Notes under the pieces: generated by a model
Seen by the model: the letters and a program-made list of their open reading frames with translations, nothing else
Told to the model about the DNA's origin: nothing
Database searches by the model: none
Assembly (NCBI RefSeq): GCF_964213995.1
Contig: NW_027590783.1
Location: forward strand, 62,001-126,000
Length of the DNA stretch: 64,000 nucleotides
Origin: Mustelus asterias
Taxonomy: Eukaryota
Reading direction: 5' to 3'
In this document: one piece after another, positions 1 to 64,000 of the stretch
Layout: every line of letters starts with the position of its first letter
Position numbering within the stretch: the stretch's first letter is position 1
Translations under genes and position numbers: made by a program

Positions 1-99
1 ACCCTCCAAACCTCCCACTTCACCAACTGTCAGAATGAACATGGTTCAGTCCTGGATGTGATTAACAGCGGCAATAACAGCAGAATCCAACCCCTGTCA

Positions 100-858
100 T
101 CATTTGTGAACTCGCTGGTGTCTCTGCAAGTTGCATAACAATGTGAATCCCTTCCCACACATGGAGCAGGTGAACGGTCTCTCCCCGGTGTGAACTCGCT
201 GGTGTTTCATCACGGTTGCTGAATGTTTGAATCCCCTTCCACACACAGAGCAGTTGAATGGCTTCTTCTCAGTGTGAACTCGCTGGTGTGTCAGCAGGTT
301 TGATGAATCACTGAATCCTCTCTCACACTCAGAGCAGGTGAATGGCTTTTCCCCTCTGTGGACCCGCTGGTGTGTTAGCAAGTGGGATGACTGAATGAAT
401 CCCTTTCCACAGTCAGAGCAATTGAACGGTCTCTCTCCGGTGTGAACTCGCTGGTGTGTCAGTCGTGTGGATGAATTACTGAATACTTTTCCACAAACAG
501 GGCAGGTGAATGGCTTCTCCCCAGTGTGAACTCGCTGGTGTGCCAGCAAATGGGATGATTGAATGAATCCCTTCCCACAGTCAGAGCAGGTGAATGGTCT
601 CTCCCCACTGTGAATTCGCTGGTGTCTCCGCAGTGTGGGTAAATCACTGAATCCCTTCCCACACTCAGAACAGGTGAACGGCCTCTCCCCGGTGTGAACT
701 CGCTGGTGTGTAAGCAGAAGAGAGAATTGACTAAATCCCTTCCCACACTGAGAGCAGGTGAATGGTCTCTCCCCGGTGTGACTGCGTCGATGAGTTTCCA
801 GCTTTGATGGGTAATTGAATCCCTTCCCACAGTCCCCACATTTCCACCGTTTCTCCAT
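100..858 (-). CDS. C2H2 (Kruppel-type) multi-zinc-finger protein, 9 tandem fingers, no KRAB/SCAN domain visible
   Basis: 252-aa ORF with nine C-x2-C-x12-H-x3-H fingers joined by TGERPF/TGEKPF-type linkers. A candidate splice acceptor (ccttttacag, minus strand) at 1214-1223 opens the terminal exon. A frameshifted relic finger lies just upstream of the ATG (~860-950). Confidence 0.93.
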   Translation of the reverse strand: MEKRWKCGDCGKGFNYPSKLETHRRSHTGERPFTCSQCGKGFSQFSLLLTHQRVHTGERPFTCSECGKGFSDLPTLRRHQRIHSGERPFTCSDCGKGFIQSSHLLAHQRVHTGEKPFTCPVCGKVFSNSSTRLTHQRVHTGERPFNCSDCGKGFIQSSHLLTHQRVHRGEKPFTCSECERGFSDSSNLLTHQRVHTEKKPFNCSVCGRGFKHSATVMKHQRVHTGERPFTCSMCGKGFTLLCNLQRHQRVHK

Positions 859-1854
859 GGTGCAGGTGCCCTTGTGACTCTGCTCGTTTCACGATCTGCT
901 GAAGACTCGTCCACACACACAACACAATTAATTTCTCTCCCTGATGTGAATGATGCAATGTTTTTTCAGACTGTGTTAAAGCTCTTTCCACAGTCCGTGC
1001 ACTGGAACACGCTCACTCAGGGGTGTGTGTGTTTCAGTGCTTTTCCAGGCACACTGATATTTAAGATCTCCTGAAAAAGACAGAACAGACAAAAATTTAT
1101 CCTTCTAAATTGAAAGACTGATGATATTCAGGTTCCGATAGAGTGAATTTGTGAGATCTTAGTGTGACATTTGGTTTGACATTTCTGCCTGAAAATCTTC
1201 ACCTTCTGATATCCTGTAAAAGGAGTTTACAAAATTCATCACTGTCAGTACAAGATAGAAATTCAGAACAGATAATTCTAGTTTCCATGGAACATTCTTT
1301 CCTCTCTCATTCCCCAAAAGCTGTAAATCTTCACCCCACACACTGTCCCTCCATTCTCACTCTGCTGTATCTAATATTCACCCTCCCAATTCTCCTGAAG
1401 GTGCTGATTGAGGCTGATTGACAGATCCATGCTCACTGCTTCCAGAACTAAGAGACTTTTACCAAGAGTCAGGATGGACTTGTGTGGCTGAAAGGACCCC
1501 TTTGCTGTAATGACTCTATTACTGGAAGTATAGAACATAGGTACAGTACAATATTAAAAGAGTATAAATAAGAATAAATTACTTCATTGCAGAACCATAA
1601 ATAATTTATCTAATCTGTGACAAAAATAATCATGAGATATATCTCTGTCCTATATTAATTTACTGTCCCCTTAAATGTCAGCCATCTCCTGGGGAAAGCA
1701 GCCCTTTAATTCTGAACATTAGGAAAGAGACCATCCTCTTAACCAGACAAATCAATGTGTCAAGCTGAGGGAGCAAAGAATGTCAATGTCTTTAAGAGAG
1801 AGAGAGAGACCTGGGCCAACCTTTCCAGAGTCTGCACACTTCCTGGATTCACTT

Positions 1855-2439
1855 CATAGAATCATAGAATCCTATAGTGTAGAAGAAGGCCATTCGGCCC
1901 ATCGAGTCTGCACCAACCACAATCCCACCCAGGCCCTATCCCCATACCCCTCTGCATTTACCCTAACTTGTCCCCCTGGCACTAAGGGTCAATTTAACAT
2001 GGCCAATCCACCTGACCCATGTGGTAAACCACTGTTATCTGTTGTGGTTAACCACTGTTAGTTAGTATTTATTATTACCTGTATATGTGGCACATCCCTG
2101 TCGGTTCCACCCAAGACTCCTCCCCCTGGTCCGGGTATTAAGGCAGTGGCTCCTCCCCCTAGCCTTTAGTACAGACCAGATCTCCGACAGGGATGGCTCC
2201 AAGTTCTTGCTAATATAAGCCTATTTGTCTTGCTTACAACTAGTCTTAACTTGATTGATAGTGCATCAACCCACACATCTTTTGGACTGTGGGAGGAAAC
2301 CGGAGCACCCGGAGGAAACCCACGCAGACATGGGGAGAACATGCAAACTCCACACAGACAGTGACCAAAACCAGGAATCGAACCTGAGTCCCTGACGTTG
2401 AGAGGCAGCAGTGCTAATCACTGTGCCACCATGCCACCC
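1855..2439 (-). mobile_element. HE1-type tRNA-derived V-SINE, interrupted by a solo LTR
   Basis: Minus strand reads GGGTGGCATGGTGGCACAGTG...TGTGTGGAGTTTGCA...GGGTTTCCTCCGGGTGCTCCGGTTTCCTCCCACAGTCCAAA... and ends in a (TTCTATGA)n CR1-like tail. Confidence 0.9.
2020..2268 (+). mobile_element. Solo LTR (~249 bp) of an LTR retrotransposon
   Basis: TG...CA termini and a perfect 5-bp TSD, ACCCA (2015-2019 and 2269-2273). TATA-like and polyA-like motifs inside. Removing it restores the SINE. Confidence 0.85.
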
Positions 2440-2440
2440 T

Positions 2441-2551
2441 AAAGTCGACTACACCTGGCATTCCCAGGAGGTCTCCTATTCAAGTACTGACCAGGCCTGA
2501 GTCTGCTTAGCTTCCGGGATCAGGCGTTTTCAGACTAGTATGGTTGGAGGC
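2441..2551 (-). pseudogene. 5S rRNA pseudogene / 5S-derived sequence
   Basis: Reverse complement matches 5S (GCC...CCATAC...GAAGCTAAGCAG...GGCCTGGTCAGTACTTGAAT.GGAGACC.CCTGGGAATGCCAGGTG...TTT), with a ~10-nt internal deletion and several substitutions. Confidence 0.85.
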
Positions 2552-2575
2552 ATTGGCTGATTCTTTTCACTTCCT

Positions 2576-3062
2576 TGAGTCTGTCTGGAGCTCAATCTTC
2601 ATTCAGAGATAGAAGCAGCAGCAGCTTCGCTGGGCAGGAATGAGCAGCTGAACAAGCTCATTGTCCAGATTCCGCATTCAGACAATGGGGGGCTCTGATT
2701 GGCTGGAGGACCATGGAACTTCCGGTCCTCCAGAGTTTCCATTGGTTAATCCCCGCAGACAGACAATGAGGGGCGGAGCCCTACGTGGGGGTGGGCGGGA
2801 CTTTGTCCTCCAGCCGCGCTGAGCTGTTGTCCAATGGGAAAGGCTGGAAGAGCCGGACAGACAATGGTCAGTGCGCCGGCTCTGTCCCGGGCCCCGCCCC
2901 ACATCCGCACTCCCCCCAGAATCCGCACATGCGCACCTTTGATTCACGGCCCCTTACCAGCTCTGGCCAATAGGAAGTGTTGGAGGACCGGAAGGACTCT
3001 GGTCCCCAGCCATTGAAAGCGCGGGCCTTGTGTGAATGAAGATGGAGTTTCAGAGAGAGTCA
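2576..3062. promoter_or_regulatory. GC-rich, palindromic, probably bidirectional Pol II promoter
   Basis: CCAAT boxes on both strands (2698, 2741, 2831, 2967), CCGGAA ETS cores, GGGCGG GC boxes and a YY1-like AAGATGG (~3039). Inverted arms at 2697-2746/2966-3015 and 2576-2605/3033-3062. Confidence 0.65.
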
Positions 3063-3077
3063 AACTTTCTCCTGTCG

Positions 3078-6000
3078 GCCACATCTGTGAGTGGGAAAGA
3101 TTGGACTGTCCAGCCAGTCCACCATATTGGCCGTTCGCTTTGCGTGTTGGCCAGTATGGTGTGCTCCAGGCAGGGGGCGGGCAGAGGATAAGGAGTTCAA
3201 GGCGGGCTTAATGCGCGCCTTGCGGTGAGCTTTTGGAAATGTGGCCGCTGGGAGGAACGCCTTGGTCGGCGTGAAGTTTCTGTTTCAAGTGCTTGGGTTC
3301 GTGACTTGTGCAAGAACTTTTTGTTTCGGCTGGGGCTTGTTGAATGCTGCTCTCGCTGGGATTCCTGTGCCTTGAAAGGCGTGGCCCAGGTAGATGCAAT
3401 CTCGGAAGACCCAAGCCAGGGAGGAGCCATTTGGGAACTATGGTTTCGGAAGGTTCAGCCGCGGAAGGTGTGACCCCAGACGGTGCAGCCCCAGTGGGTG
3501 TGATTTTGGAAGTTCTGGCCCGGAGTGGTGGACTTTGGAGGACTGTAGTTGAGCGTTGTCGACTTCGGACGGTGGAATGTTGATGGGCGAAGCTCTGGAA
3601 GGCGATGCCTCCAAAATGTTTCACAATTGTATGGTTGTTCATGGATTGTTTGTTATTGTAATATGTGGTTTTCCTGTTATGATAGTTGGTGGTTTGTTCT
3701 GGCCCCCGTCTATTTTCTTGCGTTATTTGTGGCCTGGGGGGCATCCCCCCCTGGATGGAGTCACCCCCGGGGGGTGTCACATCCACTTGGGGAAAGTTCT
3801 GGGTGGTGAAGCCCCGGACATAGTAACACCAGAGGGATTTTTATTCTCCGGGAGAAAAATTGGGAAGGCAGGCCCGAACTGAGTACCCTGGAGAGACTCT
3901 CCCACCGCCCCGGCTGAAATTCCGGAAGGCAGTCCGGATTGAGTAGGCGGGGTGGTTTCCCCCATTTCCCCCCTCCGGCTGAACATCCGTAAGGTGTAAC
4001 CCCCGGATATGAGTACCACTGGAGGGTTGCATCCCCCGGCAGGTGGACAAACCCAGGGGACGGTGCCCTTATGCTTCAGTGTTTATTTTTTTGTTGTGTA
4101 CAGTTGTAGTGTTGTTAATGTTTGTAGATTTGTAGATTATGATTTGTAAATGGAGGTGTATTTTGAGGGCAATGCCCTGGAAAACTGTAATTGACGATGA
4201 ACCCTTCCGAAATGGAAGGTAGTAATTGATAAATGGATGGTGTTAGCCATCGGTAATGTATTTTTCATGAATTGTTTGTTATTGTAATATGTGGTTTTCC
4301 TGTTATGATAGTTGGTGGTTTGTTCCGGCCCCCGTCTATTTTCTTGCGTTACTTGTGGCCTGGGGGGGCATCCCCCCCTGGATAAAGTCACCCCCGGGGG
4401 GTGTGACATCCACTTGGGGAAAGTTCTGGGTGGTGAAGCCCCGGACATAGTAACACCAGAGGGATTTTTATTCTCCGGGAGAAAAATTGGGAAGGCAGGC
4501 CCGAACTGAGTACCCTGGAGAGACTCTCCCACCGCCCCGGCTGAAATTCCGGAAGGGATTCCGGATTGAGTAGGCGGGGTGGTTTCCCCCATTTCCCCCC
4601 TCCGACTGAACATCCGTAAGGTGTAACCCCCGGATATGAGTACCACTGGAGGGTTGCATCCCCCGGCAGGTGGACAAACCCAGGGGACGGTGCCCTTATG
4701 CTTCAGTGTTTATTTTTTGTTGTGTACAGTTGTAGTGTTGTGTTCATGTTTGTAGATTTGTAGATTATAATTTGTAAATAGAGGTGTATTTTGAGGGCAG
4801 TGCCCTGGAAAACTGTAATTGACGATGAACCCTTCCGAAATGGAAGGTAGTAACTGATAAATGGATGGCGTTAGCCATTGGTAATGTATTTTTTTCACAT
4901 TTGTTCTTTGTGTATTTGTAATTGTTTTGTATTAACGTATTTGTAATAAACAAAAAGAAAGCCACATCTGTGAGTGGGAAAGATTGGACTGTCCAGCCAG
5001 TCCACCATATTGGCCGTTCGCTTTGCGTGTTGGCCAGTATAGTGTGCTCCAGGCAGGGGGCGGGCAGAGGATAAGGAATTCAAGGCGGGCTTAATGCGCG
5101 CCTTGCGGTGAGCTTTTGGAAATGTGGCCGCTGGGAGGAACGCCTTGGACGGCGTGAAGTTTCTGTTTCAAGTGCTTGGGTTCGTGACTTGTGCAAGAAC
5201 TTTTTGTTTCGGCTGGGGCTTGTTGAATGCTGCTCTCGCTGGGATTCCTGTGCCTTGAAGGGCGTGGCCCAGGTAGATGCAGTCTCGGAAGACCCAAGCC
5301 AGGGAGGAGCCATTTGGGAACTATGGTTTCGGAAGGTTCAGCCGCGGAAGGTGTGACCCCAGACGGTGCAGCCCCAGTGGGTGTGATTTTGGAAGTTCTG
5401 GCCCGGAGTGGTGGACTTTGGAGGACTGTAGTTGAGCGTTGTCGACTTCGGACGGTGGAATGTTGATGGGCGAAGCTCTGGAAGGCGATGCCTCCGAAAT
5501 GTTTCACAATTGTATGGTTGTTCATGGATTGTTTGTTATTGTAATATGTGGTTTTCCTGTTATGATTGTTGGTGGTTCCGGCCCCCGTCTATTTTCTTGC
5601 GTTATTGTGGCCTGGGGGGCATCCCCCCCTGGATAAAGTCACCCCCGGGGGGTGTGACATCCACTTGGGAAAATGCTCTGGGTGGTGAAGCCCCGGACAT
5701 AGTAACACCAGAGGGATTTTTATTCTCCGGGAGAAAGATTGGGAAGGCAGGCCCGAACTGAGTACCCTGGAGAGACTCTCCCACCGCCCCGGCTGAAATT
5801 CCGGAAGGCAGTCCGGATTGAGTAGGCGGGGTGGTTTCCCCATTTCCCCCCTCCGGCTGAACATCCATAAGGTGTAACCCCCGGATATGAGTACCACTGG
5901 AGGGTTGCATCCCCCGGCAGGTGGACAAACCCAGGGGACGGTGCCCTTATGCTTCAGTGTTTATTTTTTTGTTGTGTACAGTTGTAGTGTTGTTAATGTT

Positions 6001-9000
6001 TGTAGATTTGTAGATTATGATTTGTAAATGGAGGTGTATTTTGAGGGCAATGCCCTGGAAAACTGTAATTGACGATGAACCCTTCCGAAATGGAAGGTAG
6101 TAATTGATAAATGGATGGTGTTAGCCATCGGTAATGTATTTTTCATGGATTGTTTGTTATTGTAATATGTGGTTTTCCTGTTATGATAGTTGGTGGTTTG
6201 TTCCGGCCCCCGTCTATTTTTTTGCGTTATTTGTGGCCTGGGGGGCATCCCCCCCTGGAAAAAGTCACCCCCGGGGGGTGTGACATCCACTTGGGGAAAG
6301 TTCTGGGTGGTGAAGCCCCGGACATAGTAACACCAGAGGGATTTTTATTCTCCGGGAGAAAAATTGGGAAGGCAGGCCCGAACTGAGTACCCTGGAGAGA
6401 CTCTCCCACCGCCCCGGCTGAAATTCCGGAAGGGATTCCGGATTGAGTAGGCGGGGTGGTTTCCCCCATTTCCCCCCTCCGGCTGAACATCCGTAAGGTG
6501 TAACCCCCGGATATGAGTACCACTGGAGGGTTGCATCCCCCGGCAGGTGGACAAACCCAGGGGACGGTGCCCTTATGCTTCAGTGTTTATTTTTTGTTGT
6601 GTACAGTTGTAGTGTTGTGTTAATGTTTGTAGATTTGTAGATTATGATTTGTAAATGGAGGTGTATTTTGAGGGCAATGCCCTGGAAAACTGTAATTGAC
6701 GATGAACCCTTCCGAAATGGAAGGTAGTAACTGATAAATGGATGGCGTTAGCCATTGGTAATGTATTTTTTTTCACATTTGTTCTTTGTGTATTTGTAAT
6801 TGTTTTGTATTAACGTATTTGTAATAAACAAAAAGAAAGCCACATCTGTGAGTGGGAAAGATTGGACTGTCCAGCCAGTCCACCATATTGGCCGTTCGCT
6901 TTGCGTGTTGGCCAGTATAGTGTGCTCCAGGCAGGGGGCGGGCAGAGGATAAGGAATTCAAGGCGGGCTTAATGCGCGCCTTGCGGTGAGCTTTTGGAAA
7001 TGTGGCCGCTGGGAGGAACGCCTTGGACGGCGTGAAGTTTCTGTTTCAAGTGCTTGGGTTCGTGACTTGTGCAAGAACTTTTTGTTTCGGCTGGGGCTTG
7101 TTGAATGCTGCTCTCGCTGGGATTCCTGTGCCTTGAAAGGCGTGGCCCAGGTAGATGCAATCTCGGAAGACCCAAGCCAGGGAGGAGCCATTTGGGAACT
7201 ATGGTTTCGGAAGGTTCAGCCGCGGAAGGTGTGACCCCAGACGGTGCAGCCCCAGTGGGTGTGATTTTGGAAGTTCTGGCCCGGAGTGGTGGACTTTGGA
7301 GGACTGTAGTTGAGCGTTGTCGACTTCGGACGGTGGAATGTTGATGGGCGAAGCTCTGGAAGGCGATGCCTCCGAAATGTTTCACAATTGTATGGTTGTT
7401 CATGGATTGTTTGTTATTGTAATATGTGGTTTTCCTGTTATGATAGTTGGTGGTTTGTTCCGGCCCCCGTCTATTTTTCTTGCGTTATTTGTGGCCTGGG
7501 GGGCATCCCCCCCTGGATGGAGTCACCCCCGGGGGGTGTGACATCCACTTGGGGAAAGTTCTGGGTGGTGAAGCCCCGGACATAGTAACACCAGAGGGAT
7601 TTTTATTCTCCGGGAGAAAAATTGGGAAGGCAGGCCCGAACTGAGTACCCTGGAGAGACTCTCCCACCGCCCCGGCTGAAATTCCGGAAGGCAGTCCGGA
7701 TTGAGTAGGCGGGGTGGTTTCCCCATTTCCCCCCTCCGGCTGAACATCCGTAAGGTGTAACCCCCGGATATGAGTACCACTGGAGGGTTGCATCCCCCGG
7801 CAGGTGGACAAACCCAGGGGACGGTGCCCTTATGCTTCAGTGTTTATTTTTTGTTGTGTCCAGTTGTAGTGTTGTGTTAATGTTTGTAGATTTGTAGATT
7901 ATGATTTGTAAATGGAGGTGTATTTTGAGGGCAATGCCCTGGAAAACTGTAATTGACGATGAACCCTTCCGAAATGGAAGGTAGTAACTGATAAATGGAT
8001 GGCGTTAGCCATTGGTAATGTATTTTTTTCACATTTGTTCTTTGTGTATTTGTAATTGTTTTGTATTAACGTATTTGTAATAAACAAAAAGAAATCCACA
8101 TCTGTGAGTGGGAAAGATTGGATTGTCCAGCCAGTCCGCCATATTGGCCGTTCGCTTTGCGTGTTGGCCAGTATAGTGTGCTCCAGGCAGGGGGCGGGCA
8201 GGCAGAGGATAAGGAGTTCAAGGCGGGCTTAATGCGCGCCTTGCGGTGAGCTTTTGGAAATGTGGCCGCTGGGAGGAACGCCTTGGTCGGCGTGAAGTTT
8301 CTGTTTCAAGTGCTTGGGTTCGTGACTTGTGCAAGAACTTTTTTGTTTCGGCTGGGGCTTGTTGAATGCTGCTCTCGCTGGGATTCCTGTGCCTTGAAAG
8401 GTGTGGCCCAGGTAGATGCAATCTCGGAAGACCCAAACCAGGGAGGAGCCATTTGGGAACTATGGTTTCGGAAGGTTCAGCCGCGGAAGGTGTGACCCCA
8501 GACGGTGCAGCCCCAGTGGGTGTGATTTTGGAAGATCTGGCCCGGAGTGGTGGACTTTGGAGGACTGTAGTTGAGCGTTGTCGACTTCGGACGGTGGAAT
8601 GTTGATGGGCGAAGCTCTGGAAGGCGATGCCTCCGAAATGTTTCACAATTGTATGGTTGTTCATGGATTGTTTGTTATTGTAATATGTGGTTTTCCTGTT
8701 ATGATAGTTGGTGGTTTGTTCCGGCCCCCGTCTATTTTCTTGCGTTATTTGTGGCCTGGGGGGCATCCCCCCCTGGATGGAGTCACCCCCGGGGGGTGTG
8801 ACATCCACTTGGGGAAAGTTCTGGGTGGTGAAGCCCCGGACATAGTAACACCAGAGGGATTTTTATTCTCCGGGAGAAAAATTGGGAAGGCAGGCCCGAA
8901 CTGAGTACCCTGGAGAGACTCTCCCACCACCCCGGCTGAAATTCCGGAAGGCAGTCCGGATTGAGTAGGCGGGGTGGTTTCCCCATTTCCCCCCTCCGGC

Positions 9001-9983
9001 TGAACATCCGTAAGGTGTAACCCCCGGATATGAGTACCACTGGAGGGTTGCATCCCCCGGCAGGTGGACAAACCCAGGGGACGGTGCCCTTATGCTTCAG
9101 TGTTTATTTTTTTGTTGTGTACAGTTGTAGTGTTGTGTTAATGTTTGTAGATTTGTAGATTATGATTTGTAAATGGAGGTGTATTTTGAGGGCAATGCCC
9201 TGGAAAACTGTAATTGACGATGAACCCTTCCGAAATGGAAGGTAGTAATTGATAAATGGATGGTGTTAGCCATCGGTAATGTATTTTTCATGGATTGTTT
9301 GTTATTGTAATATGTGGTTATTCTGTTATGGTAGTTGGTGGTTTGTTCTGGCCCCCGTCTATTTTCTTGCGTTATTTGTGGCCTGGGGGGCATCCCCCCC
9401 TGGATAAAGTCACCCCCGGGGGGTGTGACATCCACTTGGGGAAAGTTCTGGGTGGTGAAGCCCCGGACATAGTAACACCAGAGGGATTTTTATTCTCCGG
9501 GAGAAAAATTGGGAAGGCAGGCCCGAACTGAGTACCCTGGAGAGACTCTCCCACCGCCCCGGCTGAAATTCCGGAAGGGATTCCGGATTGAGTAGGCGGG
9601 GTGGTTTCCCCCATTTCCCCCCTCCGGCTGAACATCCGTAAGGTGTAACCCCCGGATATGAGTACCACTGGAGGGTTGCATCCCCCGGCAGGTGGACAAA
9701 CCCAGGGGACGGTGCCCTTATGCTTCAGTGTTTATTTTTTTTGTTGTGTACAGTTGTAGTGTTGTGTTAATGTTTGTAGATTTGTAGATTATGATTTGTA
9801 AATGGAGGTGTATTTTGAGGGCAATGCCCTGGAAAACTGTAATTGACGATGAACCCTTCCGAAATGGAAGGTGGTAACTGATAAATGGATGGCGTTAGCC
9901 ATTGGTAATGTATTTTTTCACATTTGTTCTTTGTGTATTTGTAATTGTTTTGTATTAACGTATTTGTAATAAACAAAAAGAAA
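3078..9983 (+). repeat. Tandem array of four near-identical non-coding units (3078-4960, 4961-6838, 6839-8094, 8095-9983); probable non-autonomous non-LTR retroelement copies
   Basis: Periods are 1883, 1878, 1256 and ~1888 bp. Each unit is a ~560-bp head, two copies (one in unit 3) of a ~626-bp sub-repeat, and a T/G-rich tail ending AATAAACAAAAAGAAA. Junction CCACATCTGTGAG precedes every unit and CCAACATCTGAGAG follows the last. Confidence 0.95.
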
Positions 9984-10000
9984 CCAACATCTGAGAGGTT

Positions 10001-10073
10001 GTTTCTGCAGTGAAGTGGTTGTCACATTTGCCTGACACGCGAAAGGTCCCCGGGTCAGAACCGGGCGGAAATG
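10001..10073 (+). pseudogene. tRNA-Val pseudogene (anticodon position reads GAC)
   Basis: Aligns to vertebrate tRNA-Val GTTTCCGTAGTGTAGTGGTTATCACG...CCGGGCGGAAACA, but the B box is mutated (GGTCAGA) and several stem pairs are broken. Confidence 0.8.
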
Positions 10074-10084
10074 TTAATTTGGTC

Positions 10085-22865: not shown

Positions 22866-22992
22866 ACAACCTGATGAAGGAGCAGTGCTCCTGAAAGCTC
22901 GCAATTCCAAATAAGCTTGTTGGACTTTAACCTGGTGTTGTGAGAATTCTTACTGTACCCACTCCAGTCCAACGCCGGCATCTTTGCATCAT
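22866..22992 (+). mobile_element. Penelope-like element terminal-repeat remnant with minimal hammerhead core
   Basis: CTGATGA-AGGAGCAGTGCTCCT-GAAAGCTC, followed by AATAAG...TGTTGGACT...AACCTGGTGTTG...CAGTCCAAC. Confidence 0.7.
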
Positions 22993-23699
22993 GATATAAA
23001 TAACAGGATTACAGACAGTGAGACTTTATTCCCTACCCAGGAATTAAAGTGATGGACTTGAACTTTCGAAGTGAAGTTCAAATCCTATCATGTACACGTC
23101 CCATCATTCCTCGTTCTCACCAGATATTTTCAGAATTAACCTGGCTCTTGTGATAACCACCGAACTACAGAAACACGGTGATGACCTCAGGGCAAGCAGA
23201 TCCGGTTTACTGGAGAAACAACTAGACTGGCTCCAGAAGCCCATCTTTTGCCCACAGCAATTGCTATGACATTGTCTCTGCTGGTTTCTCCTGTCAAAAT
23301 GAGTAATGATACATCCTACTGCATTAACGTTTCGTAATAACATGTTCGAGAAAAAGTATTCATGACGTGTAAAACAAATCAACCGAACACCTGACATTTG
23401 CGGCATTTGATCACTTTCCCCCACAAATGCTGCTGCCTCGAATTCAATGCCTCAGAACACTCACCGACCCTTTTAACAGAGGTGATTCCTATCAGATCTG
23501 GTGCTGCAGGGAACGGAATTAATGGAGTAGGATTGGCTCACATGTCCCATGGAGTCTCCTCCACAATTTAAGGAGATCATGACGAATCCCAGGAATCAAC
23601 ATCAATTTCCAAACGTATCCTGATGGCCCTTCATTCCCTTAGATTCCAAAAATATCTCCCCTGAAACTTCAATATTCTAATTAACTGAGGATCTACAGA

Positions 23700-23830
23700 C
23701 CTCTGGCGAAGGGTCATCCAGACTCGAAACGTTGGCTCTGTTCTCTCTCCATAGATGCTGCCAGACCTGCTGTGATGTTCCAGCATTGCCTGTTTTTGTT
23801 TCAGATTCCAGCAACCGCAGTATTTTGCTT
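23700..23830 (+). mobile_element. Penelope-derived short element; same family as the palindromic copies at ~25066-25262, ~35858-36105 and ~49719-49850
   Basis: CTG..GAAGGGTCATCCAGACTCGAAACGTT...AGATGCTGCCAGACCTGCTG...TTCAGATTCCAGCA..CGCAGTA motif. Confidence 0.6.
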
Positions 23831-24215
23831 TTCGCGCCACCATTTACATTCCCTTTGATTTTTTTCCCATCACAACTTTGTCAACTCTTACCCACGGCTC
23901 CCACCCTCACACAGCATCTCCCACACTTAAAGTATCAACCTTGTCCTCTTTTCCTGTCTTCAGCTTTGATGACTGACCATACAGATTTGAAATGTTGGCT
24001 CTATTCTCTCTCCGGAGAGGCCGTCATGCCTGTTGAGATTTTCGAGCATTTTAAGTTTGTCTTTTAAGTTCCAGAATCTGCAGTAATTTGCTGTTGGCTG
24101 AAGGAGTCATTCGTGTTCGATCGAAACATTAGTTTTTTTTTCCCCGACAAACCTTTCGCGAGTATTTGAAAAACGCTGCAATGTATCGGTCAGATTAAAA
24201 TGCTTGCTTGAATCT

Positions 24216-24287
24216 TCCCTGGTGGTCTAGTGGTTAGGATTTGGCGCTTTCACCGCCGCGGCCCGGGTTCGATTCCCGGTCAGGGAA
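24216..24287 (+). tRNA. tRNA-Glu(TTC)
   Basis: TCCCTGGTGGTCTAGTGGTTAGGATTTGGCGCTTTCACCGCCGCGGCCCGGGTTCGATTCCCGGTCAGGGAA; intact cloverleaf. Confidence 0.93.
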
Positions 24288-25273
24288 TAGAGGCTTTATT
24301 GCTGCCGCCCAACACATGATTACTTCCTGATCAATAACAGGAGTGATCATTGTGTCAGTTTGAACGACCTGAAGAAACAAAATAAACCCACTTGCACAAT
24401 CCCGTCAATTGTCCCCGGCAACTTTTCATGACATTCCCCTTGCTGCTTCCTCCTGTCAAAATGAATAATAATACATTCGACCCCACTAAATTTCACTGTA
24501 GCTCACCACATTGACAGATCATTCGTAACCTCTGCGTCTTCTGTAGCTTCTTGTGGTAAATCTGCTGAACAACATCAGAGATTTGTATCTCATTGATCAT
24601 CATTACTGTCTCCATTCCCTCATTCCAGGTCACTGTCGCTACAGACATAGTCACACAGTCATTCTACCTTCTGCAGCAAATGATATTCTCTTCCTTTGCT
24701 TTCAGATACTTTCCCCTCCAGAAACTGATTACACGCTCAGTAAAATGTTCTGTTTAGTTGGCAGTTTATCATCAATTCTGGGTCTTGGTGGTGAATGGAT
24801 TGAGTCTGAACGACTTGACCACCCGGCCTCCACCATCGCCAGCTAAATCTTGCCTTATCCATCACTGCTTGTTTCATTTAATCATCCTCCCTTGCTTTAT
24901 ATCACAGAACATCCGTTTTGTTCTTTTCACAAGCTGATTCATGGCGTTACCATCAGAAAATGTTGAAAATACTCGGCAGTTAATGATTCGTGGCAAATGC
25001 GTGATTAATTCTGAAAGCTGAGTTACTCTGAAATTGAAAACATTTGGAAATGTTTCTGTAAAGATGAAATACTGCTGAGGCTGGAACCTGAAACACACAA
25101 AAAGAATACTGGAAAATCTCAGCAGGTCTGGCAGCATCTGTGAAGTGAGAACAGAGCCAGTGTGTCGAATCAGGAAATCTGATGAAGGGTCATCCAGATT
25201 TGAAACGCTGGTTTCCCCACAGATGCCGTCAGTTCTGCTGAGATTTTCCAACATTTTCTGTTCCTGTTTAATA

Positions 25274-25345
25274 CATTTCTGCCCAGGATTGAACCAGGAA
25301 ACTTGCGTGTGTACGGCGAACGTGATAATTATCAGAAACGCTGCG
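25274..25345 (-). pseudogene. tRNA-Val pseudogene (further Val relics at ~21960-22010, ~26290-26358 and ~35045-35082, all minus strand)
   Basis: Plus strand TTTCTGCCC...GAACC...GGCGAACGTGATAA is the reverse complement of tRNA-Val. Confidence 0.6.
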
Positions 25346-27186
25346 GTGAAACGATGTAAGGAAACTGGCTCCACAAACACGTCAATTGCCCACAGCAATT
25401 TATATTTGCATTGTGTCTACTGGTACCTGCTGTTGACATGTTTAACGACACATTCTACTGCATGGAATTCACGTGTTAACATGCACGACCTACCTTGGAT
25501 TAAGTTGATCTTTCTCTACACCCTAGCTGTGACTGTAACAGTACATTCTGCAATATTTCGTTTCCTTCCCGATGAACGATATGCTTTGTCTGTGTAGCGC
25601 GCAAGAAAAATACTTTTCACTGTATGCTAATGCATGTGACAATAAAAAATCAAATCAAAGGTACTCCATGAAGTTAATTAATTGAAAATTCAGCAGTGAT
25701 TGGTTTCGACCATACGCCTTAATCAAGACTTCAATGCTGTCAGCAGACGTCATTGGTACCGGATCTGGTATTGATAGTGAACAGAATCAATGAAGTAGAA
25801 CTGGGTCACATGTCCCATTGAGCCTCCTCCACGATTGATTCAAGGCAGATCCGCCACCTCAACCCCAATTTCCCAGCTTATCCCAATAGCCCTTCATTCC
25901 CTTAGATTTCAGAAACCACTCCAACTCAACCCTCCAGTGTCCTCATCGACTGAGGATCCACACACCTCTGGCCGGCTGCAGAATTCTAAACATTCACAAG
26001 CCTTTGAGAGAAGAAATATCTCCATACCTTCGTCATAAATGGCTGACACATGATCCAGAGAATGTAAGCCCAGGGTGCCTGACCGAGACTGTTGTCGCCA
26101 CCTTAACCCACTTAAGCCCACACATTTCCCATGGATAATCCATCAAACCGACATCAGCTGCACACGGACAGCATTTTTTCCAATAATTGATGAAGAACAA
26201 ATTAATATTTTGGTTGATCCATATTCAGTTCACATCCAACAACGAACTACAATCGGGCAACTTTCCAGCAGTAAATTTCGATCGTGTTCAACCCCGTTTC
26301 GAATCGGGGAGCCTATCCTGGATGATATGAAGATGATAACCCCTACACTATAGAAACTCTGCTCATGACCAATGTGACCGGCCGAGAATATCAAACCGTG
26401 CAGTCTGATTGCAATTTAGAACCTTGTTTTCTCCTATTCCAATTCGGCTGGAAACCTTAGCAATGTGGCATATTCATTGATCTAACGTAAGATTCAGAAA
26501 ATAATATTTGTCCCAATTGTTTTCCTTTCTCTCTGACTGCAGTTGTACAATATTATTCAGGACATGGCGAAGTGTAAATGTCCTATGGCTGTGAGACAAT
26601 GTAATGCCTTAATATTTAACAAAACAAATTTGAAATGAGTCAGTTGTTTTGAAAATATTTTGCCGCTTTGCAAACGCAACAATCGCTATAATTCAGAAAC
26701 AGCTAACGCATGGAGGTATTTAGATTTTTATGTGTCCACAGATGCTGCCAAATCAGCAGAGAATGTCTACCATCAGCTGTTTATATTATAAATACAGGTT
26801 TTATCACAATATAAAATACACAGAAAGTCGGTAATGATCAGTGGAATGACGATAGTCTTAAACTTTAACGGTGCTTTTAAACCTACACAATGCTGAGGTG
26901 GAAAGCAGATAGTTTGAAGCGATGAACATCTGCTGTGTGTTACCTCATCCGTTTCACAGGATCAGCATGATGAGATGGGTCGGTTTTGGAAATTGCAAGA
27001 TACACATGAACAGCCTGTGAGACCTCACTGTTGATTCCTTGTTCCAGACAGCAACAATTAGTGTTTCATTGGCTGAAGGAGTCACACGTGTTCTTTCTGG
27101 ATGTGATTTTTGTCCAACAAATATTTCTTGTGCATTTAAAAAAATTCTGAAGTGGAAAAGTCAGGCTAAACGTTGCCTCGTTATCT

Positions 27187-27258
27187 TCCCTGATGGTCTA
27201 ATGATTAGGATTCGGCGCTCCCACTGCCACGACCCGCATTCGATTCCCGGTCAATGAA
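27187..27258 (+). pseudogene. tRNA-Glu pseudogene
   Basis: Glu scaffold with anticodon mutated to CCC and broken acceptor and T stems. Confidence 0.75.
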
Positions 27259-28439
27259 AATTTATTGAATGCGCGTGAATGAAGAGGAGCTGGAATTATT
27301 TCCTGATTGAAAACAGGAATAATAGTTGACCCAGTTTGAACTGCGGTGAGAAACAAAATCGCTAATTTTCACAATCTTGTCAATTATCCCCAGCAACTTA
27401 TTGCCTCTGCTGGTTCCTCCTGTCAAAATGAATACCATTCATTTTGCTGCATGAAATCTGAGCTACTTACAAACTTCTCGTCAGAAATGGAATAAAACTG
27501 CATTTCTTGTACAAACGCAACCAAATCGGCATCAACATTCATAAGTTTCTCACTTTTGAAACCTCATTGGAGGATCGATACATAAACAATTCATCCAGAC
27601 ACTCGTGTGGCAGAGGATTCCACAGGTTCACCACCCTCAGAGTAAAGATATTTCTCCGTGTCGCAGATCGAACTGGCTCCCCTGTATCCTGCAATTATGA
27701 ACACTTGTTCCAGAGCCGTCCCCCTCGCAGCCATCGCAAACCACACCCAACTGTCGAGTCTATAAAGCCTTGTCAAAATTGTGTAAGTTTCAGTGACATC
27801 CCCTCTCATTCTTTAATTTATTTGTTCGTCACAAATCCAGCTTATATTAGCACTGCAGTGAAGCTACCCGAGTCGTCACAGTTCATGTCAATGCACCTAA
27901 TTAGCACGTCTTTCAGAACGTGGGAGGAAACCGCAGCACTCGGAAGAAACCCACACAGACATGGGGAAAACCCGCACAACCAGTGATTCAAGCCGGGAAT
28001 CGAACAGGGTCCAGCGAGCTGTGTGACAGTGGCGCTAATCACTAACCATTCTTCTATTCTCCAGAACCACGAGCAAGAAATTTGGAATGAGAGTAGCTCT
28101 TTCACTGAACACACTTGAGGCTGGGATGGACAGATTTCTGATTGAACCGGGAATGAAGTGGAGTGGGTGGGAAAATTAAATTGAAACCCAGGATTAACCA
28201 TGAGTTAAAGTTTCGCGTTCAGTTATTAAGTTTAATAGTATTTGAAATATATAAATTACTACAAATGTGTTTGGGATGAATATTCACTGAATTAGTAATG
28301 TCGATAACACCGGTTAACAGCAGAGCTGGAAGCACATGAGAAATACTTTCATTGACGCCCATGGACGAAATGAAAAAGAAAAACTAAAACTATGTAACAA
28401 TAAAAGCTGGTGGGGGAAACTGAAACACAGCGGCAGTGC

Positions 28440-28513
28440 CGTCTCCGGACGGTCTCGAATCACCAATCTTTCGGTTAATAACCATGTTCGCTGACCGATC
28501 GCGCCAGAGAGGA
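28440..28513 (-). pseudogene. tRNA-Asn pseudogene
   Basis: Reverse complement of the tRNA-Asn scaffold (CTCGAA.CACCAA.CTTTCGGTTAA...CGCT.ACCGAT.GCGCCA.AGAG). Its flank is an inverted paralogue of 63520-64000. Confidence 0.7.
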
Positions 28514-28911
28514 TGACACGGCTGTAGCAACGCACGACATTCTTAATCAGGCTGGAAGCTTTTTCTCTGCAAATTTGACGCCAGTTCGATTTGCACCAAA
28601 CCTGATACAGGAAGACCACATGATGATATAGTTTACAAATCTAAACAAGTTCCTTCGACTACTTTACCTCCACAGTGTTGTTTTGATGCAGTGGTTAAAT
28701 CCTTCTGCCAAAAATGGAAAAAGGGCCGTTTGATAGAACAGATATGGACAAACTATTTCCATTGACTTGAGTCAGTAAACAGAGGACTGGGATTGAAGAT
28801 CATTAAATACTTGCATTTTTATAGAGCCTCTTCCGACCAGCGGACGTCATAAAGAACTTTCCAACCACTGAAGGACTGTCAGAAATACAAAAAAATCCAG
28901 TTAAATACTGA

Positions 28912-28984
28912 AGAGGACATCCCGAATTGAACAAGGAACCTTTTGATATGCAGTCAAATGTTCAACAACTGAGCGTCAAGCCTC
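28912..28984 (-). pseudogene. tRNA-Cys(GCA) pseudogene
   Basis: TTGAAC...ACC..TTGAT.TGCAGTCAAATG...ACTGAGC is the reverse complement of tRNA-Cys. Confidence 0.65.
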
Positions 28985-29748
28985 TGCCTTTGTCGTCCTT
29001 AAGCGTCTGTCACGCTCACCGTCTATGTTTACGTTTGCTCCTCTGTGTGCGTCACTGTGGTTATGTACCCGGAGGGAACATGTGGACATATTTTTAGCAT
29101 CAAATCTCTGTTCACTTACTGTATAAATCTTCACGCTAAATGGTACAAAAAATAACAAAAGCTTTGAAGTTGTAAGAGGAAATAACACTTCTTTCGTGAA
29201 TGGAGACTTTATTGAGTCAGTTCCCGCATGTTTCATAGCGGAAGCTGATTAAAATTTCACTGATCAACATTTAAACGGGCAGTGGATTTGCTCGGTGTGA
29301 TGGTGCGTTACAGTTCTATATCTACAATCAGAGCATCAATTTCTATCAGTTACTGAGAATGACAATAGGTTTGATAATATGTGCAGGACTGATATAATTT
29401 GTCTAATTTTATTTGAATTCGACATTGCTAAATCTATTGCTATCATTGTGTCCCTGCAATGCAGAATTAGGACATGCGGCCCACCAATTCTGAACCAAAT
29501 CTCTGATATAGCATCTTACACAGTTCTAAATGATCAGCGCCACATCCTGAGACTGTGTCCCCGTCCTTTAGATTCTCTGACCAGCGGAAACAATCTCCTT
29601 TCTTTCGTCTGACTCCAGAGAATAAACACCCAATTTACTCAGCCTTTCATAAGAACATAAGAACATAAGAAATAGGAGCAGGAGTAGGCCATCTAGCCCC
29701 TCGAACCTGCCCCGCCATTCAATAAGATCATGGCTGATCTGACGTGGA

Positions 29749-32700
29749 TCAGTACCACTTACCCGCCTGATCCCCATAACCCTTAATTCCCTTACCGATC
29801 AGGAATCCATCCATCCGCGCTTTAAACATATTCAGCGAGGTAGCCTCCACCACCTCAGTGGGCAGAGAATTCCAGAGATTCACCACCCTCTGGGAGAAGA
29901 CGTTCCTCCTCAACTCTGTCTTAAACCGACCCCCCTTTATTTTGAGGCTGTGTCCTCTAGTTTTAACTTCCTTACTAAGTGGAAAGAATCTCTCCGCCTC
30001 CACCCTATCCAGCCCCCGCATTATCTTATAAGTCTCCATAAGATCCCCCCTCATCCTTCCAAACTCCAACGAGTACAAAGCCAATCTCCTCAGCCTCTCC
30101 TCATAATCCAAACCCCTCATCTCCGGTATCAACCTGGTGAACCTTCTCTGCACTCCCTCCAATGCCAATATATCCTTCCTCATATAAGGGGACCAATACT
30201 GCACACAGTATTCCAGCTGCGGCCTCACCAATGCCCTGTACAGGTGCATCAAGACATCCCTGCTTTTATATTCTATCCCCTTCGCAATATAGGCCAACAT
30301 CCCATTTGCCTTCTTGATCACCTGTTGTACCTGCAGACTGGGCTTTTGCGTCTCATGCACAAGGACCCCCAGGTCCCTTTGCACGGTAGCATGTTTTAAT
30401 TTGTTTCCATTGAGATAGTAATCCCATTTGTTATTATTTCCTCCAAAGTGTATAACCTCGCATTTCTCAACGTTATACTCCATTTGCCATATCCTCGCCC
30501 ACTCACTCAGCCTGTCCAAATCTCTCTGCAGATCTTCTCCGTCCTCCACACGATTCACTTTTCCACTTATCTTTGTGTCGTCTGCAAACTTCGTTACCCT
30601 ACACTCCGTCCCCTCCTCCAGATCATCTATATAAATGGTAAATAGTTGCGGCCCGAGTACCGATCCCAGCGGCACGCCACTAGTTACCTTCCTCCAACCG
30701 GAAAAACACCCATTTATTCCGACTCTTTGCTTCCTGTCGGATAGCCAGTCCCCAATCCACTTTAACACACTACTCCCAACTCCGTGTGCCCTAATCTTCT
30801 TCAGCAGCCTTTTATGGGGCACCTTATCAAACGCCTTTTGGAAATCCAAGAACACCGCATCCACCGGTTCTCCTCCATTAACCGCCCTAGTCACATCTTC
30901 ATAAAAATCCAACATGTTCGTCAAGCACGACTTTCCCCTCATGAATCCATGCTGCGTCTGATTGATGGAACCATTTCTATCCAGATGCCCTGCTATCTCC
31001 TCTTTAATAATGGATTCCAGCATTTTCCCTACTACAGACGTTAAGCTGACCGGCCTATGGTTACCCCCCTTTTGTCTCCTTCCTTTTTTAAACAGCGGCG
31101 TAACATTAGCCGTTTTCCAATCAACCGGCACTACCCCAGAATGCAACGAGTTTTGATAAACAATCACTAACGCATCCACTATTACCTCTGACATTTCTTT
31201 CAATACCCTGGGATGCATTCCATCCGGACCCGGGGACTTGTCCACCTTCAGTCCCATTAGTCTACCCAGCACTGCCTCTCTGGTAACATTAATTGTATTA
31301 AGTATTTCTCCTGCTGCCAACCCTCTATCGTTAATATTTGGCAAACTATTTGTGTCCTCCACCGTGAAGACCGACACAAAAAACTTATTTAAAGACTCAG
31401 CCATATCCTCATTTCCCACTATTAACTCCCCCCTCTCGTCCTCCAAGGGTCCAGCATTCACTCTAGCCACTCTATTCCTTTTTATATCTTTATAAAAACT
31501 TTTACTATCATTTTTTATATTAATTGCTAGCCTAGCTTCATAGTCTATCCTTCTTTTCTTTATCGCTTTCTTAGTCTCTCTTTGTTGTTTCTTAAATTTT
31601 TCCCAATCACTTGTTTCTCCACTATTTTTGGCCACTCTGTACGCAGCTGTTTTTATTTTAATGCTCTCCTTTATTTCCTTCATTATCCACGGCTGGTTCT
31701 CCCTTTTCTTACAATCCTTGTTTTTTGCTGGAATATATTTTTGCTGAGAACTGAAAAGGATCTCCTTAAAAATCCTCCACTGTTCCTCAGCTATCCTACC
31801 TGCCAGCCTGCTCTCCCAGTCTACCTCAGCCAATTCATCCCTCATCCTATCATATTTCCCTCTGTTCAAACAGAGGACACTGGTTTGGGACCAAACTTTC
31901 TCCTCTTCCATCTGAATCAGAAATTCGACCATATTGTGGTCACTAGACCCAAGAGGGTCCTTCACAATAAGATCCTTAATTCTACCTACCTCGTTACACA
32001 ATACCAGATCCAAAATAGCTCGTTCCCTCGTCGGTTCCGTAACATGCTGTTCAAGGAAACTATCCCGACAGCATTCTAAGAACTCTTCCTCCATTCCACC
32101 CTTACCGACTTGAGTCTGCCAGTCAATGTGCATGTTGAAGTCCCCCATGATTATTGCCGTTCCGTTTTTACACGCATCCCTTATCTGCTTGTTTATAGCC
32201 CTCCCTACCTCAACATTATTATTCGGGGGCCTATATACCACACCTACTAGTGTCTTTCTCCCTCTACTATTCCTCATCTCTACCCATAATGATTCCACGT
32301 TTTGTTCCTCAGAGCCTATGTCATCCCTCAGTACTACCCTGATATTATCTCTTATTAATAGCGCGACCCCACCACCTTTTCCTTCCTGTCTATTCTTCCT
32401 AAACGCCTGCTACCCCTGGATATTCATCTCCCAGTCCTGGTCACCATTCAGCCACGTTTCTGTAATGGCCACTAGATCGTACCCACTTGTGCTGATTTGC
32501 ACCATCAACTCATTTACCTTGTTCCGAATGCTTCGTGCATTCAGGCAAAGTGTCCTTATTCCAGCTTTTATCTGGACCCGCTTTGATGAGTCGCGAACAC
32601 CCTCTCCCTCTACTCCCTTATCTAAATTACCGCCTTCATTCACTTGCACCCTCTCCTCTACCATTAATTTTGTAATTCCCCTTACCCCTGCATCCTCCCC

Positions 32701-32754
32701 CCCATCAATTAGTTCCTTGATCCTAGTCAACTCTTCTAGCTCCCCTCCCCCCAA
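29749..32754 (-). pseudogene. CR1 ORF2: APE endonuclease plus reverse transcriptase, single in-frame stop
   Basis: LNARSI..K and AITETWL (32410-32754) continue in frame past one TAG at 32410-32412 into YRPP, MGDFN, SDH, QHGF and KFADD (849-aa ORF, 29749-32298). Confidence 0.93.
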
Positions 32755-32759
32755 CCTAT

Positions 32760-33698
32760 CTAGTTTAAATTCTCCCCAGTAGCCTTAGCCAACCTACCGG
32801 CCAGGATATTGGTCCCCGTGTGATTCAAGTTCCACCCGTTTTTTGTATACAGATCACCCCTGCCCCTAAAGAGGTCCCAATGGTCCAGGAACCTGAATCC
32901 CTGCCCCCTGCACCAGTCCCTCAGCCACACATTCATCTTCCACCTCACTCCATTCCTGCCCTCACCTTCCCGTGGCACAGGCAGTAATCCTGAGATTACT
33001 ACCTTTGCTTTCCTCTTTCTCAGCTGTCTCCCTAATTCCCTGTACTCCCTTTTCATGACCCCTTCCCCCTTCCTACCCACATCAGCGGTACCAATATGTA
33101 CCGCTACCTCAGGCTCCTCTCCCTCCCACCTCAGGTTTTCCGGGACGCGACTAGCGACATCCTGGATCCCGGCCTCAGGGAGGCAGACCACCATGCGAGA
33201 ATCCCGCCTACCTCCGCAGAAACGCCTGTCTGTCCCCTTCACCATCGAGTCCCCGATTAATACCGCCTTCCTCCTCTTTTCCTTAGCCCTCTGAGTTACA
33301 GGGCTGGACTCCACTGCGGAGACACGGCCACTGCTGCTTCCCCCAGGCGGGCTGTCCCCCCCAGCAGTATTCAAGCAGGAGTACTTGTTGTGCAGGGGCA
33401 AATCCACTGGGGTGCTCTCAACCACCCTAGCCTTACCCTTCCTGGCCGTCACCCACTTGGCCTCCTCCCGTGGCCCTGGTGTGACCACCTGATGATAGCT
33501 CTTGTCTATCACCTCCTCATTCTCCCTCATCAGCCTAAGATCCTCGAGCTGCAGTTCCAGCTCCCTAACACGGTCCCTCAGGAACCGCAGCTCGACACAC
33601 CCCTCACAGATGTGGATGTCCGGGAGGCCAGATGCCTCCAGGACCTCCCACATCCTACACTGGGAACAACACACTGGTTTCACACTCATACTGGACAC
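32760..33698 (-). CDS. CR1 ORF1 (Zn-finger/coiled-coil plus SGNH esterase domain)
   Basis: CSQCRMW...ICEGC...LRDRVRELELQL followed by IGDSMVKG, HIGTAD and DGWNLN-like SGNH blocks; open for 312 aa. Confidence 0.9.
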   Translation of the reverse strand: MSSMSVKPVCCSQCRMWEVLEASGLPDIHICEGCVELRFLRDRVRELELQLEDLRLMRENEEVIDKSYHQVVTPGPREEAKWVTARKGKARVVESTPVDLPLHNKYSCLNTAGGDSPPGGSSSGRVSAVESSPVTQRAKEKRRKAVLIGDSMVKGTDRRFCGGRRDSRMVVCLPEAGIQDVASRVPENLRWEGEEPEVAVHIGTADVGRKGEGVMKREYRELGRQLRKRKAKVVISGLLPVPREGEGRNGVRWKMNVWLRDWCRGQGFRFLDHWDLFRGRGDLYTKNGWNLNHTGTNILAGRLAKATGENLN

Positions 33699-34582
33699 TT
33701 TATGTCAAGTTAGACAGTGAAAAGTTAATAAGAATGTAAGGAAACAAAAACTCACCCCTGCTCGTCCAAGCCCTGTGAGCCAAAGCCCTGACAGCTCACT
33801 CAACTTCCCACTCACTCTGCTGCCCGCTACGATGCTGCCCGCTGTATACTTTGGTGCACTTTTAAACCCTCCAAAAACTTCCCCAGGCCACTCCTGGCCC
33901 TACTTCCGGTTTTGAAAAAAACCTCCGATTTTAAACCCAAAATTAACTGAAAAAATAAATAATTAATTAAAGTCAGAAAACCCACTCTCTTACCCTCAGC
34001 CTGCTCCTGGGAACAATGAAGCTGAACCTCCAAGGTAAGCCCTTTTTAAACCCTCCAAAAACTTCCCCAGGCCCCTCCTGGCCCGACTTCCGGTTTTGAA
34101 AAAAACCTCCGATTTTAAACCCAAAATTAACTGAAAAATTAAATAATTAATTAAAGTCAGAAAACCCACTCTCTTACCCTCAGCCTGCTCCTGGGAACAT
34201 CATCATAGGACAACTCCCTCATCTCAGGATCCAATCTTTCGAACATTCCCTCTGCAACCTCCAATGAAAGTCTATCAGTTCTCCACCGTGGGGATCAAAA
34301 CTGCACAGAATGTTGCAGCTGTGGTCTCAGAAGAACCAGGTTATAATTGTGGCAGACTTCTTGATTCTTCCATTTCATTCTCCTGATAATGAAGACCCAA
34401 ATACCCATTCATCACTTTGAACATCAACACATAACTTTCTCAACATTTTCAAGTAGGTCCTGTTCTTTCTACTTCTCTCCCTCCGTAACTAAATCTTCTT
34501 GCTCATTAATCTAAAATGTCTGTCTCCCCCCGACAGCTTATTTCACCATCTAACTTGTTACCGGAATCTCAAACGTAACCTC

Positions 34583-34646
34583 AGGCTCCAGCGAGAATTT
34601 GACTCGCGACCATTGGTTTACAAAAAAACAGTGCTGTAATGAAGCC
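34583..34646 (-). pseudogene. tRNA-Thr(TGT) pseudogene
   Basis: AGGCTCCAGCGAGA...ACTCGCGACC..TGGTTTACAA...CAGTGCT is the reverse complement of tRNA-Thr, with deletions. Confidence 0.6.
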
Positions 34647-35353
34647 AACTACTTGCGAAGATCGACAGTAAGTTTACCACAAACTGTGGAGCAGGCTGAA
34701 TTTTTGTTGGTTGATATTTGATGGGTGTGGAAATGTCTGAGATGTAGAACAGGGAGTTAAAATAATGTGACTTGAGAGCGGCAGATTTGGGCATGTATCA
34801 AATTCTTGAGTGAACAATGTTTGCGCCATGTGATTTATCTTCTGAGCTTGTTGTTGTTGTTACATCTCTGACTTTTCCAAGTCTGATACAAGATATCCAG
34901 CTGGAAGGTGAGTCTTGTTTTGCCCTTCACAGACACTGACTGAAAGCAGAAAATGCTGGTTACACGCAGCAACGCAGTTGATGCAAATGACGAATGCAAA
35001 TCATACTGAAATCGGAGCTGTTCTGAAATTGAAGTATTGGAATTTTTCGCGTGTGAGGCGAATTTGATAACCACTAAACTGCACATGTACAATGACGGGT
35101 TTTGAACTGGAGGATCTACTTTGCTGGAGGACGAACGAAGCTGGTTCCACAAGCCTATCAATTGCACACAGCAATTCATGTTTGCATTGCCTCTGCTCGT
35201 TCCTCCTGTCAAAATGAATAATGCTACATTCTACTGCATGAATTTTTAGTGATTACATGTTCGATTAATGACGTTAGAAGTAATGACGTTTAAAGTAAAT
35301 TGTAGAGTAACTGTTACATTGGATCTGCGGTTGGCTTAATAGCTTAGAAACTA

Positions 35354-35410
35354 GTAATCGTGTCCGAGTGATTAACGTGATCGAGTTAAAATCCATTGGG
35401 ATTTCCCGCT
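35354..35410 (+). pseudogene. tRNA-Ser 5' relic
   Basis: GTAATCGTGTCCGAGTGATTAA...AAATCCATTGGG compared with Ser consensus GTAGTCGTGGCCGAGTGGTTAA...AAATCCATTGGG. Confidence 0.55.
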
Positions 35411-36231
35411 TTTCATTATTCCTGCTTTTAATTGTATGTCTACAGAGTGAATTAAATCAAATCCATGCAAAAACTCGGGCGTGTTCCCATTTCCGTTAAT
35501 TCACAGAAGCATTCACGGATGCTGCAGCCGGAACTGGAACACCATCAGAACCATGTTAGTGTCAGGTTTGTTTTCATTGTGTTTGTCTCTCCTTAGGCCC
35601 CTGTCTCTCGGGTGTGTGTATTTGCTTCGTTTTCTCTGTGTCTCAATGTGCTTCAGTTCCCGATGGGAACGAACAGCTTGTTACCGTCACAAAATGATTC
35701 ATATTCGTTCAAAAGTTGAATCTCGAAATGTTACAGAGAAAAGATCAGAATGAAAGCTGTAAGAGGAGTTTGTAATGTTTGAAGGAACTGCAGCTAAGAA
35801 CTGGAAGATTTGAAATATGTTATTGATGGTTGAGAGGAACGCATTGTAACCTTGGGGATAAAAGCAAATTGCTGCGGATGCTGGAATCTGAAACCAAAAG
35901 GCGAAATGCTGGAAAATCTCAGCAGGTCCGGCAACATCTGTAAGGAAAGAAATGAGCAGATGTTTCGAGTCCAGATGGCCCTTTTCAAAGCTGACATTTC
36001 TAATTGAGCTTTGGAAAAGTGTCATCTGGACTCGAAACATCAGCTCCTTTCTCTCCTTACAGATTCTGGCAGACCTGCTGGGATTTTCCAGCATTTTCTC
36101 TTTTGGTAACCTTGGGGATGCTGTGGTCCGTTAATTGTAAACTTTGTAATCAGAACAAACTGAGACACCAGATTCGAACAACATTTGGGTTCATGCATAT
36201 TAAGAATCGGTCAAGGGTTATCACAGCAGTC

Positions 36232-36302
36232 GCCTGGCTATCTTAGTCGGTTGCATGGCAAATGTAATTGCAGAGTCTTGGGTTCAAGTTCCACGTTAGG
36301 CG
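36232..36302 (+). pseudogene. tRNA-Lys pseudogene (other Lys relics on the minus strand at ~19211-19250 and ~42308-42372)
   Basis: GCCTGGCTA.CT.AGTCGGT...GGGTTCAAG..CCACGTT.GGCG scaffold. Confidence 0.6.
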
Positions 36303-37250
36303 CCATTGTTTTTAAACTTTGCTGATTTCCTGGTTAAATTCCAGCTCTCCATTCCTCCGACAGTGACACCATTCAAACTGAGACTTTCTCCATCCCGCGT
36401 TGTTCATCTCACAATTACGGATTTCTGAATAAAAACTGTTTGCAATCATTAGAAGTCAAATAGTTTAGTGTTTCATTCAGGGAGACGTTTTTTAGAAGTC
36501 ATTTAGCCCGAGATTTTTATCCAGAAATAAGTGATATTTCTGTCAATGTAAACGGTTAACTCTGACCTATTACCACCCGGAAGTTAGCTTGTATCACCAT
36601 CTCCATCGTCAGCGCTTTGCAGCCTATCACTGCCTTTGACTATCTGTGTTTGATCTCAGCCTGTCACCCATGTAACATTTCCAACTCTGAAGCAAAACTA
36701 CAAATCTCAATGCACTGATTCTGGCAGAGGTATTTTGGAACAGGAAGTATTGCTGACTTGCTTATTTTTTAAAATCTGAATATATCGAAGGCAGTCTGCG
36801 ACCCTGAAAGGGCCGAATCCTAACCACGAGACCACCAGGATCTCATCTGCCTGATTCTCCCAGACACTGATTACAGCAACGTGCACAGTGCCAATTATCC
36901 GCAGGCACAAACTCCTTCCTGTCTGTTAAGATGTGAAATTGTTTATATTTTCACACTGGCTTCCATTGTGACGAAAGCAGAGCTGTGATAAGCTGATGTT
37001 GTTCAGTACATTTACCGCAGTAAGGTTCATATCAGTTCGATGCTAACATTGCTCTTTGAATGTGGTGAGCTACAGTGAAATTTAATGCAGTTGAAGGTAG
37101 CTTACACATTTTGACAGAATGAACCAGCAAGGGCACTGTGAATATGGATTGCTTTGGTAATTGGTGGGATTGTGAGTGGGACTGATATTTCTCTCTGCTG
37201 TTCAAATTGGAACAGGCATTGAACGAACATTGTCAGACTGTCCCGTGCTT

Positions 37251-37322
37251 GGTTCCGTGGTGTAATGGTAAGCACTCTGGGCTCTGAATCCAGCGATCCG
37301 AGTTCAAATCTCGGCGGAACAA
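37251..37322 (+). tRNA. tRNA-Gln(CTG), 1:72 mismatch (possibly pseudogene)
   Basis: Paralogue of 16897 within a duplicated block; ends GGAACAA instead of GGAACCT. Confidence 0.75.
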
Positions 37323-37685
37323 TGCTTTAATTTGTCAACGCAGATGATTGATAGGTTAAAAAGCATTTCGCTTAATTTTCACACAAAATCAGAATCGAGA
37401 GAACAATCTGTCAGCCAGTTCAATTGCTAAGACAGTGAACATTGCTGAGCCGCTGGCGCCAGATGCCTGCAATGTCAGTGTTTTTCATCTTTTATCGACA
37501 GTTTAAATCATCTGTTGGAAGTAAGAAGCAGTTGGTGTCACAAAATAACAGTGCGACTGGAGTCTGGTAATTATTGAGCAAGTGTATGTGTCTGTGTGTA
37601 TGTTTGAAGGAGAGAATGTGTGTGTGTGTAGGTGTGTGTGTGTGTTTTGGGAGAAAAGTATAGTGTCTTCGTTCAGAGTGCTGTC

Positions 37686-40268
37686 AATTCCATGGTGTAA
37701 CGGATCGCACTCTGGCCTGTCGCCTCCGAAGTCTGGTTTAAATTGGGACAGATGAGTGAGTGAATGACACGACACATGAAGGTGGACCCCCTGCCCATTG
37801 TGGCTTCCGTGTCTCTCAGAGCTTTGTATTCTTGAGGAAAAGTCCTTTGGAGCTGATGCAATGACGCCAAGAATCATTCGCTGCATCGTCTGCAATGGGA
37901 TTGCGGTGGAATTTGCTGAGATTTCCTCAGGAGTTAGACTTTCACTTTCTGAGAATTTGAAATAAAATGCCCTTCAGCAAAAAAAAAGCAATGCGCTGGC
38001 GGGATTGAACTCGGATTGTTGGATTCAAGGTTCAGAGTCCTCACCGGTAAACCACGGAGCACAAAACGCGCCCACAACCTGCAAATGATCACTCGAAGAA
38101 TTTGACCTCTTTCATTCGATGTGGCAGCAACAGCAAGTGCAACAGAAATGCCTCACTATGCGAAGGCACAGTCCCCCAGATCGACATCAAGTCATTTCCT
38201 TCGCAAGCCGTATGGGGAGATATCAGAATAAATAGTCTTGTTTCACAGGTCATTTGCAGCGCTTTGTTGTATCCTGGGTTCCGTGGTGTAATGGTGAGCA
38301 CTTTACACTTTGAATCCAACGATCTGCGTTCAAACCTCGGCGGGGCATTCTACTTCTTTGCCAATACTGATGATCGCTTTGCGGAAGGGCATTTCATTTA
38401 AATTTTTCACAAAGTATGAATCGAGAGGACAATTTGTCAGCCAGTTCAACTGCTATTACAATGCACATTGTTGATCCTCTGGTGCCAGGTGCTTGCAACA
38501 TCTGTGTTTTCTCCCTTACTCTTCGCTACTCTTTAACGCTTTGTCGAAACAAAGGAGCAGTTGGTGCCAAAAGTAGTCTTGTAATTATTGAGCAAGAGTG
38601 TGCAAGTGAGAGATCTGGGTGAAAGGTTTCCTGCCTTAAACATGCGCCCTCTTGCTGCCCAGTTGGTTTCATGGTGTAAAGGTTAGCACTCTGGTTTTTG
38701 AATCCAGCAATCCGAGTTTGAATCTCGGGGGAACCAGTATGCTCAGCATCCCAACTCTTGTTTAACTTGGGACAAGTGATTCAATGAATGGTATCGGTAG
38801 GGGAACCCTGACTTATGTGGCTTTTCTGGCACGGTGGCACAGTGGTTAGCACTGCTGCCTCACAGTGCCAGGAAGCGGGGTTCAGTTCTGTCTTCGGGTG
38901 TCTATCTATGTGCAGTTTGCACTTTCTCCCCGTGTGGAAGGAAACCGAGCACCCGGCGGACAATCCAATGATGTGCGGCCTCGGGTGATTGGCCATGCTA
39001 AATTGTCCACAGCATCAGAGGGACTAACAGGGCAAATACGCGGGGTTACAGAGATAGAGCCTGGGTGGAATTGTTGTCGGTACAGGCTCGATGGACTGAA
39101 TGGCTCCCGTCTGCACAGTAGGGATTCAATGATTCTGTGTCTGAGCGTGTTGCATTCTTGAGCAATCTTTCTCTGGGGTTGAGGCAATGACACCAGCAGA
39201 GTCATTCGCTGCATCGTCTGCAATGTGATTGCGGTGGAATTTTCTGAAATTTCTTCAGTGTTTAAAATACCACTTTCTGAGAATTTTAAATAAAATGCCC
39301 TTCAGCAAACCCATCATCGGCTTTGGCAAAGAAAAGCAAGGTTACACCGAGATCTAAATTCGGATCGCTGGATTCAGAGTCCAGGGTGCTCGCCATTACA
39401 CCATAGATCCAGGAGGACAGCAGTCAGCTGCAAATGATCACTCAAAGCATGTGACCTCTTTCATTCAATATGGCAGCAAAACCAAGTGGGTGAAATGCTT
39501 TGAGTGAGAATTAGCAGCTGGCTGCTCTGTTCTATGTGCTCTGGTCGAATGGTGAGCACTCTGGATCCAGAGGCGGATTCTTGATTTCTTTGCAAAAGCT
39601 GATGATTGGTTTACTGAAGGATTTTCGTTTAAATTTTTCACCAAGTACGAAGCGAGAGGAAAAATTGTCAGCCAGTTTAACTTCTATTACATTGCACATT
39701 GCTGAGCCTCTGGCGACAGATGCCTGCAACATCAGTGTTTTTTAAAGTCTTTTCTCTTCTCTTTCACTCGTCTGTTCAAAGAAAGGAGCAGCTGATGTCA
39801 CATAACAACAACTATTCAACTGGAGACAGACAATTATTGTGCAAGTGTGTGTGTCTGAGTTGGAAGAATGGTCTAGTGATTTAGGTCAGAGTGCTATCGT
39901 TTCTATGGTGTAACGGTTAGCACTCTGGACTGTCACCGTCCGACCTCTTATGTAAATTGGGACAGATGAGTGAGTCAATAACATCTGTAGGTGGACCCCC
40001 TGCTTTCTGTGGCACCTCTGCCTCTGAGCCCTTTGTATTCTTGAACAATCGTCCTCTGGGGCTGATGCAATGGCGCCAGGAGACACATTCACTGCATCGT
40101 CTGCAATGTATTTGCGGTGGAATTTGCTAAAAACATTTCAATGTTCCGAATTCCACTTTCTGAGCCTTTGAAATAAAATGTCCTTCAGCAAACCGGTCAT
40201 CGGCTTCAGCAAAGAAAAGCAAGGTTTCACCAAGATTTGAACTTAGATCGTTGGCTTCAGTGTCCAGA
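37686..40268. pseudogene. Field of tRNA-Gln(CTG/TTG) pseudogenes in alternating orientation (~37686 +, ~37990-38060 -, 38277-38348 +, 38665-38736 +, 39339-39410 -, ~39535 +, ~39898 +, ~40220 -)
   Basis: Gln scaffold recognisable in each copy, embedded in shared ~0.3-0.5-kb flanks. Confidence 0.75.
38828..39133 (+). mobile_element. HE1-type SINE with internal micro-inversion
   Basis: Head GGCACGGTGGCACAGTGGTTAGC. The V-domain core is reversed (GGAAACCGAGCACCCGG) at ~38933-38960. Confidence 0.8.
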
Positions 40269-40304
40269 AACAGTCATTTTTCACAGGGGCAAATGCCCAG
40301 TCAT

Positions 40305-41005
40305 CAATCACTCAGGAACGTCCCTTCGGCCCATCGCGTCCCCACCAGTCAAACAATCGTCTCTCAATTCTAATCCCATGTTCCAGCACTTGGTCTAGTG
40401 CCATGTGTGCTTTGGCTTCACAGTGCATATCGGAATATGTCTTCAATGTTAAGAAGGTCTCTGCCCCGCCATCCTTTCAGCTAGCGATTTCCAGCCTCCC
40501 ATCACCCTCTGGCGGAAAAGTTGTTTTCCTCGCATCCCCACTAAACCTCGTGCCAATTACATTAAATCTTTACTCCTAGTCATTGGTCTCTCCACCAAAT
40601 GGAAAAGTTGATTCCTGTGTACTCTCGCCATGGTCCTTATAGTTATGGGGGACATGGAAAGGGGGACATGGAAACAGTGGACAAGGAACAGCTGTTCTTC
40701 TGAGCTGAATGGTCAGCCACAAGAGGACACGGGGTTAAGATGAGGCTAAGAGGGGATCTGATGATTTCGTTTCTTAACCAGAGGGTGGTGACGGTTTGAA
40801 ATCCGCTACATGGGAGGCTGTAGAGGCGGATTGCTTCACGTCCTTTAAGAAGTATCTGGATGAGCACTTGACACACCATAACATTCAGGGCTATGGTCCA
40901 ATGCTGGCAGATGGGATTAGGTGGCAGTTCGGGTGTTTCTAATGTGTTGGTGTGGACTCGATCGGCCAAAGCGCCTCCTCTGCGCTGTATTATTCGATGA
41001 TTCTA
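40305..41005. mobile_element. Two CR1 3' fragments, back to back (minus ~40305-40640, plus ~40645-41005)
   Basis: CR1 C-terminal (TRGH...FF.QRVV..WN.L) and 3' UTR sequence in opposite orientations. Confidence 0.7.
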
Positions 41006-41029
41006 AGAAATCCCGGTTCAGAACCAGCC

Positions 41030-41140
41030 TTGGTGTGAATCCGATCACAACCGTGAAGTATTTGAATGGTCCCAATCCAGTGTGACTCTGCTATTGTATC
41101 AGTGAATCGGATGACCGAGTGAATCCCTTTTCACTTTCAG
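41030..41140 (-). pseudogene. C2H2 zinc-finger relic
   Basis: Minus strand reads approximately KGFTRSSDSLIQ*QSHTG..PFK, the same finger/linker type as the gene at 100-858. Confidence 0.5.
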
Positions 41141-42888
41141 CTGCTAATGACCTTATTCACACTTTGATTTTACCAATCAGTTTTCAGCTCACAGGGGGAT
41201 CTCAGAGCTTTCTTTGCAATAATTCCTTATTGCGGGAACTCACCAATTAAACACTGTTATCCTGCTGCAGATGATTTACATTGCAATAAAAACAGTAAAT
41301 CCTGGAACTTTCAGCCAATCTGAGTGCATCTGTGAAGAGTGAAACATTGTTCACATGTCCAGTCTATGTTCTTTCATTGGAATTGCATTGTGTCTCTGCG
41401 CCACTTGATTGGCTCTGTTTATCAATCCACTGAAGCAGTCACTGAAAACTGCGCCCCCCCCCCCCCCCACCTCCCCCCCAACTTCACTGGGAGTAAATGG
41501 AAAACGTTTATCATTGCAGCCGAACAAATATTCCTTCATGGGATATTCCATCAACACCTGATGGGACAGAGGGGACATCATTTTAAAATATCCGTCAGTG
41601 CAGCAAACTCTCAGTTATTGCGGGAGTTTTAACCTATATTGTTGTGTTCAAGTGGCAGTAATGCAATTTGGCCTAATGACATTCCAAAATCGTTACCAAC
41701 AGAGTCACAGGAAATTAAACTATTCAATGTAACAGAATTAATGGCAGGATTAGAGGGAGTGGTTCAGTAATGCATTTCACCCAGACGGTGGCTTATAGAA
41801 CTCACAGCCTGAGCTGTGATGAGGGAGAACCCTCCATTGGTTTTGAAAATAGAATACTTGGAAAAAAAGTTGTGGTCCTGTAACCGACGGAGATGCAGAG
41901 AAACAGATACAATGTGGGATAAAACTGGAAGAAATTAGAGATTTAATGGTTTACAAACAAAAACAGAGTCAAGGAAAACAGATGATGAGAGGAGGAAAGA
42001 TCAAACGTCCTTACGATAAAATGAAAGGCTGGAGTGATTGAATGACAACGGGAATCATTATTGTTTCCACTGACACAATATCCCAGATTTGGTTTCAAAT
42101 TTGGCGCAAAATTAGAAGAATCCTTCTCGCTGAATAAAGCACTAAACTAGTCGACTTGCAGGGAAACAGAGATAACTTTAAAGCAGAAAGCAATAAATGT
42201 GATGTGAACAAAGTGGGATGGAGAAAGTCTCAGTTTCAGCGTTGACACTGCCGGGGGAAAGTGGAGCTGGAGTTCACCCAGGAAAGCAGCAAAGTTTAAA
42301 AGTAATGACACCTAACTGGGGCTCAAACCCTGAAATTAAAGCTTCATGTTTTACCGACTGAGCTAGCCAGGAACATGGAAGAAGCGGCACTCCATATCCT
42401 AAAATATGTGAAGACTAGCCTGTTTTTTGTCCATTTGTTGTCTCAGTTTATTCTGATTAAAAAGTTTACAATTAATCGACCGACATAATCCCCAAGGTTT
42501 CAATGTATTCCTCTCAATCATCAATAATTTCATTCACATCCTCCACTTCTTAGTTTCATCTCCATCCTAACAAAGCAAACTCCTCTTACATGTTTCACCT
42601 TAATATTTTTGTTCCAAGTACCCCGGCTGGGTGGAATCAACGTCTTGGTATGTACACTGTAAAACTGTCTCCCAGTTTCAGAATTTATAATCAGATTACT
42701 TCTGGTTATTCTGAACTATAGAAAGAACAGACTCATCCCACTGAATGTCTCCTCCCTGGACAACTGCCTCATCACAGAAATCAATCCAGGGAATTTAGCT
42801 CACACAGACACAGCAGGAAAAAACAGCAAAAAATGAACAGTGCGAGATGCACAGACAGAGAGACTGAGGGGAGAAAACAATGGGACCG

Positions 42889-43125
42889 TTAGAATCTTAG
42901 AATCTTAGAATCCCGACAGCACAGAAAGAGGCCATTCGGCCCATCGAGTCTGCACCGACCACAATCCCATCCAGGCTCTACCCCCATATCCCTACATATT
43001 TTACCCACTAATCCCTCTAACCTACGCATCCCAGGAGACTAAGGGCAATTTTTAGCTTGGCCAATCAACCTAACGCGCACATCTTTGGACTGTGGGGGGA
43101 AACCGGAGCACCCTGAGGAAACATC
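42889..43125 (-). mobile_element. HE1-type SINE, 5'-truncated
   Basis: V-domain plus tail (TTCTAAGA)n. Confidence 0.85.
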
Positions 43126-43613
43126 GAGACAAAGTGAGACAGATAGTGACAGAGATTGGGATGGACACACAACCCACGAATGAACAATAATAAACACACA
43201 GCCAGCTGTCCGAATTACAAGCATAGAGTCATGGAAGTTTACAGCATGGAAACAGGCCCTTCGCCCCACATTGTCCATGCCGCCACGTTTTTAAACACTA
43301 AACTAGTCCCAATTGCCTGTGTTGGGCCCATATTCCTCTCACCATCTTACCCATTTAACTGTCTAAACATTTTATAAAAGACAAACCTGTACCCCCCTCT
43401 CCTACGACATCTGGCAGCTTGGTCCAGACACTCACCATCCTCCGTGTGAAAACATTGCCCATCTGGGCACTTTGTATCTCTCCCCTCTCACCTTAAACCT
43501 ATGCCCTCCAGTTTTAGACTCCCCTGCCTTTGGGGAAAATATTGACTATCCAGCTGATCTATGCCCCTCATTATTTTATAGACCTCTATAAGAACAACCT
43601 CAGTCTTCAACTA

Positions 43614-45344
43614 GGGTGGCACGGTAGCACAGTGGTTAGCAGTGCTGCTTCACACCTCCTGCGACCTGGGTTCGATTCCCGGCTTGGGTCACTGGATAAA
43701 GAACAATACAGCACAGGAATAGGCCCTCCAAGCCCGCGCCGCTCCCTGGTCCAAACTGGACCATTCTTTTGTATCCCTCCATTCCCACTCCGTTCATATG
43801 GCTTTCTGGATCAGTCTTCAACGTTCCCAGTGTGTCCGCCTCCACCACCTTGCCTGGCAGCGCATTCCAGGCCCCCACCACCCTCTGTGTAAAATATGTC
43901 CGTCTGATATCTGTGTTAAACCTCCCCCCCTTCACCTTGAACCCATGACCCCTCGTGAACGTCACCACCGACCTGGGGAAAAGCTTCCCACCGTTCACCC
44001 TATCTATGCCTTTCATAATTTTATACACCTCTATTAAGTCTCCCCTCATCCTCCGTCTTTCCAGGGAGAACAACCCCAGTTTACCCAATCTCTCCTCATA
44101 ACTAAGCCCCTCCATACCAGGTAACATCCTGGTAAACCTCCTCTGTACTCTCTCCAAAGCCTCCACGTCCTTCTGGTAGTGTGGTGACCAGAACTGGACG
44201 CAGTATTCCAGATGCGGCCGAACCAACGTTCTATACATCTGCAACATCAGACCCCAACTTTTATACTCTATGCCCAGTCCTATAAAGGCAAGCATGCCAT
44301 ATGCCTTCTTCACCACCTTCTCCACCTGTGACGTCACTTCCAAGGATCTGTGGACTTGCAGACCCAGGTCCCTCTGCGTATCTACACCCTTTATGGTTCT
44401 GCCATTTATCATATAGCTCCTCCCTACATTATTTATACCAAAATGCATCACTTCGCATTCATCAGGATTGAACTCCATCTGCCATTTCTTTGCCCAAATT
44501 TCCAGCCTATCTATATCCTTCTGTAGCTTCTGACAATGCTCCTTACTATCTGCAACTCCTGCCAATTTTGTGTCGTCCGCAAACTTACTGATCACCCCAG
44601 TTACACCTTCTTCCAGATCATTTATATAAATCACAAACAGCAGAGGTCCCAATACAGAGCCCTGCGGAACACCACTAGTCACAGGCCTCCAGCTGGAAAA
44701 AGACCCTTCCACTACCACCCTCTGTCTTCTGTGACCAAGCCAGTTCTCCACCCATCTAGCCACCTCCCCCTTTATCCCATGAGATCCAACCTTTTTCACC
44801 AGCCTACCATGAGGGACTTTGTCAAACGCTTTACTAACGTCCATATAGACGACATCCACGGCCCTTCCCTCGTCAACCATTTTGGTCACTTCTTCAAAAA
44901 ACTCCACCAGGTTAGTGAGGCATGACCTCCCTCTCACAAAACCATGCTGGCTATCGTTAATGAGTTTATTCCTTTCTAAATGTGCATACATCCTATCTCT
45001 AACAATCTTCTCCAACAACTTCCCCACCACGGACGTCAAGCTCACCGGCCTATAATTACCCGGGTTATCCTCCCTACCCTTCTTAAATAACGGGACCTGT
45101 GTGGAGTTTGCACATTCTCCTCGTGTTTGCGTGGGTTTCCTCCGGGTGCTCTGGTTTCCTCCCACAGTCCAAAGATGGGCGGGTTAGGTTGATTGGCCAT
45201 GCTAAAAATTGCCCTTAGTGTCCTGAGATGCGTAGGTTGGAGGGATTAGTGGGTGGATATGGGGGTAGGGCCTGGGTGGGATTGTTGGCGGTGCAGACTC
45301 GATGGGCCGAATGGCCTCTTTCTGTACTGTAGGGATTCTATGAT
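43614..45344 (+). mobile_element. HE1-type SINE (43614-43694 plus 45097-45344), interrupted by CR1
   Basis: Head ...CTTGGGTCACTG | CTGTGTGGAGTTTGCAC... rejoins exactly when the CR1 is removed. Confidence 0.9.
43695..45096 (-). mobile_element. Young 5'-truncated CR1 with an open RT frame
   Basis: Uninterrupted PLFKKG...NYRPVSLTS...QHGF...KFADD...LEYCVQFWSP (ORF 43636-45165 runs into the SINE on both sides). Confidence 0.93.
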
Positions 45345-46685
45345 GCTCCAGAGAAAAAAGTCCAAGGCTATCCATCCTCTCCTTATAACTCAAAATATCT
45401 GTCCCGGCATCATCCGAGTAAATCTTTTCTGCATTCCTTCTCGTTTAATAATATCCTTTCTATAATAGGGTGGCCAGAGTTGTACACAGTATTCCAAGTG
45501 TGGCCTTACCGATGTCTTGTACAACTTCAACAAGACTCCCAACTGCTGTGTTCAATGTTCTGGCCAATGAAACCAAGCATGCTGAATGCCTTCTCTCTCA
45601 CTCTTTCCACCTGTGACTAAACTTTGAAGGAGCGATGAACTGTACCCCGAGATATCTTTTTTTCTAAAACTCTCACCAACGCCCGTCCATTAATTGAGCA
45701 AGTCCTGTCCTGGTTCGATCTACCAAAATGCATCACCTCGCATTCATCTAAAACAAACTCCATTTGCCATTCATCAGCCCACGAGCCCAGTTGATCAAGA
45801 TCCCGCTGCAATCCTCGATAACCTTCTTCACTGTGCACAATGCCTCCAATCTTGGTGTCATCTGCAAACTTACTAACCATGCCTGCTAAATGCTCATCAA
45901 AATCATTAAAATAAATGACACATAACAGTGGAACCAGGACCGACCCTGAGGCGCACCGCTGGTGACAGGCCTCCAATTTGAAAGCAACTCTCTACAACCA
46001 GCCTCTGTCTTCTGTCATCAAGCCAGTTTTACATCCATTTGGCTACCTCACGCGGAATACCGTAAGATTTAACTTGATGCAACAACCTGCCATGCGGTAT
46101 CTTGTCAAATGCCTACTAAAGTCCATGTAGACAACATCAATTACACTGCCCTCATCGACCTTCTTGGTTACCCTTTCAAAAAACTCAATAAAAATTCGTG
46201 AGACATGATTTTCCACTCACAGAGCCATTCTGATCAGTCCTTGCCTCTCTAAATGCCTCCGGATCCTGTTTCTCAGACTGCCTTCGAACAACTTACCCAC
46301 TACAGATGTGAGGCTCAGCGACCTGTAGCTCCCACGCTTCTCCCTGCAACCCTTTTTAAACAGAAGCACGACATTTCCCACCCTCCAGTATTCAATCAGA
46401 TCACCTGGGCTTTCGATGATTCAGATATCTCTGCAAGGGGTCCTGCTATTTCCCCCGAGTCTCCCATAACGTGGGAGGTCGTCTGAAGGAATGAGGTCCT
46501 CTCAATTCGTGTCTGCAAGCAGAGTCAACCATTGAAAATGTTTCGATTTACTTGTGAGCCTGCTATGGTGTTAGATTGTGCTCAGGTTCTCAACCCAAAG
46601 CCCATGTGAAGCAATCCCGCCGTGTGCAAGGAAAATAAATTTACAGAACCAGTACCTTGTCCAATATGCAACAGAAGCAAAATGT

Positions 46686-46775
46686 GGGCTTGTCCGGGAT
46701 TTGAACACGGGACCTCTCGCAAGCTTGTGAATTTCAACACCCAAAGCGAGAATCATACCCCTAGACCAACGAGCC
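46686..46775 (-). tRNA. tRNA-Pro(TGG) with 18-nt intron at 37/38 (intron 46722-46739)
   Basis: GGCTCGTTGGTCTAGGGGTATGATTCTCGCTTTGGG-[tgttgaaattcacaagct]-TGCGAGAGGTCCCGTGTTCAAATCCCGGACAAGCCC. The exons match vertebrate Pro-TGG except for one acceptor and one T-stem mismatch. Confidence 0.85.
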
Positions 46776-48524
46776 TTCGTTGCAGAGATCTGCCAAAATA
46801 ATTATATTTTCATTGTCATCCAAAATAGATCATATATCTGCATTGAAAGTTGAAAATGCTGGAATCGCTCAGAAAGTCAGAGAGCGTGTGTGCACAGAGA
46901 AACAAAGCTTATCTTTCATCTCTCTACCCTTTCACTGAAACTGGGGATGTTTAAAAATGTAGAACGTTTTGCGCAAATGAGATGCAGGAGGGAGGAAACA
47001 TAACATCCTGTTGGGTGGAAGTCAGGAGATGTGAGATGACGGAAACAGAGAATCACAAAGCGATTAACCGCATAATGAGGCCGTTCCGAAGTTCTTTCCA
47101 GGACACACATGTGCTGTGGATAAAGGGGAACCGGTGGATGTAATGTACATAGATTACACTGGAGCCACATTGATGAGGTTGGTGGGTCTTGAGTTTTGAA
47201 AGTTCCACTCAGTAATATAGAAACAAAGGAATCAGGAGCTCAAGTCGGCAAATTCAGCCCTTCGAACCTGCTTCGTCATTCAATCAGATCATGGCTGATC
47301 TCTCCCTGGTCTCAAGTCTACTTTCCCATCTGTTCTTCTTTCCCCTTTAAACATTTTTTGAAACATCAGAAATATATCTATCTCCTTTTGAAACCATTCA
47401 ATCTTTCAGAACCCACCACGCTCTGGGGCAGCGAGTTCCAGAGATTCACCACTCTGCGAGAACACTCTCTGCGAGAAGTACTTCCTCCTCATTTCAGGTT
47501 TAAATCCACCGCCTCTCAACCTATACCTGCGTCTTCTTGTTCTACATTGCCCCATAGAGGAATCATTTGGTCGACGTTTATTCCATTAGTTCCCTTTAGA
47601 CTTTTGTACACCTCGATAACTTCAGCAACTTGTGAGACTATTTCACCTCGCTGTCGACTTCATGTCCTGGCAAACACAGTGGGTGTTGTCATTCGCTGAA
47701 GGAACCAATTATGTCCCATCTAAACAGGATATTCTGAAGGAAATACTTGTCGCTGATGAAAATGATCTGAGATGAAAATAATAAGCAAAGAGATGTATTT
47801 TAAAGTTTATTTAGTCATGTGACAAGAAGGCTTGCATTAACATTTCAATGAAGTTGCTGTGAAAATCCGGTGGTCACCACTCTTGGCTACCTGTTTAGGT
47901 AATTAGCAGAAGAATCAGCATAACCAATCCAAATACCGTGAGCATCTTTGGACTCTGGGAAGAAACCAGAGCATTCGCAGGAAACCCACACAGAAACACG
48001 AAGAACGTGCAGACTCCACACAGACAATGATCCAAGCCAAGCATCGAATGCTTGTCTTTCGCACTGTGAGGTAGCAGTACCAAACGCTACACCACCGTCC
48101 CATAGGGTACGTCAGTTTAAAAATACAGTTCACCCGTTACCCTTGGAGTCCAGTGGTTTGTGTAAGTAACCCCCGCCGCCCCCCCCCCCCCCCCACCCCC
48201 ACCCCATCCCCGGGTTATGTTTGCTTTCAATTCCCGCTCAGGAAAAGAAGAATCATTTGCCGTTTCCAATTTTGAGGATCACGGACAGGGTGAACGGAAA
48301 GCACCTCTTCCCCTTGGTTGCGAAGTTAATCGTTGCTCTCAGCAAATGGTTAAAAGTAATCTGATTTAAACTCTGATGTAAAGCAGATCAGTAGAATCAG
48401 CAGAGTGAAGTTTGCAAGTTTACTTCAGAGGTGGAAATGTCAAGAACAAACTCAGAAAGAGAAGAACAGTGAGAGATTGTAATGAGTTGGAGCTGCTGGC
48501 ATTGTGCGGTGGGCACAGAAATAA

Positions 48525-48652
48525 ATCTAATAACACCAGGATAAAGTCCAATAGCTTTATTCGGAATAAATAGTTCAAAGAAGCAGCGCTCCCTAAGCTG
48601 GTGATTCCAAATAAACCTGTTGGACTTTAACCTGGTTGTTGTGAGACTTCTA
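48525..48652. mobile_element. Inverted pair of Penelope terminal-repeat remnants
   Basis: AACACCAGG.TAAAGTCCAA..G.TTTATT.GGAAT and its reverse complement ATTCCAAATAAACCTGTTGGACTTTAACCTGGT; same family as 22866. Confidence 0.6.
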
Positions 48653-49380
48653 AAAGTAATAGATTACAAATCGCTGAGGACAGCGATGGTGAAGCAAGGT
48701 AAAATCTGGAAGAGAATGGATCAGATTTCACCGTTTATACTGACACTGAATTATAAAACTTTGAAAATTATCTCACTCTGTAATGAACAATCTTTGGAAA
48801 TATTTATGTCCGGTGTCGCACCCTCGGAACCAAACGTGATGACTGCAGTGGAGCGTTTGTTGTCATTATCTGAACACATTCAATTATGGATGATGACAAA
48901 ATAACAAATAGAACGTGGATAAATCAAATTGTAAAACACGCTGCAAGATGCTTGTCTGGGGGTTAGAGTTTGACACTTTCACTGCTGTTTTAATTGCAGG
49001 TCAGAAAATGAAGATTTATTGCTCTCGTCCGAACCGTGAAAATAAATATAGGATATTTCCTGGAAGAACAGAGAAATCTCAGTCTCACTTCGTGTCCGTC
49101 CTTTCTGAAGTGAAGACCGTGATCAAATACAACAGGACGTTTTATTTTCATTTCGCAGGAGATTGGGAAACAGGCGAGGTTAAGGTAGTTTAAATGGTGC
49201 CGACCCTTCACTGCAGCTCATTTTGTTTCAGACTGGAGATGGATTCTATTTGTTACACAGTTCAGGATTACCAGATTCAGTGAAGGAGCAGATTAAAGCC
49301 TTCTGATGGCCTTTCCCAGCTCCGTTGCTTCTAATGTATTTCAGTAACAAAATCAGTAAATAACACGCTTACCATGTTGT

Positions 49381-49462
49381 TTAGCGTGGCCGAGTGGTCT
49401 ACGGCGCTGGATATAATACTCTAGTTTCTGCAGAAAAGTTCCTTCGAATCCCATCGTTGACA
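49381..49462 (+). pseudogene. tRNA-Leu pseudogene (paralogue of 22601)
   Basis: TAGCGTGGCCGAGTGGTCTACGGCGCTGGAT...TTCGAATCCCA; shares upstream flank with 22601. Confidence 0.7.
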
Positions 49463-50329
49463 GAGTTGTTGTTTGCTTTGGCCCTTGCAGCTGAAGATAA
49501 ACAGCTCAGATTGAATGTAGCAGTGTGGGCGGTGTCGTTCCTGGTAGGAAAAAAGAGGAGGAACAGTGCCAATTAAACAGTTGTTGGGGTAATGGAGAAT
49601 GTGTGCAAGGAGTGTAGTTGCTCCTATAGGGGGAACATACGGATACACCGGCTGAATGACTGGCTGCCGATATAAGCAACAGTGAGACTGTATTCCCGGC
49701 CCAGGGGTTAAGTTCTGGATAAAAGCAAATTACTGCGGATGCTGGAATCTCTGAAAAGGAGTCATCTGGATTCGAAGCTACAGCTCTTTTCTCTCCTTAC
49801 AGATGCGACCTGACCTGCTGAGGTTTTCCAACATTTTCTCATTTGGTTCCAGGGAGAAATGTGATGAATTTAGATTTTCCAAGTGAAGTTCAAATCCTGT
49901 CATGTACGCTTCCCATCATTCCTCATTGTGACTATGTTTTTAGGGAAAGTTATTTGAATTAAAGCAATGGGTACGGAGATGATCATCTCATTACCAATGT
50001 GTCACATCAGCTTCCCTGAGAGCATAATGACCAGGATTCGGCGCAGTGGCCCCACGTTCAATTTCCAGTCATGGAGTCAATCATCTTTTGTTCAATTCTT
50101 CATTTAATGAAAACACGACTCACAGCGCCTGTGAAGGGAGAAACAAGGTTAATCTTCCAGCTGGATGAACTTGTATCAGAGCTGGAAAAATCAAAGGTGT
50201 AACTTTGACAATAAACTCTGAAGAAGAGTCAGATGATACACACGACGCACATGTCAAATCTTGCCATTTTCAAGTTGCATCTTTTAACTTGCTTCCCCTG
50301 TGACTGAGGGAAGTGCAGTTGACGTAGTT

Positions 50330-51500
50330 TGTTTTGTTCGAGCAAAGCACTGAGAAGGTCCCACAAGGGAGACTGATTGAGAATATAGAAGCACTTGGAA
50401 TTCAGGAAACTGGGCGAGATGGATCGGAAAATGTCTTCATAATTGGACACATAGGGTAGTGGTAGAAGTCCGTTCTAATTAATGGAGGTGAGAGCACAGT
50501 GGCCTACGAGAGGTTTCAGTGCTGAGACGCTTTTTGTTTGTTACATGCATAAATAATATAGATAATAATTTGAGGGGAATTGTAAGAAGTTTGCAGCTGG
50601 TACAAAGATTGTTGGCGTGGTTAATATTGAAGACGAAAACCCTATGTTAAAAGAAGATCTCGATAGGTTGGTCAGATGGAACGAACAGTGGCAGATGGTG
50701 TATTAACCTGATAAGTGCGAGGTGATGCACTTTGGAAGAAATAATAACACAGGTGACTATTTCATGAATCGCAGGACATTAGGAAGCTCAGAGGAACATG
50801 TGGATTAGGAATACTAATAAACAGATCCCTGAAGGTGGCAGAGCAGTTGAATAGGATAGCTACAACGGCATAAGGGACACTTGTTTTTATCAGTCGTGGC
50901 ACAGAATATAAGGGCAAGGAATTAACGTTGGTGTTGTATAGAGCGGTGGTTAGGCCAGTGCTGGAGTACTGTGCGCAGTTCTGGCCAGCTCACTATAGGA
51001 AGGATATGATTGCACTAACAGGGGAACAGAGCAGATTCACCAAGATTTTTCCTGGGACGGAGCATTTGAGCGAAAAGGGGGAAGTGGATAGGGTTGGATT
51101 GTTTTCCTTTGAGCAGAGAAAGCTGAAGGAGTGCGGGGGCTGATTGTGGCATATAAGTTTGAGGTTCATGTACAGGGTGAAGGGAAAGCGTCTCTTCCCC
51201 TTTGTTGAGATGTTAATCACGAGGGGGCATAGTTTTAAGCTAAGGGGCTCGAGATTCGGCAGGTATTGTTTTCACGAAGAGGTTGTTGGGCATGTGCAGT
51301 ACAGCGCCTGCGAAGGTATTATTGGAGGCCAGAAAAGTTACAAACTTTAAAAAGTATCGGAATGAACACTTGAAACATAATAGCATTCAAGGATATGGGA
51401 CACGTGCTAGAAAATGGGATTAGCGGGATGTTCGTGGCAGTTATTGTTGTTGTACACTCGATGGGCCAAACCGTCCCTACTGCGCTGTACGACTCTATGA
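50330..51500 (+). mobile_element. Old degenerate CR1 RT / 3' region
   Basis: KVPH...KFA.GTKI...LEYCAQFW.AHY.KD motifs with stops; (GACTCTAT)n tail. Confidence 0.85.
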
Positions 51501-52559
51501 CTAAGCACAGTTCACGGTGAGGAGAAATGCAACATGTCCTCTGTCAGTGACCAACGCCTCTGCTGATAATCCGACCTATCAAGGAAAAAAAAGGCACAAC
51601 CAAACTGAGGAGAAACTGTGATAATGCGGGGATTGCGGGAAGGGATTCAAGTAACATAAAGAATGAGAGAAATAAATGGGGGGAAAAGCGCGGAAGAAAA
51701 TAAGACAGAGATTAATATATCAAATGTTGAACTCAATTTTGATTTCTCCTGGCTTTATCGTGTCCCCTTTTCATTTGATAATAACGTATTATATTTCTAT
51801 TTCAGTTCAGATGAAAGGTCAGAGAGCTGTCATCTGATCATCTGTTTCTCTCTTCACAGAGCCGAGTCTGATCTGCTGAGGACATGACATTCACAGTTTT
51901 ACATTCCAGTCTGGTGTGGATTGATAATGAGAAGCTCCTTTAATTGAGAAAAATAAATGTATTTGGGTTCTGACTTGAAACAAAATAAGCCGCACTCGTG
52001 AGTGAAATAAACATTTTCTGATTTGATGATGTCAGTCAAACCGAGCTTAAAGAGTTAGGACGTTGTATTTGCATATTTTCAATCCACCAGGACTATTCCT
52101 GCATCGAGGGAATTTTACACTATTGAAGCCAATATATTGGTAGCCATTCTAATTTCGGTTCAGTTGCAAACCGAACTTCTTGCACAGGTCCCACAGTCTC
52201 CCAAAACAGTCCGAGTGTCCGCGAAGTCTGAAGTCCACAATTCTGCATCTATTCTCCAGACACACATTCTTCTCAACTACCCGCCTATTTCTAAACTCAC
52301 TAACACGTGGCACCGGAGTAAGCCTGAGATGGCGAACTTCTTTTTTTTGTTTGATCTACTTCTTGGCTCCATGAGCACTGTTTGCAGGATTTCCTCGCTT
52401 GTTATCTTATTTTGTTCAATTCAATACTCATTACGATTTTTGTATACCACCTCCAGCCTCCTCCTCCCCCCCCCCTCGCCCCCCCCCCATGATCCCCCCT
52501 CTCCCCCCTCCAACCGCCAATCCTCCCCCCCAACCCCTCCACCTTCAGAAAAAGTTGCA

Positions 52560-53150
52560 GTCCTTTAGTGACATTCTGACCCTGGTACGAGGGAGGCAGC
52601 ACACCATCCCAGAAATGTAAGTCTTTTCCCCTTAGAATTGAATCCCTTCCTCTATAGCAATGTCATTTTCCTCCTCCCCTATTGTGCAGCAGACACATGC
52701 ATGTTGCCGCGACGTTGACTGTCACTGCTTTCCCCGGCGCAGTAAGCCCCCCACCCCCGCTCCACCACGAAGTAAACAGCAGAGCACCCCCTCCCCCACA
52801 CCACGAAAGAAACAGTAGCCAAAACGTTATATCTGCTCGATGCCCACAGGCGACTCCTGAACTACCTTCCTTCCTCTACTCCGCCTAGCGGTCACCCATG
52901 GGCTTTCTGCCTTTTCAACCTTCACCTGCGGTGTGGTTACATTCGGAACATGTTATCGACGACTTGCTCAGTTATGCGAATGCTCCACACTGAACCTCCT
53001 CAGCCTCAGCTTCGAAATGTGGTTAGCCAGTAGCTACATTTGGACACGCCTCCTGAACACGTGGTCACTCGTGACACCTGAAACTTGCACTGTTGCCATA
53101 TCGAACAATCGAAGCATAGGAGAGGTGCAAGCTCTCCTGCCATGACTACC
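52560..53150 (-). mobile_element. Degenerate CR1 ORF1-region fragment
   Basis: Similar to 33140-33690 (GGGAGGCAGCACACCAT..., GTCACCCA, AGGCGACTCCTG). Confidence 0.5.
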
Positions 53151-53989
53151 CTTAACCCCATCCGTCTAGCCCCCAACCGCTCCACGCTCTCCCCCACCCC
53201 ATCACACCTCCACCTCCCGCCCCGCCATCACACCTCCACCTCCCGCCCAATCATACACACACACACACAGAACACACACACAAAGCCGCAACAACGCACC
53301 AATTGGCTGCCTGGACACGTCAGAAAAGTTAGCTGGCAATCGCAGTTTGCATGTTGCGTATGGGATTCATGGTCATGTGTTGGTAAATACGGTAATAGGA
53401 TGTATCAAATTGATTGAATGTGTAGCGCACATTTCCGTACAGTATGGTATTTGGACGCAATATTGAGCACAAACATGCCTTCTGATCTTCACTTTGATTG
53501 CTAGCCTAGAAAGATATCCGCCAATCTATTGCTTTTGCTCATGGTCCTTCAAACGAATGAGCATTTCCGGCGATTATCACCGTTTTATTTCATTGATGTT
53601 TTTTTTCGATTTTTCTCTAATATTTATTCCCCTCATTTGGGACGCCTGGCTCCTCACGTTGTGCTCTTGGACCAATGAATGCCCCGATTCCATTTAATGG
53701 AAAATCAAAAGTGAACTGTTTCTGTCAGAACGGCAGGCCTGGGTTGGCGGGGGGGGGGGGGGGGGGGGTGCGGCGGCTTGTGGGGGGGGGGGGGCGGTTG
53801 TTTCCCCCAGCAGAGTAGCCTTGGTTGATGAATATAACCAGAAGACAATTGCAATGTTCATAGCCTGGGGCCAGTTAACTCAGGAAATACATATCTGGAC
53901 ATTCCCCCATTTTAATTTTACTCAGAATGGAGTTCATCGCTAAATTTCAGTGGATAAATGAATAAGAACCCGCGTTTTTATTTATATAT

Positions 53990-54185
53990 CTGTGTCAGTG
54001 TGTTTTCCGTATGTGTGTCTTTTCTGTGTATGTGTGTGTGTGTGTGCGCGTGTGTCTGTCTGTATCTATGTGTTTGACTGTGTGTCTGCGTGTGCCTGAC
54101 TGTATGTGGATGTCTGTGTGTCTTTGTTTGTGTCCCTGTGTTTGTGTCCCTGTGTTTTGTGAGTTTCTGTGTGTGTCTGTGTATA
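53990..54185 (+). repeat. Degenerate (TG)n microsatellite
   Basis: Seen directly. Confidence 0.9.
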
Positions 54186-54404
54186 ACTGTACCTAATTTT
54201 ATCTGTAATAGAGAACCTATGTGGCGAAAGAGAGAATATGTTTTTGTGATTGTGTGTGAAGAGAGAGAGACAGATAATGCGCGTATTTTTGTCTGTAAGA
54301 GTGTATGCGTTTGAGAGAGAGAGAAATTGTGCTCAAAACGTGTTTCATTTTAATCAAAAACACATCTAAAAATTATGTTTATCACATTCTGTTATTTTTT
54401 CCAG

Positions 54405-54712
54405 CGCACAGCCAGCTGGATGAACTTTTCCTAAAGCCCACAGTAGTAGCAGTGAGTGAAGGGGGTACTGTGGTGTTGTGCTGTCACTACCCCGCCACAT
54501 ACACAGCAGCTTACCTATATTGGTACGTACAGTACTCGGGACAGGGCCATCAGTACATGCTGTTCAGACATACTGCTGGTAATGAAGAGAACGCGCCGGC
54601 ATTTGGAAAGCGGCTTTTTGCTGTATAGGATGAAATGATCACAAACATCCCTTTGAACATCACAGACACTCAGCTTTCTGACTCAGCCATGTATTACTGC
54701 GCGGCGATGAAG
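54405..54712 (+). pseudogene. T-cell receptor alpha/delta-type V gene segment, pseudogene (in-frame TAG at 54626-54628)
   Basis: Acceptor ttttttccag, then HSQLDELFLKPTVVAVSEGGTVVLCCHY...YLYWYVQYSGQG...RLFAV*DE...LNITDTQLSDSAMYYCAAMK: an Ig V-set with Cys23, Trp41 and D-x-A-x-YYC. Confidence 0.88.
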
Positions 54713-54751
54713 CACCACGTTACATCGAGCCTTAACACTCGTACAAAAGCT
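54713..54751 (+). promoter_or_regulatory. Recombination signal sequence, 23-bp spacer (degenerate heptamer)
   Basis: CACCACG + 23 nt + ACAAAAGCT directly after YYCAAMK. Confidence 0.7.
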
Positions 54752-56489
54752 AACAATTCGAGGTGGTCTGTGGCATGACCGCATGGTGGATTTGTTAACA
54801 CGCTCTTTCGGAGAATGTGCGCAGACGCGATGGGCCAAGTGGCCACCATCTGCACTGCAGGGATCGCATGCATTCCATGGATCCCGAATTGTCCTGAAAG
54901 TAAATGGCTTGCTGCTGGGTTCAGAGAGTAGTTAAGAGTCAATCTGGAGTCGCATGTCGGTCAGGTTAAGGGGAGATGGCGATGTCCTCCCCTGACGCCC
55001 TGAAGGACATTGCTGAGTAAATTAATTTTCCATGTCAAACGATGGAAATTCACGGTCACCATTATTGATATTAATTTTAAATCACTGACTTTGTTAATAT
55101 AACATTTACCAGTTTCAAATGTTAGAATTGAATCAATTGGTGTGGAAGATTAACATGGCCCTCTGACTAATTAGCGGTGACATTGTCACGTACCCACTGT
55201 TTCCTCTGTAAGGGATGTTATTTTCCAGACATTGCAACAATGACTGCATTGTGAAAGTACCGCATTGGCTGTCACATGCTTTAGGATAACTGGTGGTGCT
55301 GAAATTTATTTGTTTCCAGTTTCCAATTCTCCAGAATGGCTAAACTTTCAATGATTTATCTGAGGAATTTGCTGCTGATAATGAACACTATAAAGCGCTG
55401 AAGGTTTATCTTAGTCTCTAACTCTGACGTTACACAACGTGTTGGTGTTTCATATGCCCTATTAAAACAATTCCCCTTCTCTGTTCTGATCTTCATTACT
55501 CCACTTTAATTTTCAATTGCTTCAAATTGAATTTAATAATTTGATCATCAGAATGAACTTGGAGCGGAAATCTGTGATCTCAGTAGCATTTGCAGGAGCT
55601 GAACATTTTTCTATGAATCATCTTCAGCAGAGAATTACACATCCTTACATTCGGTCACTGTTTCTATCAGGAGTTACATGTAGATGAGAAAATGCCGTTA
55701 GAACCGGATATGCACCTGTATCTGACTGAGGTAACTGGGACCGCAACTGTCAATCTCAGGTGATGGCAGCAGCGAGAAGCTCCACCTCCCGAGCTCGCTT
55801 TATAATAACGTTAGCGGTTAAACTGACAACGGTGCACTTTCTTTTCTCAAGGAATCTTCATTCGGGTAAAGGTGACAAAGTGAGCATTTCATTAATTGGA
55901 CGACTGATTTTGCAAGTTATGGTCACAGCGAGGACGTAAGGTAAAAAAAAATCTGCTGAATAAGTGCTAACTGAAAGTTTAACAGAATTGTCCATAAGTG
56001 AAACTATAAACTTATAAATCCCTTTGAATTTGTGAAATCTTAATCCCGGATTCTAAAAGTCCTGCATGAACTAAACATTCATAAAAGATCCGTTATTTAT
56101 CATATATTCCCTGCACTTTATCAATGTGTGTCACATTCTGTGTTCGCTATGTCGTACATGTGAATTCTAATATATTGCTGTTAAATTAAAGCAATTCGAA
56201 CCTTCAGCAGTGTCAGTGATTACTGTGCGTTCACACACACTCAGTGTGTGAATCGCAGCATTGTACATTGATGCCATTGAATGATAAATGTTACTTCCTT
56301 CTGAATATCATTATCCCGTTTGAAATTTCAATCTTTGCAGTTTGTGCGATTGGATCAGTTACTGTCCGATTGCCAGGAGACTGGCGGCTGTCCCCGACGA
56401 AAAACACTGAATGTTATGACATATGAGCGGGAACAGGAGGAGACACCGAGCCTCACTACGGATAGAACTTTGTTTCCCATTTCATCCAG

Positions 56490-56796
56490 GTTTTAGTCAG
56501 GAATTCTCTGTTACCCAACGCCGTCCAAAAGTGATTAGGACAGAAGGAGACATTACAACTTTAAACTGCATCTACTTTACGACAGAAAATTCCTTCAGTT
56601 TATTCTGGGTCCGACAATTCCTTGGGAGAGAACCTCAAATACTAAATCGCAGATTTTCGGCTGGTTACGAAATTAAAGCGGATTTTGCTCGAAGCCGTTT
56701 CTCCTCTGGGCTGGACAGTTCGAGTGGAAACTTTACCTTAACCGTCTCCAAACTGCGGCTCTCTGATACAGCCATGTACTACTGCGCACTGACTCT
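56490..56796 (+). CDS. T-cell receptor alpha/delta-type V gene segment (V exon, open frame; leader exon not identified)
   Basis: Acceptor ttcatccag, then GFSQEFSVTQRRPKVIRTEGDITTLNCIY...LFWVRQFLGREPQ...RFS...FTLTVSKLRLSDTAMYYCALT; V-set hallmarks with a TRAV/TRDV-like YYCAL end. Confidence 0.92.
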
Positions 56797-56835
56797 CACA
56801 GCGATACCAACCTGTTCAATACTCGTACAATAACT
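56797..56835 (+). promoter_or_regulatory. Recombination signal sequence, 23-bp spacer
   Basis: CACAGCG + exactly 23 nt + ACAATAACT (consensus CACAGTG-23-ACAAAAACC). Confidence 0.9.
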
Positions 56836-57129
56836 GGAGGGTATGTGACATGTAGCTGAGCTCTACGTGCGGCTGGGCAGACTCACAATGAGTGGAATAT
56901 TAATGGATATTAGGCACGAAATCAAGTGAAATACTAAAAATTATTATTTTTTAATCTTAGGGAGCGGTTGATTTTATATGTGTTTCAATGCATAATGACG
57001 TTTCTTCGATTAATGCAAGACTGGGTGAGCAACCTCCCAATAAATTGGAAGCATTTCCAGGCGGTTATGGAAGTTCATCTCACTCGCAGTCAGATTTTCT
57101 GGTTGGATGGTTGTTTCGTTGGCCAGTAA

Positions 57130-57405
57130 TGTTACAGCAGTAAGCTTGCACGTTCCCCCCGTCTCTGCGTCGGTTTCCTCCGGGTGCTCCGGTTTCCTCA
57201 CACAAAGACGTACACGCTTGGTGGATTAGCCATGGTAAATTGGACCCCATTGTCCCAAGATTTACCATGTGTGCGGTTTCTGGGTTCCGGCGGGGCGAGG
57301 GCTCTGTCAGGGAGTTGTTGCATTGAAAAGATGCTCTGTCAAAGTCGGCGCAGCCTCAATGGGACCAGTGCCCTCCCTTTGCTCTGTCTGGCTACTATGA
57401 TTATA
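57130..57405 (+). mobile_element. V-SINE fragment
   Basis: GGTTTCCTCCGGGTGCTCCGGTTTCCTC V-domain and degenerate tail. Confidence 0.7.
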
Positions 57406-57693
57406 TGAACGCCGTAATTGACAGCTCAGCAATGTCAAAATACGCGACCGGCTGAACAGCCGTTTCTGTGTCACTATGATGGGCTACCTGCCCCTGTGAA
57501 ACATGACTATTTCTGCTAATACGGCTTTGGATGTAATGAAATGCTGTTGATTTGGGGGCAGTGTCTTCTGAGTTTTTAGCATATTAATGTCAGCGCATAA
57601 CAACACATTGTTCTCACACTTGCTGTTGCTGCCACATTGAATGGAAAACGTCAAATGCTTTGAGTGACCATTTGCAGAGGGCGTCTGGGTTCT

Positions 57694-57764
57694 GGCTTCA
57701 CTGGTGTAATGATGAGCACTCTGGACTTCGAATCCAGCGTGCCGAGTTCAAACCTCGGTGGAAA
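57694..57764 (+). pseudogene. tRNA-Gln pseudogene
   Basis: TGGTGTAATGATGAGCACTCTGGACTTCGAATCCAGCG..CCGAGTTCAAACCTCGGTGGAA. Its flank (57600-58050) is an inverted paralogue of ~37740-38140 and ~39140-39500. Confidence 0.7.
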
Positions 57765-58163
57765 TTTGTTTTGCTAAAGCCGGCGATTGGTTTGCTAAAG
57801 GACATTTTATTTAAAATTCTCAGAAAGTGGAATTTTAAACTCTGAGGAAATCTCAGCAAATCCCACCGAAATCACATTGCAGACGATGCAGCGAATGACT
57901 CTCCTGGTGACATTGCATCATACCCATCGAACGACTGCACAAGAAAGCAAAGCTTTCACAGGCAGAGACGCCACAATGGGCAGAGGGTCCACCTATAGGT
58001 GTCCCTCACTCACTCATCTGTCCCAATTTAAAGAAGAGGTGGGACGGTGAGAATAGTCGCTCCTCTGAAATTCCAACTCACATTACTGAATTCAATGCCC
58101 AGAGTAAACTTTATAACATGAAACTGAAAGGACTCTGCCGATGGCACGAGGACTTTCTCCCAA

Positions 58164-59125
58164 AACACACACACACATACACACACACACACACACTTTC
58201 TCTCTCTCTCTCTCAGGTGCGCACACACCATTACACACGCACACAATAACACACGCACACACACAATCACACACAATCACACACACACACACTAAATCAC
58301 ACACACAAAATCACGCACACAATCACACGCACAATCACACGCACACAATCGCACACAATCACACACAGACACACATACACGCACTCAATCGCAAACACAC
58401 ACAAACACATAATCACACATACAAACACACGGACACACATACACGCACACAATCACACGAACAATCACGCAGGCACACATACACGCACACAATCACACAC
58501 ACACACACACACACACAGACACACGCGCATACGCGCACACAATCCCACACACACAAATGCACACAATCGCATACACACACACACACACACACACAAAGAT
58601 AACGCGGTTCGTACAGATTCAGGGGCACACACAGATTCAGGGGCACTCACGGATAGCGGGGCACACAGATACAGGAGCACACACACACAGACTCAGAAAC
58701 TGGGGCATACAGAGATACGGGGGCACACACAGATTCAGGGGCATGCACAGCGTAAGTGGGGCAAACACAGACTCAGGGCACATGCAGGTGCAGGCGCACA
58801 CACACAGATACTGGGGCATACACAGATACAAGGGCACATACAGAATCAGGGCATACACACAGAGATACTGGGGCATACACAGCTACAAGGGCGCACACAG
58901 AATCAGGGGCATACACACAGAGATACTGGGGCATACTCACAGAGATACTGAGGCATGCACAGATACAAGGGCACAAACAGAATCAGGGGCATACGCACAG
59001 AGATGTGGAGCATACATAGACACTGGGGCATACAAACAATCAGGGGCATGCACACAAAGATAGTGGGGCTTACACGGATACAGGGGCTTACACAGATTCA
59101 GGGACGTACACAGCGATACAGGGAC
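58164..59125 (+). repeat. (CA)n-derived microsatellite (58164-58595) grading into a ~16-18-bp minisatellite, CACACAGAT(A/T)CAGGGG (58605-59125)
   Basis: Seen directly. Confidence 0.9.
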
Positions 59126-59374
59126 ATCATCGGAGATAGAAGCGCACAGTGATGTGACCACAGATGGTGCCAAACCGACTGAGAACTTACAAAGTCTGCT
59201 GTTTATATTTTTGTTCTCGGTTTTTTTGTTACATATCACACACAGCAAGTCGGCAATGATCAGTAGATTGAGGACAGGGTTAAACATTCACCAGACTGAC
59301 ATATTTAGCACCGTAAAATTCTGAGATAGAAAGTAGTGAATTTAAACTAATCGTGCGTCAGTTCCTTTCACTGC

Positions 59375-59520
59375 CATAGAACATAGAACATGACAGCGCA
59401 GCACAGGCCCTTCGGCCCTCGATGTTGCGCCGAACTGTGAAACCAATCGAAAGCCCATCTAACCTATACTATTCCAACATCATCCATATGTTTATCCGAT
59501 GAGCATTTAAATGCCCTGTC
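59375..59520 (-). mobile_element. CR1 3' tail fragment
   Basis: CATAGAACATAGAACAT...ACAGGCCCTTCGGCCC. Confidence 0.75.
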
Positions 59521-61256
59521 TGCTCTGTGTTGCCTTGTATGTTTCACTGGAGCGAGAGTGATGAGTTTGGAGGATTTTGGAATTTGGAAGATACACATGA
59601 GCAGCTTATGGGATTGTTTCACCTCGCTGTCTATTTCATGTACCGGGTAACAGCAACCGCTGTTACTGGCGGAAGGAGCCACTCCTGTTCCATCGAAACA
59701 TGGCATTTTGTCAGTCTCTGGTATGAAAAAATACTGGAATGGAGCTGAAGCGCAAAAGTAGTACAGATCGGTGAGATGAAAGTGCAGACAGACGCCTTCC
59801 CTGATTCGATGCTTCTACTGTCGCGGCCCGCGTTCAATCCCCAGTCCGGGATGCAGCTCCATTGTTCTCGTACAGCACATGAATGGAAAGGAGCTGGAAT
59901 TGCTTCCAGATACAGATGCGCATATGTGGACATACTATCTACACGATCTGGTATTACGTCTCTACTTCCTGATCGAAATCATGAGTGATACTCATGCCGG
60001 TTTGCAAAACAAGAATCAAATCTCTGTCTCGCTCCGCAATCCTATCAATTGCCCCCAACAATTTATATTCCATTGCCTCTGCTGGTTCATTTTATCAAAA
60101 TGAATAATGATGCATTCTATACATTAACTCTGAGCCATGATATGATCGAGGGAAGGTATTTCATGACGTTTAAACTAAAACAATTGAAATTTCTACAGCA
60201 ATGAGATTGGATCCCAAGCCTCCACAAAACCTCAATTCATTCCCTCGGACAACTCCTCAACTTTACCAGTAGGGAAATACATTCGGTTGCTTTTGGCAGT
60301 GAACAGAATCGATGGTGTTGGAGTGGATCATATTTCCCTTTGCACCTCCTCTACCACATAATAACCTCGTGTTGGATCGCCAGCTCAACACCAATTTCCC
60401 ACCTCGTCCCGACTTCATTTTATTCCCTGAGAGTTCAAAAATCTCACCATCTCAGCCTTCAACATTCTCATTGGTTGAGGATCCACAAACCCCTGGGCAA
60501 CAGAATTCCAATGATTCACAAGCCTTGGAGCGAAGAACTGGCTCCTTACCTCGGTCCTAAATGTCTGACACACCAGTCGGAAAATGTAAGTCCTGTTCTC
60601 GACACTCCACCCGGGAAACCGGTGGTTGGGGGGCGGGGGAGAGAGGCGGGGCGGGGGGGGGGGGGGCGGATGGCGCCGGGGTGGGGTGGGGGAGGCGGGG
60701 AGGGTGTGCAATCTCTCAGCATGTACACTGTCAAACTCACTGGCAGTTCCAGCCTTTTCAATGAGATAATTTCTCATTATTCCAAACCCTAGAGAGAACA
60801 TAGTCATCCCACTGAATCCCTCCTCCAAGGGCAACTGCCTCATCACAGCAATCAATCCAGTGAACTTTGGTTACACAAACAGCGAGAGCTTAGAGAGAAA
60901 TAAGAGCATAATAGGGAAAGGAGATGGAGGCACAGAGAGATTAGGAGAGTGAAAGAGACTGAGGTCGATACACAGAAGCAAGGGGAAACATAAAGAGACA
61001 GAGAGTTGAGTAGTCAGCCATAACACACGAATGAACAACCAGGGGCCGGAACCCACAAGCATTGGGTCCTCTGAATCGTTGACTAGGTATAAAGAGAATG
61101 TCCACAAGAGTAGTGAACATTTGAAAACGTCTTGAATTAGTTGTGAGTGCGTTGGGTTGTTGGATTGCCTGCATTGTCAGGTTCTCAAACCAAACCGCAT
61201 CCTGCCGTGTGCACGGCAAAGAAATGAACAAAACTTGGCCATCGCAAACAACAACA

Positions 61257-61346
61257 GGACTCGCCCGGAATTCGAACCCGGGCTTTCTCGCAGCCTTGCG
61301 AATCCCGACAAATAAAGCGAGAATCAAACCCCCAAACCAACGAGCT
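61257..61346 (-). pseudogene. Third intron-containing tRNA-Pro copy, anticodon destroyed
   Basis: 90 nt on the same scaffold; 18-nt insert tgtcgggattcgcaaggc; anticodon position reads TAT. Confidence 0.7.
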
Positions 61347-62264
61347 GCGGTTGCGAAAGCTGTTCCAATACAGATACTTATATTGTCATCTAAATCTGAT
61401 CAGTCTGAAAGCGCTGGAAACACTCAGGAAGCCAGGCAGCATGAGCGCACAGGGAAAGGTTTCTCTTTTTACACCTCCATAACCTTTCATTTAAATGGAT
61501 GTTTGGAAATGTCGGAAGTTTTAAACAAGTGAAATCGAGGAGCTAGGAAACACAACAACAGGAAAGGGCTGTGATCGGGTACAATTCAGGAGAGATAAAT
61601 GAGCCTGCACTTTGCGGTCCATGGCCTGAGCGTGAGGAAAGCAGAATATCACATAATATTTATACCACAGAATGAGACCATTCACAAGATCTTTGAAGCA
61701 GTCAGGTGTGCTGTGGATAATAGGGAACAGGTGGGTGTACTGTATAGTGATGACACAGGAGCCGCAGTGATGAGTTTGATAGATTTTGGTAATTGAAAGT
61801 AACACATGAGCAGCTTGTGTGACTGTTTCACCTCATTGCCCCTTTCATACTGCAACGAACAGTAATCGTTGTTGCCATTGGATAAAGGAGTCACTTATGT
61901 TCTACCTGAACAGAACTCTTGTGGAAATAGATCTGACATGAAAATAATGAAATGTAAAATGAAGGAAATTAGATTAAATATCAAACGTATTAGAAATATT
62001 GGGGCATCCAACCTATTCGAAATATTGGGTTCACAAGAAGTGACATGAATTGATGTTGTGATCGCAGATATAGAACTGGAACCCACCATCACACTGAGTG
62101 AATCCGCTGTCTCGTTAAATGTTGACCAAAGAAAATTTTTGACCATCTTCCACATTGGAAAGTACGGGAGCTCAGACAATAAGCTGTCTCCACTCACAAA
62201 TAACAGAAAGGGTCAATTTCATCTCGCAACTTTAAGCCTTTACCATCTTCTGTACATTAATCAT

Positions 62265-62625
62265 GGGGCGGCACGGTAGCACAGTGTTTAGCACTGCTGC
62301 TTCACAGCTCCACGGTAGCACAGTGGTTAGCAGTGCTGCTTCACAGCTCCAGAGTCCCGGGTTCGATTCCCGGCTCGGGTCACTCTCTGTGTGGAGTTTG
62401 CACATTCCCCTCGTGTCTGCGTGGGTTTCCTCCTGGTGCTCCGGTTTTCGTCCACAGATGTGCGGGTTAGGTTGATAGGCCAGGTTAACAATTGTCCCTT
62501 AGAGTCCTGCGATGCGTAGGTTAGAGGGATTCGTGGGTAAATATGTGGGGATAGGGCCTGGGTGGGATTGTGGTCGGTGCAGACTCGATGGGCCAAATGG
62601 CCTCCTTCTGCACTGCAGGGTTCCT
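62265..62625 (+). mobile_element. HE1-type SINE with a 39-bp tandem duplication of its A-box head
   Basis: CACGGTAGCACAGTG.TTAGCA.TGCTGCTTCACAGCTC occurs twice, then B box, V-domain and tail. Confidence 0.9.
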
Positions 62626-62691
62626 AAAAAAAAAGATTTATAAAGTAAGTAAACAGACTGTGTGATGGTTAAATAAAAATGCGTTCCCTCC

Positions 62692-63376
62692 CAGTGGCGG
62701 ATTAACCATTAGGCTGAGTAGGTTTCAGCTTAGGGGCCCGGAAGGGAGGGGGGCCCGAAAGCAAAAAAAAAATTGGTTTAACCCTTTTAAGGGTGAACAA
62801 ATTTTCATAACTCGACCCCGTGGATGAATTAATATTACAAATACCTATAAATAGAGAAGCTTCACCCCCGGACTTGTGCTACATGCAAATAAATACAAAA
62901 TAAATGCAACAAAGAGTTTATTGTCATGCTATAACATGTATACATACTTATTTTAGTGCATATTTAGTTACATATAGTACTTTTTTCAACATTCACCCTA
63001 ACATAATATTAGTCCCACACCCCAGCACGATGACTGTCACCACTGCCTCCAGTGCTATCAACGTATCATCAAATTCACGATCATCATCTGATAATTCACC
63101 AACATCAACTTCAAAATCCTCGACACCTAAATCACTCCCACTATCATCACTGCATAATCCATCATCAAAACTGTTGTTGAGCGCATTTACCGCCTGTGAA
63201 AACGTCAAAACAGACTTTCGTTTGCGCGCCATCATCGTACAATGATATGTTATCTAACGTCACTTAACGTATCTTTATTCTATTCAACGAAGGGTGGGAC
63301 GGGGGCAAGGGGCAAGGTTTAGGGGGCCTTACCAAAGCTCAGCCTAGGGGTCCGGGTGGTAGTTAATCCACCACTA
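62692..63376. mobile_element. Non-autonomous hAT-type DNA transposon (MITE)
   Basis: 15-bp TIRs CAGTGGCGGATTAAC / GTTAATCCACCACTA (13/15), 8-bp TSD TTCCCTCC / TTCACTCC (7/8), and GGGCCC-rich subterminal repeats. Confidence 0.8.
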
Positions 63377-63942
63377 TTCACTCCCTTCGGGCCCGTAAAC
63401 ACAGAGGAACAAGCATAAGCATAGGCCACGCGAGACAGAAGACGAAGGAGCGACAAAACGGAGTCTTGGTATCAACGGAATAGCTGAAGGGTGGAGCATT
63501 TGACTGCAGGTTAAGAAGTTCCTGCATTCAAATCTGATGCCTCCTTCCACGCTTAACTGATATTTGTTTTTCAATTGAAAACTGCCCTTCATTGGCTGGA
63601 AAGCGCTTTCTGACGTCCGCTGGTCGGGAGAGGTTCGAAATAAATGCAAACATTTCATGATCTTCAATCCCAATCCTCTGTTACTGAGCCCAGTCAGTGG
63701 GAACAGTCTGTCCCTCCCTGCTCTATCAAACGGCCCTTTGCCCATGTTAGGAGAAGGGATTAACCATGTCACCACAGCAACACTGTGGGGTAAAACAGTT
63801 AAATGTACATGTTTAGATTTGTAAACGATACCATCATTTGGTTTTTCTGTGTCAGGTTTGGTGAAAATTGAATTGGCTTCAAATTTGCAGCCAACAAGCT
63901 GACACCCTGATTCAGGATACCATGTGGGCTGTAGTTGCCTCA

Positions 63943-64000
63943 GTCTCTGTGGCGCAATTGGTTAGCGCGTTCGGCTGTTAACCGAAAGGGTGGTGGTTCG
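63943..64000 (+). tRNA. tRNA-Asn(GTT), cut by the window end
   Basis: GTCTCTGTGGCGCAATTGGTTAGCGCGTTCGGCTGTTAACCGAAAGGGTGGTGGTTCG... Confidence 0.88.

Follow-up and report, generated by a model that had tools for sequence, protein, structure and literature searches.

A young non-coding retroelement at the exon-1 splice donor of zinc-finger genes in Mustelus asterias, likely mobilized by a Tx1-clade LINE

The window analysed here, 64,000 nucleotides of contig NW_027590783.1 of Mustelus asterias, carries an array that is probably made up of four separate insertions of a young non-coding retroelement. In full length this element lies at the exon-1 splice donor of zinc-finger (ZNF) genes, and it is likely mobilized in trans by a Tx1-clade LINE and likely steered by host sequence at the ends of its RNA. 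The repeated site is a 15-nt sequence, NNNACATCTGTGAGT, found at the five positions listed below in the variants, in order, GCCAC, GCCAC, GCCAC, TCCAC and CCAAC..GAGAGG. The preliminary description of this DNA had reported a 13-bp target before each unit; the 13-mer CCACATCTGTGAG is indeed exact at 3079, 4962, 6840 and 8096, with a two-mismatch copy at 9985-9997 (nine matches with at most two mismatches in the window, against 2.2 expected by chance), and the four-unit stack, its AATAAA and A-rich ends and the closing near-copy all stand, but the site is really 15 nt long and its variants differ. The features are:

100..1213, minus strand: C2H2 zinc-finger coding exon of a neighbouring, divergently oriented gene; acceptor ...TTTTACAG/GATATC at 1213
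2560..3077, no strand assigned: predicted bidirectional ZNF promoter and exon-1-like segments; inverted paralogous copies at 2575-2605/3033-3063 and 2708-2732/2981-3005
3078..3092, plus strand: left site copy GCCACATCTGTGAGT; exon 1 ends at 3086, donor GTGAGT at 3087-3092 (position taken from an intronless copy, L352)
3093..4960, plus strand: unit 1, 1868 bp; segment of ~630 bp present twice (3635-4260 and 4261-4893); AATAAA at 4945
4961..4975, plus strand: junction copy GCCACATCTGTGAGT
4976..6838, plus strand: unit 2, 1863 bp
6839..6853, plus strand: junction copy GCCACATCTGTGAGT
6854..8094, plus strand: unit 3, 1241 bp; internal segment present once
8095..8109, plus strand: junction copy TCCACATCTGTGAGT
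8110..9983, plus strand: unit 4, 1874 bp
9984..9998, plus strand: right target copy CCAACATCTGAGAGG, the site of another paralogue class, without a GT donor
10001..10073, plus strand: degenerate tRNA-like segment (Rfam tRNA, 39 bits; not returned when a short stretch was searched)
10104..12058, plus strand: internally deleted Tx1 fragment with 5' UTR, ORF1 start at 10768 and an ORF2 C-terminal piece at 11905-12058

The units are mutually 98-99% alike and unequal in length (1.24-1.87 kb) because three of them carry the internal segment twice. All four end in a T/G-rich tract, AATAAA (4945, 6823, 8079 and 9968) and CAAAAAGAAA; what had been called an A tail is thus an A-rich end, though a fixed one rather than a variable poly(A). 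As previously noted, no recognizable protein is encoded: the longest plus-strand frame of unit 4 has 109 aa, nine unit frames gave no Pfam match, and blastx of the unit against 120 Tx1-like proteins was negative. ARAGORN and Rfam, used to test for a head derived from a Pol III RNA, gave no match in the unit, no A/B box motif was found in it, a search for a U1/U2-derived head gave no match at E up to 10, and no ribozyme or known RNA appeared at Rfam thresholds; folding z-scores are weak (-1.4 and -2.1). By these searches the unit appears to have neither a classical SINE head (tRNA, 5S or 7SL) nor a SINEU-type U1/U2 head.

Judging from paralogous loci, the 15-bp site behind which the full-length copies sit spans the exon-1 splice donor of clustered C2H2 ZNF genes, a refinement of the earlier claim of a ZNF first-exon target, which is otherwise borne out. 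The donor was placed from the consensus and from a single intronless copy (L352), in which exons 1 and 2 meet at the site's GT. There are 76 filled ZNF-type loci, picked by a pattern requiring the donor, the unbiased support being 30+40 loci, and the empty sites that the preliminary description proposed to look for at paralogous loci number at least 75 by a strict pattern. Donor-plus-head junctions total 87, with 76 at these loci, two internal to arrays and nine in a chimeric sub-lineage, and truncated copies of 41 bp (L273) and 463 bp (L235) also lie exactly at the donor. The 13-mer cannot be solely the element's own 5' end as it is present at 75 empty sites; its left copy nonetheless appears to be RNA-derived. 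At L229 contigs from four runs cover the element, and the exon 1-exon 2 joint is absent among the best 15 of 241 joints, contig depth being unable to rank the parts.

The genome contains 235 exact 3' ends of the family (control 0), so that the unit is not confined to the window. As 125 of them fall within the 69 ZNF-type loci retrieved, the family is target-specific by the criterion of PMC4494074, under which more than 20% of flanks must be of one sequence type. The specificity is partial: insertion at one sequence, as first proposed, holds for the ZNF donor, but at least 28 loci are scattered and 40 further 3' ends, in a sub-lineage, lie at a second target. Each of the 28 young copies at scattered loci lacks its 5' part but keeps the fixed 3' end, with lengths of 66-1498 bp except for one interrupted copy; 15 have TSDs of 11-16 bp, 13 have none of 9 bp or more, and 24 start with CCA or TCC. 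True poly(A) is present in L194, L056, L061 and L069. Truncation, TSDs, A-rich end and empty sites together point to a non-LTR retroposon inserted by target-primed reverse transcription, in agreement with its original description as a non-autonomous element of this kind.

The candidate partner is a Tx1 family (L301) with EN and RT, 49% identical to Xenopus Tx1L ORF2 over 1297 aa. EEP and RVT_1 score above the Pfam cut-off and zf-CCHC and zf-RVT below it, and the best named match is YTX2_XENLA; by these domains and this match L301 appears to have the features of the Tx1 clade, an ORF1 zinc knuckle and an ORF2 with APE endonuclease, RT and C-terminal zinc motif. Its tails adjoin the same base as the element at 107 sites (AAAAGAGG/CCAACATC), which upholds the Tx1 link suspected earlier; all 20 of those loci that were read are Tx1 3' ends, two truncated ones having 14-bp left copies. 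Insertion base and TSD length are identical between element and Tx1, and Tx1 tails adjoin the second target too. These shared sites suggest that the element is likely copied in trans by the enzymes of a Tx1-clade LINE.

Element RNA appears to be the source of both the left "duplication" and the initial bases of the target. L194 has the structure tail+GCC+A19+exon 1+unit, exon 1 is also carried by L232 and L245, and target bases precede poly(A) in L194, L056 and L061. At L199 and L212, loci with matching flanks, the target ends in AGAGAGG and the left copy in TGTGAGT; among left copies generally 52 of 57 end in TGTGAGT and just 15 of 57 equal the right copy, and three of the 12 differences between the window and its empty sister L360 fall in the last 30 of 2153 bp. 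Regeneration of the target as a TSD, as originally supposed, is therefore seen in the presence of the site on both sides, but the left copy is not a pure TSD. The target class also tracks lineage: among 21 scattered copies compared, 10 of the 11 with a CC junction are nearest to CC-junction units and seven of the 10 with a T junction to the TCCYT sub-lineage, with three ties and one against the lineage match (permutation 0 of 10,000, a figure that overstates independence because source lineages are few). Host sequence on both RNA ends is thus likely to steer the element back to its site. That the Tx1 endonuclease alone sets the target by nicking the donor, the RNA flanks having no guiding role and the full-length bias reflecting promoter dependence and selection, seems rather unlikely to us. 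Such an account accommodates the common insertion base, the 41-bp and 463-bp truncated copies that reach the donor without any exon-1 homology, and the statement in PMC4494074 that target choice is set mainly by the endonuclease; it sits poorly with same-tail sub-lineages picking different junction classes that match their nearest relatives, with the target bases before poly(A), and with insertion of the same Tx1 family about 50 bp upstream, at a GTCTC junction.

The element body has no similarity to Tx1 L301 or the 120 Tx1-like proteins in blastn, tblastx and blastx. Likeness is limited to an AAAAAGA(A/G)-like end, one Tx1 tail at the second target ending CAAAAGAAA; the search for an autonomous EN/RT element sharing the termini, suggested in the preliminary description, yields Tx1 at the same site with only the AAAAAGA motif in common. 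Tested against L301, the element does not appear to be a SIDE or internally deleted LINE with ends derived from an autonomous LINE. This dissimilarity, and the 3' hairpin region kept by diverged relatives 70-80% identical, would suit mobilization by some other autonomous LINE with the same ~630-bp 3' region under stringent recognition; we hold this improbable, as none of 40 3'-anchored loci, 30 diverged-relative loci and 30 donor-right junctions extends into an RT frame, and it is Tx1 that matches in insertion base and TSD length. Another LINE, at 29.7-33.9 kb of the window, was rejected as partner, the fifth exact 13-mer (33603, minus strand) being a chance match inside ORF1 of this unrelated LINE.

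Across 57 filled loci (the 58 rows of the flank statistics less L234, whose array extended beyond the stretch) the median identity of the element head is 98.5%, with a minimum of 96, the 400-bp flanks are 57% and 49% identical against a shuffled baseline of 46%, and head and flank identity are uncorrelated. The window units differ from one another by 15-24 per 1170 bp but have relatives at other loci that differ from them by 5-12; over all arrays the medians are 7 differences per 540 bp within and 8 between arrays, and 19 of 97 units have their nearest neighbour in their own array. Since units are no more similar to their array neighbours than to units elsewhere, the window array is best read as four separate insertions stacked head to tail at one site, as the preliminary description had favoured; unequal crossover after one insertion, which it offered as an alternative, is refuted for this array by these distances, and own-array units are mostly not the closest, as they would be in a satellite or local tandem amplification. 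A single old insertion spread as a local satellite by segmental duplication, gene conversion and unequal crossover is very improbable and largely refuted by the same comparisons: although ZNF loci are duplicated in blocks, five filled loci of one group share both flanks at 90% or more, and flank swaps show that recombination occurs, the 58 loci form 48 flank groups at 90%, units within arrays are as different as those between arrays, and scattered truncated copies have TSDs of their own.

By flank comparison the array is bordered on the left by sequence of one paralogue and on the right by that of a different one, through recombination or a misjoin. The left flank is 99.4% identical over 2153 bp to L360, whose right flank differs, and the right flank matches C89:1.70-1.71 Mb, whose left flank differs; 22 of 30 paralogues examined are empty at the position of the right target copy. 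Comparable swaps are seen at L229, L236 and L247, of which L229 was rejected as the reciprocal product (its right flank is L360's at 99.7%, its left flank only 93% identical to the C89 class). An assembly artefact in the array or the join is highly improbable, for although each flank match pairs with a different opposite flank and the contig that holds the window is 178 kb long, the four units are distinct in sequence, neither collapsed nor repeated copies, such swaps recur at these three loci, the element sequence is present in contigs of runs from two studies, and a misjoin would touch the window locus only, not the family.

These observations raise the possibility, advanced here tentatively, of a promoterless element on a first splice donor that relies on the host promoter, whose RNA-borne donor is installed as a working one in front of each full-length insertion so that the insertion is spliced out, whose few read-through bases switch its target between repeat families without a change of enzyme, and whose stacks swap ZNF promoters by recombination. 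In the account that we favour, the host ZNF promoter would transcribe the element with exon 1 and donor in front. A few copies show an RNA that extends 2-4 bases into the target downstream and acquires its poly(A) there, about 13 nt after AATAAA. The Tx1 endonuclease would nick Y/CC-type sites and the read-through bases would pair with the nicked strand, so that daughters land on sites resembling the parent's right flank. Exon-1/donor sequence at the cDNA end may then anneal to the target exon 1, as the replacement of sequence there suggests, overwriting the left site copy and giving the uniform junction ...GTGAGT/GGGAAAG, whereas elsewhere only truncated copies would result. With the site regenerated on both sides, as seen in the array, later copies can stack. 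Because the donor always precedes the first unit, the stack is predicted to lie in intron 1 and to be removed by splicing, provided that the transcript does not end at the element's AATAAA; the window's plus-strand gene lacks a downstream zinc-finger exon, so harmlessness within intron 1 does not apply to this locus. Finally, stacks at different paralogues may recombine, which would account for the unlike flanks of the window array.

The closest known system is SINEU-3/SINEU-2 with Tx1-Mar in crocodilians, which, as described in PMC4494074, are likewise non-autonomous and without their own Pol III promoter, have a target preference common to a Tx1 group, form tandem copies around a ~16-bp TSD, and show 5' extensions suggesting transcription from flanking DNA. 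In that account, however, SINEUs are short, have U1/U2-derived heads and target a Mariner DNA transposon, as against the splice donor of protein-coding genes here, and its treatment of SINEU describes neither an RNA-templated left junction nor a lineage-linked target switch. Tx1L of Xenopus laevis, whose ORF2 is YTX2_XENLA, resembles L301 in its APE endonuclease, RT and target preference. For Tx1L and the Tx1-clade Keno, Kibi and Koshi the targets given are a piggyBac element, U2/U5/5S genes, satellites and microsatellites (PMC4494074); unlike all of these, our unit encodes nothing. R2 is described as co-transcribed with uniform 5' junctions, host RNA sequence being proposed to anneal at the 5' end (PMC3774820), a corresponding pairing of host sequence with the target at the 3' end is proposed for R1Bm and SART1 (PMC7265360), and R2/R1 SIDEs are reported as non-autonomous and co-transcribed with 14-bp TSDs (PMC3414825). 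According to these sources R2, R1, SIDEs and SART1 target rDNA or telomeres, whereas the present host is a spliced Pol II gene family; and in our unit no ribozyme was found at Rfam thresholds and no LINE-derived 3' UTR in comparison with Tx1 L301. SVA_F1 with its MAST2 5' transduction is also non-autonomous, borrows a gene promoter and carries a first exon, but is presented in PMC4494074 as a single capture with no return to the gene, whereas our element returns to the same exon in many paralogues.

Targets listed for site-specific non-LTR elements in PMC4640811 are rRNA, tRNA, snRNA and spliced-leader genes, transposons, microsatellites and telomeres. As a class of safe haven, a splice donor common to a Pol II protein-coding family would be new, and harm avoidance would be built in. 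Sub-lineages differing only in flank offer a direct test of the shares of endonuclease and RNA-DNA pairing in LINE target choice, and a vertebrate Tx1 whose site a few RNA bases can shift would be of interest for retrotransposon-based gene insertion. The stacks may, in addition, be a cause of turnover in the zinc-finger clusters of fish.

The array ends 17 bp before the tRNA-like segment, which by resemblance we take to be Val-like. Targeting upstream of tRNAs was considered and rejected, since the right flanks of most filled loci resemble introns and the tRNA-like piece is confined to one paralogue class. The segment probably belongs to the head of a dead Tx1 derivative; Tx1 L301 has a comparable head of exon 1 plus a tRNA-like sequence.

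Each repeated unit in the window is built as GGGAAAGATTGG...AATAAACAAAAAGAAA, and the element proper occupies the following positions:

3093-4960, unit 1
4976-6838, unit 2
6854-8094, unit 3
8110-9983, unit 4

Four units joined in the way that the preliminary description gave are confirmed; pairwise they are 98-99% alike, and three of the four carry a doubled internal segment of about 630 bp. The repeated target was found at the unit junctions, with a length of 15 nt rather than the 13 bp first given. An additional exact 13-mer at 33603 falls by chance within ORF1 of an unrelated, near full-length LINE (29.7-33.9 kb, minus strand), which has a GDSL-esterase ORF1 (314 aa) and an EN/RT ORF2 with one stop near its start. 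The units had also been said to encode no recognizable protein, and this holds: nine frames yielded no Pfam match, no similarity to Tx1-like proteins was detected, and a unit gave no match in Rfam.

The 3.68-Gb genome contains 235 copies of the element's 24-nt 3' end, against 0 for the control. In a breakdown that covers all but about 41 of these, 125 lie in 69 fetched loci of the zinc-finger (ZNF) type, 40 belong to a chimeric sub-lineage that forms five arrays, another 28 are young copies at scattered positions and one is an older relative; 40 3'-anchored loci were picked among the matches listed (100 of 235), with preference for copies standing alone on large contigs. Truncation at the 5' end affects all 28 scattered copies; 15 are bounded by duplications of 11-16 bp (in the other 13 no duplication reaches 9 bp), and the right flank starts with CCA or TCC in 24, which is the signature of target-primed reverse transcription. 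Together with the genome-wide 3' ends these copies bear out the proposed retroelement family, and retroposition of the family is well shown. Older relatives (70-80%; L101-L130, L282) differ in their head and use targets such as TCCCCTAAT(A/G)AG, and some sit immediately before an older Tx1 copy.

In front of every copy that reaches position 1 (30 + 40 loci read) stands ...ACATCTGTGAGT or a near variant of it. A genome pattern of exon-like DNA, donor and element head returned 87 matches, comprising 76 ZNF-type loci, two within arrays and nine of the chimeric sub-lineage; a strict pattern for empty sites returned 75, a minimum estimate. Where enough downstream DNA is available, most filled loci show a same-strand zinc-finger exon 1-3 kb downstream, behind ...TTTTACAG/GATAT; within the window no plus-strand zinc-finger exon was found downstream of the array. 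These observations uphold the earlier placement of the target in a ZNF first exon, and the preference of the element for the donor is well shown. In one intronless copy, which lies on a large contig, exons 1 and 2 meet at ...CAACATCT/GACATCAGAAG, which identifies the donor as the GT within the 15-bp site. Hence the donor stands before the first unit and the stack lies within intron 1; filled genes are predicted to be spliced normally, the stack being removed with that intron.

Unequal crossover after a single insertion, raised earlier as a source of the copy number, is contradicted, because the flanks are unlike, array units are nearer to other loci, and truncated copies stand exactly at the donor (41 bp in L273, 463 bp in L235). 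Among 57 filled loci (1596 pairs) the median identity over the element's first 540 bp is 98.5%, and the 400-bp flanks of these loci are 57% and 49% identical, close to a shuffled baseline of 46%; in 816 of the pairs the heads are at least 98% alike with both flanks below 80%, and a threshold of 90% on both flanks divides 58 filled loci into 48 groups. The window units show 15-24 differences per 1170 bp among themselves and 5-12 to relatives at other loci, and only 19 of 97 units across all arrays have their nearest neighbour in their own array. At four loci (L200, L203, L228, L250) only the first 322 bp of a unit are left, a CCCAA/CCAA microhomology deletion joining the remnant to the right site.

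The left 2.15 kb of the window locus is 99.4% identical to the empty sister L360, whose right flank is of another class, while the right side is 97.8% identical over 3.6 kb to contig C89 (1.70-1.71 Mb), and additional blocks at 94-96% extend this to about 8 kb, with a different left flank in C89. Of 30 paralogues in the right-flank class (site, tRNA-like piece, Tx1 fragment), 22 are empty; in six filled loci tested that have this right flank, the matching left flank is kept in two, partly kept in one and absent in three. A crossover between the stacks of two paralogues would explain this most simply, though a misjoin in the assembly may instead have brought the two flanks together. A second near-identical sister of the left flank, L361 (99.2%), has a Tx1 3' end within exon 1 in opposite orientation.

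The autonomous EN/RT element sought earlier has a likely counterpart in a Tx1 LINE (L301) with endonuclease and RT domains, which adjoins one element array and is 49% identical to Xenopus Tx1L ORF2 over 1297 aa. Its family is young, since the 40 scored copies are 98-100% alike. Its tail stands at the same base as the element, AAAAGAGG/CCAACATCTGTGAG, at 107 sites, and each of the 20 loci of this kind that were read proved to be a Tx1 3' end; the family also has insertions about 50 bp farther upstream in this exon, where the junction is GTCTC, and Tx1 tails also abut a second target. The expected common termini did not materialize: L301 and the unit share no sequence beyond the last bases, and we therefore infer from their common sites that the Tx1 LINE is the likely mobilizing enzyme, much as SINEU was paired with Tx1-Mar by sites (PMC4494074). 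At L301:1-9669 two tandem Tx1 copies, joined by a captured exon-1-like head, precede the element array. A paralogue class (L360, L362, L366, L369, L371-L376) has a fixed 14-nt Tx1 tail between two donor-site copies, a fossil minimal insertion that later became a target of the element.

Host sequence accompanies the element at both ends. Exon 1 precedes a unit away from a promoter at L194, L232 and L245, and L194 reads tail, GCC, A19, then 52 nt of exon 1 including the donor, then the unit; the chimeric sub-lineage retains 24 nt of exon 1 and the donor at non-ZNF sites. The left copy of the site ends in TGTGAGT in 52 of 57 filled loci, right copies vary, and in no more than 15 of the 57 pairs are left and right the same. 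L199 and L212 share their flanks with an empty class that has AGAGAGG at the end of its site, yet their left copy ends in TGTGAGT; the window left flank has 12 differences per 2153 bases from L360, three within the last 30. The uniform left copies resemble the uniform 5' junctions of R2 and their annealing model (PMC3774820), and we infer that the RNA steers the element to its target. On the 3' side, a few target bases precede the poly(A) at L194, L056 and L061. Among 21 scattered copies of at least 230 bp with a CC or T junction (one A-junction copy excluded), 10 of 11 with CC have a CC-junction unit as their nearest relative, and 7 of 10 with T come closest to the TCCYT sub-lineage, the remainder being three ties and one against. 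The junction class may follow the source lineage, a match that is suggestive and not decisive because few source lineages are involved. In R1Bm and SART1, downstream target sequence is reported to anneal (PMC7265360).

The chimeric sub-lineage (L010, L019, L035, L052, L055, L062) consists of a unit, 24 nt of ZNF exon 1 and about 230 bp, with CCAAT- and TATA-like motifs, from another repeat. Its copies pile up at the TCCYTGATTG sequence of this other repeat, in arrays of up to 20 kb on contig C19, and represent a natural target switch. Classification of the element as a SINE, SINEU or SIDE was rejected by the features tested. It works like SINEU-3 with Tx1-Mar (PMC4494074) and co-transcribed R1/R2 elements (PMC3774820, PMC3414825); unlike them, it resides at the splice donor of a family of protein-coding genes. 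In the full-text articles searched, no Tx1 or non-autonomous element was reported to use a splice donor or a ZNF exon as its target; such families may be named in Repbase, Dfam or subscription journals.

Exon-1 site, tRNA-like segment and an internally deleted Tx1 together form a cassette (window 9984-12058; L161-L190) that occurs in at least 25 places. The young Tx1 L301 carries a similar head (exon 1 plus tRNA-like), so the cassette probably represents the head of a Tx1 copy, now dead, that segmental duplication has multiplied. A 5S rRNA copy (2443-2551, minus strand), common to at least six paralogues, lies directly behind an exon-1-like segment of a minus-strand ZNF gene, at the expected place of the donor. 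Immediately past the ZNF locus is a loose tRNA gene cluster (12.9-64 kb; eight ARAGORN genes and more degenerate copies), and an old inverted duplication (74-81%; 12299-13436 and 15936-16567) flanks a LINE fragment.

What the first reader, a model, noticed from the sequence alone, without database searches (positions are those of the whole stretch)
46686..46775. Family of intron-containing tRNA-Pro(TGG) genes (three copies: 20427, 46686, 61257)
Seen: all three copies are exactly 90 nt with an 18-nt insert one base 3' of the anticodon, the canonical 37/38 site. In this copy the intron 3' end (CAAGct) pairs with U32-U33-U34-G35, giving the anticodon-intron helix used by TSEN. Intron sequences diverge but keep their length. 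Known: in human the intron-bearing tRNAs are essentially Tyr-GTA, Ile-TAT, Leu-CAA and Arg-TCT, while Pro-TGG introns are familiar from budding yeast. Inference: a spliced Pro-TGG family, either lineage-specific or ancestrally retained, in this vertebrate. The local copies carry stem mismatches and may themselves be inactive.
Basis: partly seen in the sequence, partly recalled or inferred. Interest (0 to 1): 0.7.

Follow-up and report, generated by a model that had tools for sequence, protein, structure and literature searches.

The report
Shark proline tRNA genes carry introns
In this genome, likely a shark's or ray's, most proline transfer-RNA gene copies carry a short insert exactly where cells cut introns out of tRNAs; the family is likely transcribed and spliced, which would add proline to the four tRNA types usually listed as intron-bearing in animals, while the flagged copy itself is likely damaged.

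Summary
Real, and wider than flagged. 46686-46775(-) is tRNA-Pro(UGG) with an 18-nt insert at 37/38. Exact-anchor searches find 138 insert-bearing Pro copies (64 UGG, 57 AGG, 17 CGG) against 9 without; duplicated contigs inflate this (37 on three contigs). Exons stay 69-71/71 identical between families whose inserts and flanks are near random. The anticodon-intron helix holds in register (0.93 vs 0.35-0.55 slid) and tracks the wobble base. Retrocopies bounded like precursor RNAs point to transcription; one has lost exactly the insert. Arg-UCG is similar (58 vs 1). Best reading: canonical TSEN-spliced introns in tRNA families where animals are said to have essentially none, in an elasmobranch. 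No RNA evidence. The three window copies are decayed: 46686 has two stem mismatches, 20427 a broken B box, 61257 no longer reads UGG. A 2025 preprint notes many intron-bearing tRNA loci in sharks without naming types in the passages seen. This scan reported the same thing before on other DNA.

The parts
46740..46775 (-). 5' exon of tRNA-Pro(UGG), 36 nt, A box intact; anticodon at 46743-46741, G37 at 46740
   Evidence: identical to the intron-free gene in L033
46722..46739 (-). 18-nt insert at 37/38, likely a TSEN intron; U32:G(-3) anticodon-intron pair and 4-bp helix
46686..46721 (-). 3' exon, 36 nt, B box core intact; G52U (46707) breaks a T-stem pair, G68A (46691) breaks an acceptor-stem pair (my Sprinzl numbering)
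46679..46682 (-). TTTT 4 nt downstream, likely Pol III terminator
   Evidence: sequence
20427..20516 (-). Decayed insert-bearing Pro(UGG) copy; insert 20480-20463; 8 of 72 exon changes including C56U and C61U in the B box; likely pseudogene
   Evidence: lies in a 1.2-kb duplicate of 46577-47789 at 73% identity
61257..61346 (-). Decayed Pro-derived copy; insert 61310-61293; anticodon now TAT, 14 of 72 exon changes; likely pseudogene

Best explanation
This is one copy, likely a decaying one, of a large elasmobranch family of proline tRNA genes with a short insert at position 37/38 that is likely a canonical tRNA intron, likely transcribed by RNA polymerase III and predicted to be cut out by the tRNA splicing endonuclease to give ordinary tRNA-Pro. 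Shown: position, copy numbers, exon conservation against diverged inserts and flanks, in-register anticodon-intron helix, precursor-shaped retrocopies. Inferred: Pol III transcription from the internal A/B boxes to a T run; TSEN measuring from the mature domain and using the U32:purine(-3) pair for the 3' cut; RTCB ligation; a mature product identical to that of the intron-free genes. The family turns over by segmental duplication and decay inside tRNA clusters. The 46686 copy keeps promoter, terminator and splice determinants but has two stem mismatches, so it is probably transcribed but a poor tRNA (about 0.3 that it works in translation). Gain in the cartilaginous-fish lineage is more likely (about 0.7) than retention from an ancestor, by parsimony with the published metazoan pattern; untested.
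For: Counts: 64 UGG (48 of 18 nt, 16 of 13 nt) and 74 AGG/CGG insert-bearing matches vs 5 and 4 insert-free with the same anchors. Ten hand-picked intact representatives: exons 69-71 of 71 identical in all 45 pairs, while between families flanks are 0.41-0.56 and inserts 0.17-0.61 identical against a random baseline of 0.45. Across 75 of 79 held copies, divergence at the 38 exon sites not forced by the pattern stays at or below 0.045 while flanks reach 0.41 and inserts 0.59. 37 of 79 copies have no change at those sites. For 50 distinct insert types, positions 32-35 pair in 0.93 of cells in register vs 0.35-0.55 when slid; base 34 and insert base -5 covary: U:A 17, A:U 15, C:G 5 of 41 types. 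124 of 138 matches have a purine at -3 (read by eye), the determinant of human 3' cleavage (PMC8479045). Eight insert-retaining copies have at most 8 nt of upstream homology and are followed by a SINE; in L007 and L021 the shared trailer (54 and 50 nt) ends at the parent's first TTTT (+51). L031 has a 4-nt leader and 43-nt trailer of an insert-bearing family, no insert, then a 5'-truncated CR1-type LINE. A TSEN catalytic-domain exon is in the genome. Inserts are type-specific: in 864 kb only Pro, Arg-UCG, Arg-UCU and Ile-UAU calls had introns.
Against: No spliced RNA or cleavage was observed. About 8 intact-looking intron-free Pro genes cover all three anticodons, so splicing is not forced by necessity. 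18 of 33 near-full-length copies in the 864 kb sampled carry 7 or more exon changes. Pattern searches favour intact copies (34 of 72 exon bases forced), representatives were chosen as intact, and families are related, so the covariation rests on a few events. 14 CGG copies have U at -3, no anticodon-intron pair. L031 is a single event, 1 of 15 insert-free retrocopy-like loci examined; it lies 5.5 Mb from intron-free genes, its leader match sits in a palindrome arm, no clear target-site duplication was seen, and the TG repeat at the insert ends allows a DNA-level deletion. Many families lack a TTTT within 60 nt.
Confidence: 0.8

Rival explanations
1. The insert-bearing copies are unspliced pseudogenes or a tRNA-derived repeat: an old insertion disabled one gene, segmental duplication multiplied it, and the few intron-free genes do all proline decoding.
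For: All three window copies are damaged; 18 of 33 sampled copies are decayed; the copies sit in duplicated blocks; intron-free genes exist for all anticodons.
Against: Exons are near-invariant across families whose inserts and flanks are at random similarity, including stems outside the A/B boxes; the insert tracks the wobble base; flanks are shared over kilobases among cluster copies, unlike a SINE.
Confidence: 0.1
2. The genes are kept for a non-decoding role (Pol III/TFIIIC chromatin sites, or precursor-derived small RNAs) and are transcribed but spliced poorly.
For: Retrocopies point to transcription and 8 of 9 from insert-bearing families keep the insert; 14 CGG copies lack the anticodon-intron pair; copy number far exceeds the intron-free set.
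Against: Retrocopies of intron-free genes also keep leader and trailer, so they sample primary transcripts and retention is expected; acceptor stem, anticodon arm and helix register are conserved, which promoter function alone does not need.
Confidence: 0.08
3. Assembly artefact.
For: 22.6 kb of the window is 99.6% identical to C71 and three copies of the 90-mer are identical with 99.8% identical flanks, so some copies may be alleles assembled twice.
Against: 50 different insert types on many contigs, including 20- and 86-Mb ones; redundancy inflates counts but cannot create the inserts.
Confidence: 0.02

Closest known systems
Metazoan canonical intron-bearing tRNA families Tyr-GUA, Ile-UAU, Leu-CAA, Arg-UCU, spliced by TSEN and RTCB (10.1101/2025.06.17.660180; PMC10275265; PMC8479045; passages seen)
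   Same: Short intron at 37/38, pyrimidine-32:purine(-3) pair, helix with the anticodon, sequence varying among family members, mixed intron-bearing and intron-free genes as in human Arg-UCU and Leu-CAA.
   Different: The tRNA is Pro (UGG, AGG, CGG) and also Arg-UCG, types in which the first paper says metazoan introns are essentially absent; dozens of copies; one CGG family lacks the anticodon-intron pair.
Budding-yeast tRNA-Pro(UGG) intron family (10 genes; PMC4090602, passage seen)
   Same: Same isoacceptor and site.
   Different: In yeast every member of an intron-bearing family has the intron and sequences are near-identical (PMC10275265); here intron-free paralogues persist and inserts form several unrelated-looking families. 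No sequence comparison with yeast was made; common origin is not claimed.
Abundant intron-containing tRNA loci in shark genomes (Squalomix preprint 10.1101/2025.06.08.657570; passages seen, figure and supplements not seen)
   Same: [quoted passage not shown]
   Different: The passages seen name no isotype and test neither selection nor splicing; its Fig. 3A or supplements may hold more.

Membership tests
Canonical eukaryotic (TSEN-type) tRNA intron | Insert between nucleotides 37 and 38 | tested here: met
Canonical eukaryotic (TSEN-type) tRNA intron | Anticodon-intron pair, position 32 with intron base -3 | tested here: met
   U32:G in the flagged copy; 44 of 50 insert types; not met in the 14-copy C85 CGG family
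Canonical eukaryotic (TSEN-type) tRNA intron | Helix between anticodon loop and intron | tested here: met
   0.93 paired in register vs 0.35-0.55 slid; covariation with base 34
Canonical eukaryotic (TSEN-type) tRNA intron | Short length (about 14-60 nt in yeast, PMC10275265) | tested here: met
   18 nt here; 13-18 nt in the family, the 13-nt class just under the quoted range
Canonical eukaryotic (TSEN-type) tRNA intron | Intact mature domain after removal | tested here: inconclusive
   Met by 37 of 79 held copies at all free sites; the flagged copy has two stem mismatches
Canonical eukaryotic (TSEN-type) tRNA intron | Cleavage by TSEN and exon ligation in the cell | not testable with these tools
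   Indirect only: insert-free retrocopy L031; TSEN-domain exon present
Functional tRNA-Pro(UGG) gene (flagged copy) | A box, B box, terminator | tested here: met
   (G52U lies next to the B box)
Functional tRNA-Pro(UGG) gene (flagged copy) | Fully paired acceptor and T stems | tested here: not met
   C5-A68 and U52-C62 mismatches
tRNA-derived SINE | Dispersed copies with unrelated flanks, a LINE-derived tail and neutral decay of the tRNA body | tested here: not met
   Cluster copies share kilobases of flank and conserve exons; only isolated retrocopies fit this description

The most novel reading that the evidence does not exclude
Sharks and rays gained new tRNA introns in at least two tRNA bodies (Pro, all three anticodons; Arg-UCG), the intron-bearing genes became the majority and their introns co-evolved with the anticodon after anticodon switches. 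Intron-bearing and intron-free genes give the same mature tRNA, so these animals would have a splicing-dependent tier of proline and arginine tRNA supply; if the CGG family without an anticodon-intron pair is spliced too, their endonuclease would have looser rules than the human one.
Probability: 0.45. Interest if true: 0.7.

Novelty: new member of a known kind. Interest (0 to 1): 0.5.

Why it matters
The animal set of intron-bearing tRNAs is described as fixed at four types. A vertebrate lineage with extra, majority intron-bearing families shows that tRNA introns can be gained (or were widely lost) in vertebrates. Intron-bearing and intron-free genes with identical mature sequence side by side, several intron lineages and three anticodons give a natural test of two open questions: how tRNA introns arise and what they are for. 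It would also explain part of the intron-bearing tRNA excess reported for sharks. The mechanism itself is ordinary.

Tried and rejected
Sequencing runs: no RNA holder listed (4 runs of one study hold the stretch); no read-level check of the locus was obtained. Origin by tandem duplication of the anticodon arm: a duplication ending at G37 of Pro-AGG would give the helix in register at once, but similarity of insert cores to the last 18 exon bases reached p<0.05 in only 4 of 50 types; not supported. Plain MFE folding of the precursors did not return a clean cloverleaf and was not used. Rfam at gathering score misses all three copies, and ARAGORN without intron mode miscalls 61257 as Ile-TAT; both are method limits. 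The V-segment protein gave no taxonomic signal. A 17-base junction search found 12 insert-free loci and no second spliced-looking retrocopy. Literature searches found no paper describing vertebrate Pro introns: 0 papers; listings; passages read in 8 papers; the library lacks most subscription papers, GtRNAdb and Schmidt and Matera 2020 were not readable, and supplements of the two preprints and of PMC12530127 were not seen, any of which may already list these genes. No earlier scan note near this place.

Full report
Observation. The flagged 90 nt read, on the minus strand, as a 36-nt 5' exon, an 18-nt insert (46739-46722) and a 36-nt 3' exon of tRNA-Pro(UGG); ARAGORN in intron mode makes this call. 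The insert starts with TG and the 3' exon starts with TG, so one copy alone cannot fix the site, but relatives whose insert starts with C, G or A place it between 37 and 38. Against the genome's own intron-free gene (L033) the flagged copy differs at 2 of 72 positions, G52U and G68A in my numbering, each breaking a stem pair; the copy at 20427 differs at 8, including C56U and C61U; the copy at 61257 differs at 14 and its anticodon reads TAT.

Setting. The window is G000:C751:62001-126000 of a 3.68-Gb assembly. It is a tRNA cluster built of duplicated blocks, with C2H2 zinc-finger, immunoglobulin V-set and LINE reading frames. All 11 named rows of the 31 relatives of a LINE ORF1 in the window are rays, skates or sharks, so the host is likely an elasmobranch; whether shark or ray I did not test, and my label HE1 for the SINE is recalled. 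Window 41454-64000 is 99.6% identical to a stretch of C71, so unplaced contigs partly repeat others and copy counts are upper-biased.

The family. With the same exact anchors (34 exon bases), the genome has 64 insert-bearing and 5 insert-free UGG matches and 74 insert-bearing (57 AGG, 17 CGG, counted by eye) and 4 insert-free AGG/CGG matches; reversed controls gave 0. On contigs C71, C85 and C19 alone there are 37. Inserts are 13, 14, 17 or 18 nt. About eight intron-free genes look intact, on four large contigs. In 864 kb fetched around insert-bearing loci (a biased sample), 33 of 40 low-stringency Pro hits were near full length; all 33 carry an insert, 15 have at most 4 exon changes and 18 have 7 or more: birth and death. 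ARAGORN calls with introns there were Pro 14 of 14, Arg-UCG 6 of 8, Arg-UCU 2 of 3, Ile-UAU 1 of 3 and none in any other type. Genome-wide, Arg-UCG gave 58 insert-bearing matches and 1 insert-free intact gene; an earlier scan note gave that lead and one search showed it.

Selection. Among 10 representatives that I chose as intact, exons are 69-71 of 71 identical in all 45 pairs, while between families flanks and inserts are near the random baseline of 0.45. Over 75 of 79 held copies (4 with a 3' deletion dropped; pairs with unequal insert length or short flank alignment skipped; pairs not independent), divergence at the 38 unforced exon sites is 0.011-0.045 as flank divergence rises from 0.018 to 0.41 and insert divergence from 0.085 to 0.59. 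An unspliced precursor cannot decode (PMC10275265, passages), so conservation of whole exons is best read as selection on a spliced product.

Splice determinants. Human TSEN measures from the mature domain and needs a pair between position 32 and intron base -3 for the 3' cut (PMC8479045, passages). Over 50 distinct insert types, that pair forms in 44, and positions 32-35 pair in 0.93 of cells against 0.35-0.55 in five slid registers; base 34 and insert base -5 change together (U:A 17, A:U 15, C:G 5, other 4, of 41 long types). These are a few evolutionary events, not 41. Against: a 14-copy CGG family has U at -3.

Fossil transcripts. Of 23 isolated copies examined, 8 keep the insert, share at most 8 nt upstream with their best cluster match and are followed by a SINE within 3-115 nt; two of them (L028, L037) cannot be assigned a parent. 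In L007 and L021 the shared trailer stops at the parent's first TTTT. This points to germ-line Pol III transcription of the subfamily that includes the flagged copy. Of 15 insert-free copies, 14 match intron-free parents best; L031 has the leader and 43-nt trailer of an insert-bearing family, no insert, and then the 3' part of a CR1-type LINE. It is most simply a retrocopy of a spliced, not yet end-trimmed precursor; earlier notes suggested looking for this. It is one event with alternatives: template switching, a deletion between the TG repeats, and an adjacent 354-bp inverted duplicate that begins exactly at the 3' exon. A TSEN catalytic-domain exon is present.

Mechanism. Shown: anatomy, counts, conservation, helix, retrocopy boundaries. 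Inferred: Pol III transcription, TSEN cleavage, RTCB ligation, and use in translation alongside the intron-free genes (0.8 for the family, about 0.3 for the flagged copy). Rivals: dead repeat family (0.10), transcribed but not for decoding (0.08), artefact (0.02). The origin of the inserts is open; tandem duplication was tested and not supported.

Comparison and novelty. It works like, and meets the sequence-level tests of, a canonical tRNA intron; cleavage itself is untested. A 2025 preprint, citing GtRNAdb, says metazoan introns are prevalent in Tyr-GUA, Ile-UAU, Leu-CAA and Arg-UCU and essentially absent elsewhere (10.1101/2025.06.17.660180, passages). Yeast has Pro-UGG introns (PMC4090602, passage). 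[quoted passage not shown] Passages of PMC8450103, PMC10485636 and PMC11408192 added nothing on vertebrate Pro introns. Nine searches found no description, within a library that lacks most subscription journals. This scan holds 21 similar unreviewed notes in at least 9 genomes; I did not check the other genomes and do not count them as support. Verdict: new members of a known kind, interest 0.5.

Noticed in passing
G000 C85, C102, C103, C130, C141, C155 and others; L180-L191: tRNA-Arg(UCG) has 58 matches with 16-22-nt inserts at the intron site against 1 intact insert-free gene.
   Followed up: partly
L032, L091, L094, L108, L213 (C3); L093, L106, L107 (C4); L103, L220 (C10); L104 (C17): Retrocopies of intron-free tRNA-Pro precursors lie on the same large contig as their apparent parent gene, mostly within 0.15-4.5 Mb (one 8.5 Mb), suggesting local insertion of precursor-SINE chimeras.
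   Followed up: partly
L192-L200 (C85-type CGG family): Conserved Pro-CGG family with a shared D-loop variant and U at intron -3, so no anticodon-intron pair; a test case for endonuclease specificity.
   Followed up: partly
L067, L068 (C19:64.52 Mb): Two Pro-AGG genes 1.8 kb apart with unrelated-looking 18-nt inserts, good terminators and a shared D-loop variant; good markers for a splicing test.
   Followed up: partly
L031:800-1153: 354-bp inverted duplicate of the retrocopy that begins exactly at the first base of the 3' exon.
   Followed up: partly
held Pro copies: Inserts diverge faster than flanks in every similarity bin (for example 0.225 vs 0.105); could reflect transcription-linked mutation or a binning effect.
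   Followed up: no
L090 (C4:147246893-147246964): Intron-free Pro-UGG gene with a compensated base-pair swap in the anticodon stem.
   Followed up: no
window 54305-54628 and 56423-56833: Two immunoglobulin V-set segments (antigen-receptor-like) inside the tRNA cluster.
   Followed up: partly
window 100-858 (-): C2H2 zinc-finger array.
   Followed up: no
window 3078-9997: Array of 0.6-3-kb repeats at 95-99% identity.
   Followed up: no
window 29749-33689 (-): CR1-type LINE with esterase-like ORF1 and an 842-aa endonuclease/reverse-transcriptase frame.
   Followed up: partly
window 2443-2551 (-): 5S rRNA-like match, 62.9 bits.
   Followed up: no
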